This document shows positions 1 to 64,000 of a stretch of 64,000 nucleotides of DNA, piece after piece (position 1 is the stretch's first letter; every line of letters starts with the position of its first letter). A model generated the notes under the pieces. The model worked only from the letters and a program-made list of their open reading frames with translations, had not been told where the DNA came from and searched no databases. Position numbers and translations under genes: made by a program. Source of the DNA: an uncultured Chloroflexia bacterium (GTDB lineage: Bacteria > Chloroflexota > Limnocylindria > Limnocylindrales > CSP1-4); NCBI GenBank assembly GCA_963707215.1, contig CAVPPB010000003.1, forward strand, positions 1,408,001 through 1,472,000. Reading direction: 5' to 3'.

Positions 1-177
1 CCGGACGGCGACCCGATCGTGACGGCAGCCCGGCTCTTCGATGCCCTCCACGCCCTCGACGATGCGGGCCTCGACCGGATCGTCGCTCAGCCGGTCCTCG
101 AGGTCGGCCTGGGTCGGGCGGTCATGGACCGCCTCCGCCGGGCGGCCGCCGCTGCGGACACCGACCCCGATGCGTAG
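1..177 (+). CDS. 3' end of L-threonylcarbamoyladenylate synthase (Sua5 C-terminal domain), partial
   Basis: Frame 1 reads PDGDPIVTAARLFDALHALDDAGLDRIVAQPVLEVGLGRAVMDRLRRAA...DA*. The AARLFxxLxxLD and GLGxAxMDRLxRAA motifs are typical of the Sua5 C-terminal domain. Confidence 0.8.
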   Translation, partial: PDGDPIVTAARLFDALHALDDAGLDRIVAQPVLEVGLGRAVMDRLRRAAAAADTDPDA

Positions 178-322
178 TGACCTCCCCGCCGGCACGGTCA
201 CCTTCCTCATCACCGACGTGGAGGGCTCGACGAAGCTTCGGCACGCGCTCGGGGCGGCCGAGCGGTCGGCCGAGCCGACCGTCGAGCCCGATGCGCTGGC
301 CAAGGGACCCGGCGCGCCATGA
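170..322 (+). pseudogene. N-terminal remnant of a class III adenylate/guanylate cyclase-domain protein
   Basis: ATG at 170 gives MRSDLPAGTVTFLITDVEGSTKLRHALG, the usual LPxGTVTFLFTDIEGSTxL start of cyclase-ATPase-TPR proteins. It stops after about 50 codons. Confidence 0.7.
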
Positions 323-861
323 CCCGCGACCAGACCATCGTCGCGGTCACGGTCGGGATGGCCTTCGGTATCCGGGCCGCGATCGGCATCGGCGAGCCGG
401 CCAGTCAGGACCCGGCGACGCTGCTCGACTGGCTCGCGGTCCTGACCTGGAGCCTGGCGCTCGCCTCGCTGATCCCCGGCACCTGGTTGCTCATGACCCT
501 GTCGAGCGGGGTCGACCGGTCAGGCCCGAACCGCTGGGTGACGACATCCGGCACCCTCGTCGTCGCCGGCGCCGCGCTGGCCGCGGTCGGGAACCTGCTC
601 GAGGCCGTGCTCGGGCTCGAGCTGGGCGGGCTGCTCTATGTCGTCGGCGTGTTGGCGCTCGTCCTGGGGCTCGTCGCCCTCGCGGGCTCCCTCGCGTTCA
701 CGCCGCGCCGCTGGCTCGGGCTCCTGGCGGTGGCGACGCTCATCGGGATGCTCGCCGAGCAGCTGGGCGGCCTGTTCCTCGTGTCCCTGGCCTGGCTCGC
801 CGCAGCGAACCTGGCCAGCCGGGGTCCGTGGGATCGCGACAGCCGAGGGCGGAGCCGCTAG
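319..861 (+). CDS. Hypothetical multi-pass membrane protein
   Basis: 180 aa with 5-6 hydrophobic segments; ATGA overlap with the upstream ORF. Confidence 0.7.
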   Translation: MTRDQTIVAVTVGMAFGIRAAIGIGEPASQDPATLLDWLAVLTWSLALASLIPGTWLLMTLSSGVDRSGPNRWVTTSGTLVVAGAALAAVGNLLEAVLGLELGGLLYVVGVLALVLGLVALAGSLAFTPRRWLGLLAVATLIGMLAEQLGGLFLVSLAWLAAANLASRGPWDRDSRGRSR

Positions 862-919
862 CGGACCGCCGGTCCGAGGCGCTACGCTGCGCCCGAACAG
901 CAAGAGGTCCTCGACCCTC

Positions 920-1111
920 ATGACGACCAAGGCTCGTACCAAGCGCGTCCCGACCCGGGAGGAGCTGCTCGCCCGGCACGCCGAGTGGCGGGCCAAGCGC
1001 AACGCGGCCGAGCTCGGGAGCGAGGAGTTCCGGGCCGCCGTCGTGGAGCTCGAGCGGATCGAGATCGAGATCGCCCGTGTGGACCGCGAGGCCGACCCGC
1101 CGCGGGTCTGA
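920..1111 (+). CDS. Small hypothetical helical protein (63 aa)
   Basis: MTTKARTKRVPTREELLARHAEWRAKRNAAELGSEEFRAAVVELERIEIEIARVDREADPPRV; GC-ending codons; GAGG upstream. Confidence 0.65.
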   Translation: MTTKARTKRVPTREELLARHAEWRAKRNAAELGSEEFRAAVVELERIEIEIARVDREADPPRV

Positions 1112-1132
1112 CCGCGCGCGGATCGGTTCCCG

Positions 1133-1801
1133 ATGAACGAGGCGCCGAGCGACCGCGCGACCGTCCGCATCCACGACGACCGGGCCGTCTACGACCGCGC
1201 TTCGATCGAGGCCATCCTCGACGAGGGCCTGGTCGCCCATGTCGGCATCGCCGACGACGACGGGCCGGTGGTGATCCCGATGAGCTACGGTCGCCGGGGC
1301 GACCGCCTCTATCTCCACGGCAAGCCGGCCAGCCGGCTCCTCCGGGCCGTCGCCTCCGGTCGGCCGGTCAGCATCACGGTGACGCTCGTCGATGGCCTGG
1401 TCCTGGCGAAGTCCGTCTTCCACCACTCGGTGAACTACCGCTCCGTCGTCGTCTTCGGGACCGGGCGCCTGGTCCGCGACGACGACGCCAAGCTCGAGGC
1501 GCTGCGGGTGATCACGGAGCACATCGTCCCGGGTCGCTGGGCCGATGCCCGGCTGCCGACCGAGCCCGAGCTGAAGCAGACCTACGTCGTCGAGATCCCG
1601 CTCGACGAGGCCTCGGCCAAGGTCCGCGCGGGGCCCCCGAAGGACGACCCGGCCGACGCCGAGCTGGCCGTCTGGGGCGGGGTCATCCCGCTCGAGCTGC
1701 GGGCCGACGAGCCCATCCCCGACTCGGACCTGCCCGCGCCGGCCTACGCCGAGCGGTACCGCCGGCCCGGCGGCGGCGACGACGACGACGACGCCGGATG
1801 A
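1133..1801 (+). CDS. Pyridoxamine 5'-phosphate oxidase-family flavin-nucleotide-binding protein
   Basis: Motifs RAVYDRASIEAILDEGLVAHVG, LYLHG, HHSVNYRSVVVFG, SAKVRAGPP, WGGVIPL. Confidence 0.9.
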   Translation: MNEAPSDRATVRIHDDRAVYDRASIEAILDEGLVAHVGIADDDGPVVIPMSYGRRGDRLYLHGKPASRLLRAVASGRPVSITVTLVDGLVLAKSVFHHSVNYRSVVVFGTGRLVRDDDAKLEALRVITEHIVPGRWADARLPTEPELKQTYVVEIPLDEASAKVRAGPPKDDPADAELAVWGGVIPLELRADEPIPDSDLPAPAYAERYRRPGGGDDDDDAG

Positions 1802-1858
1802 TCGTCCCCGGTCGAGCGCCGGCGGCCGGTCACGGTCCCGCCTGCTAGCATCCCGGCC

Positions 1859-2374
1859 ATGGACGGTGTCGTCCTCGTTCTCAACCAGAACTACGAGCCG
1901 CTCAACGTCTGCAACATCCCGCGGGCGTTCCGGCTCCTGTTCGGCGAGAGGGCCGAGGTGATCGAGTACGACCACCAGGTCATCCGGACGCCGCGCACCG
2001 AGTTCCGGGCCCCGTCCGTGATCCGGCTCCAGCATCACGTCCGGCGCCCCCGACCACGCGTGAAGCTGACCCGTCGCGAGGTCTTCAGCCGCGATCGACA
2101 CACCTGCCAGTACTGCGGCCGCGGCGGCAAGGACCTGACCCTCGACCACGTCGTCCCGCGCCACCGCGGCGGCACCCACACCTGGGACAACCTCGTGACG
2201 GCATGCAAGGGCTGCAACCACCGCAAGGGCGGCAAGACGCCGGAGGAGGCCCGAATCCGCCTCTCGCGGGCGCCGTTCGAGCCGCGCAGCGACCTGTACA
2301 CGATCTTCTCGCCGTACCTCTCGGACGAGCGGAACGAGGCATGGCGCGAGTACCTCTTCCTGGGTCGGTCCTGA
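1859..2374 (+). CDS. HNH endonuclease (McrA-like)
   Basis: VLVLNQNYEPL N-terminus; CQYCG...TLDHVVPRHRGGTHTWDNLVTACKGCNHRKG HNH/Zn motif. Confidence 0.92.
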   Translation: MDGVVLVLNQNYEPLNVCNIPRAFRLLFGERAEVIEYDHQVIRTPRTEFRAPSVIRLQHHVRRPRPRVKLTRREVFSRDRHTCQYCGRGGKDLTLDHVVPRHRGGTHTWDNLVTACKGCNHRKGGKTPEEARIRLSRAPFEPRSDLYTIFSPYLSDERNEAWREYLFLGRS

Positions 2375-3804
2375 AGCCCGCCGCGGGATCGGATCCGACC
2401 GGACCCGACGCCGCCGAGGCGGCCCGGCGCGTCGCCGCCGCGGTGCCGGCCGACGTCCTCGAGCTCATGGACCGACTGGCCGACGGGGGGCACGCGGCCT
2501 GGGTCGTCGGCGGATCGGTCCGCGACGCGATCCTCGGCCGGCCCGCCGCCGATTGGGACCTGACGACCGACGCCCGACCCGAGCGCATCCTCGAGCTGCT
2601 GCCCGACGCGGTCTACGAGAACCGCTTCGGGACCGTCGCCGTGCGTCGGCCCGACGGCGTCCACGAGATCACGACCTTCCGGAGCGACCATGAGTACGCC
2701 GACTTCCGACGACCCCACCGGATCGAGTTCGGAGAGTCGCTGGAGCTGGACCTCGCCCGCCGCGACTTCACGGTCAACGCCATCGCCTGGGGACGGCCCG
2801 CACCCAAGGGGGAAGGGAGCGAGCCGAGCGAAGGGCGGAGCGAGCCGCGCCTGGAGGACCCATTCGACGGCCTGGTCGACCTGCGGACCCGGACGCTCCG
2901 GGCCGTCGGTGATCCGACCTCGCGGTTCGAGGAGGATGCCCTGCGGATGATCCGTGCCGTCCGCCTCGCCGCCACGCTCGAGGCTCGGATCGAGCCGGCG
3001 ACGCTTGACGCGATCGGCTCCCACGCCGACCTGGTCCGGCACCTGAGCCAGGAGCGGATCGCGGCCGAGCTGGCCAAGCTGCTGGCCGCGACCCGGCCGT
3101 CGATCGGGCTCGCCCTCCTGGAGGCCGCCGGGCTGCTCCGGGTGATATCGCCGGAGCTGGCCGCCCAGCGCGGCGTCGCCCAGAACAAGGTCCCGGGCGA
3201 GGATCTCTGGGACCATACGATCCGGACCGTCGACGCCGTGCCGCCCGACCGGCCGGTCGTCCGCCTCGCCGCCCTCCTCCATGACATCGGGAAGCCGGCG
3301 ACGGCCGGGGAGGGTCACTTCCACGCCCACGAGGCGGTCGGCGCCAAACAGGCGGCCGAGCTGCTCGACCGCCTGCGCTTCCCCCGGGCCACCGCGGACC
3401 GAGTCGTCCAGCTGGTCCGGCTCCACATGTTCGACTACCAGGGCAGCTGGAGCGACGCCGCCGTCCGGCGCTTCATCAAGAAGACGGGGCGCGACGGAGT
3501 GGACGAGCTGCTCGACCTCCGAGCGGCTGACAACCTCGGCAGTGGGTTGCCCGCCGACTCGGGTGGCCTCGAGGAGCTCCGGGCGAGGGTCGCCGACCAA
3601 CTGCTCGCCGAGATCGCCCTCGACCGCGGCGACCTGGCCGTCGACGGCAACGACCTGATGACCGAGCTCGGCCTGGAGCCTGGACCCGCGCTCGGCCGGA
3701 TCATCGACGACCTTCTGGAGCGGGTCCTCGTCGACCCGTCGCTCAACGATCGCCCGACCCTCCTGCTGATCGCCCAGTCGATGCTCGCCGACGAAGGCCG
3801 ATGA
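2371..3804 (+). CDS. cca: CCA tRNA nucleotidyltransferase with HD domain (start codon uncertain)
   Basis: VVGGSVRDAILG, DWDLTT, DLARRDFTVNAIA, RFEEDALRMIRAVR, ERIAAEL, LLHDIGKP. Confidence 0.92.
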   Translation: MKPAAGSDPTGPDAAEAARRVAAAVPADVLELMDRLADGGHAAWVVGGSVRDAILGRPAADWDLTTDARPERILELLPDAVYENRFGTVAVRRPDGVHEITTFRSDHEYADFRRPHRIEFGESLELDLARRDFTVNAIAWGRPAPKGEGSEPSEGRSEPRLEDPFDGLVDLRTRTLRAVGDPTSRFEEDALRMIRAVRLAATLEARIEPATLDAIGSHADLVRHLSQERIAAELAKLLAATRPSIGLALLEAAGLLRVISPELAAQRGVAQNKVPGEDLWDHTIRTVDAVPPDRPVVRLAALLHDIGKPATAGEGHFHAHEAVGAKQAAELLDRLRFPRATADRVVQLVRLHMFDYQGSWSDAAVRRFIKKTGRDGVDELLDLRAADNLGSGLPADSGGLEELRARVADQLLAEIALDRGDLAVDGNDLMTELGLEPGPALGRIIDDLLERVLVDPSLNDRPTLLLIAQSMLADEGR

Positions 3805-4439
3805 TCGAGCCGCTCCTCGAAGCCGAGCGGCTGCTGGCGGTCGGCCTGCTGGACCAGGCCGAGCAGCGCTTCGCCCAGATCGCCGAGGCGGACCCGCGGA
3901 ACTCCATCGCCGTCGTGGGGCTGGCACGGGTCGCCCTGGAGCGAGGCGACGACGCTGACGCCCTGGCCCACGCGAAGCGGGCCGCCCTGATCGACCCCGA
4001 GAACCCGGTCGCTGCCGGGATGATCGCCCGGCTCGAGGAGATCGCCGGGATCCGGGCCGGATCGCCGCCGGCTCCCGAGGTGGTGGCCCCACCGGCTTCG
4101 ACGGCCGCCGAGCCGCCCGCCCCGGTCACGCCCACGGCGGGTACCCGCTCCGATCCCGCTCCGCTGGGGACCGCTCCGTCCGATCCCGCTCCGTCCGGGA
4201 CGGCTCCTCAGGGGCCCGCCCCGCCGGGGACCGCCCCGCCGGGGCCTAGCAAGGTGGTTGCTGCGGATCCGACAGAGCGTGCGAGGCCGATGCCGGATCC
4301 TGACGAGATCCGGCCCCCCCCGAGCGTGCCGACCCCTCGATCCAGCGATCACGTTGCTGCGGACTTGCGGCGCCCGGTGCCGCCGGCACCCCGACGACGC
4401 CGGCGCGGGCTGCTACGGCGCATCCTGGGGCGCGACTGA
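3801..4439 (+). CDS. Tetratricopeptide-repeat protein with Pro-rich low-complexity tail
   Basis: TPR-like helices (AEADPRNSIAVVGLARVAL...AALIDPENPVA) followed by imperfect GTAPSDPAP repeats. Confidence 0.7.
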   Translation: MIEPLLEAERLLAVGLLDQAEQRFAQIAEADPRNSIAVVGLARVALERGDDADALAHAKRAALIDPENPVAAGMIARLEEIAGIRAGSPPAPEVVAPPASTAAEPPAPVTPTAGTRSDPAPLGTAPSDPAPSGTAPQGPAPPGTAPPGPSKVVAADPTERARPMPDPDEIRPPPSVPTPRSSDHVAADLRRPVPPAPRRRRRGLLRRILGRD

Positions 4440-4454
4440 CGGTACCGTAGGGCC

Positions 4455-5465
4455 ATGCGCGTCCTGGTCACCGGCGGCGCCGGCTACATCGGCTCGATCA
4501 GCGTCGAGGTGCTGCTCGAGGCCGGGCACCAGGCCGTCGTCCTCGACGACCTCTCGACCGGTCACCGGGCAGCCGTCCCCGACGGCGTGCCATACCGGAC
4601 CTTCGACTACGCGGACGTCGAGGCGACACGGGCGCTCCTCGTTGACGAAGGCATCGACGCCGTCCTCCACTGCGCGGCCCGCTCGCTGGTCGGCGAATCG
4701 GTCGCGGATCCCGCCCGCTACTACCGCGAGAACGTCGCCGGCGGGGTCGCCCTCCTCGAGGCGGTCCGGACGAGCGGGGTCCGGCGCTTCGTCCTGTCGT
4801 CGTCGGCGGCCGTCTACGGCGTTCCCGACGCGACCCCGATCACCGAGGACGCCCCGCTCCGGCCCATCAGCCCGTACGGCGAGTCGAAGCGGATCCTCGA
4901 ATCCGCGCTCGCGGCCTACGCGGGTGCGTACGGGCTGCGGAGCGTCTCGCTGCGCTACTTCAACGCCGCCGGTGCGACCGAGCGCAACGGCGAGGTCCAC
5001 CGACCGGAGACCCACCTCATCCCGAACGTCCTCGCCGCCGCCGAGGGCCGCCGGGAGCTGGTCGTCTTCGGCGACGACTTCCCGACCGCGGACGGGACGC
5101 CGGTCCGGGACTACATCCATGTGCTGGATCTGGCCGACGCCCACCTGCGGGCGCTCGAGGCGACGGCGCCCGACGATCCCCGGACCGGCCCCGAGGTCGG
5201 CCCGGCGGAGGCCCTGGTCTGCAACCTCGGCAACGGCGACGGGGCGAGCGTCCGCGAGGTGCTCCGGGTGGCGGAGGCGGTGGTCGGTCGACCGATCCCC
5301 CACCGGGTCGGTCCGCGACGCGAAGGCGACCCGCCGGTCCTCGTGGCATCGGCGTCCAGGGCGCTCGAGATCCTCGGATGGCGGCCGGCCCACCCGGACC
5401 TCGAGTCGATGATCGCGTCGGCCTGGGCCTGGCGAAAGGCACACCCGGGCGGCTACGGCGACTGA
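4455..5465 (+). CDS. galE: UDP-glucose 4-epimerase
   Basis: VTGGAGYIGS, SSSAAVYG, YGESK, LRYFNAAGA, RDYIHVLDLADAH. Confidence 0.95.
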   Translation: MRVLVTGGAGYIGSISVEVLLEAGHQAVVLDDLSTGHRAAVPDGVPYRTFDYADVEATRALLVDEGIDAVLHCAARSLVGESVADPARYYRENVAGGVALLEAVRTSGVRRFVLSSSAAVYGVPDATPITEDAPLRPISPYGESKRILESALAAYAGAYGLRSVSLRYFNAAGATERNGEVHRPETHLIPNVLAAAEGRRELVVFGDDFPTADGTPVRDYIHVLDLADAHLRALEATAPDDPRTGPEVGPAEALVCNLGNGDGASVREVLRVAEAVVGRPIPHRVGPRREGDPPVLVASASRALEILGWRPAHPDLESMIASAWAWRKAHPGGYGD

Positions 5466-5504
5466 CCCCCGATCGCACCGGCGCCACGCCACGGCGGACG
5501 GCCC

Positions 5505-6911
5505 TCAGCGGTCGCGGGGCTCCAAGGGCGCCCGGTCGGGCGAGAGGCGCTCGGGCGGCGACTCGGCGACGACCCCGGCGACCAGCTCCCCGGAGCCGGA
5601 CCAGGCATCGCTGACCGGACGCAGGATCAGCAGGCCGATGATCATCGTCACGAGGAGGCTCAGGACGGCGAGCTGGTAGGCGCCGTCGCCGAGCTGGTCG
5701 ATGAAGAGGTAGATGACGAGGGCGTAGAGCAGCTGGCCGATGACCTGGCTGCCCTTGCCGACCAGCCCGTAGAGGCCGAAGAACTCGCCGACGTGCTGGG
5801 GCGGCGAGAGCCGGACCAGGAGGACCCGGTCGGCGACCTGGACCCCGCCGAGCCCGCTGCCCAGGATCGCCCCGGCCAGCAGGAAGAGCGGCAGCCCGAT
5901 GCTCGCGTCGAGCCCGATCGCGATCGCGCCCATGACCAGCCCGACGGCCCAGGACAGCAGGACGATGACGAGGGTCCGCTTGGGCCCCAGGCGGTCGGTC
6001 AGCCAGCCCCAGCCGAAGCTGGCCGCGATGGCGACGATGGTCAGCGACAGCAGCACCAGGTTGGCCGTCTGGGCCGAGAGCTCCATCGCCTCGACGGTCA
6101 CCACGCTCATGACGACGATGACCGTGTTGACGGCATCGGAGTAGAAGAACCGGCCGACGAGGAAGCGGACCAGGCCCGGGACCTCCTGGGCGTGGCGGAT
6201 GGTCCGCCGGATCTGGCCGAACGACTCCACGACGTCGCGGCGCGTCAGGGCAGGACCCGTCGCCTTCGGCTCGCGGACGATGAGGAAGATCGGGACCGAG
6301 AAGAGGGCGTAGAGCAGGGCGGCCAGGAGGAAGCGGTCCTCGACCGGGACCTCCAGGAAGAAGATGAGCAGGCCGACGAAGACCGTCCCGCAGTAGCCGA
6401 TGGCCGTGCCGATCCCCGACAGCCGGCCCCGGGTCTCCGGCTTGCTGACCAGCTTGATCGTCGCGTCGTAGTAGATGAGCGCGGCCTGGTACGAGAAGTT
6501 GGCGACGATGAAGAGGACCAGGCCCAGGAAGGCCGGGCTGAAGCCGATGAACGCGGTCGGGACGATGCACAGGGCGGTGAAGAAGAGCAGGAACGGCAGC
6601 CGCCGCCCGCCGACGCGGTCGGAGAGGGCGCCGAGGGGCGGCGAGACCAGGGCGTTGATGCCGACGCTGACGACGACGGCGATGGAGAGCCAGACGTTGC
6701 CGTCACGCTCGCCGAACTGGGCATCACTGGTGAGCCAGAGGCCGATGGCCCCCGACACGATCGCGAAGCTGAAGATCGTGTTGGCGAAGTCGTAGAGGGA
6801 CCAGGCCCCCGGGACCCGGGCCTGCCCCGACGGGGTCAGGGCCGCGAGCCGCGCCAGCGGACCGCGCCCGGGGGCGCCGGAGGACGCGCCGGTCGCGGTC
6901 GGGCCGGACAT
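5505..6911 (-). CDS. MFS transporter (UMF1/Atg22-like)
   Basis: WSLYDFANT, LGALSD, about 12 TM segments, GEFFGLY. Confidence 0.88.
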   Translation of the reverse strand: MSGPTATGASSGAPGRGPLARLAALTPSGQARVPGAWSLYDFANTIFSFAIVSGAIGLWLTSDAQFGERDGNVWLSIAVVVSVGINALVSPPLGALSDRVGGRRLPFLLFFTALCIVPTAFIGFSPAFLGLVLFIVANFSYQAALIYYDATIKLVSKPETRGRLSGIGTAIGYCGTVFVGLLIFFLEVPVEDRFLLAALLYALFSVPIFLIVREPKATGPALTRRDVVESFGQIRRTIRHAQEVPGLVRFLVGRFFYSDAVNTVIVVMSVVTVEAMELSAQTANLVLLSLTIVAIAASFGWGWLTDRLGPKRTLVIVLLSWAVGLVMGAIAIGLDASIGLPLFLLAGAILGSGLGGVQVADRVLLVRLSPPQHVGEFFGLYGLVGKGSQVIGQLLYALVIYLFIDQLGDGAYQLAVLSLLVTMIIGLLILRPVSDAWSGSGELVAGVVAESPPERLSPDRAPLEPRDR

Positions 6912-7009
6912 GGGCGGAGCCTAGCAGGCGGACGATGCCGCACGAGGGCCGTCCAAACGACCGATGCCCACGCGAGGGCCGCCCATGCGGGTCGGTGTAC
7001 CCTGCCGCC

Positions 7010-7691
7010 ATGACCGCCGCGACTCGCGTCGCCGACCCCGGGAGCTGGCGCCCGCAGTCGTTCGGGGGCCGTCGCGCCCAGGAGATCCCCGACCCGCTGA
7101 TCGAGCCGCTCTGGGACGGCGACCGGGTCCTCGTCCACGCATCCTCCGCGGGGATCGCGATCCTCGACGCGGAGGGGGTCGACGTGGACGCTCTGCCCGA
7201 GGTGGCCGGCGCGGTCGCCGATGCCCTGATGGCGGAGGACGCCGTCATCGACGGCTACCTCACGCCCCAGGCGGCCCGCTCGTCGGAGGGCGCCGTCCTC
7301 GGCGAGGTCAAGGTCCCGACCTCGCGCGAGATGACCGCCCAGATCTTCATCGGGCGGGGGCGCGACCGACGCCGCGAGCTGGCCGAGTCGGAGGCGCCGG
7401 TCGTCCGGCCCGGCGACCCGCTGGTGCTCGTCTGCGTCGACCTGCTCGCCATCGACGGAGCAGCCCCTCCTCGACGTCCCCCTCCTGGAGCGCAAGCGCC
7501 TCCTGGAGAGCGCGATCGACGAGAACCTGCTCGTCCGCATCGGCGCCTACGTCCGTCCGCCGGTCGACCCCTGGATCGGCTCGTGGCGGGCCCAGGGCTT
7601 CCGGGCGCTGGCCTACAAGGCGGCCAACAGTCGCTACCGCCCCGGCGAGGCGAACGAGGCCTGGGCGACCGCCCAGATCCCGAGGCGCTGA
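7010..7691 (+). CDS. ATP-dependent DNA ligase adenylation-domain homolog lacking the catalytic lysine (frameshift near 7460)
   Basis: IEPLWDGDRVLVH, VIDGYL, CVDLLAIDG; after the shift QPLLDVPLLERKRLLES...YKAANSRYRPG...W. Confidence 0.7.
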
Positions 7692-7782
7692 GCGCCCGAA
7701 CGACCCTCCCGGGCGACCTGGCGCGGTCCGTCCCGCGAGCGTCGTCCACCGCCGGGAGGCCGGCGATGGTAGGGTCTACGTG

Positions 7783-9190
7783 ATGCCAGCGTCGTCCCTC
7801 ACCCCGGCCGTCCGCGAGGAGATCGAGCACCTCGGGAAGGCCGACATCATGGTGGGCATCCCGAGCTTCAAGAACGCCGCGACGATCGGCTACGTCGTCC
7901 GGGCGGCCCAGGCCGGGCTGGTCCAGTACTTCCCCGACCTGCGTCCGGTGCTGGTCAACGCGGACGCCGACTCGCCCGACGGCACCCAGCGCGTCGTCGT
8001 CGAGACGGAGCCCCCGGACTACGTCGAGTCGATCCTCCTCGTCCGCCCCACCAACCGGCTCAACCGGGTCAGCCTGACCTACCCAGAGGTCGACGGGGTC
8101 GGCGGCAAGGGAGCGGCCCTGCGGACGATCTTCGAGATCGCCGCGGCCCTCGAGGTGGAGGCCCTCGTCGTCGTCGACTCGGACCTGCGCTCGATCGTGC
8201 CCGAGTGGATCGAGCTCATCGCCGGTCCCATCCTCAAGGGCGGCTACGACTACGTGGCCCCGCTCTACTCGCGCTACAAGTACGACGGCACGATCACCAA
8301 CACGGTCACCTACCCGCTGACCCGGGCCCTCTACGGCCACCGCATCCGCCAGCCCATCGGGGGCGACTTCGGGGTCAGCGGCGACCTCGTCCGGCACTAC
8401 CTCGAGGTCGACGACTGGGACAGCGACACCAGCAAGTTCGGCATCGACATCTGGATGACGACCCACGCCCTCACCGGCGGCTTCGCCGTCTGTCAGTCCC
8501 GCCTCGGCTCGAAGGTCCACGACCCCAAGGACCCGTCGGCCGACCTCGGGCCGATGTTCCGCCAGGTCGTCGGGACGATCCTCCGACTGGCCGTCGACAA
8601 CCACGCTCGCTGGGACGCCATCGAGGGTAGCCATGCCGTGCCCGCCTACGGCTTCGAGCGGATCGCCGACCCGCCGCCGCTGGAGGTGAACGTCCTGCGG
8701 CTCCTCCAGGAGTTCAACGCCGGGGCGATCGCGCTGCCGGCGACCTGGCGGCGGATGCTCGCCCCGAACACCCTGACGACGGTCCTGGCGCTGGCCGACG
8801 AGGCCGGCAAGATCTCCGAGGCCGGCGGCGCCCGGCTCCTCAAGACGGCTGGCGCCGGGGCGCCGACGACCGCCGAGATGGCCGCGGCGATGTCCGACTT
8901 CCACTTCCCGGACGACGCCTGGGCGCGGGTCGTCTACGACCTGGTCGTGGCGGTCCGCGACGGCGCCGTACCGACCGAGGAGATGGTGACCGCCCTGGTG
9001 CCGATCTACTTCGGGCGGGTCGGCTCGTTCATCATCGAGAACCGGGAGCTCACGACCGACCAGGCCGAGGAGCGGGTCGAGCGCCAGGCCCGCGAGTTCG
9101 AGCTGCTCAAGCCGTACCTGCGCAAGCAGTGGGCCCGAATCGGCCGCCGGGCCGGAGGGCGGAACCGACCTCGAGGTGGCACCCTCGTGA
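7783..9190 (+). CDS. Glucosylglycerate synthase (Ggs)/mannosylglycerate synthase-like GT2 glycosyltransferase
   Basis: ADIMVGIPSFKNAATI, GKGAAL, VVDSDLRSI, YDGTITN, RIRQPIGGDFG, FGIDIWMT, KVHDPKDP. Removing one C near 9135 restores the stop TGA at 9188-9190. Confidence 0.75.
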
Positions 9191-11156
9191 CCCCCCGCTC
9201 GCCGCTCCCGGACCGGATCCTCATCCCGGTCGCCAACCCGGCCACCGCCGAGGAGCTCATCAAGCTCGGCGCCGCGCTGCTCGACCCGCGCGGCGGGGAG
9301 CTGACCGCCCTGGGCATCGTCGAGGTGCCCGAGGGGATGCCGCTGTCGGAGGGAGCGACCCGGGCCCGCCACGCCCGCCGCCTGCTCCAGCGGGTCCTCG
9401 ACTTCGCCCCCGAGGGGACGCCGATCCACCCGATCGTCCGGATCGGCCGGCACGCTGCCGAGGGCATCATCGAGGCCTCGGCCGAGCAGGAGACGGACGT
9501 CATCATCTTCGGCTGGGGCGGGCGCTCGTCGGGTCGCGACGGGCGCGAGCGCAAGGGCCGCGACGGCGCTCCGTCGGTCATCAGCCCGACGATCGACGAG
9601 GTCGTCCGGGAGGCGCCCTGCGACGTCGCCGTCGTCAAGCAGCGTGGCAACCTCGCCATCCGGCGGATCCTCGTCCCGGTCCGTGGCGGTCCCCACGCCG
9701 AGCTGGCCCTGCGCTTCGCGGCGACCATCGGCGAGCGTCACGGCGCCGAGGTGCGGGTCCTCCACCTGCTGCCGTCCGGGGTCACCCAGGCGATCCGGGC
9801 CCAGGCCGAGCGCGCCCTGCAGGCCTTCGTCAAGCAGAACGTGACCGTGTCGGTCGAGACGATCCTGCGCGAGACCACGAACGTCCGGACGACGATCCTG
9901 CGCGAGGCGGAGAAGGTCGACATCGTCGTCATGGGCGCCTCGGCGGTGCCGGGCGGCGACGAGGGCGGGCAGCTCTTCGGGGCGCTCCCGGAGTCGATCG
10001 CCCTGCGCGCCAAGCCGACCGTCGTCGTCGTCAAGACCCGCGAGCCCATCGGCCGGGCGACCTTCGACCAGCTGGCCCAGAAGGCCGAGTCCCTGGCCGC
10101 CGCCGATCGGGCAGCCGAGGAGGCCCGGGCCGTCCCGCTCCGGGTCGAGCGCTGGTTCGCCGAGTCGAACTTCCACCACGCCGAGTTCCAGGATCTCGCT
10201 CGCCTGGTCCAGCTCAAGCAGCAGCAGAAGCTCACCGTCAGCCTCGTCCTGCCGACCCTCGACGAGGAGGAGACCATCGGGGCCGATCGTCCGCCGTGCC
10301 AAGCGCGACCTGGTCGAGCGGTTCCCGCTCGTCGACGAGCTCCTCGTCATCGACTCGGCATCGAGTGACCGGACCCGCGCCATCGCCGAGGAGGAGGGTG
10401 CCCGGGTCGTCGTCCACCAGGAGGTCCTGGCGCGCTACGGCTCGTACCGCGGCAAGGGCGAGGCCCTCTGGAAGTCGCTCTACGAGACGACCGGCGACCT
10501 CATCGTCTGGGCCGACACGGACGTCCGGAACTGGCACCCGCGGATGGTCTACGGGACCCTCGGCCCGCTCCTCCACGAGCCGCGCCTCCAGTACGTCAAG
10601 GGCTACTACCAGCGGCCCATCGTCGAGGGCGGGATGCTCAAGGAGGGTGGCGGCGGCCGGGTCACCGAGCTGGTCGCGCGGCCCGCTCATCAACCTCTTC
10701 TTCCCCGAGCTGTCGGGCTTGATCCAGCCGCTGTCGGGGGAGTACGCCGGGCGGCGCGCGCTGCTGGAGCAGATCCCCTTCTTCACCGGCTACGCGGTCG
10801 AGATCGGGCACCTCATCGACATCTCGGAGCGGGTCGGCATCGAGCACCTCGGTCAGGTCGACCTGGAGCGCCGCGTCCACCGCAACCAGGAGCTCGAGGG
10901 CCTCTCGCGGATGAGCTTCGTGATCATGCAGGCGATCATGAAGCGGCTCGAGGAGCGCCGGCGGGTCCGCCTGTTCGCCGAGCTCGGCTCGACGATGAAG
11001 CTGCCGCGCTCGGGCAAGGGCCGGCTGGGCCTCGAGGTCCTCGAGATCGCCGACCACGAGCGCCCGCCGATGATCCGCATCCCCGAGTACCTGGAGCGCC
11101 GCACCGCGGCCGAGGCCGAGCTCACCCCGCTGGCGCTCGAGCCCACGGTCGAGTGA
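9187..11156 (+). CDS. gpgS: Tandem universal-stress-protein domains fused to glucosyl-3-phosphoglycerate synthase (frameshifts near 10280 and 10683)
   Basis: USP motifs RILIPVANP, RRILVPVRGGPHA, APCDVAVVK. GpgS motifs VLPTLDEEETIG, GKGEALWKSL, VKGYYQRP, GGGRVTELVARP, QPLSGEYAGRR, GYAVEIG, RVHRNQ. Confidence 0.82.
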
Positions 11157-12512
11157 CCTCGACGCCTCCCCCGGTCGACGACCCCGGGCGGCCGCTCACC
11201 GTCGTCGTCGCGCCCGGATTCGTTCAAGGGCTCGCTCACCTCGGTCGAGGTCGCCCGGGCCATCGCGACCGGCTGGTCCCGCGCCCGTCCCGGACGACCG
11301 GGTCGAGACGATCCCCCTGGCCGACGGCGGCGAGGGCACGCTGGCCGCCATCGAGGCGTCCGGCGGCTGGGAGTGGCGGGAGGTCGAGGCGACGGACCCG
11401 ATCGGCCGACCCGTCCGGGCCCGCTGGCTGCGGCGATCGGATGGCGGGGCCGCCGCGGTGGAGCTGGCCGAGGCGTCGGGGATCTCGCGGTTGACGACCG
11501 ACGAGCGCGACCCGGCCGGGGCCACGACCCTCGGCACCGGCGAGGTCCTGCGCGCGGTCCTCGACGCCGGGGTCCGCCACGTCGTGCTGGGGATCGGCGG
11601 CAGCGCTACGACCGACGGGGCGGCCGGGTTGCTCCGCGCGCTGGGGGCGACGGTCGAGCTGGGAGAGGCGGCCCGACCGGCCAGACCTGCCCGGGCTGCT
11701 GGCGACCCGGCGGCTGGCGACCCGGCTCTCGCCGCGGATCCCGGGTCGCCCACCGCGGATCCCGGGTCGCCCACCGCGGATCCCGGGACGCCCACCGCGG
11801 ATCCCGGGACGCCCACCGCGCCCCGCGTCGATCTCTCGGGCCTCGATCCCCGCCTCGCCGAGGTCGAGCTGCGGATCGCCTGCGACGTCACCAACCCGCT
11901 CCTCGGGCCGGACGGCGCGGCCGCCACCTACGGACCCGCAGAAGGGCGCGAGGCCCGATGACGTCGCGGCGCTCGACGCCCGGCTGGCGCGCTACGCCGA
12001 CGCGCTCGAGGCCGAGACCGACCGCAGCGAGCGGGACACTCCCGGCGCGGGCGCGGCGGGCGGTGTCGGGTTCGGGCTGCTCTGCCTGCGCGACCGCTTC
12101 GCCTCGCTCGAGCTGGTGCCCGGCGTCGACCTCGTCATGGAGGAGACCGGGCTGGCCGCTCGGCTGCGCGAGGCCGACCTCGTCATCACCGGCGAGGGCC
12201 GCGTCGACGCCCAGACGGCCTTCGGCAAGACGGCCCTCGGGGTCGCCCGACGGGCCCATGCGGCCGGCAGTCCCCTGCATCGTCGTCGGCGGCGGGGTGA
12301 CGCCTGACGGGATCCACGCGCTCGGCGACCTCGGGGCGGTCGTCGTCCCGGTCAGCGAGGGTCCGGGCTCGGTGGAGGCCGCCATGTCGGCAGGCCCCGG
12401 CCCGGTCGAGCGCTGCGGCGAACGGATCGCCCGACTCGTCTCGCTGGGCCGCGCGGCTGGGCTGAGCGTCTCGGTCACATGGCCCCGGACCCGAAGCGTG
12501 GTGGTTGACTAA
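11153..12512 (+). CDS. Glycerate kinase, class I GlxK/GarK family (several frameshifts)
   Basis: Across frames: VVAPDSFKGSL, PLADGGEGT, ELAEASG, IGGSATTDG, ACDVTNPLLGPDGAAATYGPQKG, GAGAAGG, VITGEGRVDAQTAFGK. Confidence 0.88.
11732..11820 (+). repeat. 21-bp tandem repeat x4 in glycerate kinase (ADPGSPT/ADPGTPT)
   Basis: Unit ccgcggatcccggg(t/a)cgccca at 11732, 11753, 11774 and 11795. Confidence 0.95.
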
Positions 12513-12534
12513 GTCACTGGACTAAGTCCAGTAT
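12505..12534 (+). promoter_or_regulatory. VapBC promoter/operator with two tandem palindromes
   Basis: TGACT-A-AGTCA (12506-12516) and ACTGGACT-A-AGTCCAGT (12516-12532). They overlap a TTGACT hexamer directly upstream of the antitoxin ATG. Confidence 0.75.
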
Positions 12535-12540
12535 CCCAGC

Positions 12541-12768
12541 ATGACGACCGTCAACGTGCACGACGCCAAGACCCACTTCTCCGAGTTGCTGGCGCGCGTT
12601 CGACGAGGCGAGCGGATCGTCATCGCTCGGGCCGGGAAGCCCATCGCGATGCTCACGCCGCTGGATGAACCACGCGAGCGCCGGCGACCCGGGATGGATC
12701 GCGGTCGACTGGCCATCGGCGCCGACTTCGACGAACCGCTGCCGGGGTTCGAGGAACTGGGAGGTTGA
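12541..12768 (+). CDS. Phd/YefM-family antitoxin
   Basis: VNVHDAKTHFSELLARVRRGERIVIARAGKPIAML. Confidence 0.93.
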   Translation: MTTVNVHDAKTHFSELLARVRRGERIVIARAGKPIAMLTPLDEPRERRRPGMDRGRLAIGADFDEPLPGFEELGG

Positions 12769-13151
12769 GGCTCCTCCTCGACACCCACTCCTACCTGTGG
12801 TGGACGATCGACGATCGCCGGCTGTCCGAACGGGCGCGGTCGGTCATCGAGGACGGCCGCAACGAGATCCTCGTGAGCGTCGCGTCCGCCTGGGAGCTCG
12901 CGATCAAGGCGACCCTTGGACGGATCACGACGCCAGAGCCGATCGATGACTTCCTCCCGGACAGCCTCGTTCGGAACGGGTTCCGGCCCCTCGCGATCGA
13001 GCTGCCTCACGCGCTCCGGGTCTCGCGTCTACCGATGATCCACGGTGATCCCTTCGATCGCCTGCTGATCGCCCAGGCATTGGTCGAGGACGTCCCGATC
13101 GTCACCTCCGACCCCGCGATCACCAGGTACGACGTGGAGACCATCTGGTGA
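12765..13151 (+). CDS. vapC: VapC PIN-domain toxin
   Basis: LLLDTH, SVASAWELAIK, HGDPFDRLLIAQA, IVTSD; TTG start overlapping the antitoxin stop. Confidence 0.93.
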   Translation: MRLLLDTHSYLWWTIDDRRLSERARSVIEDGRNEILVSVASAWELAIKATLGRITTPEPIDDFLPDSLVRNGFRPLAIELPHALRVSRLPMIHGDPFDRLLIAQALVEDVPIVTSDPAITRYDVETIW

Positions 13152-14020
13152 CCGAGAGCACGGAGCGTCGGACGCCTCGCTCGCGATCGACCCGAACGGG
13201 CAGGACCCGGTCTGCGCCTGCGAAGCGCCGAGCCCGCAAGCCGGCCGACCCCGGCAAGGCCTGGGCGAAGCGGCTCGAGCGGACCCGGCCCGGCCTGCTC
13301 GATGACACGCTGGCGGCGCTGGCGACCGTCCACGGCACGCCGACCTGGGAGCGCCGTCTCGACCCCACGAGCGAGCTGGTCCTGACGATCCTCTCGCAGA
13401 ACAGCGCCGACGTGAACGCCGAGAAGGCCTTCGAGTCGCTCCGGGCCGCCTACCCGTCCGACCGCCCGGCCGAGGAGCACAAGCCGGGCAAGGGCTGGGG
13501 CGGGGCCGGCCTGTCGACGGCGGCGCCGCCCGACTGGACGGCCGTCGAGAACGCCCCGCTGCCCGAGCTGGTCGAGGTCATCCGACCCGGCGGTCTCGCC
13601 CCCCAGAAGGCGCCCCGGATCCAGGCTGCGCTGCGGACCATCCGCGAGGCGCGGGGCGACCACTCGCTCGAGTTCCTGGCCGGGCTGCCGCCGCTGGAGG
13701 CCCGGGCCTGGCTCACCGCGATCGACGGGATCGGCAAGAAGACCGCCTCGGTGCTGCTGCTCTTCTGCTTCGGGACGCCGCTCATGCCGGTGGACCGCCA
13801 CGTCGAGCGGGTCTCGCACCGGATCGGCCTCATCCCGCCCAAGGCCGGAGCCGACGAGGCCCACGACCTCTACCTGGCGATGCTCCCCGGCGACCGGATG
13901 TACGAGACCCACGTCAACCTGATCCGCCATGGCCGGGTCACCTGCCACGCCCGCCGCCCGGCCTGCGACGCCTGCCCCATCCGGTCCCGCTGCCGCTTCT
14001 TCGACCGCAAGGCCCCGTAG
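13148..14020 (+). CDS. Endonuclease III-family HhH-GPD DNA glycosylase with 4Fe-4S cluster
   Basis: LVLTILSQN, GIGKKTA, PVDRHVERV, CHARRPACDACPIRSRC. Confidence 0.9.
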   Translation: MTESTERRTPRSRSTRTGRTRSAPAKRRARKPADPGKAWAKRLERTRPGLLDDTLAALATVHGTPTWERRLDPTSELVLTILSQNSADVNAEKAFESLRAAYPSDRPAEEHKPGKGWGGAGLSTAAPPDWTAVENAPLPELVEVIRPGGLAPQKAPRIQAALRTIREARGDHSLEFLAGLPPLEARAWLTAIDGIGKKTASVLLLFCFGTPLMPVDRHVERVSHRIGLIPPKAGADEAHDLYLAMLPGDRMYETHVNLIRHGRVTCHARRPACDACPIRSRCRFFDRKAP

Positions 14021-14061
14021 GGCCGGGGGGCGGTCGGATCGCGGACGGGAGGCGCCTCGGC

Positions 14062-14397
14062 CGCCGCCGCCGCGGCAGCCCGCGACTCGCCGCACCGGAT
14101 ATCGGCCGCTCCGATCGGATGGGCGGTCAGCGTGCATGGACGCCTGCCCACACGGTCGGCGCCGAGCGCACGTCACGCGTGCTGACCCCGCCCCGCATCG
14201 GCCTGACCGATACGGAGGCCCAGGATCGGCCGCCGCCGCGGCAGCCCGCGACTCGCCGCACCGGATATCGGCCGCTCCGATCGGATGGGCAGTCAGCGTG
14301 CATGGACGCCTGCCCACACGGTCGGCGCCGAGCGCACGTCACGCGTGCTGACCCCGCCCCGCATCGGCCTGACCGATACGGAGGCCCAGGATCGGCC
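14062..14397 (+). repeat. 166-bp near-perfect tandem duplication, each unit carrying one 117-bp palindromic-ended element
   Basis: Matching sequence at a 166-bp offset (14072 vs 14238; 14215 vs 14381). One substitution seen: gggcggtcag vs gggcagtcag. Confidence 0.95.
14098..14214 (+). repeat. 117-bp REPIN-like element, copy 1 (copy 2 at 14264-14380)
   Basis: GATATCGG-ccgct-CCGAT at the left end and ATCGG-cctga-CCGATACG at the right end. TCAG and CTGA lie 30 nt from each end. Confidence 0.8.
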
Positions 14398-14501
14398 ACT
14401 GCGGTGACCACACGGCATCGAGCGGAGTGCGCGAGCCTCGACGCGCCCGCCGCCAACGGCCCGTGGAGCGGCAGCGAAGCCCCGCACCGTAGAACGTCTC
14501 C

Positions 14502-15350
14502 GTGACGACGATCGAGCTGGACCCACGAGCAATCGGGCGGGCGATCAGGCACCTCCGGCGCACGGTCGGGTGGACCCAGGCCGAGCTCGCTCGACGGGCC
14601 GGCTCGTCCCAGGCTGCGATCTCGGACATCGAGCGCGGCAGGACCGGTCAGCTGGCATGTCGGACCGCCGCGAGGACGCTCGAGGCCCTGGGAGCGCGGG
14701 TGCTCCTGGCCGTGGATGCACCGTTCCTGGCCGACCGCGAGCACCAGCGGGACGCTGCCCATGCGAGGTGTGTCGCCTACACCGCCGGACGACTCGAACG
14801 GGCAGGCTGGGATGTCGCGACCGAGGTCGCCATCGGACGAGGCCGACCACGAGGCTGGATCGACGTCATGGGCCACCACCCGCAGACCGGCCTGGTCCTG
14901 GTGATCGAGATCAAGACGGAGCTGCACGACCTTGGTGCGGTCGACCGCCAGCTGCAGCGATACGAGGGGGTCGCCTGGGCCGCAGCCCGCGAGCGCGGGT
15001 GGCGGCCGAGAGGGGTGGCGGGTGCCCTGCTCGCGCTGGCCACGGATGCGGTCGACGAACGCGCCCGCGCGAACCGCGAGCTCTTGCGGCGATCGTTCCC
15101 GGGTCGCGCAGGCGAACTCGATCGCGTCATTCGTTCGGGCGGGCTCCCTCGCGATGGGCGACGGTTCATGGCCCTGATCGACCCGCTGTCGAGACGCTCG
15201 GTCTGGCTCCGACCGCTTCGAGTCGATGGCCGCCGAGCCGCCGCGCGGTACGCCGACTACGCATCGTTCATCCGGGCGCGCGCCGACCGAAGCCGCGCTG
15301 CGCGCCACGGCCGGCCGCCGGGCGGCACCGCGGGACGAGCGAGGGACTGA
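14502..15350 (+). CDS. XRE-family HTH fused to PD-(D/E)XK nuclease domain
   Basis: HTH: IRHLRRTVGWTQAELARRAGSSQAAISDIERG. Nuclease: WDVATEV...GWIDVMG...LVIEIKTEL...DRQLQRY, i.e. E...D...ExK plus QxxxY. Confidence 0.85.
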   Translation: MTTIELDPRAIGRAIRHLRRTVGWTQAELARRAGSSQAAISDIERGRTGQLACRTAARTLEALGARVLLAVDAPFLADREHQRDAAHARCVAYTAGRLERAGWDVATEVAIGRGRPRGWIDVMGHHPQTGLVLVIEIKTELHDLGAVDRQLQRYEGVAWAAARERGWRPRGVAGALLALATDAVDERARANRELLRRSFPGRAGELDRVIRSGGLPRDGRRFMALIDPLSRRSVWLRPLRVDGRRAAARYADYASFIRARADRSRAARHGRPPGGTAGRARD

Positions 15351-15442
15351 TCGCGAGCCAGCGGGACCGCCGGATCCCTGGCCTCCTCGACCGACCGCCC
15401 TGATACCGGCCGCTGCTCGCCCGCCGCGCCGCCCCGGCCGCT

Positions 15443-15499
15443 GCTCGCCCGACCGGTCGCCGCTCGCCCGACCGGTCGCCGCTCGCCCGACCGATCGCC
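15443..15499 (+). repeat. 19-bp tandem repeat x3
   Basis: gctcgcccgaccg(g/a)tcgcc at 15443, 15462 and 15481, directly abutting the 117-bp element. Confidence 0.9.
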
Positions 15500-15502
15500 G
15501 CC

Positions 15503-15619
15503 CGTATCGGCAAGGCCGATGCCCCCGAGGCTCAGCGATCGTGAACGCGGCTTGAACGAGGCCGACCTGGCGCCCGAAGGAGCACACTGATCTCGCTTGG
15601 CATCGGGCGCACCGATATC
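15503..15619 (-). repeat. 117-bp REPIN-like element, copy 3 (inverted, diverged)
   Basis: The reverse complement aligns gap-free with 14098-14214 (68/117 identical by manual count), with matches concentrated in the motifs. Confidence 0.8.
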
Positions 15620-15786
15620 GCGCGCCTCGGCGGCCCCGCCCACGCACCGGACCATCGCGGCCTGCCACCCGCACCCACCGCGCCACCCGCACCGCCCCCC
15701 TACCGCGCCTCGGCGTCCGGCCCCGCGACCCGCCCCCGCACCCGGCCGCACCCGGCCGGGCCCGCGCCCGTCCCTATACTCGGGCC

Positions 15787-16674
15787 ATGCTGACCGGCGG
15801 CCCCACCGGCACCCGCGGCCCCGGCGAGAGGCCCACCCCGCCCCGCATCCTGCTCGTCGACGACGACCCCAACCTCCTCGTCCTGCTCGCCGAGCAGCTC
15901 CGCTCCGACGGCTACGAGGTCCAGACGGCCCGCGACGGCGAGGAGGCGCTTCGCCGGCTGCGCGGTGGCTGGCCCGACCTGCTCATCGTCGACATGATGA
16001 TGCCCCGCCTCGACGGCCTCTCCCTGGCCCGCGAGATCAAGGCCCAGGCCGACCTGCCGATCATCGTCCTCTCGGCCATCGACGCCGGCGACAGCAAGGC
16101 CGACCTGCTCGAGGAGTTCGCCGAGGACTACATCACCAAGCCGTACCACTACCCGGAGCTCCGGGCGCGGGTGAACCGGGTCCTGCGGCGGCTGGGCGAC
16201 AAGGTCCCTCGGGCCAGCCTCGTCCTGGGCCCGGACCTGACCCTCGAGCTCCACCGCAAGGTCGCCATCGTCCGGGGCGAGCCCGTCCAGCTGACGCCCA
16301 CCGAGTCGCGGCTGCTCTACGCCCTGGCGGCCAACCTCGGCCAGACCGTGCCCACCGACACGCTCCTCGCCCGCGGTTGGTCGGAGGCCGAGGACGCCGA
16401 GCCGTCGTACGTCTGGGTGACGATGCGTCGGCTTCGCCGCAAGGTCGAGGTCGACCCGGATCGCCCGGTCCACCTGCTGACGGTGCGGGGGATCGGCTAC
16501 CGGCTGGTCCGGGTCGAGGACGACCGAGCCGAGGACGACCGAGCCGCCGAGCCCGAGCCCGAGCGCCAGGCCGAGTCCGAGCCCGAGCGCCAGGCCGAAC
16601 CTGAGCGCCCACCCGAGGCCCAACGCCCGACCGCCACGCCGACCACGCGCCCTACCACCGAGCCGCCCGCGTGA
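15787..16674 (+). CDS. OmpR-family response regulator with low-complexity C-terminal tail
   Basis: ILLVDDD, IVDMMMP, DYITKP, LTPTE, RLRRKVE, TVRGIGY; TATACT 6 nt upstream of the ATG. Confidence 0.92.
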   Translation: MLTGGPTGTRGPGERPTPPRILLVDDDPNLLVLLAEQLRSDGYEVQTARDGEEALRRLRGGWPDLLIVDMMMPRLDGLSLAREIKAQADLPIIVLSAIDAGDSKADLLEEFAEDYITKPYHYPELRARVNRVLRRLGDKVPRASLVLGPDLTLELHRKVAIVRGEPVQLTPTESRLLYALAANLGQTVPTDTLLARGWSEAEDAEPSYVWVTMRRLRRKVEVDPDRPVHLLTVRGIGYRLVRVEDDRAEDDRAAEPEPERQAESEPERQAEPERPPEAQRPTATPTTRPTTEPPA

Positions 16675-18134
16675 CCGAGCCGCCCATCCCCGGCGTCACC
16701 GAGCCGTCGCGGCCGACCGCCCCCGACCGACCGCCCACCGACCGCCAGCCCCTCGGGCGCCTCTCGTTCCGGGCCCGCCTCACCGTGGCCCTCGTGGCCG
16801 CCGGCGTCCTGCCCGTCGCCGGCTTCGGCCTGCTCGTCCTCCTCGCCCAGCCGCCGACCGAGGACCAGACCGTGGCCCGGCTGCTGATCTTCGCCATCGT
16901 GGTCGCGGTCGTGCTCGCGCTGCTCCTGGCGCTCCTGCTGGCCTCCGACCTGACCGCGCCCCTCCGGGCCATCGCCGGCGCCGTCGAGCGCTCGTCGGCC
17001 GGTGAGTCGGGGCCACCACTGCAGGTCACCGGCGACGACGAGGTCGCCCGCCTGGCCTCGCTCCAGAACCGCCTCGTGGAGGACCTCGACCGGCGCAACC
17101 GCGAGGTCCGCGGCGTCCTCGCCGCCCTCGCCACCCTCACCCCCGAGCAGGGTCCCCAGCGGATCGCCGACCGCGCCGGTGACGCCGCCCGATCCGCCTT
17201 CGAGCTCATCGACGCGACCGTCCTGCTCGTCGATCCCGTCGAGATCCCCGAGGAGGAAGTCATCCCCGGCGTCTCGCGCCCGGTCCGAGCCGTCCTGCGG
17301 GTCGGCGAGGAACCGCTCGGCATCCTCGTCGGCCGGCTCCAGGCGACCCGCCGGTGGGAGGCCGCCGACCAGGACCTCTTCGACCTCTACGCGACCGAGG
17401 TCGCCGTGGCGATCCGCAACGCCGAGCTGTTCGCCCGGGTCGAGAGCCAGAACGCCCGCCTCGTCGCCCTCGACGAGGCCAAGGACGACTTCCTCCGCGG
17501 CATCGGCCACAACCTCCAGACGCCGCTGACCAGGATCCGCGCCTACGCCGGGCAGCTGGCCGACGAGCGACCCGACCGCCGGCTCGAGGTCATCGGCGAG
17601 CAGGCCGAGCGCCTCTCCCGGATGGTCCGCCAGCTGCTGACCGTCTCGCGCCTGGAGTCGGGCGGGCTGCGGCCGCGGCTCGAGGTGCTCACCCTGGGGG
17701 CTCGAGTGCGGCGGGCCTGGGAGGCGCTCGGGATGGGCGACGTCCAGTTCGACCTCCACGACCGGAGCGAAGGCTGGCTGGCGATCGGCGACCCCGACCA
17801 CGTCGACCAGGTCCTCTGGGCGCTCCTCGACAACGCCGTGAAGTACGGCGGCGGGCCGATCGAGGCGACCGTCGATGCCGAGCCGGACGATGGGTGGCTG
17901 CGCCTGACCATCCGGGACGGCGGCTCCGGCGTGCCACCCGAGGCGCGCGAGGGCCTCTTCCAGCGCTACGACCGCGGCGGGCGGACCGGGACCGACGGCA
18001 GCGGGCTGGGCCTCTACGTCTCCCGAGAGCTCTGCCGGGCGATGCGCGGCGACCTGGTCCTGGAGGAAGCTCGACCGGGGCTGGGGGCGGCCTTCAGCGT
18101 GCTGCTCCCCGCAGAGCCGGCCGAGGAGAGCTGA
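16671..18134 (+). CDS. Sensor histidine kinase (2 TM, HAMP, GAF-like, HisKA, HATPase)
   Basis: GHNLQTPLT H-box, LLDNAVKY, RDGGSG, GSGLGL. Confidence 0.9.
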   Translation: MTEPPIPGVTEPSRPTAPDRPPTDRQPLGRLSFRARLTVALVAAGVLPVAGFGLLVLLAQPPTEDQTVARLLIFAIVVAVVLALLLALLLASDLTAPLRAIAGAVERSSAGESGPPLQVTGDDEVARLASLQNRLVEDLDRRNREVRGVLAALATLTPEQGPQRIADRAGDAARSAFELIDATVLLVDPVEIPEEEVIPGVSRPVRAVLRVGEEPLGILVGRLQATRRWEAADQDLFDLYATEVAVAIRNAELFARVESQNARLVALDEAKDDFLRGIGHNLQTPLTRIRAYAGQLADERPDRRLEVIGEQAERLSRMVRQLLTVSRLESGGLRPRLEVLTLGARVRRAWEALGMGDVQFDLHDRSEGWLAIGDPDHVDQVLWALLDNAVKYGGGPIEATVDAEPDDGWLRLTIRDGGSGVPPEAREGLFQRYDRGGRTGTDGSGLGLYVSRELCRAMRGDLVLEEARPGLGAAFSVLLPAEPAEES

Positions 18135-18194
18135 CCGGGGGCCGGCGGCCCCCGGCGGAGCGGCGCGACACGGCCAGAACCCCGCGAATCGAAA

Positions 18195-18220
18195 CGAGCC
18201 CCGGTACCGGCCGGGGCTCG
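18195..18220. terminator. Hairpin between convergent genes
   Basis: cgagccccgg-taccgg-ccggggctcg; followed by TTT on the minus strand. Confidence 0.6.
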
Positions 18221-18239
18221 CGTCGTTGTGGTCGGGCGG

Positions 18240-18476
18240 TCAGCGCTCGGCGATGAGCTGCCGCAGGCGGACCTGGCTCCGCTCCCGGGCCTCGCGCATC
18301 TGGGCCGAGGGCTTCCAGATGACGTCGAACGGATCGCCCGCGAAGAGCGCGGCGGCGGTGATCCCCAGGATCGGTCCCAGGATGTCCGACACGCCCAGCA
18401 TGTACGCGATGAATGCGCCCGCGTACCAGCCGGCGAAGAACCACAGGACGGCGGCGGCGATTCGCTTGCTGTTCAT
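18240..18476 (-). CDS. Small two-helix membrane protein
   Basis: MNSKRIAAAVLWFFAGWYAGAFIAYMLGVSDILGPILGITAAALFAGDPF... Confidence 0.65.
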   Translation of the reverse strand: MNSKRIAAAVLWFFAGWYAGAFIAYMLGVSDILGPILGITAAALFAGDPFDVIWKPSAQMREARERSQVRLRQLIAER

Positions 18477-18783
18477 GGGCGCATGGTCGGGTCCGCGCAC
18501 GCCCGAGGCCATGGCGAGGTGGTACCGGTCGGGGTGGGACCCTGGCCGGCGATGCGCTCTTGCGCACCTCGCCCCACACGAGTCGACCGGACTGCCCGTG
18601 TCCGGCCATAGCGCGCCCGGTCCGTCGCGAACCGCTGCAAACGCCACCCTCGCGCCCTGCCTGCGTCCCGTTCCGTGGCACGCACGCACCACGCGTCGCC
18701 GCTAGGGCACCCGGGCAAGTTGACCTGCAAGGTGGGACGGCGATAGTACGCAGGTACCACTAGTCGGGGGACCCCATCGGCCG

Positions 18784-20025
18784 ATGCCTGCCAAGACCGA
18801 CCTTCCTTCCCGCCGCCGCGAGCGCTCCCGAGGCCAGAGTCTCGCCGAGCTCGCGCTCATCCTCCCGGTGATCCTGCTGATCGCCCTGATCGCCCTGGAC
18901 TTCGGGCGCATCTACCTCGGCTTCGTGAACCTGCAGCAGATGACGCGGATCGCGGCCGATTTCGCGGCGACCAACGCGACGGCCTGGTCGACGCCTGGTG
19001 ATGCCGCCGACCAGGCTCGGTATCAGGAGAAGATCCGGAACGACGCGCGGTTCATCAACTGCACGTTGCCCGTCGATGGCGGCGGAGCCACCGATGTGCC
19101 GGATCCGATGTTCCCGAGCGGGTTCGACCTCGGGGATCCGGTGACCGTGTCCATCACGTGCAGCTTCGATGTGATCACCCCCGTGATCTCACAGGTCCTA
19201 GGAGGACAGGTACTCGTCGGTTCGAGCACGACCTATCCCGTGAAAGAGGGGGCCGTTGCTAGCGTGCCCGGGGGTGGCGGAGGAGTCGTCCCCGCACCGA
19301 GCGCCGACTTCATCGCCACGCCTACCTCCGGCTACGGTCCGCTCGAGGTCACGTTCATCGACGTCTCGCTGGGATCGCCCACGAGCTGGATCTGGAACTT
19401 CGGCAATGGGGCCAATGCGTTCACGAGGGGTCCGCACACGCAGACCTACGACTGCGCGGGGAACCCAGGAGACACGTGCTCGTACACAGCGCAGGTCCAG
19501 GTGTCGAACACGTGCTGTTCGGACAGCGCGTCGACCACCATCACGGTGACCGTGCCCCCGGCCGCTGGACCGATCGCTGAGTTCTCCGCCGACCCAATGG
19601 TCGGGGAGGAACCGCTCGCCGTCGATTTCACCTTCGATGATGTCCGGGGCGGCACGGTGACCTACAGCAGCTTCAGTTGGGACTTCGGAGATGGCTCGAC
19701 CTCGAGCGCCCAGGACCCGTCCCACACCTATGCGAGTCCGGGGACCTACGACGTAACGCTGACGGTCACCGACGACGTCGGGGCCGCCGATACCCAGCTC
19801 AAGCAAGGCTTCATCCATGTCCTGCCGGAGATCTGCACCGTCCCCGACTTCGCCGGGATCCGGCGGAACAGCGCTCAGGGCGTGTGGGCCGCTGCCGGCT
19901 TCTCCACCACCGTGTCCTTCATGGCCGGGAACGGCAACTACATCATCCAGGCGCAAAGCCTGCTGGGCGGGACGATCGACCCACAGCCGCTCGGCTGCGA
20001 TTCGCAGATCACGGTGGGACCGTGA
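18784..20025 (+). CDS. TadE-like pseudopilin with two PKD domains and a C-terminal PASTA-like domain
   Basis: RSRGQSLAELALILP prepilin motif; PKD motifs WIWNFGNG, FSWDFGDG and HTYASPGTYDVTLTV; CTVPDF...TVGP tail. Confidence 0.85.
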   Translation: MPAKTDLPSRRRERSRGQSLAELALILPVILLIALIALDFGRIYLGFVNLQQMTRIAADFAATNATAWSTPGDAADQARYQEKIRNDARFINCTLPVDGGGATDVPDPMFPSGFDLGDPVTVSITCSFDVITPVISQVLGGQVLVGSSTTYPVKEGAVASVPGGGGGVVPAPSADFIATPTSGYGPLEVTFIDVSLGSPTSWIWNFGNGANAFTRGPHTQTYDCAGNPGDTCSYTAQVQVSNTCCSDSASTTITVTVPPAAGPIAEFSADPMVGEEPLAVDFTFDDVRGGTVTYSSFSWDFGDGSTSSAQDPSHTYASPGTYDVTLTVTDDVGAADTQLKQGFIHVLPEICTVPDFAGIRRNSAQGVWAAAGFSTTVSFMAGNGNYIIQAQSLLGGTIDPQPLGCDSQITVGP

Positions 20026-20597
20026 GGGGATCCCGCGGATCCGAGCGGCTGCGCGGACAGGCCCTCGCCGAGTTCGCCCTCGCGATCCCGATCTTCCTGA
20101 TCATCGCGCTCGGGCTGTTCGATCTCGGTCGATATGTCGTCGCCCAGAACTCGATCACGAATGCGGCCAGGGAAGGCGCGAGGCTTGCCATCGTCAACCA
20201 GACCCAGGCGTCGGTCGAAGCGCGCGTTCGGGCTCTGACGTTCACGGGGGCGCCGACTACGTACCCGACGCTGTACTTCTTCGCATACCCGGACGATCCG
20301 GGCGCCGACGATGATGACGACCTGTTCACGGACGGCAACGGAGACGGCATCCCGGACGATCTCGCCGACGACGAGCGGTGCTACGCGAATCCAGCAGGGA
20401 GCCAGCGACGGATCAGCATCGGATGCATGGCACTGGTCCGCGTATCGACGGACATGGACGCGTTGACTCCCGGGATCGAGCTGCTGGTGGGGCCGATCAC
20501 GTTGCGAGCGGCCTCGATGCTGCCCGTCGAGTTCGTCTGTCCCAACTCACTCGTGCCTGCATACGCCACGTCGGCGCAGTGCCCGAAGCAACCGTAG
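20022..20597 (+). CDS. TadE-like pseudopilin
   Basis: GTG start; RGQALAEFALAIPIF, NAAREGARLAIV. Confidence 0.85.
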   Translation: MRGSRGSERLRGQALAEFALAIPIFLIIALGLFDLGRYVVAQNSITNAAREGARLAIVNQTQASVEARVRALTFTGAPTTYPTLYFFAYPDDPGADDDDDLFTDGNGDGIPDDLADDERCYANPAGSQRRISIGCMALVRVSTDMDALTPGIELLVGPITLRAASMLPVEFVCPNSLVPAYATSAQCPKQP

Positions 20598-20636
20598 GGA
20601 AGAGATGCGACCAATCATCGAGATGAGGCCAACGAC

Positions 20637-21863
20637 ATGAAGACCGGGACATCGCCTGACGGCGAGGGTCGGCGGGACGCCCAGGGACAGATCATCGTCA
20701 TCTTCGCACTGGCGCTGTTGACCATGATCGCCATGGTTGCGCTCGTGATCGAAGCTGGGAACATCTTCGGCCAGCAGCGCATCGCCCAGAATGGCGCGGA
20801 CGCAACCGCGACGGCGGGCACACTCGTCGTCGCGGAGGGTCTGGGCGGGGCCACGCGGACGGGAGCTGACGTTGCCAATGCCGTGAACGCCGCGGCCGCC
20901 GCGAACGGCCTCGCGGTCTCAGTCGCTGAGTACACGACCGACACCGGCGTGCCGATCGGACAACAGGTCGTGTCGAATGGATCGATCCCCGCCGACGCCC
21001 GGGGGGTCCATGTCGCGGGGACTCGATTGGTCGACACGGTCCTGGCACGGCTCCCTCCGATCAGCATCGATCAGGTGCCGGCCAACGCGGATGCCACGGC
21101 CGTCGCGGGCGCCCTCAGCGGCGAGTGCGTCGAGTCTGAGTCAGGCTGTGCCCTGCTGCCGGTGACCTTCCCTGTGCAGGTGTTCCAGTGCGACTCCGGT
21201 GGCAACCTGCTCGACGGACCTTGGGTCGGAGCTCCGCCACCAGGGAACGAGGGAGACCCGTACTGGGAGATCGTCGGCGCGGAGGACCTTCCGGGAGGGA
21301 GCGTCGGCGGAGTCACTGGCAACCTGAGCAAGATGGCGATCCTCCCGCTCTGCCGCGGGTCAGGTCTCTCGTCGGGCACGTTCGGCTGGCTCGATCTCGT
21401 GTCGGGCATGAACCTCGCCCAGGAGATCACGGGACCGCTCACCGACCCCGTCGATATCCCCGATTGGTTCCAGAGCCAGACCGGAAACGCCAATTCCGTC
21501 GAGGACGAGCTGAACGCCTACCTGCACGAGACCGTCCTGATCCCGCTCCACAATCAGGCGTGTCGGGAGGACCCGGGAGACACGGATGTGTGCAGCCTCC
21601 CCGGCGTCGATCCGGTCGGCAACAACACCTGGTACTACGTCCACACCCTCGCCAACTTCTACCTGGAGCAGGTCCTCGTCCAGGGCAACAACATCAACCA
21701 GTGCGCTGCCGCGCCCGGCTCACCCATTCCCCCCTCGACAGCTGGAGGGTTTCTCGGCTGCCTCAAGGGATGGTTCGTGAGCTACATCACGGCCGGGCCA
21801 GTGACGCCAGGAGGCACCATCACCCCAGGCGTCACGACGATCGGTATCCAGCTGATCAAGTAG
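20637..21863 (+). CDS. TadG-like (Tad domain) pilus-associated protein
   Basis: QGQIIVIFALAL...VIEAG...AQNGADATATAG; Cys-rich C-terminal part with FGWLD. Confidence 0.82.
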   Translation: MKTGTSPDGEGRRDAQGQIIVIFALALLTMIAMVALVIEAGNIFGQQRIAQNGADATATAGTLVVAEGLGGATRTGADVANAVNAAAAANGLAVSVAEYTTDTGVPIGQQVVSNGSIPADARGVHVAGTRLVDTVLARLPPISIDQVPANADATAVAGALSGECVESESGCALLPVTFPVQVFQCDSGGNLLDGPWVGAPPPGNEGDPYWEIVGAEDLPGGSVGGVTGNLSKMAILPLCRGSGLSSGTFGWLDLVSGMNLAQEITGPLTDPVDIPDWFQSQTGNANSVEDELNAYLHETVLIPLHNQACREDPGDTDVCSLPGVDPVGNNTWYYVHTLANFYLEQVLVQGNNINQCAAAPGSPIPPSTAGGFLGCLKGWFVSYITAGPVTPGGTITPGVTTIGIQLIK

Positions 21864-21885
21864 CCGGCCTCGGCCCGGAGGCTAC

Positions 21886-21921
21886 TCAGGGAACCGCGCC
21901 CGCGAGGGCGCGGTTCCCTGA
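21886..21921 (+). terminator. Strong hairpin after Tad cassette 1
   Basis: tcagggaaccgcgccc-GCGA-gggcgcggttccctga, a 16-bp perfect stem. Confidence 0.7.
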
Positions 21922-22088
21922 CTCCCGGTGATCCAGCCCGACCTGTTGACCCCACGCACCACCCTCCCCTGACCATCTCGCCCCCCTGACCTGACCCCTC
22001 GGGCTATGCACGGGCGCACCGTTTGAAGGCACCGTGCAAGGTGTCGCGCTGAGCATCTCTCGGCGTGAGAACCGCACGGGAGCCCGAG

Positions 22089-23003
22089 ATGCCCTTCCGG
22101 CCAGTCCGGCCGCACCGCCCCATCGCCGGCGAGCCTGACCAGGCCGCCCCGACGCGCCTCGGCACGACCACGCCGTCGACCGCGAGCGGGGCCGATGTGC
22201 CCGATGCGCCCCGCGCTGCCCATCCGGGACCGATCCACCGCCTGGTCGTGCGCCGCCGCCGGCATCGCAGCCGCGGCCAGAGCCTGGTCGAGTTCGCCCT
22301 GCTCCTGCCGGTCATCCTGCTCATCGTCGCCGTCGCCCTCGACTTCGGGCGGGCCTTCATGGGCTGGGTCAGCCTGACCGGAGCGACCCGCCTGGGCGCC
22401 AACTACGCGGCCCAGCACCCGGATGCGAACTGGGGCAGCTCCTCCGATCCGAACCGCCAGCGCTACCTCGCGGTCATGGCCCGCGACCTGCAGTCGACGA
22501 ACTGCGCGCCCGCGACGACGCCGATGCCGGACTTCCCGGCCGGCACCGACCTGGGTGACCCGGCGGTCGTGACGCTGACCTGCCAGTTCAACCCGATCAC
22601 CCCGATCGTCACGGCGATCATCGGACCGAGCCTGCCGATGTCGGCCAGCACGGCCTATCCGATCCGGACCGGCGAGTTCGCGCCCCCAGCCCCGACGCCC
22701 ACGCCGACGCCGACGCCGAGCCCGAGCCCGAGTCCGAGCCCAAGCTCGGCCCCGGGTCCGTCCCTCGATCCGCTCGCCTCGCCCGAGCCGACCCCCTCGC
22801 CGTCGCCATCGCCCGCGCCCTGCTTCGCGCCCGACTTCATCGACACTCGCGCCGCCGAGGCCCAGAACCTCTGGCGCAACAAGGGCTTCACGACGAACGT
22901 GACCGTCCTCCCCGGCAACGGCAACTACAAGATCGGGATGCAGGACAGGGTCGGAGGCCAGGCCTACTCCTGCACCGACACGATCGTGACGGTGGGGCCG
23001 TGA
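22089..23003 (+). CDS. TadE-like pseudopilin with PT/PS linker and PASTA-like domain (start uncertain)
   Basis: RSRGQSLVEFALLLP; PTPTPTPTPSPSPS linker; CFAPDF...GNGNY...TVGP tail. Confidence 0.85.
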   Translation: MPFRPVRPHRPIAGEPDQAAPTRLGTTTPSTASGADVPDAPRAAHPGPIHRLVVRRRRHRSRGQSLVEFALLLPVILLIVAVALDFGRAFMGWVSLTGATRLGANYAAQHPDANWGSSSDPNRQRYLAVMARDLQSTNCAPATTPMPDFPAGTDLGDPAVVTLTCQFNPITPIVTAIIGPSLPMSASTAYPIRTGEFAPPAPTPTPTPTPSPSPSPSPSSAPGPSLDPLASPEPTPSPSPSPAPCFAPDFIDTRAAEAQNLWRNKGFTTNVTVLPGNGNYKIGMQDRVGGQAYSCTDTIVTVGP

Positions 23004-23527
23004 CGAGGCTTGCCGCCCTGCGAGCCCGCCGCTCAGCCCGCGGCCGCTCCCGCGGCCAGACGCTCGTCGAGTTCGCCCTCGTCATCGGGATCTTCCTGGT
23101 GATGATCCTTGCCCTGTTCGACTTCGGGCGGGCCGTCTACGGCTCGAGCTCGCTGGGGAACGCCGCCCGGATGGGCGCTCGGACCGCGATCGTCAACCAG
23201 AACGCCGGGTCGATCCGATCGCGGGCCGCCGACCAGGCCGTCGCCCTCGGGCTCGACCGCTCGGCCGTGACGTGCTCGCCGGGCACACCGACGAGTGCCC
23301 CGACCCCCACCGGGGACAGCGGCGTCTGTGTCGAGTTCCGGACGACCGACATGGGGAGCATCTGCTCTACGCCGCAGCTCGGCTGCGTCGCGGTCGTCAC
23401 CACGAAGTGGACCTACATCCCGATCACGCCCGTCGCCGGTCAGCTCTTCGGCCAGATCGCCCTGACCTCGACCTCGCGGATGCCGATCGAGGCCATCTGC
23501 ACGAGCGGCGGGTGCCCGGTCCCATGA
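23000..23527 (+). CDS. TadE-like pseudopilin
   Basis: RSRGQTLVEFALVIGIF, NAARMGARTAIVNQ. Confidence 0.85.
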   Translation: MTRLAALRARRSARGRSRGQTLVEFALVIGIFLVMILALFDFGRAVYGSSSLGNAARMGARTAIVNQNAGSIRSRAADQAVALGLDRSAVTCSPGTPTSAPTPTGDSGVCVEFRTTDMGSICSTPQLGCVAVVTTKWTYIPITPVAGQLFGQIALTSTSRMPIEAICTSGGCPVP

Positions 23528-23547
23528 GGCACCTCGGAGGCTCCCCC

Positions 23548-24723
23548 ATGACGACGACCACGCCGGACGGCGCTCGCGGCCAGATCCTGGCGCTGTTCGC
23601 GCTGGGGCTGGTGGCCATGCTGGCCGCGGTCGGCCTCGTCCTCGACGGCGGCTACGCCTTCACCCAGCAGCGCGCCAACCAGAACGGCACCGACGCGGCC
23701 GCCAACGCGGGTGCCATCGTCCTGGCCCAGAACGCCGGCACGACCCCGTCCAAGACCGACGCCGACGTGCTCGCGGCCATCACCGCCACGGCGAGCGGCA
23801 ACGGCGTGACCAGCTTCGAGGCCTACTACACTGACGTCGCCGGCGAGCTGCTCCGCTCGGACGGCAGCAGGAGCGGCTCGACCGCCACCGCGGTGGCCGT
23901 GGGGAGCGGTGTCATCCCGCCGTGCACCGACGTCAACGTCTGCGTCGACGGCCGGGCCTCGGGCGTCCTCGTGGTCGGCCATCGGACGGCGCCCGCCTTC
24001 GTCAGCCGGGTCATCGGCATCGAGTCCTTCCCGGTCACGACCCAGGCGACCGCCGTGGCCGGCTACGTCGCCGACGTCTGCCCCGCCGAGCAGGGCTGCG
24101 GGGTGCTGCCGATCACCATCCCGGTCAACCAGGTGACCTGCGACGACAACAACCGACCCGCGCCGATCAGCCCGCCGATCGAGTACGAGCAGGGCGTCGA
24201 GTACACGATCCCGCTCTGCCAGAACGGTCCCGGCAACGTCGGCTGGCTCGACTGGTCACCGACGGCCGGCGGCACGTCCGAGCTGGAGGCGGCGATCCGC
24301 AACTACAGCAACCCCGAGCTCACGGTGCCGGGCTGGTTCTACGTGACCTCGACCGGCAACGTGAACTCGGCGGGCGTCGAGGACGCGCTCGAGGGCTACG
24401 CCGACCGGAACGAGATCGTCCTGATCCCACAGTTCGACTCGACCTGCAACACCCAGCCGCTGGGCAACGACATGGGCGACTGTCCGCCCGCCAACGTCGG
24501 CGGGACCGGCTCGAACCAGTGGTATCACCTCTACGGGTTCACGGCCATGGAGATCAAGGAGGTCCACATCTCCGGGAGCAGCAACGACTGCGATACCGGC
24601 AACGGCGCCACCTCCTGCATCGTCGGCGAGATCGCCTACTTCATCCCGCCGTTCTCCACGGTCCGGGCCGGCAACGCCCTCTGGTCGCCGAACACCCTGG
24701 TCGGGGTCCAGCTGGTCCGATAG
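23548..24723 (+). CDS. TadG-like (Tad domain) pilus-associated protein
   Basis: RGQILALFALGL...VLDGG...NQNGTDAAANAG; GNVGWLD; GGAGG upstream. Confidence 0.82.
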   Translation: MTTTTPDGARGQILALFALGLVAMLAAVGLVLDGGYAFTQQRANQNGTDAAANAGAIVLAQNAGTTPSKTDADVLAAITATASGNGVTSFEAYYTDVAGELLRSDGSRSGSTATAVAVGSGVIPPCTDVNVCVDGRASGVLVVGHRTAPAFVSRVIGIESFPVTTQATAVAGYVADVCPAEQGCGVLPITIPVNQVTCDDNNRPAPISPPIEYEQGVEYTIPLCQNGPGNVGWLDWSPTAGGTSELEAAIRNYSNPELTVPGWFYVTSTGNVNSAGVEDALEGYADRNEIVLIPQFDSTCNTQPLGNDMGDCPPANVGGTGSNQWYHLYGFTAMEIKEVHISGSSNDCDTGNGATSCIVGEIAYFIPPFSTVRAGNALWSPNTLVGVQLVR

Positions 24724-24776
24724 GTCCGGGCCGCCGGCCGGGCCTGGCCCCGGCCGCGTTCCTCTCGCAGACAGAC

Positions 24777-24804
24777 CGACGCCGCGCCCGAAGGCGCGGC
24801 GTCG
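24777..24804. terminator. Hairpin after Tad cassette 2
   Basis: cgacgccgcgcc-CGAA-ggcgcggcgtcg. Confidence 0.6.
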
Positions 24805-24856
24805 TCGTTCCCGGTGCCGGGCGGTGCTGACACCTGTCCGCCCGGAGCCCTCTCGG

Positions 24857-25306
24857 TCAGGGGATGTCGAAGACGTTCTCCGGGACCTCGGGGCCGGCCT
24901 CGTCGACGAGGGTCACCTCGCCGTCGGTCGTGACCTCCCAGGTCCAGGTGTGCTCATCGATGCAGCCGGACGGGCAGTCGCCCCAGCCGATCCGGACCTC
25001 GACGGTCCAGCCGTCCATCGTCGGCTCGACCTTGGTCCAGGCAGCCTGGCCGATGAGATCGGGGTCGTACGGCCTGATCCGTTCGAAGCGGGGATCCTGG
25101 GCCAGGACCAGCTCGACGGCCTCCTCCGCGCTGCCGACGGAGTCCGGGCTCCCGGGGGAGGTCGGGCTCGGCGCCGGCGAGGCGCTCGCCTCGGGCGATG
25201 GTTCGGGGGTGGCCCCCGCCGAGCAGGCCGCCAGCACGACGGCCGTGATGGCGATGGCGGCGGTGATCCGCAGGGTGGACAGCATGGTCAGGCTGGGCAC
25301 GTGCAT
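24857..25306 (-). CDS. Hypothetical lipoprotein
   Basis: Lipobox VLAAC, Pro/Ser linker, GWGDCPSGCID motif. Confidence 0.75.
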   Translation of the reverse strand: MHVPSLTMLSTLRITAAIAITAVVLAACSAGATPEPSPEASASPAPSPTSPGSPDSVGSAEEAVELVLAQDPRFERIRPYDPDLIGQAAWTKVEPTMDGWTVEVRIGWGDCPSGCIDEHTWTWEVTTDGEVTLVDEAGPEVPENVFDIP

Positions 25307-25314
25307 GCCCCTCC

Positions 25315-25340
25315 GACGCTCGAGGCACGCCCGGTGTTCC
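25315..25340 (-). promoter_or_regulatory. Putative ECF sigma promoter
   Basis: GGAAC-N17-CGTC on the minus strand immediately upstream of the lipoprotein gene. Confidence 0.5.
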
Positions 25341-25538
25341 GCGGGACCAGCCGGAGATGCGTCGCCCGGGCCGCGAGCCGCACCGCCGGATCGTCCTGGC
25401 GCACCGGGACGCGTCGCCGGCCTGCCGAACGCGTCACCGGCATCGTGTTCGGGCCGCTCGGCGGTGGTCGCTCCCGCCTCGATGCCGTACGCTCGGGCCG
25501 ATGACCACGCCGATTCCCGCAGACCGCGCCGCCGTTCC

Positions 25539-26105
25539 ATGACCGCCCCGACCCGCGCCGACGCCTGGAGCCTCTTCACCGAGTGGACGACGTCCGACGC
25601 CCTCCGCAAGCACGGGCTTGCCGTCGAGGGCGCCGTCGAGTGGTACGGCCGCGAGCGGTTCGGCATCGTCGAGCCCGAGCTGGACACCTGGCGGATCGCC
25701 GGCCTGCTCCACGACTTCGACTACGAGCGGTACCCGGAGACCCATCCGGCCCGCGGCGCCGAGGAGCTCCGCCGCCTCGGCTACCCCGAGGACGTCGTCG
25801 AGGCCGTTCTGGGCCACGGTGACCACACCGGCGTGCCGCGGACGAGCCTGCTGGCGCGGACCGTTTACGCTTGTGACGAGATGAGCGGCTTCATCATCGC
25901 GGTCGCCCTCGTCCGCCCGAACCGCAGCCTCGACGAGGTGGACGTCCGGGCGGTCAACAAGAAGCTGAAGGACAAGGGCTTCGCCCGCCAGGTCGACCGG
26001 GGCCAGGTCGTCAAGGGGGCCGAGGAGCTGGACCTGCCGTTCGAGGAGCACGTCATGAACGTCGTCGAGGGACTCAAGACCGTCCGCGGGGAGCTCGGGC
26101 TGTGA
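25539..26105 (+). CDS. HD-superfamily (HDIG) hydrolase
   Basis: LRKHGLAVE, GLLHDFDYE, ACDEMSGFIIA, KKLKDKGFAR. Confidence 0.88.
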   Translation: MTAPTRADAWSLFTEWTTSDALRKHGLAVEGAVEWYGRERFGIVEPELDTWRIAGLLHDFDYERYPETHPARGAEELRRLGYPEDVVEAVLGHGDHTGVPRTSLLARTVYACDEMSGFIIAVALVRPNRSLDEVDVRAVNKKLKDKGFARQVDRGQVVKGAEELDLPFEEHVMNVVEGLKTVRGELGL

Positions 26106-26569
26106 GCGGCATCGTGCTGCCCGAGGACGTCGCGGCCGAACGTTGGATCCGGCTCGAGCGGTCGCTGCGGGCGCCCAACGAGCGTGTCTTCCGGGTCTGG
26201 AGCGATCCCGAGGAGCTGCCGCGCTGGCTGCCCGACAAGCTCGAGGGATCGCTGGCCGTCGGCAGCCGCTCCACGCTGCTCTGGCGGCGCCAGCGGATCT
26301 GGTGGGACGTGACGGCGGCGGAACCGAACCATCGCTTCGCCGTGAAGATGCCCTGGATGCCCGACGGGGGCGTCGTCACGACGTTCGAGGTCGCGCTGGA
26401 GCCAGAGGGCTACGGGACCCGGCTGCGCTTCGAGAACGGTCCGTTCCGGATCGATGAGCCGGGCGTCTTCGAGGCCTGGGAGCGGGCACTGGAGGCCTGG
26501 GTCGAGGCGCTGGCGATGCTCCGCGCGTTCGTCGACTTCAGCACCGACCTCCGACTCCAGCGCTACTGA
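26102..26569 (+). CDS. SRPBCC/AHSA1-domain protein
   Basis: ERSLRAPNERVFRVWSDPEELPRW...GTRLRF. Confidence 0.8.
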   Translation: MSGIVLPEDVAAERWIRLERSLRAPNERVFRVWSDPEELPRWLPDKLEGSLAVGSRSTLLWRRQRIWWDVTAAEPNHRFAVKMPWMPDGGVVTTFEVALEPEGYGTRLRFENGPFRIDEPGVFEAWERALEAWVEALAMLRAFVDFSTDLRLQRY

Positions 26570-26626
26570 GCCGAGCCTGGCTCGTTCGTTGACCCGGGGC
26601 GGGGCGGATCGGCAGAGTCTCGGGCA

Positions 26627-27844
26627 TCAGAGCGCCACGTGGCCGGCTGACGGCTGGGCAACCGCAGCCCCCAGCCGCCGCGCGGCCTCGACCAGCTCGT
26701 CCGGCGCGTAGCAGCTGAAGGCGAGCCGAACGGCCGAGCGATCACCCTCGCCGTCCACGGCGAAGACGGCACCGGGCAGGTACGACGTACCCTCGCGCTC
26801 GGCGATCGGCAGGAGGGCCCGCGCGTCGAGGCCGCCAGGCAGCCGGAGCCAGACGAAGTAACCGCCCTCCGGCACCGCGAACGACGCCCCCGGCAGGTGC
26901 TCGCGGAGACCGGTCACGAGGGCGTCGCGCCGGTCCGCCAGGGCCGGACGCAGCCGCTCGACGTTCGCGGCGTAGGCGCCGGCCCGGGCGTGCTCGGCGA
27001 CGGCGACGGCGACCAGGTGGTTGATGCCGCCGCCCGAGGCGAGCAGGCCGGCGTCGGCCAGCCGCTCGACCGTGGGCCCGTCGGCGGTCAGCCAGCCGAG
27101 CCGGAGCCCGGGAGCGAGCGTCTTGGAGAACGACCCCAGCCGGACGACCGTCCCGGGAGGGGCCAGCGACCAGAGCGACGGTGGCGGGGGTGACCCGTAG
27201 GCGAGCTCGCGGTAGACATCGTCCTCGACCAGGAGGAGCCCGGCCTCGGTCGCCAGCTCGACCAGGGCCCGCCGCCGCTCGACCGGCAGGGTGGTCCCGG
27301 TGGGGTTGCCGAAGGTCGGCACGACGTACATCAGTCGGGCGCGACGACCTTCGCGACGGAGCCGCGCCAGCGCGTCGGCGACCGCATCCGGTAGCACCCC
27401 GGCCTCGTCCGTCGCGACCGGCTCGACCTCCAGCAGGTGGTCGCGGAGGATCCCGAGGGCGAGGTGGTAGGTGGGACTCGGGACCAGGCAGACGTCGCCG
27501 GGCTTGGTCAGGACGGTGCAGACGAGGTCGAGGCCCTGGGACGCGCCGGCCGTCACGAGCAGGTCGGCCTCATCCGGGGCACGGGCGTCGATCGCGGCGA
27601 CGTGGCCGACCAGCCACTCAAGGAGCGGCCCGGGACCGACGGATGCTCCGTAGTTGAGGGCGTCGGCGCCATACCGCCGGAGTGCCCCGTCGATCGAGGC
27701 GCGCAGTGCGTCGACGGGCAACAGGTCGGGCCCAGGATGCCCCCAGGCGAGATCGATGACGCCGGCCTCGGCAGCGAACTGGACAAGAGCCGGCGACGCA
27801 TGGTCCTGGCCGGGCGTCGGCGCGGCGGATCGGGGCTCGTTCAT
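26627..27844 (-). CDS. PLP-dependent aminotransferase, class I (LysN/MocR-like)
   Basis: IDLAWGHP, PTFGNPTG, VEDDVY, GSFSKTLAPGLRLGW. Confidence 0.9.
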   Translation of the reverse strand: MNEPRSAAPTPGQDHASPALVQFAAEAGVIDLAWGHPGPDLLPVDALRASIDGALRRYGADALNYGASVGPGPLLEWLVGHVAAIDARAPDEADLLVTAGASQGLDLVCTVLTKPGDVCLVPSPTYHLALGILRDHLLEVEPVATDEAGVLPDAVADALARLRREGRRARLMYVVPTFGNPTGTTLPVERRRALVELATEAGLLLVEDDVYRELAYGSPPPPSLWSLAPPGTVVRLGSFSKTLAPGLRLGWLTADGPTVERLADAGLLASGGGINHLVAVAVAEHARAGAYAANVERLRPALADRRDALVTGLREHLPGASFAVPEGGYFVWLRLPGGLDARALLPIAEREGTSYLPGAVFAVDGEGDRSAVRLAFSCYAPDELVEAARRLGAAVAQPSAGHVAL

Positions 27845-27849
27845 CGACC

Positions 27850-27870
27850 CGAGGGTATCGCGTACCCTCG
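27850..27870. promoter_or_regulatory. Palindromic back-to-back -10 boxes for divergent leaderless genes
   Basis: CGAGGGTA-tcgcg-TACCCTCG places TACCCT 7 nt and 6 nt before the two divergent ATGs. Confidence 0.65.
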
Positions 27871-27874
27871 CCGC

Positions 27875-28381
27875 ATGACCGAGCGGATCAGCGCGGGCAT
27901 CCTCGTCTACCGGTGGACTCCGGGAGCACCGGAAGGGCCGTGGAACACCCTCGAGGTCCTGCTCGCCCACCCCGGTGGACCGTACTTCGCGAGGAAGGAC
28001 GCCGGCCACTGGTCGATCCCCAAGGGCGAGGTCGAGCCCGGCGAGGCCCTCATCGACGTCGCCCTGCGCGAGCTCGAGGAGGAGACCGGCCTCCGCCTGG
28101 TCGAGCCACCCCTCATCCCGCTCGGCGAGACACGCCAGAAGGGCGGCAAGCTCGTCCACGCCTGGGCGGCCGAGGGCGACCTCGACCCGGGCGAGTCGGT
28201 CAGCAACACCGTCCTTATCGAGCTGCCGCGCGGGTCAGGCCGGCTCGTCGAGTTCCCCGAGATCGATCGAGTCGAGTGGTTCTCGCCGGACGAGGCCCGA
28301 CGGCGGATCAAGGAACCGCAGGCCGTCTTCATCGACCGCCTGGAGGCAGCCCTGGCGGAGGCTGACCGGCAGAGGTCATGA
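27875..28381 (+). CDS. NUDIX hydrolase
   Basis: LLAHPGGP; Nudix box WSIPKGE...ALRELEEETG; FPEIDR. Confidence 0.9.
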   Translation: MTERISAGILVYRWTPGAPEGPWNTLEVLLAHPGGPYFARKDAGHWSIPKGEVEPGEALIDVALRELEEETGLRLVEPPLIPLGETRQKGGKLVHAWAAEGDLDPGESVSNTVLIELPRGSGRLVEFPEIDRVEWFSPDEARRRIKEPQAVFIDRLEAALAEADRQRS

Positions 28382-28452
28382 CCCGGGAACGATGACGCCC
28401 GGCCGGTCGGCCGGGCGTCGCTCGGTGATGCGGGCGGGCGACCCGCAGGCTC

Positions 28453-28740
28453 TCAGTTGTAGATGCTCTGGACCCGGTCGCGGTTGCCGTAGGCGCCGCC
28501 GGCCCAGCTGAAGACGTCGGCCAGGACGCCGAGGCCCAGCCAGACCCAGTCGAAGCCATCGACCCCGCCCTGCGACACGAGCACGAAGGCGAGGGTCGTC
28601 CAGGGCACGAACAGGAACCCGAGGAACGGCCACAGGAAGTTGTCGAATGCGGCGCTCCAGCGAGGCTGGTCGATCAGCCACCAGACGAGGATCCCGGCCC
28701 GCGGACCGATGAGCACCAACACCGAAGCCAGGCAACACAT
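28453..28740 (-). CDS. Small membrane protein
   Basis: MCCLASVLVLIGPR...LGFLFVPWTTLA; GGAGG upstream. Confidence 0.75.
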   Translation of the reverse strand: MCCLASVLVLIGPRAGILVWWLIDQPRWSAAFDNFLWPFLGFLFVPWTTLAFVLVSQGGVDGFDWVWLGLGVLADVFSWAGGAYGNRDRVQSIYN

Positions 28741-28876
28741 AGCGTCCCATCCCTCCGTGGCGTCTAGGTGCGGAACGCTAGCAGCCCGAGTGCCCCCGGG
28801 GAAGGGGCTCCGGGTCCTGCGTCGCGAGGGATGAGCGAGAAGGAGCCGGCCTCGGCCGGGCCGCTACCATCTGGCC

Positions 28877-30079
28877 ATGCCGATGTTCGCCGACCTCCAG
28901 CCGCTCCCGCCCGACGCCATCCTGGGGCTCTCCGAGGAGTTCCAGGCCGATCCCCGCCCCGGCAAGGTGAGCCTCGCCTCGGGCGTCTACGTGGACGAGT
29001 CCGGCATCACGCCGATCCTCGACACGGTCGCCGAGGCCGAGCGACGGATCCTGGCCGAGGAGACGACGAAGCTCTACAAGCCGATCGCCGGCGACCCGGC
29101 CTACACCCACGCGGTCCGCGAGCTGCTTCTGGGCTCGGAGCATCCGGCCCTGGCCGAGGAGCGCGCCGAGACGCTCCACACCCCGGGCGGCACCGGGGCC
29201 CTGCGGGTCGCCGCCGACCTGGTCCGCCGGATCCGCCCCGAGGCCACGATCTGGATGCCCACGCCGACGTGGCCGAACCACCCGCAGGTCTTCGCGGCGG
29301 CCGGCCTGGCGACACGGTCCTACCCATACATGGACCCTGGGACCGGCGCCCTCGACACGGCCGGCATGCTCGCCGCGCTCCGCGCGGTGCCGCCCGGCGA
29401 CGTGATCCTGCTCCACGCCTGCTGCCACAACCCCACCGGGATCGACCCGGACGAGGCGACCTGGGGAGCGATCGCCGAGGCCGTCGAGGCGGCCGGGGCC
29501 CTGCCGCTCGTCGACTTCGCCTACCAGGGCTTCGGCGATGGCCTGCGCGAGGACGCGACCGGGCTCCTGGCGCTGATCCGGCCCGGGCGGGAGCTGCTCC
29601 TCGCCTCGAGCTTCTCGAAGAACTTCGCCCTCTACGACGAGCGCGTCGGGGCGCTCACGCTGCTCGGCTCGACGGCCGGCGAGGCGGCGACCCTGCTGAC
29701 CCACGCCAAGGCCGTCGTCCGGGCCAACTACTCGAACCCGCCGGCCCACGGCGGCGAGATCGTGGCGACGATCCTGGCTGACCCGGAGCTGCGGGCCGCC
29801 TGGGTCGAGGAGGTCGCCTTGATGCGCCACCGGATCAACGGCAACCGCCGGGCCTTCGTCGAGGGGCTGACGGCTGCCGGTGTGCCCGGCGACCACGAGC
29901 GGCTCCTGCGCCAGCGGGGCATGTTCTCGCTGCTGGGCCTGACGGCCGACCAGGTCCGCCGGCTCAAGGAGGAGCACGCGGTCTACGTCGTCGGGGCGGG
30001 CCGGGTCAACGTCGCCGGGCTGACCCGGGCGAACCTGGAGCCGGTCTGCCGGGCGATCGCCGCGGTCACGACCGCCTGA
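28877..30079 (+). CDS. Aspartate/aromatic amino acid aminotransferase (AspC/TyrB type)
   Basis: TPGGTGAL, HACCHNPTG, DFAYQGFG, SFSKNFALYDERVG, YSNPPAHG, QRGMFS. Confidence 0.92.
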   Translation: MPMFADLQPLPPDAILGLSEEFQADPRPGKVSLASGVYVDESGITPILDTVAEAERRILAEETTKLYKPIAGDPAYTHAVRELLLGSEHPALAEERAETLHTPGGTGALRVAADLVRRIRPEATIWMPTPTWPNHPQVFAAAGLATRSYPYMDPGTGALDTAGMLAALRAVPPGDVILLHACCHNPTGIDPDEATWGAIAEAVEAAGALPLVDFAYQGFGDGLREDATGLLALIRPGRELLLASSFSKNFALYDERVGALTLLGSTAGEAATLLTHAKAVVRANYSNPPAHGGEIVATILADPELRAAWVEEVALMRHRINGNRRAFVEGLTAAGVPGDHERLLRQRGMFSLLGLTADQVRRLKEEHAVYVVGAGRVNVAGLTRANLEPVCRAIAAVTTA

Positions 30080-30205
30080 GACCGACCGGGCGGGCGGCCA
30101 GCACCGCCTTGCGCCCATGTGGGAAGATGCTTCTGCCGGCAGCGAGTGCCCACCCTTCGAGAGCGCCGGCGATCACGAACATCTTCGACGGGAGGATTGC
30201 AGCGT

Positions 30206-30601
30206 ATGAATGGTCGACCTCTTGGCGTCACGATCATCGCGATCGTGCTCGCCGTCAGCGGCGCCTTCCAGGTCCTCGTCGGCCTCGAAGCGCAGGGAAT
30301 CACCAGCTTCGGGCTGCACGAGGTCGCCGACGAAGCCGGCATCAACGGCTGGACCTCGCTCATCGCCGGCGTCCTGACGCTCGTCGCGGCCGGCGGCCTG
30401 TTCACCCTGGCCGGCTGGGCCTGGATCCTGGCCGTCGTCGTGCTCGGGATCCGGATCGTCGCCGACGTCATTGCGGCGATCACCCTGGGCCCCACCACCA
30501 CGCTCGGGATCAGCTCGATCGTGAACGCGGTGATCTCGGCGGTCATCCTCTGGTACTTCTTCCGCCCGAACGTCCAGGCCGCGTTCGGCCGGGGCACCTA
30601 G
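30206..30601 (+). CDS. Four-helix membrane protein
   Basis: RPLGVTIIAI...WYFFRPNVQAAF; GGAGG upstream. Confidence 0.75.
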   Translation: MNGRPLGVTIIAIVLAVSGAFQVLVGLEAQGITSFGLHEVADEAGINGWTSLIAGVLTLVAAGGLFTLAGWAWILAVVVLGIRIVADVIAAITLGPTTTLGISSIVNAVISAVILWYFFRPNVQAAFGRGT

Positions 30602-30819
30602 GACCCAGGGCCGGCGACCCGAGCGGTCGTCGACCCGCCACCGCGACCGTTCCGCCCCTCGGCGGGCCATTCGGCCCCTCGGGGGGCGTCGTTCGTGCCC
30701 GCAGCTCCATCGAAACGACCCATGCGAATGTATCGATGGATACATCGAGCCGACATGGCCCAGGCGATACGGTGCCACCACGGCCCGGCGCATGGGCTGG
30801 CCCGTCGTGAGGGAACCCG

Positions 30820-31857
30820 ATGGAACCGAACGTCGTCCTGCCGCTGGCCTCGTCGCTGCTCAGCTTCCTCGTCTTCGTCCTGCTCGTGGACCAGTGGCGC
30901 GAGCGTCGGCGACCCTACCAGCTCATCTGGGCGATCGGCATGCTCTGGTACGGGCTGTCGGCCGGCACCGAGTTCTGGGGCAGCGCCTTCGGCTGGAGCG
31001 AGCCGCTCTACCGGGCCTGGTACCTCATCGGCGCGGTCTGGGTCGCGGGTTGGCTGGGCCTCGGCACGATGTACCTCCTGGGCAAGACGCGGTTCGGGTA
31101 CGGGGCCGCCTTCTCGATCCTGCTGGCGGGCCTCTTCACGTTCCTGACCTGGCGCCGCTACGACTACGTCGACAGCGGCATCACCCCGTACCTCTACACG
31201 GCGATCGCGCTGGCGGGCGCAGCCTGGATCGCGGTCGAGACGTATCGCGCCCGGGACCGCTGGGCGCACGTTGCCGGTGCCCTCATCGTCGGCGGGTCGG
31301 TCCTCGCGATCCCGCTCGTGCTCCTGGCCCCGCTCGCGGGCCCCGGCTACGCGGTCGATCCGGCGACCGGCATCCCGACCGGCGACCTCTTCCCGGGCTA
31401 CGTCCGCCTGCTGACCCCGTTCTTCAACGTCACCGGCGGATTCGCCCTGGCCTTCGGGGCCCTCTACTCCGCCTACGTCTTCATGCCCAAGAAGCGCATC
31501 GTCCGGTACTCGCTCGACCGGCGCCAGGGCGTCGGCGGCTACCTCCTCAACCTGGCGATCGCGCCGCTCGCCATCACGATCAACCTGGTCGCCTCGATCC
31601 CGGGGGCGGTCGTCGACCTGTTCCGCGGTCGACTCAACACGCGAGTCCCGGCGACGATCCTCATCGCCATCGGCGGCTTCGTGCCGAGCCTCACGAGCGG
31701 ACTCAGCCGGTTCGGCGAGACGACCGCCTTCTTCCTCGGAGAGTTCCTGGGGGCCGCCTTCATCACGGCGGGCTTCCTCGTCTCGATCGAGGTCTTCAAG
31801 GAGTTCCGGATCCCGTTCACCCACCGGGTCCTCCACGCTCGCCGAACCACGCCCTGA
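30820..31857 (+). CDS. Hypothetical multi-pass membrane protein
   Basis: 345 aa with about 9 TM segments; YRAWYLIGA, WLGLGTMYL. Confidence 0.75.
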   Translation: MEPNVVLPLASSLLSFLVFVLLVDQWRERRRPYQLIWAIGMLWYGLSAGTEFWGSAFGWSEPLYRAWYLIGAVWVAGWLGLGTMYLLGKTRFGYGAAFSILLAGLFTFLTWRRYDYVDSGITPYLYTAIALAGAAWIAVETYRARDRWAHVAGALIVGGSVLAIPLVLLAPLAGPGYAVDPATGIPTGDLFPGYVRLLTPFFNVTGGFALAFGALYSAYVFMPKKRIVRYSLDRRQGVGGYLLNLAIAPLAITINLVASIPGAVVDLFRGRLNTRVPATILIAIGGFVPSLTSGLSRFGETTAFFLGEFLGAAFITAGFLVSIEVFKEFRIPFTHRVLHARRTTP

Positions 31858-31994
31858 CCGGGTCGGCGACGCGTCCCGCGGGGGATCGGCCGAGCCCGAT
31901 CCCCCGCCGCCGTATCCACCGCCAGGTGCCGCCACCGCAGCCCTGCCGCCGCGTCCCGCCGCCGCGTCCGCCGCCTGCGCGGTAGCATCCGACC

Positions 31995-33719
31995 GTGAGC
32001 CAGCGCCAGGGTCCCGGCAGCTCGACGCCCCGCCCCACCCGCCGCCGGATGCAGGCCCGGCCGATGGCCGGCTATGGCGCCGGACGACCGCCGCGCCGCG
32101 GCCCCGGCTGGTTGGGTCCGGCCGTCCTGGGCGGAGGCCTCCTCGTCATCGCCCTCCTGGTGCTCGGCCTGGGCCCGGCGCTCCTCACCAGCGGGGATGC
32201 GGAGCCGTCACCGAGCGGCGCGGCTGCGGCCTCCACCCCACCGATCCGGACGATCCTGCCGGGGGCGACCCCCACCTCGGCGCCCTCACCGTCGCCGAGC
32301 CCGTCGCCGGAGCCGGAGCGCTTCGCCCTCGCGGCCGTCGTCGACCTGACCGACAAGCGGGTCGGGATCACGGCCGAGGCCCTGGCCACGGCCGTCGACG
32401 GGGGCGGGGCGATCCTGCCCTGCGGGCTGGCGTCACTGGAGATCGCCGGCTCCCCGGTCGACCTCGTCGGTCGCGACTGCGTGGAGCCGGAGGCAGTCGC
32501 CGCAGCGGTCCGCGCCTCGGGCGGCGGCATCGGCCTGCTGCCGGTCGGACTGGTCGAGCCGGTGGTCAAGGCCCTCGAGGTCGACGGGGCCGACCTGTTC
32601 GGCGCCGCCTCGGCGCGCGCGCTCCCCTACCCGGTGATCGCCACGGCGCCCGGGTACGAGGCCGGGTGGACCGCCTACGACGCCGACGACGTCCGGACGG
32701 TCATGTCGACCGGCAGCGTCTGCCCCGACCGTGGGGTGAGCCTGCGGGCGGTCGTCGAGGGCAAGGGCTGGGACTGGACCCTCGCCGGCGGGACGGCGAA
32801 GTACACCGGCATCGTCATGGACACCCGCTTCAGCGGCCCGGAGGGCAAGGGCTGGCCGGTCGTCAAGCCGGCCCGGACCGGCAACGAGGGCGCCGTCCGC
32901 GAGCTGATGACCGAGGCCGACCTGGCCCTGACCGACTTCGAGTGCCCGATGATCAAGGACTTCAAGCAGCACAACAGCGGCACGGTCTTCTCGATCGACC
33001 CGCGGGTGGCCGACCTGCTGGCTCGCCACGGGGTGGACGTCGCGACCCTCGGCTCGAACCACATCGGCGACCAGGGCCGGAGCGGGGTCGTCCAGACCCT
33101 CGAGTACTTCGAGGCGGCCGGCGTCAAGACGGTCGGGGCCGGGCGGGACCTCGAGGAGGCGCTCCGGCCGGCGATCGTCGATGTCCGGGGCATCACCTTC
33201 GCGATCGTCGGCTTCGACGCGACCGGCGTCTCGCGGGCGGCGACCGCCACGAGCGCCGGCGTCTTCTCGTACTCGACGAAGAACGTCGAGGCGGCGATGA
33301 AGGCGGCGAGCGAGCAGGCCGACATCGTCATCGTCATGCCCCAATGGGGCTTCCCCGAGTACCACGCCGAGTTCACCAAGACCCAGCTGAAACAGATGCC
33401 CTACTGGTACGAGCTGGGCGGCGACGTGATCATCGGCCAGGGCACCCACTGGGCCAGCGCCGCCCAGTTGGAGCCCGGCGGCGATGCCGGCTACCGGTTC
33501 ACGATCTCGAGCATGGGCAACTTCCTGTTCCATCAGAGCTGGAGCCGCCAGACGATGGAGGGCGTCCTGCCGGAGCTGGCCTTCGTCGGCCAGAAGCTCG
33601 TCCGGGTCCGCCTCCACCCGTACGTCGTCGTCGACTGGGCCCAGCCGAACCTGACCGACGCGACGGCCGACGGCGCCTACGTGCTCGACCAGGTCTGGGA
33701 GGTCAGCCGGCTGCCCTGA
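31995..33719 (+). CDS. CapA-family (poly-gamma-glutamate synthesis) metallophosphatase-like protein
   Basis: N-terminal TM; ADLALTDFECP, TLGSNHIGDQG, PQWG, IIGQGTH, SMGNFLF. Confidence 0.82.
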   Translation: MSQRQGPGSSTPRPTRRRMQARPMAGYGAGRPPRRGPGWLGPAVLGGGLLVIALLVLGLGPALLTSGDAEPSPSGAAAASTPPIRTILPGATPTSAPSPSPSPSPEPERFALAAVVDLTDKRVGITAEALATAVDGGGAILPCGLASLEIAGSPVDLVGRDCVEPEAVAAAVRASGGGIGLLPVGLVEPVVKALEVDGADLFGAASARALPYPVIATAPGYEAGWTAYDADDVRTVMSTGSVCPDRGVSLRAVVEGKGWDWTLAGGTAKYTGIVMDTRFSGPEGKGWPVVKPARTGNEGAVRELMTEADLALTDFECPMIKDFKQHNSGTVFSIDPRVADLLARHGVDVATLGSNHIGDQGRSGVVQTLEYFEAAGVKTVGAGRDLEEALRPAIVDVRGITFAIVGFDATGVSRAATATSAGVFSYSTKNVEAAMKAASEQADIVIVMPQWGFPEYHAEFTKTQLKQMPYWYELGGDVIIGQGTHWASAAQLEPGGDAGYRFTISSMGNFLFHQSWSRQTMEGVLPELAFVGQKLVRVRLHPYVVVDWAQPNLTDATADGAYVLDQVWEVSRLP

Positions 33720-33849
33720 GGCGCCTCCTCGGCGTCCGACGGCGGAGGCAGGCCGGATCGGCCCGAATGGCGGTGTCCAGGCCGGACTGGTTCGATCTTC
33801 GCGGCAGGCGGACCGGGTGAGTCGCCGGTGGCGGCCGGGCGGTCGGCTC

Positions 33850-34764
33850 CTACGGCTCACGAAGCGGATCGAGTCCACGATCGCCTCGAGCTCGGCGAGG
33901 TCCTCGGCCGGCGCCTCGGGGGCCGAGTAGACCTCGATGACGACGCGCTCACCGTCGACATCGACGATGCGCAGGTCCAGGGTCTGGCCGGGGCCTCCTG
34001 CCCGATAGCGAGCGCCCCCGTCAGTGGCGATCCAGTCCGTGTACTGGGTTCCGACGCACGCCTCGAAATCGACGTCCTCCGGGGTGGTCAGGGCGAGCCG
34101 CTGCCCGAGGTGACCGTCGACGGAGGCGGGCCCGATCGAGCCGTCGACGAAGTCGTCGCGCGTCGAGAACGCCTCGACTAGCGCATCGACGCCGCCGCCG
34201 ACCGGCGGATCCAGCCACTCGGCGGCGCACGGGTCCACGGTGATGTTCGAGATAGGCCAAACAAGGTTGAAGGCGCTTCCGGTCGGCCAGTCGTCGCCCG
34301 GCCTCCTATCCACGCGCCGTCGAAGGTCATCCCATCGGGGACATCGAGGATGACCCAAAGCGTCGTGGTGACCGGGACGTAGTACTGACCAGCGGACACG
34401 GTCGTCCGTCGGCCGGCAGCGCCGACGGCGTCGGGGCAGGGGTCGAACCCGGCGTCGGGTCCGGCGAGGGACTCGGTGAGGGACTGGCCGACGGAGCGGG
34501 GGATGCGCCACCCACCGCCGGTGCGGCCGGCCCGTCGAGCAGGTTGAGGCCCAGGAGGGAGACGGCCATGACGGCCGCGGCCCCCAGGGCTAGTTTGATA
34601 GCGGTGTTCATCTCGGGCAACCTCCGCGCCGGCCACGGGGCACGGCGCTGGGGGGTCGCGGGGAGCTGGTCGATCACGGCGTCCAGGACGCGGCCCGGAA
34701 GGACCGTGACGCCATCCCCCAGCCACGACCGAACGACGCGCGTGGTCTCGGGATCTGAGCTCAT
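33850..34764 (-). CDS. Single-pass membrane protein, putative anti-sigma-like (frameshifts near 34400, 34300 and the 3' end)
   Basis: MSSDPETTRVVRSWL...PGRVLDAVIDQLPATPQRR, a TM helix, a PS linker, and an extracytoplasmic domain ending AIVDSIRF. Confidence 0.6.
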
Positions 34765-34838
34765 CGAACAGCCTCCCTGGCCACCGGCCGCAGATCGGCG
34801 TCGAGCGCCGCTCGCAGCCCGCGCATCGCGTAGTGGAG
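34761..34838 (-). pseudogene. C-terminal remnant of an ECF sigma factor
   Basis: LHYAMRGLRAALDADLRPVAREAVR* resembles the end of sigma region 4 and overlaps the next gene by ATGA. Confidence 0.6.
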
Positions 34839-34960
34839 CCAGCGATCCGCAGGGGTGAGGCGGACCGACGGGTCCCCCCACACCGTACGAACGCCCCGGT
34901 ACCCGAGCGCCCTCGACCGACCTATCGTCAGGGGTCGGAGGGACGATCAACGGAGGTGGC

Positions 34961-36308
34961 GTGGAGCTGGCGATCGCCCTCGTCGGGCAGGCATCCAGGC
35001 GAGGGATCATCCCCCGAACCCCGGAGTCGAGGGCCTTCCTCGAGGAAGCAGCGGCCTGGGTCCGGGGTGAGCATCCCGATGTAGTGCGTTCGTCCCGGGT
35101 GACCTCGGCGACCCCGGGCGCCGGACGGGAGGGCGGCGGCAAGGCCGACGGCAGGGCCGGTGACAAGGCCGCCGCGATGACCGAGCTGCGCCTGTCGCTC
35201 CACCCGGCTGCCCGCGACGTGGTCATCACCGCGGATGAGCGTGGGCGGCTGGCCGCCCGGGCCGTCACGACCCCGGTGGGCCCCGGCTACCACACCTTCG
35301 TGGGCCGACTCTTCCAGCGGCTGGGCGAGGAGCTGGGGATCGCCTGGGCCGGGCCCGACGGTCCGGAGCCGTCCTCGGACCCGACCGGGTTCGTCGCGTC
35401 CGGCGACCGTCGGGACGCCGAGCGGGGACACCTCGGGCTGGCTCGGTGCCGAGCTGGTCCGGGCCCGCGAGTCGCGCCGCTCCGGCATGCCGACCGTCCA
35501 CCTGGGGACCCCGCCCGGGATCCGCTTCCAGGTCGACGCCGCCCTGGCGACGCCGATGGGCCCCCACGACGACGCCTGGCTGGAGCAGGCCGCCGCTGAT
35601 CCCAGGCTGGCCGCCACCGTCTGGCCCTGGTTCACGGACGCCTTCGATGCCCAGAACCGCCTGGCCAGGGCGCTCTGCCTGATGTGGACCGAGATCCGCT
35701 GGCGGCGGCCCGCCGACGAGGCCGAGCGGGAGGTGATCGAGGAGACGCTCCGCCTGCTCCGTCGCGCCTACCCCATGGATCCGTCGCTGCCGTTCCCCTG
35801 GCGGGAGTGGCTCGAGCTGGCCGGGCTGGCCGGCGGGGGCGACCCGATGACGGAGCTCCTCGAGGAGCAGGCGAGAACGGTCGATCCGGCGACGCCCCCG
35901 ATCGGCTACCGCCGTCGCCCGGTGACCGTCATCCACGAGGGTTGGGCCCTCACGGTGCCCGGCGGCTACTCGGAGCGACGCTCGACCGAAGAGTGGTCCG
36001 GTGGCGAGGGCGGCCGGTCCGTGACGCTGGCAGCCGTCCGGACCGGGGCGAACGGCCGGCCGATGCCGCCCGAGTCGTTCCTCCACCAGGTCGCCGGCCA
36101 CCTGGGCTCCGATGCCCTGGAACACCGGGCCGGCGAGGTCCTGGGCCGGGCCAGGATCGGGGCCGCCGACGCCAACGGGATCTCCCTTGGGGTCGTCGAG
36201 GGCTACGCGGCGACGACCGGCCGCGGGGCCGCCATCCGGGTCGAGTTCGACGACCCGTCCGACTGGCAGTGGGCGCTCGACCAATGGCGGTCGCTCCGGC
36301 CCGCCTGA
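34961..36308 (+). CDS. Hypothetical protein (frameshift near 35435)
   Basis: GGAGG plus GTG start; two long overlapping ORFs with GC-ending codons join through a single indel. Confidence 0.65.
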
Positions 36309-36329
36309 TCTGGTCGGTGAGGGCTGTTC

Positions 36330-36809
36330 TCAGGCGGGGTCCCGGACCGGCACGAGGCGGATGATCGGGATCCGCCGGTCCGTCGCTCGGGCGTACCGCT
36401 CGTAGGTCGGGTCACGCTCGAGGATCCGCGACCACCAGGAGCGAGCATCGGCACCGTCGAGCTCCTCGACCCGGACCTCGATCGACCGCCCCTTGACCTC
36501 GACACGGGCCGCGGGCTCCGCGGTCAGGTTGTGGTACCAGCCCGGGTGCGACGCGCCCCCATCGTTCGCCGCCGCCACGACCATCGCCTCGCCGTCGGGG
36601 AAGAACTGGAGGACGACGGTCCGCTCGCGCCCGGACCGCCGGCCACGGGTCGTGAGGAGGAGCGCATCGACCTTCCAGGGTTTCGCGATGCCACCCTTCG
36701 TACGCCGGAAGACCCAGACGCCGAGCGGCGAGAGCCAGCGGTCGAGCCCTCGGTGGAGGAACAGGCCCACCCGCTCCTTGCGCGTCAGGCGGTCACCTGT
36801 CGATGCCAT
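36330..36809 (-). CDS. Deazaflavin (F420)-dependent nitroreductase/quinone reductase (Ddn family)
   Basis: LLLTTRGRRSG, AANDGG..HPGWYHNLTAEP, YARATDRRIPIIRL. Confidence 0.88.
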   Translation of the reverse strand: MASTGDRLTRKERVGLFLHRGLDRWLSPLGVWVFRRTKGGIAKPWKVDALLLTTRGRRSGRERTVVLQFFPDGEAMVVAAANDGGASHPGWYHNLTAEPAARVEVKGRSIEVRVEELDGADARSWWSRILERDPTYERYARATDRRIPIIRLVPVRDPA

Positions 36810-37357
36810 CAGGTCCGGGCACCGCCCTTCGTGGCGCCCACGGCCGCGGCGCCGAGCCGGCCCCCCCAGGCTCTCGCGCGCTCCAGCTCGCCATCGATCA
36901 GGCGATCGACGACCGGACCGGTCGGTCCACCGACATGGAAGCTCTCCGGCGGGACGAACGTCCGGATCCGAGCCCTCCAGAGCTGCTTCGCGGCGCTCTG
37001 AGCGGCGGAGCCCCAGAGCAGCCCCGGCCCCTTGATCCGGGTGTCGAACAGGGCGATCCGCGGGACGAGTGCCGCATCCGCCACCGTCTCGAGCCACTCC
37101 CGGATCCCGATCCCCGGCGAGACGAGCCCCGGCTCGAACCGCTTGGCCGAGTCGGCCCGCGACTTGGCCGTCGACATCCCGTGGGCATGGGTCGGGCCGC
37201 CGACGACGATCAGGGCGACGTCCTCGGGGAGCTCGGCGGGGGCCGCGCCGACCTCGACCAGCTCGACATCGGCGTGCGCTCGCAGGCCGTCGGCGATGGC
37301 CGCAGCGACGTCGCGGGTGTTGCCGAACATCAATTCGTAGACGACCAGGGCGCGCAT
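36809..37357 (-). CDS. Flavodoxin-family protein
   Basis: ALVVYELMFGNT, VVGGPTHAHGMS, GIREWL, FDTR, GELERARAWG. Confidence 0.85.
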   Translation of the reverse strand: MRALVVYELMFGNTRDVAAAIADGLRAHADVELVEVGAAPAELPEDVALIVVGGPTHAHGMSTAKSRADSAKRFEPGLVSPGIGIREWLETVADAALVPRIALFDTRIKGPGLLWGSAAQSAAKQLWRARIRTFVPPESFHVGGPTGPVVDRLIDGELERARAWGGRLGAAAVGATKGGART

Positions 37358-37480
37358 CGGACGAGTCTCCCGAGGGCTCGGTCGGAGGGCAGGAATGCAG
37401 GCTCGACGGTGGGCCACCGAGACCTTGATGGAGTAGAGCCGACCGGACCGATGGCCGGCTTCGAAGGACCTGGGCACCGG

Positions 37481-37508
37481 TGACTCATGCCGATGAGTCA
37501 GATAGCCT
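37481..37508 (+). promoter_or_regulatory. TA operator palindrome plus -10 box
   Basis: TGACTCAT-gccg-ATGAGTCA (37481-37500), then TAGCCT 7 nt before ATG 37516. Confidence 0.75.
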
Positions 37509-37515
37509 TCTGAGC

Positions 37516-37773
37516 ATGACCAAACGCCTGCAGGTCCTTCTCGACGACGAGGAGCTCGCGGAGATCCAGGAGCTCGCTCGGCGTCGGCACCAGACCACCG
37601 CCGCCTGGGTCCGCGAGGCCCTGCGACGGGCCCGGGACACCGCGAGCTACCCGGAAGCATCCCGGAAGCTCCGGGCCGTCCGCGAGGCGTCTGCCCATGC
37701 CTACCCGGTCGGCGACATCGACGAGATGGTGGCCGAGATCGAGCGCGGGTACAGCGAGGCCGACCCGCCGTGA
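37516..37773 (+). CDS. RHH/CopG-type antitoxin
   Basis: [23 protein letters not shown]...AAWVREAL...[17 protein letters not shown]. Confidence 0.85.
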
Positions 37774-38162
37774 TCTTCGTGGACTCGAGCGTCCCCATGT
37801 ACCTCGTGGGGGCCGAGCATCCCCACAAGGCACGGGCACGCCAGCTCCTCGAGCGGGCGATCACGGACGGCGAGATCCTCGTCACCGATGCGGAGGTCCT
37901 CCAGGAGATCCTCCACCGCTACGTCGCGATCGGGCGGCGAGAGGCGATCGGGCCAGCCTCGGAAGCCCTGCTCGGCGTGGTCGATGCGGTCCACCCGGTC
38001 GAGCGGATCGACGTCGAGCGGGCAGCCAGGCTGGTCATGGAGACCTCGCTGTCGGCGCGCGACGCGATCCACCTGGCGATCATGCGACGCCGCGAGGTGG
38101 ACCGGATCCTGACCTTCGACCGTGCCTTCGACGACGTCGCCGGCGTGACCCGTCTGGCCTGA
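37770..38162 (+). CDS. vapC: VapC PIN-domain toxin
   Basis: [37 protein letters not shown]. Confidence 0.92.
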
Positions 38163-38199
38163 GGCCGACCCGACGCCCATCCGGGCGCGGTCGGCTGAG

Positions 38200-38595
38200 C
38201 TATGCCTCGCCGGTCGCCGCTACCAGCTCCGCATGGCGGGCCACCGCCTCGCGCACGAGTCGACCGACGAGGTCCCCATCGACCGGCGAGCCCGTCACCA
38301 GGTCGAGCGTGGCCAGGTGGCTGCTACCCGGCCGGAGGATCCCCTCCCCCTCGCGGAGCATCGTCCCGTAGAGGAACCGCAGGTGGACGCCCTGCTTCGT
38401 CGTGCCCTCGATGGCGCAGATCCAGGTCCGCCAACGGCCGCCCAGGGTGTACGTGAGCATCCGGTACTTGACGGCGCAGGTGAGCTCGGGACCAGCCCCG
38501 CGGACCAGTCGATCGAGCTCTCGGACGACGGGCGTCCGAGCAGGATCCACGCCGGCAAGGTAGTCCTCGAGCGGCGAGGCATCGGAGGTGGTCAT
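38200..38595 (-). CDS. DUF1801 (YdhG-like) domain protein
   Basis: LEDYLA...LDRLVRGAGPELTCAVKY...VHLRFLYG...LVREAV. Confidence 0.75.
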   Translation of the reverse strand: MTTSDASPLEDYLAGVDPARTPVVRELDRLVRGAGPELTCAVKYRMLTYTLGGRWRTWICAIEGTTKQGVHLRFLYGTMLREGEGILRPGSSHLATLDLVTGSPVDGDLVGRLVREAVARHAELVAATGEA

Positions 38596-38709
38596 CGGCG
38601 GGGCTCCTCGGCGGATCGCGGACACGGGTAGGATGGGGCATCCGCCCGGAGGGATCGATGTCGAGCGTCCCGGATCCCGCCACTCCCCACCGGGATCGTC
38701 GCTGATCCG

Positions 38710-39894
38710 ATGCTGACCCGGACCGAGCCGGCCTGCCTGGTCATCGCCGACATCTCCGGCTACAGCGGCTACCTGATCGGGGTCGAGCTCGACCACGCCC
38801 AGGATGTGATCGCCGACCTGATCGACACCGTCGTCGGTGCCCTCCGGCCGTCGCTCAAGCTCGCCAAGCTGGAGGGCGACGCGGCGTTCGTCTACCTGCC
38901 CGCCGCGACCGTGGATGGGCCCGGCTTCCGTGACGTCATCGAGCGCTGCTACTTCGCCTTCCAGCGACGGCTCCGCGACATCCGCCAGGCGTCCACCTGC
39001 GAGTGCAACGCCTGCGATCGCATCCCCAGCCTGGACCTCAAGTTCGTGGCCCATCACGGGACCGTGGCACGACAGCGGATGGCCGGCCAGGACGAGCTGG
39101 TCGGCGGCGACGTCATCGTCGTCCACCGACTGCTCAAGAACCACGTGGTGGGCCAGCTCGACATCCCCGCGTACGCGCTCTTCACCGAGGCGCTGCTTGC
39201 GGCGATGGGCGTCGTCGACCCCGCCGCGGACGGCTTCGTGGAGCATCACGAGACCTACGAGACGGTCGGCGACATCGCCGCCTGGGTCACCGATCTCCAT
39301 GCCGCGTGGGATGCGCAGCGCGAGCGGGACCGGGTCCTGGTCACCGACGAGGACGCCGTCGTGACCGTGACGATCAGAGTCCGGGCCCCCCAGGACGTCG
39401 CCTGGGAGTGGACCACCTCTCCGATCCGGCGGATCCGCTGGGAGGCCGGCCTGACAGACATCGCCGAGGAGCCCGTCGCCGGCCGGCGAGGACGTGGAAC
39501 GGTGAACCACTGCATGCACGGCAAGCAGGTCATCGTTGAGGAGGTCCTCGACTGGCAGCCTCCTCGCCACATCACGAAGCGCATCACGATGCCGATGCGG
39601 GGCATGCCGCGACCGGTCGTGACGATGGAGCTGTCGCCGACGGACGACGGCACGACGATCACCTGGCGGATCGGCCGCCCGAGGTCGGCCAAGGACCGGG
39701 TGATCCTCAAGGCCATGGAGGCCCAGCTCCGGGGCAACGCGGAGCGTGATGCCGCCAGCCTGATCCCGCTCGTCGAGGCCGACGCGGCCGAGCGCCTGGG
39801 CGGCCAGGCCGACGAGCCCGAGGTGGCCGCGGGCCGCGCCCGACATCTTCGTGAGCCGGTGCGCCGCTCGGGCGCGCCGCTCAAGGAGACCTAG
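38710..39894 (+). CDS. DUF2652 (nucleotidyl cyclase-like) plus SRPBCC-domain protein
   Basis: IADISGYSGY, ELDHAQ, KLEGDA, CECNAC, LDLKFVAHHG, DVIVVHRLLKN; C-terminal SRPBCC-like region with HCMHG. Confidence 0.78.
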   Translation: MLTRTEPACLVIADISGYSGYLIGVELDHAQDVIADLIDTVVGALRPSLKLAKLEGDAAFVYLPAATVDGPGFRDVIERCYFAFQRRLRDIRQASTCECNACDRIPSLDLKFVAHHGTVARQRMAGQDELVGGDVIVVHRLLKNHVVGQLDIPAYALFTEALLAAMGVVDPAADGFVEHHETYETVGDIAAWVTDLHAAWDAQRERDRVLVTDEDAVVTVTIRVRAPQDVAWEWTTSPIRRIRWEAGLTDIAEEPVAGRRGRGTVNHCMHGKQVIVEEVLDWQPPRHITKRITMPMRGMPRPVVTMELSPTDDGTTITWRIGRPRSAKDRVILKAMEAQLRGNAERDAASLIPLVEADAAERLGGQADEPEVAAGRARHLREPVRRSGAPLKET

Positions 39895-40015
39895 CCCGAT
39901 CGAGGAGTCGGGCCGTCCACCCCTGTCCGGCCTGACCTGCCCGGGTGGACTACCGTAGGGACGGACCCGCGGTCCGGGCCTTGGCCGGACGGGTCCCGGG
40001 CACGGAGGGTGCGCC

Positions 40016-40960
40016 TTGACCGAGCCGATCCTGGCCGAAGGGCTCACGAAGTACTACGGCAAGCGCCGTGGCCTCGACGGGCTCGACCTGGAGGTCCGCC
40101 GGGGCGAGGTCTACGGCTTCCTCGGGCCCAATGGGGCAGGCAAGACGACGACGATCCGGATCCTGCTCGATCTCATCCGCCCGACGAAGGGGACCGCATC
40201 GGTTCTCGGCGAGGCGCCCCGTCCTGGCGGGACCGCCCTGCGGCGACGGCTCGGCTACCTGCCCGGCGACTTCCTGGTGAACGGCGGCCAGTCGGTCCGC
40301 GAGCTGCTGACGTACCTCGGGAACCTCCGCGGTGGCGTCGCACCGGCACGGATCGAGACGCTCGCCCAACGCTTCGACCTGGAGCTGGCGGCGCGGATCG
40401 GCAGCCTCTCTCGGGGCAATCGCCAGAAGGTCGCGGTCGTCCAGGCCTTCATGCACGAGCCGGAGCTGCTCATCCTCGACGAGCCCACGACCGGACTCGA
40501 TCCGCTCATGCAGCAGCGCTTCCTCGACCTGGTGGGCGAGGCCCGGGCGGCGGGCCAGACCGTCTTCATGTCCTCCCACGTCCTGAGCGAGGTCCAGCAG
40601 AGCGCCGACCGGGTCGGCATCGTCCGGGACGGGAGCATGGTCGCGGTCGAGGCCGTCGAGACGCTCCGCCGGCGGGCCGTCCGCCGGGTCGAGGTCGTCT
40701 TCGACGAGCCCGTTCCTGCCGACACCTTCGCCGGCGTGCCGGACCTGCTCGAGGCGACCGTGGACGGACGGATCCTGCGGGGTCGGCTGGCCGGTCGACC
40801 CGACCCGTTCGTCAAGGCGATCGGACGCTTCGGCGTCGACAGCCTGACCGTGGACGAACCCGACCTGGAGGAGTTGTTCTTCATCTACTACCAGGATCAC
40901 GGCCAGGGCGACGAGCCGGGGCAGGACATCGGCACGAGGGAGGCCGGCGATGCTCCGTAG
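40016..40960 (+). CDS. ABC transporter ATP-binding protein
   Basis: GPNGAGKTT, LSRGNRQK, LILDEPT, SSH. Confidence 0.93.
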   Translation: MTEPILAEGLTKYYGKRRGLDGLDLEVRRGEVYGFLGPNGAGKTTTIRILLDLIRPTKGTASVLGEAPRPGGTALRRRLGYLPGDFLVNGGQSVRELLTYLGNLRGGVAPARIETLAQRFDLELAARIGSLSRGNRQKVAVVQAFMHEPELLILDEPTTGLDPLMQQRFLDLVGEARAAGQTVFMSSHVLSEVQQSADRVGIVRDGSMVAVEAVETLRRRAVRRVEVVFDEPVPADTFAGVPDLLEATVDGRILRGRLAGRPDPFVKAIGRFGVDSLTVDEPDLEELFFIYYQDHGQGDEPGQDIGTREAGDAP

Positions 40961-41744
40961 CGTCTTCGGCAAGGCCCTTTGGGACCAGCGTCGCTCGCTG
41001 CTCGGCTGGGTCGTCGGCATCGCGGGCGTGGGGCTCCTCTACGCGGCCTTCTACCCGGTCGTCAACACGCCCGAGATGCGCGACGCGATCGCGGCCTACC
41101 CGGAGGGCCTCCTCCAGGCGATCGGCTTCACCGACGTCACCTCGGCCGCCGGGTACCTCGGCTCAACGACGTTCGGTCTGCTCGGGCCGGCCCTGGTCAT
41201 CGTCTTCGCGGCCGCCGTCGGAGGATCGGCCATCGCCGGTGACGAGGAGGCCGGCCGCATCGACCTGACCCTGTCCCACCCGGTGTCGCGCTGGAGCCTG
41301 GCCTGGCAGCGGTTCGCGGCGATCGTCGTGGGCATGCTCCTCGCCGGGATCGTGCTGGCCATCGGGCTCGTCGCCATCTCCGGTCCGGCCGACCTGGGCG
41401 AGATCGCCACGGCGAACCTCCTCGCCGCCTCGATCCAGCTGGCGATCATGGGCACCTTCTTCGGGGCCCTCGCACTCGGGATCGGGGCCGCGACCGGGCG
41501 CCGTGCGCTCGTCTACGCCGCCGTGGCCATCGTCGGTGTCGGCGGCTTCCTGGGCTACAACCTCGCCCCCATGGTCGAGGGTCTGGCCTGGCTGGCCGAC
41601 ATCTCGCCGTTCCGCTTCTATCTCGGCGGCGAGCCGCTGGTGAACGGCTTCCAGGTCGTCGACTCGGCGGTCCTCGTGGGGGCCGCCCTCGTGCTGGTGA
41701 CGGCCGGCGGGTTCGCCTTCGACCGGCGCGACCTGGCCGTCTAG
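40950..41744 (+). CDS. ABC-2 type transporter permease
   Basis: IAGDEEAGRIDLTLSHPVSR, about 6 TM segments, FDRRDL. Confidence 0.88.
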   Translation: MLRSVFGKALWDQRRSLLGWVVGIAGVGLLYAAFYPVVNTPEMRDAIAAYPEGLLQAIGFTDVTSAAGYLGSTTFGLLGPALVIVFAAAVGGSAIAGDEEAGRIDLTLSHPVSRWSLAWQRFAAIVVGMLLAGIVLAIGLVAISGPADLGEIATANLLAASIQLAIMGTFFGALALGIGAATGRRALVYAAVAIVGVGGFLGYNLAPMVEGLAWLADISPFRFYLGGEPLVNGFQVVDSAVLVGAALVLVTAGGFAFDRRDLAV

Positions 41745-41841
41745 ACGAGGCAGACCGGGGACCCTTCGGTCCGGAGGACCCTTGGCTGCTGTGCGATGGC
41801 CTCGTACGGTCGTCCGGCGTCCGACCCGAAGGAGGACCGAG

Positions 41842-43287
41842 ATGCGCGTCGTCACGCGATCGCCCTTCGGTCGGCTGGCCGCGGCCGCTGCGCTCACCAT
41901 CGCGCTGGCCGGCTGTGCCGGATCGACCTCCCCAAGCCCGGCTGCCTCACCAGGCGAGGCGGCGCCGTCGCCCTCGCCGGCCGGCGGGCCGATCCCGCTC
42001 ATCGTCGACAATGACATGAGCTTCGACGACGTCATGGCGATCGCCTTCCTGCTGTCCCGGCCCGAGGTCGAGCTCATCGGCATCACGGTCACCGGGACCG
42101 GCATCGCCCACTGCGGCCCGGGTGCCCGCAACGCCCGCGACCTGCTTCACGAACTCGGCGCTCCGGAGGTCCCAACGGCATGCGGATCGGAGGAGCCGCT
42201 GGACGCCGGGCTGCCGTTCCCCGAGCCGTGGAGGGACGGCGCCGACGACATGTTCGGGCTCGGCATCGACGGCCTGCCCGGCACGCCGAAGGCCACCGCG
42301 GTCGAGCTTCTGACCGAGCTGATCGGTGGGTCGGAGCGCCCGGTCACGATCCTGGCGACCGGCCCGTTCACCAATCTCGCCGAAGCCCTCGCGGCCGATC
42401 CCGGCCTGGCCGACGGCATCGAGCGGATCGTCATCATGGGCGGGGCGGTCGACGTGGACGGGAACGCGACCCCGGACGGGAGCCCGGCACCCGCGGAGTG
42501 GAACTTCGCCGCCGACCCGCTGGCCGTCGACGCGGTCTGGAAGGCGGGGATCCCGATGGTCCTCGTCCCGCTCGATGCGACGAACGACGTGCCGATCACC
42601 CGGGCGTTCGTCGACGAGCTGCAGCGCGACACCGCCGCCGGGCCGGCGAACCTCGTCGAGGAGCTCCTCCTGAGGAACGCCTTGTCGATCGACGTCGACT
42701 ACTTCTGGGACGTCCTCGCGGCGATGTGGCTCGTGGAGCCGGGGGTCGTCACCACCGAGGAGACCGCGGTCGCCATCGTCCCCGACGGGGCGGAGGCCGG
42801 TCGATCGGTCCGGTCGGACGACGGGGCCATGGTCACCCTGGCAACGGCCGCCGATCGCCAAGCCTTCGAGTCGACCTTCCTCCAGACACTGCGGTCGGGT
42901 GGCCCGCGGCGCACCCCGTTCGAGCTGAACGGCGAGCTGACGGTCCGGTCCGACGGGACCGACTGCGAGGCTGCAGTGCCGGCGGCGCCGACCGCGGGGA
43001 GCTACACCCTCGAGTTCTCGAACGAGAGCTCGGTCGACATGGCCGCCGTCGCGATCGGCCTGACGGAGGGTTCCACCTGGGACGACCTCGACGCATGGAT
43101 CGCCGACCACCCCGGCTCCATCGACCAGCCCCCGATGGTCGCAGTCAACGGCGTCGTGCTCCCGGCTCCGGGCACCGCCGGATCCGCCCTCGTCGACCTG
43201 GCGCCCGGGGATGCGGCCATCGTCTGCCTCGTCGCGGCGGGAGACCAGCAGGAGGTCATCAGCGGGCCGCGGTTCGTCGTCGAGTAG
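41842..43287 (+). CDS. Lipoprotein nucleoside hydrolase with extra C-terminal beta domain
   Basis: Lipobox LAGC; DNDMSFDD, ATGPFTNLA, MGGAV..GN, AEWN..DP, PLDAT, FWD. Confidence 0.85.
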   Translation: MRVVTRSPFGRLAAAAALTIALAGCAGSTSPSPAASPGEAAPSPSPAGGPIPLIVDNDMSFDDVMAIAFLLSRPEVELIGITVTGTGIAHCGPGARNARDLLHELGAPEVPTACGSEEPLDAGLPFPEPWRDGADDMFGLGIDGLPGTPKATAVELLTELIGGSERPVTILATGPFTNLAEALAADPGLADGIERIVIMGGAVDVDGNATPDGSPAPAEWNFAADPLAVDAVWKAGIPMVLVPLDATNDVPITRAFVDELQRDTAAGPANLVEELLLRNALSIDVDYFWDVLAAMWLVEPGVVTTEETAVAIVPDGAEAGRSVRSDDGAMVTLATAADRQAFESTFLQTLRSGGPRRTPFELNGELTVRSDGTDCEAAVPAAPTAGSYTLEFSNESSVDMAAVAIGLTEGSTWDDLDAWIADHPGSIDQPPMVAVNGVVLPAPGTAGSALVDLAPGDAAIVCLVAAGDQQEVISGPRFVVE

Positions 43288-43290
43288 CCC

Positions 43291-44281
43291 TCAGGCGAGC
43301 CGCTCCCACGGCTCCGAGATGTCGTGGTCGGGACCCATGACCGATCCGTAGAGGGCGTTCGCCTCCGTCGAGTAGCCACCGACGAAGGCCACGAGGCAGC
43401 CCATCCGCTGGAGCCGGTGGAGCGCCTCGAGGATGGTGGCCCGGGCCAGACCGCGGCGACGATGGGCGGCGACCGTCGCGACCGGCTCCAGATACGCGGT
43501 CCGTGACACGTCGTCGAACCAGGCCGTGCAGAACGCCGCGATGGACCCGTCGGCAGCCACCGCGACGATGTCGAGATCGCGCCGATAGGTCGGCGCCTGC
43601 TGGATGTGGTGGTACCAGTCGGGGTGGTCGCGGTTCTCGCGGGCCACGGCGATGTCGTCGCCATGGAAGGCCAGCCCGGACGCGTAGCAGCGCTCCAGCA
43701 GCTCGAGCCCGTCGGCCATCGGGCGGACCTCGTAGCCGGGGATGGCCGGGACGTCGGGAAGGGGTTCGCTGAGGTCACGGCGGTGCTGCCACTCGCCAGC
43801 ACCGGGCCGCTCGAGCCGCCGGAAGCCACGCCGCGCCAGGATGTGCCTGACGGCTCGCGTCCCTGGCGTCGACGAAGACCCGCAGCCGGCGTCGTCCGTC
43901 CGGATACGGGATCGCCAGGCGCTCCTCTGCCACCGCGATCATCGCCTCGTCGAGCTCCGGCGATGCGACCGCCGGATCGACCTGCAGGTGCGCCTCGCCG
44001 GCCCCTCGGGGTTGACGCGCCGCGACGAGCTCGCCCGCGGTCGTCTCCCAGAGGAAGACATGGGCGGCGGGATCGAGGTGTTCGAGATCCGGATTGGCGA
44101 ACCACCACCAGTAGTCGAGCCGGGCGACGTGCCAGGACCGCTGGCGCCGGTCGTTGCGGACCATCGTCCGGCGGAGCAGCTCGCGCAGGCGCCAGTAGTC
44201 CTCGTCGCCGGCAAGCGGTCGCATCGCCAGCCCGGCGGGAGCAACGAGCGTCCCCCCGAGCCGGCCCGGATCGGCGGTCAT
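43291..44281 (-). CDS. GNAT-family acetyltransferase (frameshifted)
   Basis: YLEPVATVAAHRRRGLARA...ANALY at the C-terminus; two ORFs join through indels near 43860. Confidence 0.8.
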
Positions 44282-44395
44282 GGTCGCAAGGTAGGCGGCA
44301 GTGGTCGGTCGGTGACGGGCCGAACGGCGTGTCCGGCCGGACCTTCCTCCTCCCCTGCCGGCAGCGACCCGACGGATCCGGCGCGATCGTCGGCG

Positions 44396-45400
44396 TCAGC
44401 CGGCCGGCGTCAGCCAGACCGGATACTCGGTGACGTTGATCTCGGAGCCGTCGCGGGCCGAGTACTCGAACGCCCGGAGGGTGCCCCACTGGGGACTCGG
44501 GACGTCGTAGCGGAGCTCGGTGCTCCAGGTGCCCCAGCAGCCCATGCCACAGGTGGCCATGACCGTCGCCTTGGCCAGGACGCGGTCCGCCGCGTCGAGG
44601 AGCTGGACCTGCGAGGTCGCCTCGAACGCGTTGGAGAGCCCGGACACGCGGCCCGGGTTGCCGAGCGCGGCGCCCCACGCGGGCCGATCGATGAACACCA
44701 GCGACAGCTGCTCGGTGTAGTCCTCGCGCCCGACGGGCTGATCCAGGATGACGCCCTCGCCGCTGAAGACGGTGACCGGCTCACCATCGAGCTCGAAGCG
44801 GACGGCGTCGACGGTCGGGAACTGGGTGAGCGTGTAGACGACCTGCGCCAGGCGGGCGAAGACCGAGGCGCTGCCGCCGCCGGATTCGAACTCCCGCGAC
44901 AGGTCGACGGTCGCGATCCGGTCGTCGATCCGGAGGCCCAGGAGCCGGGTCCCGGCCGGGATGGCGCTCGTCAGTGCCGGGTCGGCGGCACGCTCTCGCG
45001 CCGATGGCCCGACGAGGAGCTGCTGCATCGCGGCGGTGCCCACGGCCACGGTCTTCGGCACCTCGCGGAGCACCGGCGCCAGGCCCGGATCGCCGGTCGA
45101 GCTGCCGAGCATGAAGTAGGCGCGGACGATGGTCGTGCCGGCCGGCGACGCGGCCGGGGTCGGCGTAGCGGACGGGGACGGCGAGACCGGCGGGGACGGC
45201 GGTGGGACGTCCGGCTGGGTCGGATCGGGCGACGAAGCCGAGGGCAGGGGCGTCGGCTCGGGCGAGCCGGGCTCGAGCGAGGGGACGTCGGACGGTGGCG
45301 GTGTGGCCGGCGGGCCGAGCGTGCCGCTCGGCGCCGTGCAGGCGGCTAGCAGGACAAGCGTGGAGACGAGGGCGACGAGGAGGCGGGCGGAGCGGGTCAT
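44396..45400 (-). CDS. GerMN + Gmad2 domain lipoprotein
   Basis: Lipobox LAAC; LLVGP..E, ATVDLSREF..GGGS, AQVVYTLTQFPTV; SNAFEAT. Confidence 0.85.
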   Translation of the reverse strand: MTRSARLLVALVSTLVLLAACTAPSGTLGPPATPPPSDVPSLEPGSPEPTPLPSASSPDPTQPDVPPPSPPVSPSPSATPTPAASPAGTTIVRAYFMLGSSTGDPGLAPVLREVPKTVAVGTAAMQQLLVGPSARERAADPALTSAIPAGTRLLGLRIDDRIATVDLSREFESGGGSASVFARLAQVVYTLTQFPTVDAVRFELDGEPVTVFSGEGVILDQPVGREDYTEQLSLVFIDRPAWGAALGNPGRVSGLSNAFEATSQVQLLDAADRVLAKATVMATCGMGCWGTWSTELRYDVPSPQWGTLRAFEYSARDGSEINVTEYPVWLTPAG

Positions 45401-46872
45401 GGCTCGGGCCTTGGTGCGGGTTCCGACGCACCGTCAGCCTCGCTCATGGACGTCACCGGCCCATCGCGGGCGGGTAACGATCGCGTATCGCTCACGGGCA
45501 GGTCGAGCACGAAGCGCAGGCCGCCGCCGGGTCTCGCCTCGGCCCGAAGCTCGGCGCCGAGCAGGGCGGCGTGCTCGGCGGCGATGGCCAGGCCCAGCCC
45601 GGAGCTGCCACCGCGGCGGGACGGATCGACCTTGTAGAACCGCTCGAAGAGACGGGGCAGGACGTCGTCAGGGACCCCCCGGCCGCGGTCGGCCACGGTG
45701 ACCTCCGCGCCATCCGGCGTCCTCGTGAGCGCCACCTCGACCGGCGAGCCGGGGGCGTGGGCCCGGGCATTGTCCAGCAGGTTGCCCAGGATCCGGTCGA
45801 GCCGGCGCGGGTCGGACTCCACGATGACCGGGTCCGGCGGGACGATGACCGCCGCCTCCCGCAGCCGGGCGGCCACGACGGCGCCGACGAGCGCGCCCAG
45901 GTCGATGATGGCCGGCTCGGGCCTCTCGGCGTCGGCATCGAACCGCGAGATCTCCATCAGGTCCTCGACCAGCACCCGGAGCCGACGAACGTCGGCAACC
46001 AGCAGCTCGGCCGCCCGACGGGTGTCCGCCGAGAGCTCGTCCATCCCCTGCTCGATCAGCGACGCTTCCGCGACGAGGGCAGCGAGCGGGGTCCGCAGCT
46101 CGTGCGACACGTCGGCGACGAAGCGGCGGTTCTGCCGCTGGGCCTCCTCGAGCTCGCCGATGGTGTGCTCGAGCGAATCGGCCATCCGGTCGAACTCGGC
46201 CGCCAGTCGCCCGAGCTCGTCGGCGCCGCGAACGCCCACCCGCGCCGACAGGTCGCCGGCCGCGATCCGGCTCGCCGCCTCGCCCGCCGCGTGGACCGGT
46301 CGCAGGATGCCCCGGGCGATGGCGCCGGCGGTGAGCAGGGCCAGCACCGCGGCGATCGCGCCGCCGGCCAGAAGCCCGACCCGAAGCTGGCCCAGGGCCG
46401 CGTCGACGACATCGGCCGGGAAGATGAAGTAGAGCGCCGGAGGCGAGGCGCCCTGGCGTCCGCCGACGACGAGGACCGATCGACCGGCGAGCGGCTGCCA
46501 TGAGTATGCGAGCTGGCCTGCGTCCACCGCGTCTCGCATGCTCGGTGGCAGCGCATCGAGGGCGCCGGCGAGCGAGCCCGCCGAGACGTACGGATCGCCG
46601 TCACCGAAGTCCGCCACCGTCTCAACGTCGCCGCGGAGCCGGAATGCCTCGACGAGACCGCTGGACGCGAGGGCTGCGGCGTCGGTCGGCGCCGGCTGCA
46701 CCCCCGGAAGCAGGACCGAGAGGTTGAAGTCCGCCTGCTGGCGGGCCTCTGCGAGGAGCTGGTCGCGCAGCGAGGCCTCGACGAAGACGTAGGTCCCGAC
46801 GCCGATCGCCGCCACCGTCACCACGACCAGGCCGACGAGGGCGACGGCGAGGCGGGTCCGGATGCCGCCCAT
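45397..46872 (-). CDS. Sensor histidine kinase (MtrB/CseC-like)
   Basis: HAMP domain; DVSHELRTPL, NLLDNA, DRGRG, FERFYK, GLGLAIA. Confidence 0.92.
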   Translation of the reverse strand: MGGIRTRLAVALVGLVVVTVAAIGVGTYVFVEASLRDQLLAEARQQADFNLSVLLPGVQPAPTDAAALASSGLVEAFRLRGDVETVADFGDGDPYVSAGSLAGALDALPPSMRDAVDAGQLAYSWQPLAGRSVLVVGGRQGASPPALYFIFPADVVDAALGQLRVGLLAGGAIAAVLALLTAGAIARGILRPVHAAGEAASRIAAGDLSARVGVRGADELGRLAAEFDRMADSLEHTIGELEEAQRQNRRFVADVSHELRTPLAALVAEASLIEQGMDELSADTRRAAELLVADVRRLRVLVEDLMEISRFDADAERPEPAIIDLGALVGAVVAARLREAAVIVPPDPVIVESDPRRLDRILGNLLDNARAHAPGSPVEVALTRTPDGAEVTVADRGRGVPDDVLPRLFERFYKVDPSRRGGSSGLGLAIAAEHAALLGAELRAEARPGGGLRFVLDLPVSDTRSLPARDGPVTSMSEADGASEPAPRPEP

Positions 46873-46875
46873 GGC

Positions 46876-47592
46876 CTAGGTCGGCGCCGCGTCGGGCAGG
46901 TCACTCGGTCGGGCGGCCCGGTAGCCCGCACCGCGCACCGTGAGGACCAGCTCAGGATGGCCTGGATCCCGCTCGATCTTGGCCCGCAGCCGGCCGATCG
47001 CGACGTCGACCAGGCGCGAGTCGCCGAGGTAGTCGTAGCCCCAGACGTGGTCGAGCAGGACCTCGCGGGTGAACACGCGGCCGGGGTGGCGAGCCAGCTC
47101 GACCAGCAGGTCGAACTCGGTCCGGGTCAGCGCGATCTCGCTGCCGTCCCGCTCGACCGAGCGACCGGCGGGGTCGATCCGAAGCGGCCCGAGAAGGATC
47201 GCGACGCTCCCCACCTCGCCCGCACTCGGCGCGCGGCGGCGGAGGGCCGCCCGGACCCGGGCGACCAGCTCCGGCATCTCGAAGGGCTTGCGGACGTAGT
47301 CGTCGGCGCCGGCCTCCAGGCCGACGACGACGTCGATCGTGTCGCCCCGCGCGGTGAGCATGACGACCGGGGTCGTTGACTCGCGGCGGATCTCGCGGCA
47401 GACCTCCAGGCCATCGAGCCGGGGCAGCATCACGTCGAGGAGGACCAGGTCCGGGCGTTCAGCCCGCCAGCGTTCGAGCCCCTCGGCCCCGTCGGCGGCC
47501 GTGCCGACGGTGAAGCCGGCGCCTCGCAACCCGATCGCCGTGATCTCGCGGATCGACGGGTCGTCCTCGACGAGCAGGATCCGAGCGTCCAT
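46876..47592 (-). CDS. OmpR-family response regulator (MtrA/CseB-like)
   Basis: LLVEDD, LDVMLP, DTIDVVVGLEAGADDY, YLGDSRLVDV. Confidence 0.93.
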   Translation of the reverse strand: MDARILLVEDDPSIREITAIGLRGAGFTVGTAADGAEGLERWRAERPDLVLLDVMLPRLDGLEVCREIRRESTTPVVMLTARGDTIDVVVGLEAGADDYVRKPFEMPELVARVRAALRRRAPSAGEVGSVAILLGPLRIDPAGRSVERDGSEIALTRTEFDLLVELARHPGRVFTREVLLDHVWGYDYLGDSRLVDVAIGRLRAKIERDPGHPELVLTVRGAGYRAARPSDLPDAAPT

Positions 47593-47724
47593 CAGCGACG
47601 AGTATGCGGCGCCGGTCCGTCACCGACGAGGGCCGGACGGCGGAACACGCCACGGCCGGCCTCGGCCGAGCTTCGGCGGACGCCGACCCGCCCGTCGGCC
47701 AGGTTGGCCTATACTCGGCCGCGC

Positions 47725-47799
47725 GCCGACATAGCTCAGCGGTAGAGCAGCTGTTTCGTAAACAGCAGGTCCTCGGTTCGAATCCGAGTGTCGGCTCCA
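47725..47799 (+). tRNA. tRNA-Thr (anticodon CGT)
   Basis: Acceptor stem GCCGACA/TGTCGGC, D arm TAGCTCAGCGGTAGAGC, anticodon arm GCTGT-TTCGTAA-ACAGC, T loop GGTTCGAATCC, encoded CCA; TATACT at 47710-47715. Confidence 0.97.
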
Positions 47800-47812
47800 A
47801 TGGAACGTGACC

Positions 47813-47840
47813 GAAGACCCGGCCTCATGGCCGGGTCTTC
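47813..47840 (+). terminator. Intrinsic terminator after tRNA
   Basis: gaagacccggcc-tcat-ggccgggtcttc followed by TT. Confidence 0.75.
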
Positions 47841-47988
47841 TTGGGCGTTCAAGGAGGGCGACGGGCGTCGGCGACCTGCCGGGCCGCCAGCGAGTCCCTG
47901 GGTCACGAAACCATGATGACCGACGACGTGCCCGCGAGGCGTGGGCCCGCTTACATCCGTCCGCCCGCCGCCGACCGAACATCAGGGC

Positions 47989-48258
47989 ATGGACCTGCTT
48001 CGATCGCTGGGCGGCGCGCGGACCGCCTGTCCACATGTCCCCGACACCTTGCCAGCTCCCTCGGGCAGCAAGTGCGAGGAGTGCGGGAGCGGCTTCAGCC
48101 TGCGTATGTGCACGACCTGTGGCCACGTCGGCTGCTGCGAATCGCAGGCGGGCCACGCTCGGGCCCACGCCCTGACAGATGGGCACCCGGTCATCAGGGC
48201 GATGCCGGTGGAGCGCGGCTTCACCTGGTGCTACGAGGAGAGCGCCTATGTCGATTGA
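47989..48258 (+). CDS. UBP-type zinc finger protein
   Basis: CPH...CEEC...LRMCTTCGHVGCCES..HARAH...WCY. Confidence 0.88.
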   Translation: MDLLRSLGGARTACPHVPDTLPAPSGSKCEECGSGFSLRMCTTCGHVGCCESQAGHARAHALTDGHPVIRAMPVERGFTWCYEESAYVD

Positions 48259-49009
48259 ACCTGTCGCGCTCGCCCGACAACTGGTCGACTCGGTCCGATC
48301 CGGTCGCCTCGACGCCGTGGCCGCGACGGAGCTCGCTGCCCTCGACCCCGAGGCCCTCGCCGCGTCCCTCGCCGACGACACGACCCGCATCGCCTTCTGG
48401 GTCAACGTGTACAACGCCGTGGTCCGCGCGCAGCTCATGGCCGACCCGGCGGCCCTCCGGCGCCGGTGGCGGTTCTTCGCTCGACCGGCCATCGTCGTCG
48501 CCGGCCGCCGCCTGAGCCCGAACGCCATCGAGCACGGGATCCTGCGCCGTTCGGCCTTCCTTCTCGGGCTCGGCCACGTCCACAACCCCTGGGCGTCGCC
48601 CGACGAGCGCCGCTGGCGGGTCGATCGGGTCGATCCGCGGGTGCACTTCGCGCTCAACTGCGGCGCCCGCAGCTGCCCGCCCCTCGCGACCTGGGAGCCA
48701 GCTACCCTCGACGAGGATCTCGAGCGGGCCGCCCGCGCGTATCTGACCAACGAGTGCCAACGGACCGAGGGCGGGCGCGTGCTGGTGGTCCCTCGACTGC
48801 TCCTCTGGTACCGGGGCGACTTTGGTGGATCGACCGGCATCGTGCGCCTGCTGCGCCACCACGGGATCGTGGGGCCGGACGAGCGCCCGTCCCTCCGCTA
48901 CGGGACCTACGACTGGACTCCGGCACTGGACCCGCCGGTCGATCTCCCGGACTCGTCGCAGGGCGATCGCGATCGGCCCGCAACGGCCGATCCGTCGGTC
49001 ACATTCTAG
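48248..49009 (+). CDS. DUF547 domain protein
   Basis: AFWVNVYNA, IEHGILR, DPRVHFALNCGARSCP, WYRGDF, YDW. Confidence 0.9.
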   Translation: MSIEPVALARQLVDSVRSGRLDAVAATELAALDPEALAASLADDTTRIAFWVNVYNAVVRAQLMADPAALRRRWRFFARPAIVVAGRRLSPNAIEHGILRRSAFLLGLGHVHNPWASPDERRWRVDRVDPRVHFALNCGARSCPPLATWEPATLDEDLERAARAYLTNECQRTEGGRVLVVPRLLLWYRGDFGGSTGIVRLLRHHGIVGPDERPSLRYGTYDWTPALDPPVDLPDSSQGDRDRPATADPSVTF

Positions 49010-49165
49010 CCGCGCCCCTCCGGTGGATCCAGGGTCCACCGACTCCCGGGCGACTCGAGACGCCTTCACGACAGTGGGCCCATGAAGGACGCCACGGCCT
49101 CGCTGTCTCCCCCGCGCGGACCGGGGGACCGGGCGACGAGCACCCCGGCTCGGGGCCAGGCCGGG

Positions 49166-49552
49166 TCAGGCCCTGATCACCTCGAGCCCCGGCACATCGA
49201 TCAGGTCGTCGTCTTGAGTGACGAGCGGGACACCCAGCGCGATCGCGGTCGCGGCGATCCACGAATCGTTGACCCCCATCTGCCGGCCGAGGTCGCGGAG
49301 GGCGACCCGAAGGTGGGCCCAGGCGCCGGCCACGGCCTCGTCGATCGGCACGGGTGCGAGGACGAGCACGGCCGTCAAGGTGGCGAGTCGTCGGTCCCGC
49401 GTGGCCAGGTCGGTGGCAGCCAGGACGCCGGCGCGGAGCTCACCGACGGTGATCACCGAGACGGCGAGTCGATCCGGCAGCAGATCCGTCCTCAGCGGCC
49501 GACCGTCCTCCCTGGCGATGAAGATGCTCGTGTCGGCCAGGCCGGCGGTCAC
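49166..49552 (-). CDS. vapC: VapC PIN-domain toxin (VapC5-like)
   Basis: GLADTSIFIA, ELRAGVLAA, NDSWIAATA, VTQDDD; GTG start. Confidence 0.9.
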   Translation of the reverse strand: MTAGLADTSIFIAREDGRPLRTDLLPDRLAVSVITVGELRAGVLAATDLATRDRRLATLTAVLVLAPVPIDEAVAGAWAHLRVALRDLGRQMGVNDSWIAATAIALGVPLVTQDDDLIDVPGLEVIRA

Positions 49553-49872
49553 GGGATCGGCTCGTCGTCGGTGGTGCCCGGCGCGAGGTCGAGAAGCTCC
49601 GAGCGCAGGCCCGGATCGGCGCCGGCGCCGAGGATGTGCTTGGCGAAGTCCTCGCGCTCGATCCAGCGCGGTCGCTCGAGCGACGAACCCCCGGGCGGCG
49701 CCCTGAGGTCGCCGTCGGGCGCCGCGATGCGGGACTCGCCCACCCGGTGGCGTGCCGTCACGGCCTCGATGCCGGCCCGGATGAGCCGCGCCTCGCTTCG
49801 GCCCTCGACCTCGGCGGCCCGCGCCAGGGCAGCCTTCTGCTCGCTGGTGAGATAGACCGTCGTCTTCTCCAT
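49549..49872 (-). CDS. Antitoxin with RHH/CopG N-terminus
   Basis: MEKTTVYLTSEQKAALARAAEVEGRSEARLIRAGIE; C-terminus LRSELLDLAPGTTDD. Confidence 0.82.
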   Translation of the reverse strand: MEKTTVYLTSEQKAALARAAEVEGRSEARLIRAGIEAVTARHRVGESRIAAPDGDLRAPPGGSSLERPRWIEREDFAKHILGAGADPGLRSELLDLAPGTTDDEPIP

Positions 49873-50038
49873 GCCACCCATCATGCCATACATGGCTGGC
49901 GCAGTGGCTCGTGGTCGGATGCCCGCGACACCGAGCCGAAGACCGGCGCGCGCCGCCGTATCCTGACGCTCGACGCACGGCCGACCTGCCGGCCGATCGG
50001 CGCAGGATCCCCAAATCCAGCCGGAGGCTGAAGGGACC

Positions 50039-51328
50039 ATGATCCCGCCCATCCTGTTCATCGCGCTGGCGATCCTGGGCTACAGCCTCGTCTCGAAGCG
50101 ACTGGCCTCGACGATCGTCACCGCGCCGATCTTCTTCGCCGGGATCGGGCTGCTGGCGGGTCCCGTGGCGGGAGTCGTCGACGTCGGCACCGACGACACG
50201 CTGCTCGTCCTCCTGCTGGAGGCCGCCCTGGTCATGGTCCTCTTCGCCGACGCGCTCAACCTCGATCTGCGTCGCTGGACGAAGGAGCCGTCGCTGGCGG
50301 GCCGGCTGCTGGGGATCGGCCTGCCCCTGACGATGATCGCCGGAGCGATGGGGGCCGCGGTCGTCTTCCTGGGTCTCGCACCCTGGGAGGCCGCGCTGAT
50401 CGCCGTGATGCTCGCCCCGACGGATGCCGCCCTGGGCCAGGCGGTCGTGGCGAACCCCCGCGTCCCGGCGGTCATCCGCAACGCGCTCAATGTCGAGAGC
50501 GGCCTCAACGACGGCCTGGCTCTCCCGTTCCTGACCATCGCCCTGACCATCGGCCTCGTGGAGCTCGGAGCCGAGACCGAGATCGGCGCCGTCGAGACAC
50601 TCGTCCGGTCGCTCCTCGGCTCGACCGTCATCGGGGTGGGCGCCGGGATCGGCGGAGGCTTGCTCATCCGGGCGGCCGTCGGCCGCGGCTATGCCGCCCG
50701 GCAGACCGCCTCGACGTTCCTGGTGGCGCTCGCCGTGGCGTCGTTCATCGTCGCCGACGATCTCGGGGCCAGCGAATTCCTGGCCGCCTGGACGGCCGGG
50801 CTCGCGACCGGGTCGCTCATCCGGGGCCACTTCGGCGAGGACACCTTCCGGATCCCGGAGCAGCTCGCCGACGTCCTGGCCGCGATCGGCTTCCTCCTGC
50901 TGGGGGCGGCCCTGCTGGGACCGGTGCTCGCGGCCGCGACCCCACTGACGATCGCCTACGCCCTCCTCAGCTTGACGGTCATCCGGATGGTCCCGGTCGC
51001 CGTGGCGATGCTCCGGACCGGCTTCGCCCGACCGACGGTCCTGTACGTCGGCTGGTTCGGGCCGCGAGGGCTCGCCTCCATCGTCTTCGCCGGGGTGGTC
51101 GTCGAGGAGGCCATCCCGTCGGCCGAGGCGATCATCCAGGTCGTGCTGCTGACCGTGGCCCTCAGCCTCGTCCTCCACGGTGTGACGGCCGCCTGGGGCG
51201 CGCGCCGCTACGCGGCCTGGTTCGAGCGTGCCGCTGCGGCCGACCCGTCCATCCCTGAGGCTGCCGAGCTCCCGGAGCGTGGGCTGCGGGCCCGATCGGC
51301 GCCGACGCGCGGCGCCCACGGGGAGTAG
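50039..51328 (+). CDS. Cation:proton antiporter (NhaP/CPA1)
   Basis: LAPTDAALG, ESGLNDG, GWFGPRGLASIVF. Confidence 0.92.
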   Translation: MIPPILFIALAILGYSLVSKRLASTIVTAPIFFAGIGLLAGPVAGVVDVGTDDTLLVLLLEAALVMVLFADALNLDLRRWTKEPSLAGRLLGIGLPLTMIAGAMGAAVVFLGLAPWEAALIAVMLAPTDAALGQAVVANPRVPAVIRNALNVESGLNDGLALPFLTIALTIGLVELGAETEIGAVETLVRSLLGSTVIGVGAGIGGGLLIRAAVGRGYAARQTASTFLVALAVASFIVADDLGASEFLAAWTAGLATGSLIRGHFGEDTFRIPEQLADVLAAIGFLLLGAALLGPVLAAATPLTIAYALLSLTVIRMVPVAVAMLRTGFARPTVLYVGWFGPRGLASIVFAGVVVEEAIPSAEAIIQVVLLTVALSLVLHGVTAAWGARRYAAWFERAAAADPSIPEAAELPERGLRARSAPTRGAHGE

Positions 51329-51485
51329 TCAGGACACGGCAGGCGGAGGGTCGGTCCGGGTGGCCCATGACGGGCGGAGTCCGCCGCGCGACCGTCGGTG
51401 TGCCACGATGGCGGCGGCAATGCTTGTGTAGCGCTCGCTCGCGCCCGGGCGCGATGCCGAGCCGACAGGATGGAGGATCCGCGAC

Positions 51486-52991
51486 GTGCCGGACGGGAAA
51501 CCCAACATCGTCGTCTTCTGGGGCGATGACATCGGGATCACGAACCTCAGCTGCTACAGCGACGGCCTCATGGGCTACCGGACCCCGAACATCGACCGGG
51601 TCGCGGCCGAGGGCGTCCGATTCACCAATTCGTACGGGGAACAGAGCTGCACCGCCGGTCGGTCGGCCTTCATCACCGGCCAGAGCGTCTACCGGACGGG
51701 CCTGAGCAAGGTAGGGTTCCCCGGAGCGGCGATCGGCATGCCGGCCGAGGACCCGACCATCGCCGACCTCCTCAAGGTCCAGGGCTACGCCACCGGGCAG
51801 TTCGGCAAGAACCACCTGGGCGACCGGGATGAGCACCTGCCGACGAGACACGGCTTCGACGAGTTCTTCGGCAACCTCTACCACCTCAACGCGGAGGAGG
51901 AGCCGGAGCACCCGGACTACCCGGACCCGGAGCGGTATCCGAACTTCAAGGGCAACTACGGGCCCCGGGGCGTCCTGCGCTGCAGGGCGAAGCCTGACGG
52001 GACCCAGGAGATCGAGGACACGGGCCCGCTGACGAAGAAGCGGATGGAGACGATCGACGACGAGATCGTCGACGCCGCCATCGACTACATCGACCGACAG
52101 CATGCCGAGGGCGCGCCATTCTTCACCTGGATCAACACGACCCACATGCACTTCCGGACGCATCCGAAGCCCGAGAGCATCGGCCAGTCGGGCAAGTGGC
52201 AATCCGCGTACCACGACACGATGATCGACCACGATCGGCACGTGGGACGGGTGCTCGACAAGCTGGATGAGCTGGGCATCGCCGACGACACGATCTTCGT
52301 GTACTCGACCGACAACGGGCCCCACATGAACACCTGGCCCGACGGCGCCATGACGCCCTTCCGGTCCGAGAAGAACACCAACTGGGAGGGTGCGTTCCGC
52401 GTTCCCGAGATGGTCCGCTGGCCGGGCCACATCCCGGCCGGTGCCGTCCTCAACGGCATCGTCAGCCACATGGACTGGCTGCCGACCTTGCTGGCCGCGG
52501 CGGGCGAACCGGCGATCAAGGACAAGCTCCTCGACGGCTACGAGGCCGGCGACACGACCTTCAAGGTCCACCTCGACGGCTACGACCTGCTGCCGTACCT
52601 GACGGGCAAGGCCGACCAGAGCCCGCGGACCGAGTTCTTCTACTTCTCGGACGACGGGGACCTGGTGGCCATGCGCTATGACAACTGGAAGCTGGTGTTC
52701 ATGGAGCAGCGGCTGAGCGGGACCCTGCAGGTCTGGTTCGAACCCTTCGTGCCCCTCCGCGTCCCGCGGCTCTACAACCTCCGGACGGATCCGTTCGAGC
52801 GGGCGGACGTGACCTCGAACACCTACTGGGACTGGTTCATCGACCGCGCCTTCCTGGTCCTGCCCGCACAGAAGATCGTCGGCGACTTCCTGGGGACCTT
52901 CATCGAGTACCCGCCCCGGATGAAGGCCGCCAGCTTCACGATCGACCAGGTCCAGGCGCGCCTGGAGGCAGCGATCGGGGCCGGGCACTGA
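51486..52991 (+). CDS. Arylsulfatase (Cys-type, no signal peptide)
   Basis: PNIVVFWGDDIG, SCTAGRSAFITG, GKNHLG, STDNG, WEGAFRVP. Confidence 0.93.
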   Translation: MPDGKPNIVVFWGDDIGITNLSCYSDGLMGYRTPNIDRVAAEGVRFTNSYGEQSCTAGRSAFITGQSVYRTGLSKVGFPGAAIGMPAEDPTIADLLKVQGYATGQFGKNHLGDRDEHLPTRHGFDEFFGNLYHLNAEEEPEHPDYPDPERYPNFKGNYGPRGVLRCRAKPDGTQEIEDTGPLTKKRMETIDDEIVDAAIDYIDRQHAEGAPFFTWINTTHMHFRTHPKPESIGQSGKWQSAYHDTMIDHDRHVGRVLDKLDELGIADDTIFVYSTDNGPHMNTWPDGAMTPFRSEKNTNWEGAFRVPEMVRWPGHIPAGAVLNGIVSHMDWLPTLLAAAGEPAIKDKLLDGYEAGDTTFKVHLDGYDLLPYLTGKADQSPRTEFFYFSDDGDLVAMRYDNWKLVFMEQRLSGTLQVWFEPFVPLRVPRLYNLRTDPFERADVTSNTYWDWFIDRAFLVLPAQKIVGDFLGTFIEYPPRMKAASFTIDQVQARLEAAIGAGH

Positions 52992-53053
52992 GCCTGGACA
53001 TCGCCCGGGCCCCGAGCGGCCGGTCGAACCTGCCCGAGCCGGATCCCAGCGAG

Positions 53054-54463
53054 ATGACCGCGTCCCAGCCGGCGGCGCCGCCGCGCTTCCACGTGATGGC
53101 CAAGCCGACGGGGGCGATCTGCAACCTCGGCTGCTCGTACTGCTTCTTCCTCGACAAGGAGGCGCTCTACCCGGGCTCGACGTTCCGGATGTCGGACGAG
53201 GTCCTTGAGCGGTACGTGGAGCAGCTGATCGCATCGCACCGCTCCGACACGGTGACGTTCGCCTGGCAGGGCGGCGAGCCGACCCTGATGGGGCTCGACT
53301 TCTTCCGCCGGGCCGTGGAGCTCCAGGAGCGTCACCGTCGCCCCGGGATGACGATCGAGAACACCCTCCAGACGAACGGGACGCGCCTGGACGACGAATG
53401 GGCCGCCTTCCTCGCCGAGCACAGCTTCCTCATCGGCATCTCGATGGACGGGCCGCGCGAGCTCCACGACGGCAACCGGGTCGACAAGGGCGGCAAGCCG
53501 ACCTTCGACCAGGTCATGCGGGGGTTGCGGCTCCTCCAGGCGCACGAGGTCGAGTACAACGTCCTGACGACGGTCAACCGCCTCAACGGGGACTACCCGC
53601 TGGAGGTCTATCGCTTCCTGCGTGATGACGTCGGCACCGACTGGATGCAGTTCATCCCCGTCGTCGAGCGCCTCGACGAGGCCAGCCTCCCCGATCCGAT
53701 GCACGGCTCGGTCGCCTCTCCGCGATCCGTCGAGCCGGAGCAGTTCGGACGGTTCCTCATCGGCATCTTCGACGAGTGGGTCCGCCATGACGTCGGCCGG
53801 GTCTTCGTGCAGACGTTCGAGGCCGCGCTGCGGAACTTCTACGGGACAGCTGGGTCAGGCCTCTGCGTCTTCGACGAGACCTGCGGGGCCGGGCTGGCCC
53901 TGGAGCACACCGGCGACCTCTACTCGTGTGACCACTTCGTGGAGCCACAGCACCGGGTCGGCAACATCCGGGAGCTGCCGATGCTCGACCTGGTCGGCTC
54001 GCAACAGCAGCTCGCGTTCGGCGCCGCGAAGCGCGACACCCTGCCCCGGATGTGCCGGGAGTGCGACGTCCGCTTCGCCTGCCACGGCGAGTGCCCCAAA
54101 AACCGCTTCCTGACGACGCCCGACGGCGAGCCCGGTCTCAACTACCTGTGCGCCGGGTACATGGCCTTCTTCCGCCACATCGACCGGCCGGCGCGGATCA
54201 TCGTCCAGCTGCTCAAGACCGGCAGGGAGGCGTCGGAGGTGATGCCCCTCCTGGCCGGCCGGGACGCCGAGATCGCGGCAGCCGTGCTCGCCGCCGGTCG
54301 CAACGACCCATGTCCCTGCGGCAGCGGGCTCAAGGTGAAGCGCTGCCACGGCGAGACGTCGGAGGGCGCGCCGATCGACCTGTCCGGGATCCCGCTGGGG
54401 ACCCCGCGCCCGCCGGTCGGCCGACCAGGTACCGACGAGGCCGACGCGAGGGGCACGCCGTGA
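53054..54463 (+). CDS. Anaerobic sulfatase maturase (radical SAM/SPASM) with C-terminal SEC-C motif
   Basis: CNLGCSYC, WQGGEPTL, YSCDH, CRECDVRFACHGECP, GRNDPCPCGSGLKVKRCHG. Confidence 0.93.
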   Translation: MTASQPAAPPRFHVMAKPTGAICNLGCSYCFFLDKEALYPGSTFRMSDEVLERYVEQLIASHRSDTVTFAWQGGEPTLMGLDFFRRAVELQERHRRPGMTIENTLQTNGTRLDDEWAAFLAEHSFLIGISMDGPRELHDGNRVDKGGKPTFDQVMRGLRLLQAHEVEYNVLTTVNRLNGDYPLEVYRFLRDDVGTDWMQFIPVVERLDEASLPDPMHGSVASPRSVEPEQFGRFLIGIFDEWVRHDVGRVFVQTFEAALRNFYGTAGSGLCVFDETCGAGLALEHTGDLYSCDHFVEPQHRVGNIRELPMLDLVGSQQQLAFGAAKRDTLPRMCRECDVRFACHGECPKNRFLTTPDGEPGLNYLCAGYMAFFRHIDRPARIIVQLLKTGREASEVMPLLAGRDAEIAAAVLAAGRNDPCPCGSGLKVKRCHGETSEGAPIDLSGIPLGTPRPPVGRPGTDEADARGTP

Positions 54464-55146
54464 GCGCGCCGTCCGCCGGACCACGGCTGTCGACGGAGCC
54501 GGTGACGGAGGTCGGCAGACGCCTGACGACGGCCGCCGGGCTCGCCGGCCTCCTGTTCGCCGTCCTCTTCATCGGATCGTTCGCCCTCCTGCGGGTCGGC
54601 GTCCCGCCATCCGATGGAGCGGCGTTCGCGGATTGGTGGGAGGCCAACCGCCAGCGCGCCGCCGTCGGGACCTACCTGATCCCGTTCACCGGCATCGCCT
54701 TCCTGTGGTTCGTCGCCGCGGTCCGCCAGCGGATCGGCCGGCTCGAGGGACTCTTCTTCTCGACGATCTTCCTGGGCAGCGCCCTCCTCCTGGTGGCGAC
54801 GGTCTTCGTGACCGGCGCGGCCTCGGGCGCCACGATCGCCGCGGCGGACAGCCTCGACACCCGGCGCGCCGCGGAGGTGGCCGCGTTCAGCCACGCGTTC
54901 GCCTACGCGCTCTTCTTCGGCTTCACCGTGAAGATGGGAGCGATGTTCATGCTGGTCGTCGCGAGCATCGGACGCGGGACGACGGTGCTGCCGCGCTGGC
55001 TCGTCCTCCTGACGACCCTGCTCGGGATCGCCCTGCTCCTCGTCGTCGGCATCTGGGAGATCACCGCGCTCGTCTTCCCGGTCTGGGTCGCGGTCGTGAG
55101 CCTCATGATCATCCGGGCCAGCCTCGAGCGCGAGCAGGGCGGCTGA
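54460..55146 (+). CDS. Hypothetical membrane protein
   Basis: GTG start overlapping the anSME stop; YLIPFTGIAFLWF, LPRWL. Confidence 0.75.
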   Translation: MSAPSAGPRLSTEPVTEVGRRLTTAAGLAGLLFAVLFIGSFALLRVGVPPSDGAAFADWWEANRQRAAVGTYLIPFTGIAFLWFVAAVRQRIGRLEGLFFSTIFLGSALLLVATVFVTGAASGATIAAADSLDTRRAAEVAAFSHAFAYALFFGFTVKMGAMFMLVVASIGRGTTVLPRWLVLLTTLLGIALLLVVGIWEITALVFPVWVAVVSLMIIRASLEREQGG

Positions 55147-55208
55147 GGGAGCGAACGCCCGAGAGCCAACCGCAGCCGACGTCGCGGCCCGGTCGCGCCG
55201 CACGAGAA

Positions 55209-55239
55209 GAGGGCCCTCCGCTCCGGGCGGAGGGCCCTC
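55209..55239. terminator. Hairpin between convergent operons
   Basis: gagggccctccgc-tccgg-gcggagggccctc. Confidence 0.7.
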
Positions 55240-55271
55240 GATCGGCCGATGTCAGGTCGACGCTCGGTCGT

Positions 55272-56678
55272 CTACCAGGTGCACTCGTTGGGTGGATCGG
55301 CCGGGTCGCACTCGGCCTCGGTCTTGATCGCGTCGAGGATCTCGAGCCCCTTGTCGGCATCGAGGAGGACAGGATCGCCGAACGACCCATCCTCGTTGAA
55401 CTGGATGTACGACGGGGTGACGGCGTTCACGCCACCACTGGTGTACGTGCCGGGGCCCGTGACGCCTTCGTAGTCGACGTCCTTGCCCTCGCGGATCATC
55501 GCCAGGCAGTCGGCGTACGTGTAGCACGCCTCGCCGCCGTCGCCGACCTCGAACATGGCCGGAGCCCACGCACTCGCCTTGTACGAGCCGGCGGCCTCGA
55601 CGGCGAGCGCCGTCTGCACCAACAGGTCGTAGGTCGAGAAGGCATAGGGGTTGTACGCGTCATACGGCGGGCACTCGGCCACGCCCTCGGCGCAGCCGGT
55701 CTGGCCGTCCCACAGCGGCTGGAAGAACGCCCAGGCATCGTTCTCGGTATTCGGCGAGAAGGAGGCGAACCCGATGCCCTTCTGGGTCGCGATGGGCTCG
55801 TTGCCCAGCGATCCGATGAACTCGGCCTCGCTCCAGCCGGTCTCGCCGATCCAGTAGAGCGACAGGCCAGCCTCGGCCGCCGCCTTGATCAGGGTCGCGG
55901 ATTCCACCGAGCCAGCCTGGATGAGCACGGCGTCGGGGTCCAGCTCGGCGATCTTCTGGGCCTCGGCCCGGTAGGACGACTGCAGGGCCGGCGCGTCGAT
56001 CCGGGCCAGGACGTTGAGCCCGAGGATCTCGGCAGCCGTCTCGTTCGCATCCGCCGCGAGCTGGAAGCCCTCGACCTGGGTCGCGAAGATGACGACATCC
56101 GTGGCACCGATCTGCTCGGCGTACAGGCTGCCGTAGGTCCCCAGCGCCTCGTCGAGGCCCTGCGCCCGGAAGATCGGCTCACCGGCCTTGCCGCCGAGGT
56201 TGCCGGGGATGGCCCCGCCGTGGACCGACGGTCCGAGCGGGGAGTCGTTCTCCTGCCAGTACTCGATCATGTAGTCACGGTAGGTCCGGTACTGGTGAGC
56301 GATGCTCACCACGATCTCGGCGCCGTGCTGCTCGAGGCAGGTCTTCGCCGCCTGGCCTTCCATGCTGTCCCCGATGTCCTCGGAGATCAGCTCCCAGGTC
56401 CGGCCGAGCGGCGGGTCGGCGTTGATGACCTCATCGATCGGGAAACGCACGTCGTTCGTGAGGGACGGTCCGTACGACGCGAACTCGCCCGTGTAGTAGG
56501 CGAGCTCACAGACGACGACCGGCTCGGTCGACATCGACGGCTCGGCGCTGGCCGCCGCGCTCGGCTCGGCGCTCTCGCCCGGGGACTGGGTGGCGCCGCT
56601 GGTGCAGGCGGTGACCAGCAGGGCCAGTGCCGCGGTCAAGACCACGATGCGGCCCGGCTTCAGCAGATCGATTCTCAT
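55272..56678 (-). CDS. ABC transporter substrate-binding lipoprotein (LivK-like)
   Basis: Lipobox VTAC; YYTGEFASYG, YDLLV..ALA, VDYEGVTG. Confidence 0.85.
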   Translation of the reverse strand: MRIDLLKPGRIVVLTAALALLVTACTSGATQSPGESAEPSAAASAEPSMSTEPVVVCELAYYTGEFASYGPSLTNDVRFPIDEVINADPPLGRTWELISEDIGDSMEGQAAKTCLEQHGAEIVVSIAHQYRTYRDYMIEYWQENDSPLGPSVHGGAIPGNLGGKAGEPIFRAQGLDEALGTYGSLYAEQIGATDVVIFATQVEGFQLAADANETAAEILGLNVLARIDAPALQSSYRAEAQKIAELDPDAVLIQAGSVESATLIKAAAEAGLSLYWIGETGWSEAEFIGSLGNEPIATQKGIGFASFSPNTENDAWAFFQPLWDGQTGCAEGVAECPPYDAYNPYAFSTYDLLVQTALAVEAAGSYKASAWAPAMFEVGDGGEACYTYADCLAMIREGKDVDYEGVTGPGTYTSGGVNAVTPSYIQFNEDGSFGDPVLLDADKGLEILDAIKTEAECDPADPPNECTW

Positions 56679-56754
56679 CAGCGATCCTCCTCCTGTTCGG
56701 GATGCCTAGCCCTGGATAGCGGGCCGGGGCGGCCCGGGTTCGATTGACGAACGA

Positions 56755-57471
56755 TTAGATCCGGTAGGCCTCCTTCAACTGCTGGGTCGTCAGCTCGGCG
56801 GCATCCATGACCGCGAACGCCTCGCCGAGGCTCAGGACCATCACCCGGTCGGCCACCTGGAGCGCCTTCGTGGCGTTCTGCTCGGCGAGGACGATGGCGA
56901 CGCCCGCGGGTCTGATGGATCTCGGTGATCTTCTCGAAGAAGTGGTCGACGTACAGGGGGGAGAGCCCGGCCGTCGGCTCGTCGAGGAGCAGGATCCGGG
57001 GCTCCTGCATCAGGGCACGGCCGCAGGCCACCATCCTCGACTCGCCGCCGCTGAGCGTGCCGGCAGGCTGCCGCTGGAGGTCCTTCAGGGCCGGGAACAG
57101 CTCGAGTATCTCGGCGATGCGCTCGTCCCGCGGCCGTTGGCCGATCATCCCACCGACGCTCAGGTTCTCGAGGACCGTGAGGTTCGTGAAGACGCCCTTC
57201 TCCTGGGGCACGTAGCCGATGCCGCGGCCCGCCGTCTCATAGGGCGCCATGGCCGACACGTCCTCGCCCTGGAACCGGATCGCGCCGCCCATCGGCGGGA
57301 TGAGGCGGGCGAGCGTCGCCAGTAGCGTCGTCTTGCCGGCCCCGTTGGCGCCCAGAACCGCGAAGATCTCGTCGCCGACGGAGAAGTCGAGACCTTTCAG
57401 CACGGTCACGCCGTGGTAGCCGCTGCGCAGGCCCTGCACCTCGAGGTCGCGGAGGGGGATGGCTCAGACAT
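56755..57471 (-). CDS. Liv-type ABC ATP-binding protein (LivF-like, frameshifted)
   Basis: GANGAGKTT, LSGGESR, LLDEPTAGL, LAEQNA; indels near 57450 and 56908. Confidence 0.85.
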
Positions 57472-58276
57472 GGCCCTCTCCCAGGTAGCTCTCGACGACG
57501 GTGTGGTTCTCGCGGATCGACTGCGGGTCGCCCCGCAGGACGACCTTGCCCTCGGCCATGAAGTGGACGATCTCGCAGAGGTTCCAGATGACGTTGAGGT
57601 CGTGCTCGACGATCACGACCGAGGTGCCGGCCGCCGAGATCTCCTTGATCACGTCCATGACCTTCTCGGTGATCTCGTCGGGGAGGCCGGCGGTCGGCTC
57701 GTCGAGGAGCAGGAACGTGGGCTTCAGGAGCAGGCAGCGGACGATGTCGAGGAGCTTCTTCTCGCCCGCGGACATGGCGAAGCCGTCGGGGTCCTGGAAC
57801 CCGAAGTAGTCGAGGTAGCGACGGATCTCCGCTTCGTGGCGCTTGGAAGACCGGCTGCTCGCTGAACACCCGCGCCGGCGTGCTCGAACCGGGCCTCGGT
57901 GACCGAGAGGAGGGTCGAGTCCCAGATGGTCAGCTTGGGGAAGTCCATGATGACCTGGTTGCTCTTGACCACGCCGTGGTGCGACAGCTCGTGGGCAGGC
58001 GAGATCGGAGAGCACGACCGCCGACCCCGCCGGCGGCGCGAGGGTGATCGTTCCCCGGTCGAGCGGCGTCGAGTGCATGATCATCCGCATCAACGTCGTC
58101 TTGCCGGCGCCGTTCGGCCCGATCAGGCCCTCGATCGGCCGCTCGCCGAGGACGAGGTCGTCCACGTCCACGACCACTCGACCCGAGAAGCTCTTGACCG
58201 CGTTCTGGACCCGGATCCTGGGACGGGCCGACGACGCGGTTTCGACGACCGGGGTCCCGACCACGTCACTTGCCAT
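57464..58276 (-). CDS. Liv-type ABC ATP-binding protein (LivG-like, internal compensating frameshifts)
   Basis: GPNGAGKTT, SAGEKKLLD, LLDEPTAG, IVEHD, YLGE. Confidence 0.85.
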   Translation of the reverse strand: MASDVVGTPVVETASSARPRIRVQNAVKSFSGRVVVDVDDLVLGERPIEGLIGPNGAGKTTLMRMIMHSTPLDRGTITLAPPAGSAVVLSDLACPRAVAPRRGQEQPGHHGLPQADHLGLDPPLGHRGPVRARRRGCSASSRSSKRHEAEIRRYLDYFGFQDPDGFAMSAGEKKLLDIVRCLLLKPTFLLLDEPTAGLPDEITEKVMDVIKEISAAGTSVVIVEHDLNVIWNLCEIVHFMAEGKVVLRGDPQSIRENHTVVESYLGEGHV

Positions 58277-59216
58277 GGATCTTCCCCATGAGCTTGTCGC
58301 GCCGCATGTCGCCGAGGATGCCGAGCGGGCGGAACAGCAGGATGATGATGAGGGTCGCGCCGAAGACCGCCTCGCGCAGGACGGGGATCGCCTGCGTGTA
58401 CCACTCGCGCGGGAGCGGCAGGTAGGCCTGGATCACGATGTCGAAGAGCCCGACGGTCAGGATGACCCCGATGACGCCGCCCCAGACGCGCGCCGTGCCA
58501 CCCAGGACGAGGCCCACGATCGCGGCGAGCGTGACGCCGACGCCGATCTGGCCGACATCGAGGAACCGCACCATCACCCCGTACATCGCACCGAGCAGGC
58601 CCATGACCGCCGACGTGGAGGCGAACAGCCAGAGCTTGGTCCGGAAGGTGGACTTCCCGAGGCTGCGGGCGAGCGGCTCGTTGCCACCGACGGAGATGAG
58701 CAGGCGACCGTACGGCGACCGATGCACCAGCCAGACGTAGACGAGGATCGCGGCAACGACGGCGCTCAGGATCACGAGCCAGAGGAACTCGTTCTCCTTG
58801 ACGGTGCCGATGTCGTACGGGAAGCGGAGCCCGCCCATGCCTCGCGCTCCACCGGTCCAGTCGTCCTGGGTGGTCGCCAGGATCTGGACCGCGGAAGCGA
58901 ACCCGAGCGTGACGACGAGGACCCCGTCGATGTCCAGGTCGGCGATCAGCCACCCGACGAGGAGCCCGGCCAGGCCGGCCACGATCATCGCGGCGATGGC
59001 GCAGACCAGGAACTGCCAGGGATCCCCGAACGGCCAGTCGAGCTGAACGTACAGCACGCCGAAGGTGTACATCCCGAGCCCCCAGAACCCGACCACGCCG
59101 AAGTTCGCGATCCGGGCGAGGCCCAGCTGGAGGTGGAGCAGCAGCGCGAGGCCGATGACCATCGCGACGTCGAACAGGCCCGTGATCAGGAAGGCGTCGA
59201 GCCAGTCGATGGGCAT
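58266..59216 (-). CDS. Liv-type ABC permease (LivM-like)
   Basis: NFGVVGFWGLG, SPYGRLL, ARSLGK, LFRPLGILG. Confidence 0.88.
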   Translation of the reverse strand: MPIDWLDAFLITGLFDVAMVIGLALLLHLQLGLARIANFGVVGFWGLGMYTFGVLYVQLDWPFGDPWQFLVCAIAAMIVAGLAGLLVGWLIADLDIDGVLVVTLGFASAVQILATTQDDWTGGARGMGGLRFPYDIGTVKENEFLWLVILSAVVAAILVYVWLVHRSPYGRLLISVGGNEPLARSLGKSTFRTKLWLFASTSAVMGLLGAMYGVMVRFLDVGQIGVGVTLAAIVGLVLGGTARVWGGVIGVILTVGLFDIVIQAYLPLPREWYTQAIPVLREAVFGATLIIILLFRPLGILGDMRRDKLMGKIHGK

Positions 59217-59221
59217 GGCGA

Positions 59222-60094
59222 CTACACCTTCGCCGTCTCGGTGAGCCGCGTGCCACGGACCTTCAGCACGATGATGAAGGCGACGATCAGCACGAGCTCG
59301 GCGTAGAGGATCTGGTCGAACTGGAGGGCCATGGCGGCCATCGCGATGCTGGCCCCCATGCCGACGAGGATGACCCCGCCGATCCCCCAGGCCCCGCCGA
59401 CGAGGACGATCATCAGGACCAGGAGGAGCTCGCGCCAACCCAGCAGCGGCGACACGGACGAACCGACGCCGAGGAAGGCGCCGGCCAGCCCGCCGGCGAC
59501 ACCGGCGATGAACCAGATCAGGATCGTCACGACGAGCGGTCGGATCCCGCTCACCTGGGCCAGGTTCTCGTCGCTGGCGAGGGCCCGGATCTTCAGGCCG
59601 TAGCTCGACCGCTGGATGAAGAGGTAGAGCAGGAGCGAGAGGGCCGCGACGCTGGCGACGGCCAGGAGCCGGAACGACGTGATCCCGACCCCGAGCACGA
59701 AGATCGTGTCGGGCGGCGGGACCTCGTAGAAGCGCGTCGCGTAGCCGAAGATGAACTGGAGGCCATGCCGCAGGAAGATCGACAGCCCGAAGGAGATGAT
59801 GATCATCTCGAGCATGCCGACGTTCCGCCGTTTGGCTGGGCGGAAGACCACGAGGTATGTCGCGACGCTCACGACACCGGCGAGCAGCCCGGCCGGGAGC
59901 ACCACGGCGTAGAAGTCGAGACCGAACGAGGTGTTCAGCCACATCCCGAAGTAGGCCCCGAGCGTGATGGTCTCCGCGTAGGCGACGTTGATGAGGCCCG
60001 TGAGCCGGTACAGCAGAGCGAAGCCGATCGCAGCCAGGACCAGGGGCGCATTCTCGACCAGGCCGATCACCAGGGGCTGCGTCACGAGATCCAT
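59222..60094 (-). CDS. Liv-type ABC permease (LivH-like)
   Basis: LAAIGFALLY...INVAYAE, GLKIRALASDENLAQVSGI. Confidence 0.88.
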   Translation of the reverse strand: MDLVTQPLVIGLVENAPLVLAAIGFALLYRLTGLINVAYAETITLGAYFGMWLNTSFGLDFYAVVLPAGLLAGVVSVATYLVVFRPAKRRNVGMLEMIIISFGLSIFLRHGLQFIFGYATRFYEVPPPDTIFVLGVGITSFRLLAVASVAALSLLLYLFIQRSSYGLKIRALASDENLAQVSGIRPLVVTILIWFIAGVAGGLAGAFLGVGSSVSPLLGWRELLLVLMIVLVGGAWGIGGVILVGMGASIAMAAMALQFDQILYAELVLIVAFIIVLKVRGTRLTETAKV

Positions 60095-60230
60095 CAGCGG
60101 GCGCGCCTCAGGCCGACCATGCGTGGTCGAAGCCCGCCGCCGGGCCACATCGCGGGGATCGGTCGCTGCCGAGACAACCCCTTCTGATCACCGATGAGTC
60201 TCCTGGCGGCGCAGGGGCGTTCCGCCCCAT

Positions 60231-60272
60231 CATCGATAATCGATGGTAGATGCTCGCGCGAGCGCGCGTCAA
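60231..60272 (-). promoter_or_regulatory. Sigma70-type promoter with overlapping palindromic operator for the Liv operon
   Basis: TTGACG-N18-TACCAT on the minus strand; CATCGAT-A-ATCGATG at 60231-60245. Confidence 0.7.
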
Positions 60273-60379
60273 TCTGCATGCCCCTCCGATCCAGCACCAC
60301 ATGCCAGCGCGATCGTAGCCATCGTCAGCGACGGACCGGCCGGTCCGATCGGCCCGTCTGATGGGGACCTGCCGACCCG

Positions 60380-61315
60380 TTGTCGACCACGGTCCCTCGG
60401 CCGTGGCACGATGCGGTGGATCGCCGGATCGCGGCCAGGCCGCGGTCGCACGTCCAGGCCACCTTTCCAGCGGAGCGTCCCGTGCACGAGCCCCCGCAGA
60501 CCCCGTCCATCGTCCCGGCGACATCGACGTCGGCCGCCGACCGACGGATGCCGGCCATCTACCTCGGCCACGGCGCCCCCACGCTGCTCGACGATGCCGA
60601 GTGGATGGGCGAGCTGGGCGATTGGGCGTCGGCCCTACCGCGACCGAGCGCCATCCTCATCGTCAGCGCCCACTGGCAGACCGCCCCGATGGCGCTCAGC
60701 GCGACCCGGTCGGTGCCGCTCGTCTACGACTTCTTCGGTTTCCCGCAGCGCTACTACGACCTCGAGTACCCGGCGCCGGGCGCGCCGGAGCTGGCTGCGA
60801 CGGTCCGCGGGCTGATGCCGCCGTCCGAACCGATCCTGGAGCGGGAGACCCGCGGGCTCGACCACGGCGCCTGGGTCCCCCTCATGGCGATGTACCCGCA
60901 GGCCGACGTTCCGGTGCTGCAGCTCTCCATGCCCGACCTGGACCCTGCGCACCTGTTCGAGGTCGGACGCCGCCTCGCCCCACTCCGGGACGAGGGGGTC
61001 CTCATCGTCGGCAGCGGCTTCCTGACCCACGGCCTGCCGTTCATCCACGAGTACTTCCTGGGCAAGCCGGGCGCGCCGCAATGGTCGATCGACTTCGACG
61101 CCTGGGCCCGCGAGACGCTGGAGCGCGGCGACCTGGACAGCCTGTTCGCGTTCCGCGAGAAGGCGCCCGGGATGCCCTACGCCCACCCGACCGTCGAGCA
61201 CTTCGCCCCGCTCTTCGTGACCCTGGGGGCCGCGGCCCGCCCGGACCGGGCCCCGACCTTCACCATCGAGGGCTACTTCTACGGGCTCTCCAAGCGCTCG
61301 TTCCAGGCGCGCTGA
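60380..61315 (+). CDS. Class III extradiol ring-cleavage dioxygenase (LigB/DODA-like); true start probably further downstream
   Basis: YLGHGAP, VSAHW, YDFFGFP, GLDHGAWVPL, GSGFLTH, HPTVEHFAPL. Confidence 0.9.
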   Translation: MSTTVPRPWHDAVDRRIAARPRSHVQATFPAERPVHEPPQTPSIVPATSTSAADRRMPAIYLGHGAPTLLDDAEWMGELGDWASALPRPSAILIVSAHWQTAPMALSATRSVPLVYDFFGFPQRYYDLEYPAPGAPELAATVRGLMPPSEPILERETRGLDHGAWVPLMAMYPQADVPVLQLSMPDLDPAHLFEVGRRLAPLRDEGVLIVGSGFLTHGLPFIHEYFLGKPGAPQWSIDFDAWARETLERGDLDSLFAFREKAPGMPYAHPTVEHFAPLFVTLGAAARPDRAPTFTIEGYFYGLSKRSFQAR

Positions 61316-61348
61316 GCGGATCGTCCGGGACGGGGTTTCAAGTCGTCG

Positions 61349-62021
61349 CTAGCCCTGTGGCTCCGCGGGTCCGGGCTCACCCGGCACCGCCGCCGCGACG
61401 GGACGACGCACCGCGGCCGCGAGGGTCCGCCAGACCCCGAGGTCGCTGTCGATCCCGCGGCGGCGCCGGATCCACGACAGGACCGCATGCGACGTGTCGG
61501 TGAGCAGCCGCAGGCCGACCTCCAGGCCGATGAGGAAGAGGATCATCTCCTCGGTCAACCCGACGATGTCCTGGCGCTCGGTGAGCTCGAGGATCCGATC
61601 CTGCCAGTCCACGGAACCTCCCGTGAGCAGGACGAAGGCGAAGGCCAAGCGGCACGGCCTTGGAAAGCTCCTGGGACGTCTTCTGGCGGACGTAGGCGAG
61701 GATCCGCGCGGCCGCCACGACGGCGACGGCGACCAGCCCCACGTTGCCCAGACGATCGGACGAGCTCACGAAGGTCAGGGCGAGCTCCAGGATGATCGTC
61801 CAAACCACGACGAGGAACGGGATCCCGATGCCGACGGTCAGCAGGTACACGATCCCGACGAACCAGCGGCGCGACGAGATCCGGCGAGCGATGCGGGTCG
61901 TCCGCCGCACGAGCACGTCGCGGGTCGACAGCGACTCGTAGAAGGCCACGGCGAACAGGAAGCCGAGCGCGATGACCGAGCTCAGCACCAGGAGCTCGGT
62001 GAACGTCTCGTCCTCGACCAT
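61349..62021 (-). CDS. Hypothetical membrane protein (frameshift near 61650)
   Basis: Two hydrophobic ORFs joined at ELSKAVPL/AFAFVLL. Confidence 0.65.
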
Positions 62022-62168
62022 CGTCCCGGTCCTCGGTGTCGGCGGAGACGCGTCGTCCTGTCGGCCGGTGGCCGCTCGGAGCGCCCGCGCGTCACGACAT
62101 CATGCCGGGTCGTCGCGGGCCTCGCACGGCCCGCGGACGAGGCCCGGACGAGGTGACCGAGATGCTGG

Positions 62169-62690
62169 TCAGGCCGTCGGCTCACCCGGTGCCGAGACCT
62201 GCGAGTAGACGAGCTGGGCGAGGACGAAGGCGGCCTCGAAGAGGTGGAACACGAGGGCCGTCATGTAGAAGGCCGGATCAAGGGTCGGGTTCGCCCCGAT
62301 CACCGCGAGGAGCAGCGGCAGCTGGATCGGGATCTCGAGGAGCAGCCAGAAGACCGCGGCCGTCACGGGCCGGGTCCGGGCCTGGCGGACCATGAGCTCG
62401 CGGTTCTCCGGGGCTCGAAGCGACAGGACGATCACGACCCAGATCAGGACCAGGAAGACGAGGCTGGAGGCAGCCCACATCGTGCGTTCGTCGAACCCGT
62501 AGCGGACGAGGGCGACCGGCGTCAGGGCGGCGACGACCACGACGAGCCCCAGGGTGACGACCGCCCGGATCTGGCCGAGCTGCTGCGCCTCGACCTCGTC
62601 TCGGCGGGTGACCGCGATGAGCGCGCCGAAGCCGACGAATACTCCGGCGATCTCGGCGATCGCCACGAAGAGACCTGCATCCTCGGTCAT
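62169..62690 (-). CDS. Hypothetical membrane protein
   Basis: AIAEIAGVFVGFGALI, about 5 TM segments, GGAGG upstream. Confidence 0.75.
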   Translation of the reverse strand: MTEDAGLFVAIAEIAGVFVGFGALIAVTRRDEVEAQQLGQIRAVVTLGLVVVVAALTPVALVRYGFDERTMWAASSLVFLVLIWVVIVLSLRAPENRELMVRQARTRPVTAAVFWLLLEIPIQLPLLLAVIGANPTLDPAFYMTALVFHLFEAAFVLAQLVYSQVSAPGEPTA

Positions 62691-62887
62691 GGGTTGTCGT
62701 CCTCCCTGCGTCTCCTGTCCGGAGGTCGATGCTAGCCGGCCTGGAGGGCCGGGGCGACCGAGCCGCCGGCGACGACCGGGCCGGACGGGCGATCGGCCTC
62801 GCCGTCACGGGCGGTCCGGCGGACATCTTGTCGCGGGTCGGCCCGACCACCACGATCCCAGCGAGGGGCGGCCCTCCGTCGCCCGCC

Positions 62888-63031
62888 ATGGGAGCGTCGT
62901 CGATGATCTGGCCGCTCGACGAGTCGGTCTGGGCGGCCCACGCCTGTGCCGTCGCCGGCCGAGCGCTGGACGAGGCGGAGCTGGACCTGTACCTGGCCGG
63001 CCGGGCCGAGCCGGCCGGCTGTACGGACTGA
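62888..63031 (+). pseudogene. C-terminal remnant of an NTPase-WD40-type signalling protein
   Basis: IWPLDESVWAAHACAVAGRALDEAELDLYL...C fits the WxLxxxxWxxxACxxAGRxLTxxEWxxY tail pattern; no preceding domains. Confidence 0.55.
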
Positions 63032-63050
63032 GGCGCCTGGCGCCGGCGCC

Positions 63051-63734
63051 CTAGTTGGAGCGCTGCGGGATCCGCGGGATGAGCCAGTCGAGGAAGCCGC
63101 CCGGGCTGCGGGTCTGGAAGTAGAACCGGCCGGGTCCGCTGATCCGCACGACCAGGCCCTCGCCGCCGACGAGGGTCGTCTTCCAGGAGTTGCCGGCCTT
63201 CTTGACCTCGTAGCCCATCGTCGCGTCGAAGGCGACCATGTGGCCAGTGTCGACCATGTGCGTCTCGCCCGCCGCCAGCTCGATCGGCGCGATCGCCCCG
63301 TAGCTGGACAGCAAGACCGTTCCCGGTCCGGTCAGCTTGAGCAGGAATAGACCCTCGCCGGAGAAGAACGACTTGCCGGCCCCGAACTTCGTGTCGACGA
63401 CGACCTCCGGGGACGAGGCCATGTACGAGCCGGACTGGACGAAGAGCTCCTGGCCGGGCCCCAGCTCCAGGCCCACGATGTCGCCCGGCAGCGCCGGGGC
63501 CAGGGTCAGCCGGCTGTCGTCGCGGGTGGCGACCATGTCGTTGACGAAGAGGGTCTCGCCGCCCAGGACGCTCCGCTTGAGGACCGAGCCGAGCCCGCCC
63601 CCGGTCTTGGTCTCGATCTGGATCGATTCGTCCATGGTCACCATCGCCCCGGCCTCGGCCCGGAACCGCTCGCCGTTGTCGAGGTGGACGACCGCCAGCG
63701 CGTACGACGGCTGGTACTGGATCTCGTAGCGCAT
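63051..63734 (-). CDS. TIGR00266/AIM24-family protein
   Basis: AEAGAMV, GGETLFVN, SGEGLF, VDTGHMVAF, GGEGLV, FQTR. Confidence 0.9.
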   Translation of the reverse strand: MRYEIQYQPSYALAVVHLDNGERFRAEAGAMVTMDESIQIETKTGGGLGSVLKRSVLGGETLFVNDMVATRDDSRLTLAPALPGDIVGLELGPGQELFVQSGSYMASSPEVVVDTKFGAGKSFFSGEGLFLLKLTGPGTVLLSSYGAIAPIELAAGETHMVDTGHMVAFDATMGYEVKKAGNSWKTTLVGGEGLVVRISGPGRFYFQTRSPGGFLDWLIPRIPQRSN

Positions 63735-63776
63735 GGCGCTCCCTCGCTTCCTCTTCGGCGACCTTCCGCCGTTCCT

Positions 63777-64000
63777 CTACGTGGTGGGTTCGCTCGTCGA
63801 CGCGGGCGCGGATGGGCCGGCGCCGGACGAGGCGGCCTTTGCATCGGGGTGGGCTGCCAGGTAGGCGTCCACGGCCTCGGCGACCTCGGACGTCACCTTG
63901 TCCTGGCCGATCAGGTCGATGACGCCATCCCGCTCCAGCACCTTGCGGACGTGGTGCTTGATCCGGGCGAGGTAGACGTCGACCCCATGCCTGGCGCCGG
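63777..64000 (-). CDS. C-terminal STAS domain of a probable SulP-family transporter (partial)
   Basis: RHGVDVYLARIKHHVRKVLERDGVIDLIGQDKV..EVAEAVDAY*. Confidence 0.7.
   Translation of the reverse strand, partial: GARHGVDVYLARIKHHVRKVLERDGVIDLIGQDKVTSEVAEAVDAYLAAHPDAKAASSGAGPSAPASTSEPTT

What the first reader, a model, noticed from the sequence alone, without database searches (positions are those of the whole stretch)
14062..15619. Candidate new system: HTH-PD-(D/E)XK nuclease gene flanked by inverted 117-bp symmetric elements (REPIN/RAYT-like)
Seen: three copies of an element of exactly 117 bp, at 14098-14214 and 14264-14380 upstream and inverted at 15503-15619 downstream of gene 14502-15350. 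Upstream and downstream copies align without gaps but are only 68/117 identical (manual count). Identity clusters in GATATCGG-N5-CCGAT-N11-TCAG.GTGC at one end and TCACG-N3-GCTGA-N9-GCATCGGCCT-N2-CCGATACG at the other. Each end is a small hairpin (ATCGG-N5-CCGAT), and TCAG/CTGA sit exactly 30 nt from either end. The enclosed protein has an XRE HTH and an intact E...D...EIK...QxxxY nuclease site. Known: RAYT genes are flanked by REP doublets (REPINs), but RAYTs are HUH transposases. Inference: fixed spacing with free spacers indicates selected protein-recognition sites, so this may be a nuclease-plus-cognate-repeat unit that cleaves, duplicates or mobilises these elements. I know of no description of this pairing but could not search for one.
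Basis: partly seen in the sequence, partly recalled or inferred. Interest (0 to 1): 0.85.

Follow-up and report, generated by a model that had tools for sequence, protein, structure and literature searches.

The report
Nuclease gene with its own repeats
A small gene for a DNA-binding nuclease sits between copies of a 117-bp symmetric repeat that is also scattered through the genome, and relatives of the gene in other genera each carry their own version of the repeat. This looks like a new kind of gene-plus-repeat partnership, similar in layout to the known REPIN/RAYT systems but built on an unrelated enzyme.

Summary
Three 117-bp copies flank gene 14502-15350: up1 vs up2 match 116/117, and up1 vs the reverse-complemented downstream copy 68/117, against 34.8±5.0 for random genome 117-mers. 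Five more solo copies lie elsewhere in the genome.

The protein is an XRE helix-turn-helix domain plus a PD-(D/E)XK nuclease fold with invariant E108, D121 and K138 and near-invariant E136. It matches no Pfam, NCBIfam or PADLOC family beyond the HTH.

Among orthologues of this gene ("clade A"), 21 of 37 testable loci carry ~100-120-bp flanking repeats or paired 5-N5-5 palindromes with genome-specific arms. The rates are 1 of 14 for the more distant paralogues ("clade B") and 11 of 300 for mock loci. Two genomes hold two such genes, each with its own repeat family.

A same-genus genome lacks the gene. It has a 43-nt empty site where the window has about 1.74 kb, and it lacks the repeat at the two solo sites that aligned.

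No hairpin covariation or RNA family was found. The evidence favours dimeric HTH binding to double-stranded terminal palindromes.

Best reading: a cognate nuclease-repeat system, RAYT/REPIN-like in layout but with an unrelated enzyme. Cleavage and mobilisation are untested.

The parts
13148..14020 (+). Endonuclease III-like (nth) gene, the left neighbour. Its stop codon marks the left edge of the inserted block.
   Evidence: Pfam HhH-GPD E 1e-10, with a weaker EndIII_4Fe-2S match (E 0.00084, 20.0 bits, just under its 20.5-bit cut-off). 89% nucleotide identity to same-genus genome G001 up to window 14029.
14035..15765 (.). Block of about 1.74 kb (repeats, gene, spacers) that is absent from the same-genus genome G001, where nth and the response regulator are 43 nt apart. 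Edges are approximate.
   Evidence: blastn: G001 L139 2355/2371 joins window 14029/15771. The junction was read.
14048..14379 (.). Two units of a 166-bp tandem duplication. Each unit carries one 117-bp element plus 49-50 nt of leader.
   Evidence: the repeat finder D1: 14048-14213 and 14214-14379, 95%. TRF: 14063-14397, period 166, 2.0 copies, 99% matches.
14098..14214 (.). Element copy up1 (117 bp). Terminal palindromes ATCGG-N5-CCGAT at 14101-14115 and 14197-14211; TCAG at 14127-14130; CTGA at 14182-14185.
   Evidence: (genome C3:1422101 and 1422197).
14264..14380 (.). Element copy up2 (117 bp, 116/117 identical to up1). Palindromes at 14267-14281 and 14363-14377.
14502..15350 (+). Gene for a 282-aa protein: XRE-type HTH (about residues 8-70), linker, PD-(D/E)XK nuclease domain (about residues 85-230; E108, D121, E136-I-K138), and a C-terminal extension specific to clade A.
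   Evidence: ORF. Pfam HTH only. Invariant residues. AF2 model pLDDT 88.8. C-terminal domain aligns to NucS 2vld (Z 8.8, 105 residues) and AF1548 1y88 (Z 8.7, 110 residues). Foldseek hits to NucS/EndoMS and the R2 endonuclease. GC3 is 0.81, against 0.95 for both neighbours.
15434..15501 (.). 19-bp tandem repeat (3.6 copies) that abuts the downstream element. A looser array starts at 15405.
   Evidence: TRF; the repeat finder D2/D3.
15503..15619 (.). Element copy 'down' (117 bp). Best aligned to up1 as its reverse complement (68/117). Palindromes at 15506-15520 and 15602-15616; TCAG at 15532-15535; CTGA at 15587-15590.
15787..16674 (+). OmpR-type response regulator, the right neighbour. It is followed by a histidine kinase-like ORF at 16671-18134.
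   Evidence: Pfam Response_reg E 4.9e-27 and Trans_reg_C E 7.8e-20. G001 aligns from window 15771.

Best explanation
This is a two-part system found so far only in one uncultured bacterial family. Source labels and atlas taxa of the homologues point to Chloroflexota.

**Part 1, the protein.** It is a 282-aa fusion of an XRE helix-turn-helix domain and a PD-(D/E)XK nuclease. It probably acts as a dimer joined through the HTH domain.

**Part 2, the repeats.** They are a family of ~117-bp dyad-symmetric intergenic elements. Each end carries a 15-bp palindrome (here ATCGG-N5-CCGAT), 96 bp apart start to start. An inner TCAG...CTGA pair sits between them; related families carry CGAGCGTG there.

**Inferred mechanism.**
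- HTH dimers read the two terminal palindromes on double-stranded DNA. The arm sequence is the specificity code and changes together with the protein.
- The nuclease domains are thereby placed over the inner conserved core or the element ends.
- The gene sits between copies of its own element, and further copies lie in short spacers between genes.
- Elements persist, duplicate and probably spread only where their cognate gene is present. That is the genomic logic of REPIN/RAYT, with an unrelated enzyme and double-strand rather than hairpin recognition.

**Shown here:** the cognate gene-repeat pairing, the architecture, the fold with its catalytic residues, and presence/absence against a sister species.

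**Inferred only:** binding, cleavage, and any copying, mobilising or inverting of the elements.
For: **The repeat family is real.**
- There are 8 copies in G000: 3 at the gene and 5 solo.
- The exact double-palindrome pattern gives 5 hits against 0 for the reversed control. It occurs in 1 of 61 genomes of the family.

**Pairing with the gene.**
- Clade-A loci with flanking repeats (local-alignment score of 45 or more) or paired same-arm 5-N5-5 palindromes within 500 nt of the gene: 21 of 37 testable, out of 39 loci.
- The same test gives 1 of 14 for clade B and 11 of 300 for mock segments.
- Arms differ by genome: ATCGG, ATGAG, GCCAC, GTGCG, GCTAC, ATGCG, ATCCG, ATCAC, TTCGG.

**The flanking repeats are dispersed families in their own genomes.**
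- G014 has 6 copies, found in 1 of 101 genomes.
- G031 has 17 hits at E of 1.5e-6 or better.
- G019 has 12 hits at E of 1.2e-3 or better, 11 of them aligned.
- G016 has 31 hits at E of 1 or better.

**One gene, one family.**
- In G000 the clade-A gene goes with ATCGG. The clade-B paralogue at C2:451366-452034 abuts an ACCAG-N5-CTGGT element. That family has 6 copies in G000, 3 in G001 and 0 in the 199 other genomes.
- In G031 the second clade-A gene has its own TTCGG family. Its cross-score to the first family is at background level.

**Natural experiment with same-genus genome G001.**
- G001 lacks the clade-A gene.
- It has a 43-nt empty nth-RR site.
- It lacks the element at 2 of 2 alignable solo sites.
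- It keeps the clade-B gene and has ACCAG elements at 3 orthologous sites. There the arms and core are kept while N5 and the spacers diverge: 64-74% identity in the element plus 40 nt each side, against 83-90% in the longest flanking alignments.

**Shared core.** The 8-mer CGAGCGTG sits at a fixed offset in five families. Exact matches: G014 5/6, G019 7/11, G031 14/17, ACCAG 3/6, ATCGG 2/8. The genome background is 0.0154 per 100 nt.

**Protein.**
- HTH domain.
- PD-(D/E)XK fold, invariant E108, D121 and K138, near-invariant E136.
- Homodimer model: ipSAE 0.67, best of 3 controls 0.00. This mark was reached by 20 of 30 proteins solved as pairs of one chain and 1 of 23 solved as single chains. 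The runs agree in at least 95% of contacts, and partner pLDDT is at least 81. The interface is residues 1-80. Because it resembles solved HipB and C-protein dimers, the pass may reflect that likeness.
- The two ATGAG-arm proteins are only 39% identical overall, yet share SQxx(V/M)SL in the recognition helix.

**Spacing.** Palindrome spacings cluster at 93-97 and 105-106 bp, with one at 86. These are about 8, 9 and 10 helical turns. The link to helical phasing is my inference.
Against: - No binding, cleavage or movement has been observed; everything is comparative.
- 16 of 37 testable clade-A loci show no flanking element by either criterion.
- The window's own up/down pair fails the local-alignment criterion (32 against a null of 28.6±3.6), so that test is insensitive. 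The paired-palindrome criterion was designed after seeing this locus.
- Copy numbers are low (6 to about 30) and copies are old: 58% identity within G000, 72-86% in G031.
- No target-site duplication or sharp element boundary was found. The extra DNA at 'filled' sites is 210-250 nt, more than the 117-bp element.
- Three ACCAG copies are positionally conserved between species. That also fits static binding sites.
- The four genomes where the gene lies next to nth could reflect vertical descent with loss in G001, rather than insertion.
- The link between recognition helix and arms rests on 14 proteins and was judged by eye.
Confidence: 0.6

Rival explanations
1. Regulon reading. The protein is mainly a transcription factor (an autoregulator plus a small regulon). 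The elements are composite operators with two to four palindromic sites, fixed in place and not copied or moved. The nuclease domain serves some unrelated or vestigial role.
For: - XRE HTH with closest structural matches to operator-binding C-proteins and HipB (Z 10-12).
- Palindromic 5-N5-5 sites and a predicted HTH dimer.
- Elements lie in spacers upstream of co-directional genes.
- Three ACCAG elements are positionally conserved between G000 and G001, with arms under constraint.
- The ACCAG elements carry extra outer palindromes 40 nt away, like operator arrays.
Against: - Site sequences are species-specific and absent from congeners: the G014 type occurs in 1 of 101 genomes, and not in the other g14 genomes searched; the ATCGG type occurs in 1 of 61.
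- Sites and gene are missing together in G001.
- The catalytic residues are conserved across 25 homologues: E108, D121 and K138 invariant, E136 near-invariant.
- Tandem duplications of whole elements occur next to the gene: 166-bp units here, and at least 3 tandem copies at the second G031 gene.
- The gene is patchy within genera, for example g14 2/8 and g16 2/9. That is unusual for a housekeeping regulator.
Confidence: 0.2
2. Passenger reading. The elements are ordinary MITEs or REP-like repeats moved by some other transposase. The HTH-nuclease gene merely sits in a repeat-rich hotspot or is cargo between two MITEs.
For: - TIR-like termini, a length of about 117 bp and an intergenic location are MITE-like.
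- Repeat-rich flanks, with 19-bp and other tandem arrays near several orthologues.
Against: - The association recurs with different repeat sequences in many genera and is specific to clade A: 21/37, against 1/14 for clade B and 11/300 for mock segments.
- Two genes in one genome each have their own family.
- No Y1/IS200-type transposase (PF01797) was found in G000. The genome is 84.8% complete, and the control search found the family in 6 of 14 reference genomes.
- In G000 the only place where inverted half-sites lie 0.7-3 kb apart is this gene's own locus.
Confidence: 0.08
3. Structured-transcript reading. The elements are small RNAs or long hairpin terminators or stabilisers, like classical REP. 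The conservation reflects RNA or single-stranded DNA structure, not protein sites on duplex DNA.
For: - Every copy can be drawn as one long imperfect hairpin, with RNA energies of -47 to -67 kcal/mol.
- Copies lie downstream of gene 3' ends.
- A 5-bp stem with a free 5-nt loop would show the same 'arms kept, N5 free' pattern.
Against: - Folding energies are not better than dinucleotide shuffles: z -0.6 to -2.8 for whole copies, -0.5 to +1.5 for interiors.
- RNAalifold on 17 G031 copies finds only 8 pairs, with no change on both sides of any pair.
- Complementarity between the two arms of a copy is no higher than between arms of different copies (9.24 vs 10.50; permutation p about 0.97).
- No Rfam match at E of 1 or better in window 12000-18000.
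- The core 8-mer occurs as a direct repeat in G014 and G031, which cannot pair with itself.
Confidence: 0.05
4. Chance reading. The similarity is a GC-rich low-complexity artefact, with only a local duplication being real.
For: - The genome is 72% G+C.
- The local-alignment score of the up/down pair is within its null.
Against: - 68/117 against 34.8±5.0 expected, and all top genome-wide windows are family members.
- The pattern control gives 0.
- The same architecture recurs beside orthologues.
Confidence: 0.01

Closest known systems
REPIN-RAYT systems (REP doublets and REP-associated tyrosine transposases)
   Same: - The gene is flanked by copies of a short, dispersed, non-coding repeat.
- Each gene is tied to its own repeat family, and genomes with several genes have several families.
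- The repeat ends are conserved while the spacer is not.
- Families are lineage-specific.

These features of REPIN/RAYT were read in passages of PMC3337134 and match here.
   Different: - The enzyme is an XRE-HTH plus PD-(D/E)XK nuclease, not an HUH/Tyr Y1 transposase.
- No hairpin-maintaining covariation was found, so recognition is probably of duplex palindromes.
- There are 6 to about 30 copies rather than hundreds.
- Element length and palindrome spacing are fixed (about 93-97 or 105-106 bp).
MITEs and their parent insertion sequences
   Same: - Short, non-coding, with TIR-like ends.
- Intergenic, with presence/absence differences between related genomes.
   Different: - No target-site duplication was seen.
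- No DDE- or HUH-type parent element was found.
- The gene is flanked by whole elements, not by single ends.
- Conservation is confined to motif blocks, and length is kept without indels between copies only 58% identical.
Restriction-modification controller (C) proteins and HTH-bearing type II restriction endonucleases
   Same: - Best structural matches of the N-terminal domain are C.AhdI and C.BclI (Z 11.8 and 11.6).
- Dimeric HTH on palindromic boxes, with a PD-(D/E)XK catalytic core.
   Different: - No methyltransferase is adjacent: the neighbours are nth and a response regulator.
- The candidate sites are a handful of long composite elements, not a short frequent sequence.
- No PADLOC match beyond the HTH.
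NucS/EndoMS and AF1548-type PD-(D/E)XK nucleases
   Same: The fold of residues ~86-240 matches: 2vld Z 8.8 (rmsd 3.1, 105 aligned) and 1y88 Z 8.7 (rmsd 3.5, 110 aligned). Foldseek also hits 2vld and 5gke.
   Different: - No sequence-level membership: Pfam, NCBIfam and a PDB profile search find only the HTH.
- The N-terminal domain differs.
- Z near 8-9 is in the range the tool calls a common arrangement.
Homing endonuclease genes
   Same: A site-specific nuclease gene embedded among copies of its presumed recognition DNA, with a patchy distribution within genera.
   Different: - The gene is not inside an intron, intein or host gene.
- Complete elements lie on both sides rather than a split target.
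- No evidence of homing.

Membership tests
RAYT (REP-associated tyrosine transposase) | HUH motif and catalytic Tyr of the Y1/IS200-type transposase fold | tested here: not met
   Pfam finds only HTH families in the protein. PF01797 has no match in the whole G000 genome (84.8% complete), while the control search found it in 6 of 14 reference genomes. The fold is PD-(D/E)XK.
RAYT/REPIN-type system (genomic logic) | The gene is flanked by copies of a dispersed repeat | tested here: met
   Window: 2 copies upstream and 1 downstream, plus 5 solo copies. Orthologues: 21/37, against 1/14 for clade B and 11/300 for mock segments.
RAYT/REPIN-type system (genomic logic) | Each gene is tied to its own repeat family; several genes in one genome have several families | tested here: met
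   G000 has ATCGG with the clade-A gene and ACCAG with the clade-B paralogue. G031 has two clade-A genes with two unrelated families.
REPIN | A doublet of inverted REPs that forms a hairpin, with the spacer free in sequence but kept complementary | tested here: not met
   Inverted conserved ends are present. However, MFE z-scores are not significant, RNAalifold shows no covarying pairs, and own-arm complementarity does not exceed cross-copy complementarity. These alignments were not structure-aware, so a weak signal could have been missed.
REPIN | High copy number (tens to hundreds per genome) | tested here: not met
   8 copies (G000 ATCGG), 6 (G000 ACCAG), 6 (G014), about 12 (G019), about 17 (G031), up to about 30 partial hits (G016). 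The genomes are incomplete assemblies, in which repeats may be under-assembled.
PD-(D/E)XK nuclease superfamily | Alpha-beta-beta-beta-alpha-beta core with D on strand 2 and (D/E)xK on strand 3 | tested here: met
   AF2 model (pLDDT 88.8): helix 85-100, strands 104-111, 118-126, 131-138, helix 144-164, strand 171-179. D121 and K138 are invariant and E136 is at least 90% conserved in 25 sequences. Structural hits are NucS, EndoMS, AF1548 and the R2 endonuclease.
XRE / Cro-C1 helix-turn-helix | Five-helix HTH_3/HTH_31 domain | tested here: met
   Pfam HTH_31 36.6 bits (cut-off 27) and HTH_3 34.6 bits (cut-off 23). PDB profile hits to C.BclI, HipB and SinR.
MITE of a conventional insertion sequence | Target-site duplication, and a parent element with the same termini that encodes a transposase | tested here: inconclusive
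   No direct repeats were seen at element edges, but the edges are not sharply defined. The half-site scan found no other inverted pair 0.7-3 kb apart. Only PF01797 was searched among transposase families.
Type II restriction-modification with C-protein | An adjacent cognate methyltransferase | tested here: not met
   The neighbours are nth and a response regulator. The whole block between them is absent in G001. PADLOC matches only HTH models. A methyltransferase elsewhere in the genome was not searched for.
Any Rfam RNA family | A covariance-model match | tested here: not met
   0 matches at E of 1 or better in window 12000-18000, both strands.

The most novel reading that the evidence does not exclude
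This would be a previously undescribed class of bacterial gene-repeat symbiosis. A PD-(D/E)XK nuclease is aimed by an evolvable XRE-HTH dimer at duplex palindromes. It cuts within its cognate ~117-bp elements and so copies, inverts or spreads them, and itself, by break-induced repair. That would be a double-strand, HTH-addressed counterpart of the single-strand, HUH-driven REPIN/RAYT system. The arm sequence would act as a simple, swappable address code.
Probability: 0.35. Interest if true: 0.9.

Novelty: new variant of a known kind. Interest (0 to 1): 0.8.

Why it matters
REPIN/RAYT is so far the textbook case of a single-copy bacterial gene living with its own population of short repeats, and it rests on one enzyme family (HUH/Tyr).

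If this finding holds, the same arrangement evolved independently with an unrelated nuclease and a different mode of DNA recognition. That would suggest such partnerships are a general evolutionary outcome rather than a quirk of IS200-like transposases.

It also gives a function-linked handle on a large unannotated protein family. At least 1,155 clusters at 50% identity match the full-length profile at E of 1e-30 or better, and the named homologues listed are all called 'XRE-family regulator', 'helix-turn-helix' or 'hypothetical protein'.

Finally, the 5-N5-5 arms that change with the recognition helix offer a natural series of orthogonal protein-DNA address pairs. These could be tested directly by gel shift and cleavage assays.

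Tried and rejected
- **Rfam.** A scan of window 12000-18000 at E of 1 or better found nothing.
- **Long-hairpin (REPIN-like) structure.** MFE z-scores, RNAalifold on 17 G031 copies and the own-arm versus cross-copy complementarity test all gave no support, so I dropped the single-strand hairpin model as the main reading.
- **Ungapped palindrome scan.** A genome scan for 117-mers showed the elements are only moderately palindromic (26-35 of 58). They are not outliers, so it was useless as a detector.
- **BLAST-type search with up1.** It found only up1 and up2 in the own genome. The solo copies came from motif searches.
- **Local-alignment flank test.** It misses diverged pairs, including the window's own.
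- **Core 8-mer with one mismatch.** Scanning the loci was too noisy in this GC-rich DNA. The exact-match count replaced it.
- **Sequence-family searches.** Pfam, NCBIfam, PADLOC and a PDB profile search gave only the HTH. The nearest ESM Atlas clusters for residues 80-282 are unnamed Chloroflexota proteins with no Pfam family.
- **Plasmids and phages.** No homologue in either collection at E of 1e-5 or better.
- **Third solo site C1:792657 against G001.** The surrounding 1.5 kb is too diverged to call empty or filled.
- **Third paralogue in G000 (C3:582181-582864).** No 117-bp element. Only a short motif, TGCATCG..GCCAGT..TCGGGG, occurs in both flanks; it was seen by eye and not tested.
- **Literature.** Four full-text searches returned only HUH-type REPIN/RAYT papers and unrelated MITE work. 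None of the 52 papers listed in those searches, judged from titles and the starts of abstracts, describes a PD-(D/E)XK or HTH-nuclease paired with a repeat family. Subscription journals and supplements were not covered.
- **Earlier-findings tool.** It was closed.
Full report
**1. What is in the window**

Between an endonuclease III-like gene (13148-14020) and an OmpR-type response regulator (15787-16674) lies a block of about 1.74 kb. It contains the following, in order.
- Two 117-bp elements: up1 (14098-14214) and up2 (14264-14380). They are the two units of a 166-bp tandem duplication.
- Gene 14502-15350.
- A 19-bp tandem repeat at 15434-15501.
- A third element, 'down' (15503-15619).
- A C-rich tract running to about 15770.

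- up1 vs up2: 116/117.
- up1 vs reverse-complemented down: 68/117.
- up1 vs down in direct orientation: 59/117, because the element is itself dyad-symmetric.

Random 117-mers of the genome give 34.8±5.0 matches. In an exhaustive scan of 6.5 million windows, every window with 63 or more matches is a family member.

**2. More copies in the same genome**

The window is C3:1408001-1472000 of a 3.26-Mb, 72% G+C, five-contig assembly that is 84.8% complete.
- ATCGG-N5-CCGAT occurs 22 times in the genome, and 11 of these sites lie in six elements.
- A half-site scan and the ungapped scan add two degenerate copies.
- Solo copies: C1:142825, C1:792657, C2:268185, C3:1236613, C1:533192.
- The exact double-palindrome pattern gives 5 hits against 0 for the reversed control. 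It occurs only in this genome among 61 genomes of its family.
- The filtered ORF calls showed no gene overlapping any copy. Where I read the junctions, copies sit in spacers between co-directional genes. My gene calls there are crude, resting on a GC3 filter.

**3. The protein**
- Pfam, NCBIfam, PADLOC and a PDB profile search recognise only an XRE-type HTH at residues ~8-70.
- An AlphaFold model built from a 25-sequence alignment has mean pLDDT 88.8.
- Residues ~85-230 form an alpha-beta-beta-beta-alpha-beta core.
  - They align to the NucS nuclease domain (2vld, Z 8.8, rmsd 3.1, 105 residues) and to AF1548 (1y88, Z 8.7).
  - By Foldseek they also match EndoMS and the R2 restriction-like endonuclease.
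  - These Z values are moderate, so the fold call leans on the motif as well.
- H87, E108, G118, D121 and K138 are invariant and E136 is at least 90% conserved. D121 lies on strand 2 and E136-x-K138 on strand 3.
- A homodimer model passes its mark.
  - ipSAE is 0.67 against 0.00 for the best of 3 controls.
  - The mark was reached by 20 of 30 proteins solved as pairs of one chain and 1 of 23 solved as single chains.
  - The runs agree in at least 95% of contacts, and partner pLDDT is at least 81.
  - The interface lies in residues 1-80.
  - It resembles solved HipB and C-protein dimers, so the pass may reflect that likeness.
- The gene's GC3 is 0.81, against 0.95 for both neighbours.

**4. The family of the protein**
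- Homologues occur in 35 of 36 other genomes of the same family (E of 1e-5 or better). They occur in 0 of 24 genomes of the sister family, which has ~1-Mb genomes.
- The alignment splits into two groups.
  - Clade A is the window's orthologues: 39-51% identical, with a C-terminal IDP..RR..W...DGRR...Y.DYADF extension.
  - Clade B is 30-36% identical.
- Clade A (E of 1e-35 or better) is present in 50 of 201 genomes and 20 of 49 genera. It has 1-4 copies per genome and is patchy inside genera, for example g14 2/8 and g16 2/9.
- A profile search of 1.84 billion representatives finds 1,155 clusters at E of 1e-30 or better.
- Source names, where given, are 'XRE-family transcriptional regulator', 'helix-turn-helix' or 'hypothetical protein'. 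One homologue's label and the atlas taxa point to Chloroflexota.
- No homologue was found in the plasmid or phage collections.

**5. The decisive comparison: orthologues have their own flanking repeats**

A first look at ten orthologous loci showed strong up/down flank similarity in five of them. Scores were 52-138 against nulls near 23±2.

In each of four genomes searched, the flanking repeat is a dispersed family.
- G014: 6 copies.
- G031: 17 hits at E of 1.5e-6 or better.
- G019: 12 hits at E of 1.2e-3 or better, 11 of them aligned.
- G016: 31 hits at E of 1 or better, with mostly the ends conserved.

The G014 family occurs in G014 only, out of 101 genomes.

Many loci repeat the window's architecture with other arm sequences: two identical 5-N5-5 palindromes about 93-97 or 105-106 bp apart. 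The arms are:
- ATGAG (G025, G014)
- GCCAC (G030, G098, G186)
- GTGCG (G097, G122)
- GCTAC (G129, on both flanks)
- ATGCG (G141)
- ATCCG (G094)
- ATCAC (G156)
- TTCGG (second gene of G031)

A unified test was run. It counts a locus as positive if the local-alignment score is 45 or more, or if such a palindrome pair lies within 500 nt of the gene.

| Set | Positive | Detail |
|---|---|---|
| Clade A | 21 of 37 testable (of 39 loci) | 10 by alignment, 13 by palindromes, 2 by both |
| Clade B | 1 of 14 | |
| Mock 800-bp segments of G000 | 11 of 300 | |

Sixteen clade-A loci are negative. The alignment criterion also misses the window's own pair. The palindrome criterion was devised from this locus, so these numbers show enrichment, not a rate.

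**6. One gene, one family**

The single clade-B positive is informative.
- G000 holds a second family, ACCAG-N5-CTGGT pairs 94 bp apart, with six copies. One of them abuts the clade-B paralogue at C2:451366-452034.
- The pattern occurs in G000 (6 copies) and the same-genus G001 (3 copies), and in none of the 199 other genomes. Controls give 0.
- In G031 the second clade-A gene is flanked by TTCGG-type elements: one on one side and at least three in tandem on the other. They are unrelated to the first gene's family (cross-score 29, which is background).

Gene-specific families are what passages of PMC3337134 describe for RAYTs and REPINs.

**7. A natural experiment**

G001 is 87-90% identical to G000 in the flanking genes.

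*The family whose gene G001 lacks (ATCGG).*
- G001 lacks the clade-A gene.
- Its nth and response-regulator genes are 43 nt apart, where the window has 1.74 kb.
- At the two solo ATCGG sites that could be aligned, the element and 210-250 nt of spacer are missing.
- The third site was too diverged to call.

*The family whose gene G001 keeps (ACCAG).*
- G001 keeps the clade-B gene, and its three ACCAG elements are at positions orthologous to three of G000's.
- In these pairs the arms and the core are retained, while N5 and the spacers diverge.
- Element identity (with 40 nt either side) is 64-74%, against 83-90% in the longest flanking alignments.

So elements are present where their gene is present and absent where it is absent. 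Where they persist, their motifs are under constraint.

The gene also lies next to nth in G019, G025 and G031, but on the opposite strand from G000. That fits either an inversion between the flanking elements or independent arrival. I cannot tell which.

**8. Shared anatomy**

Five families share the 8-mer CGAGCGTG at a fixed offset.
- The offset is 31 nt from the palindrome start in the ATCGG and G014 families and 41 nt in ACCAG.
- Exact matches: G014 5/6, G019 7/11, G031 14/17, ACCAG 3/6, ATCGG 2/8. The background is 0.0154 per 100 nt.
- The window's own three copies carry only degenerate versions of it.
- In G014 and G031 the two cores are direct repeats. In G019 they are inverted.

So the variable terminal palindromes look like the address, and the conserved core looks like a common functional site. 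This is inference.

The two ATGAG-arm proteins are 39% identical overall, yet share SQxx(V/M)SL in the recognition helix. The GCCAC trio shares S(R/S)xMV(A/G)(R/K). This is suggestive only: it rests on 14 proteins judged by eye.

**9. What it is not**
- It matches no Rfam family.
- It is not a demonstrable hairpin.
  - Folding energies equal those of shuffles.
  - Changes on both sides of a predicted pair were not seen in any of the 8 pairs found.
  - Own-arm complementarity is 9.24 against 10.50 for cross-copy arms (p about 0.97).
- It is not a RAYT. There is no HUH/Tyr domain in the protein, and no PF01797 match in the genome.
- It is not an R-M unit by neighbourhood.
- Four literature searches found only HUH-type REPIN/RAYT work. 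Subscription journals and supplements were not covered.

**10. Reading**

The best-supported explanation is a cognate nuclease-repeat system. HTH dimers read the terminal palindromes on duplex DNA and position a PD-(D/E)XK nuclease on the element.
- Cognate pairing: about 0.8.
- The full statement: about 0.6.
- The protein actually copies or moves the elements: about 0.35-0.4.

The main rival is a regulator with composite operators (0.2). It explains the positional conservation of the ACCAG sites. It does not explain the conserved catalytic residues, the species-specific turnover, or the joint loss in G001.

Nothing here shows binding or cleavage. The assays in the next-steps field would settle it.

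Noticed in passing
G000 C1:545634, C1:763283, C1:811929, C2:451254, C2:456812, C3:1194851 (outside the window): A second repeat family with ACCAG-N5-CTGGT palindromes 94 bp apart. Extra outer palindromes lie about 40 nt away, with GCTATCACGG-type outer inverted repeats. One copy abuts the clade-B HTH-nuclease paralogue at C2:451366-452034.
   Followed up: yes
G000 C3:581950-581980 and C3:582915-582945 (outside the window): The third HTH-nuclease paralogue (C3:582181-582864, minus strand) has no 117-bp element. A similar short motif, TGCATCG..GCCAGT..TCGGGG, occurs in both of its flanks; this was seen by eye only.
   Followed up: no
window 15405-15502 and 15620-15770: A 19-bp tandem repeat (3.6 copies) lies directly before the downstream element, and a 150-nt C-rich tract with 9-12-nt periodicities follows it. 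Tandem arrays also lie next to orthologues: L037 has 29 nt x2, L043 has 34 nt x3, L040 has 15 nt x4.
   Followed up: partly
window 12541-12768 and 12765-13151: Two small overlapping ORFs upstream of nth look like an antitoxin/PIN-toxin (VapBC-like) pair. This rests on my recollection of such sequences; they were not scanned against any library.
   Followed up: no
L037 (G019), L038 (G025), L039 (G031) compared with window 13148-16674: The HTH-nuclease gene lies next to nth in four genera. It is on the same strand as nth only in this genome and is inverted in the other three.
   Followed up: partly
window 14502-15350: The gene's third-position G+C is 0.81, against 0.95 for both neighbours. All three HTH-nuclease paralogues in G000 failed a GC3 > 0.85 gene filter.
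   Followed up: partly
G000 C1:252600-254870 (outside the window): A tandem array with a period of about 483 nt (at least 5 units) showed up as repeated palindrome pairs in the genome scan. It is probably a repeat-containing coding region.
   Followed up: no
G014 C32:26904-27013 and C32:28818-28928 (loci L072, L075): Two copies of the G014 element lie in inverted orientation 1.8 kb apart, with no HTH-nuclease homologue between them. What they enclose was not examined.
   Followed up: no
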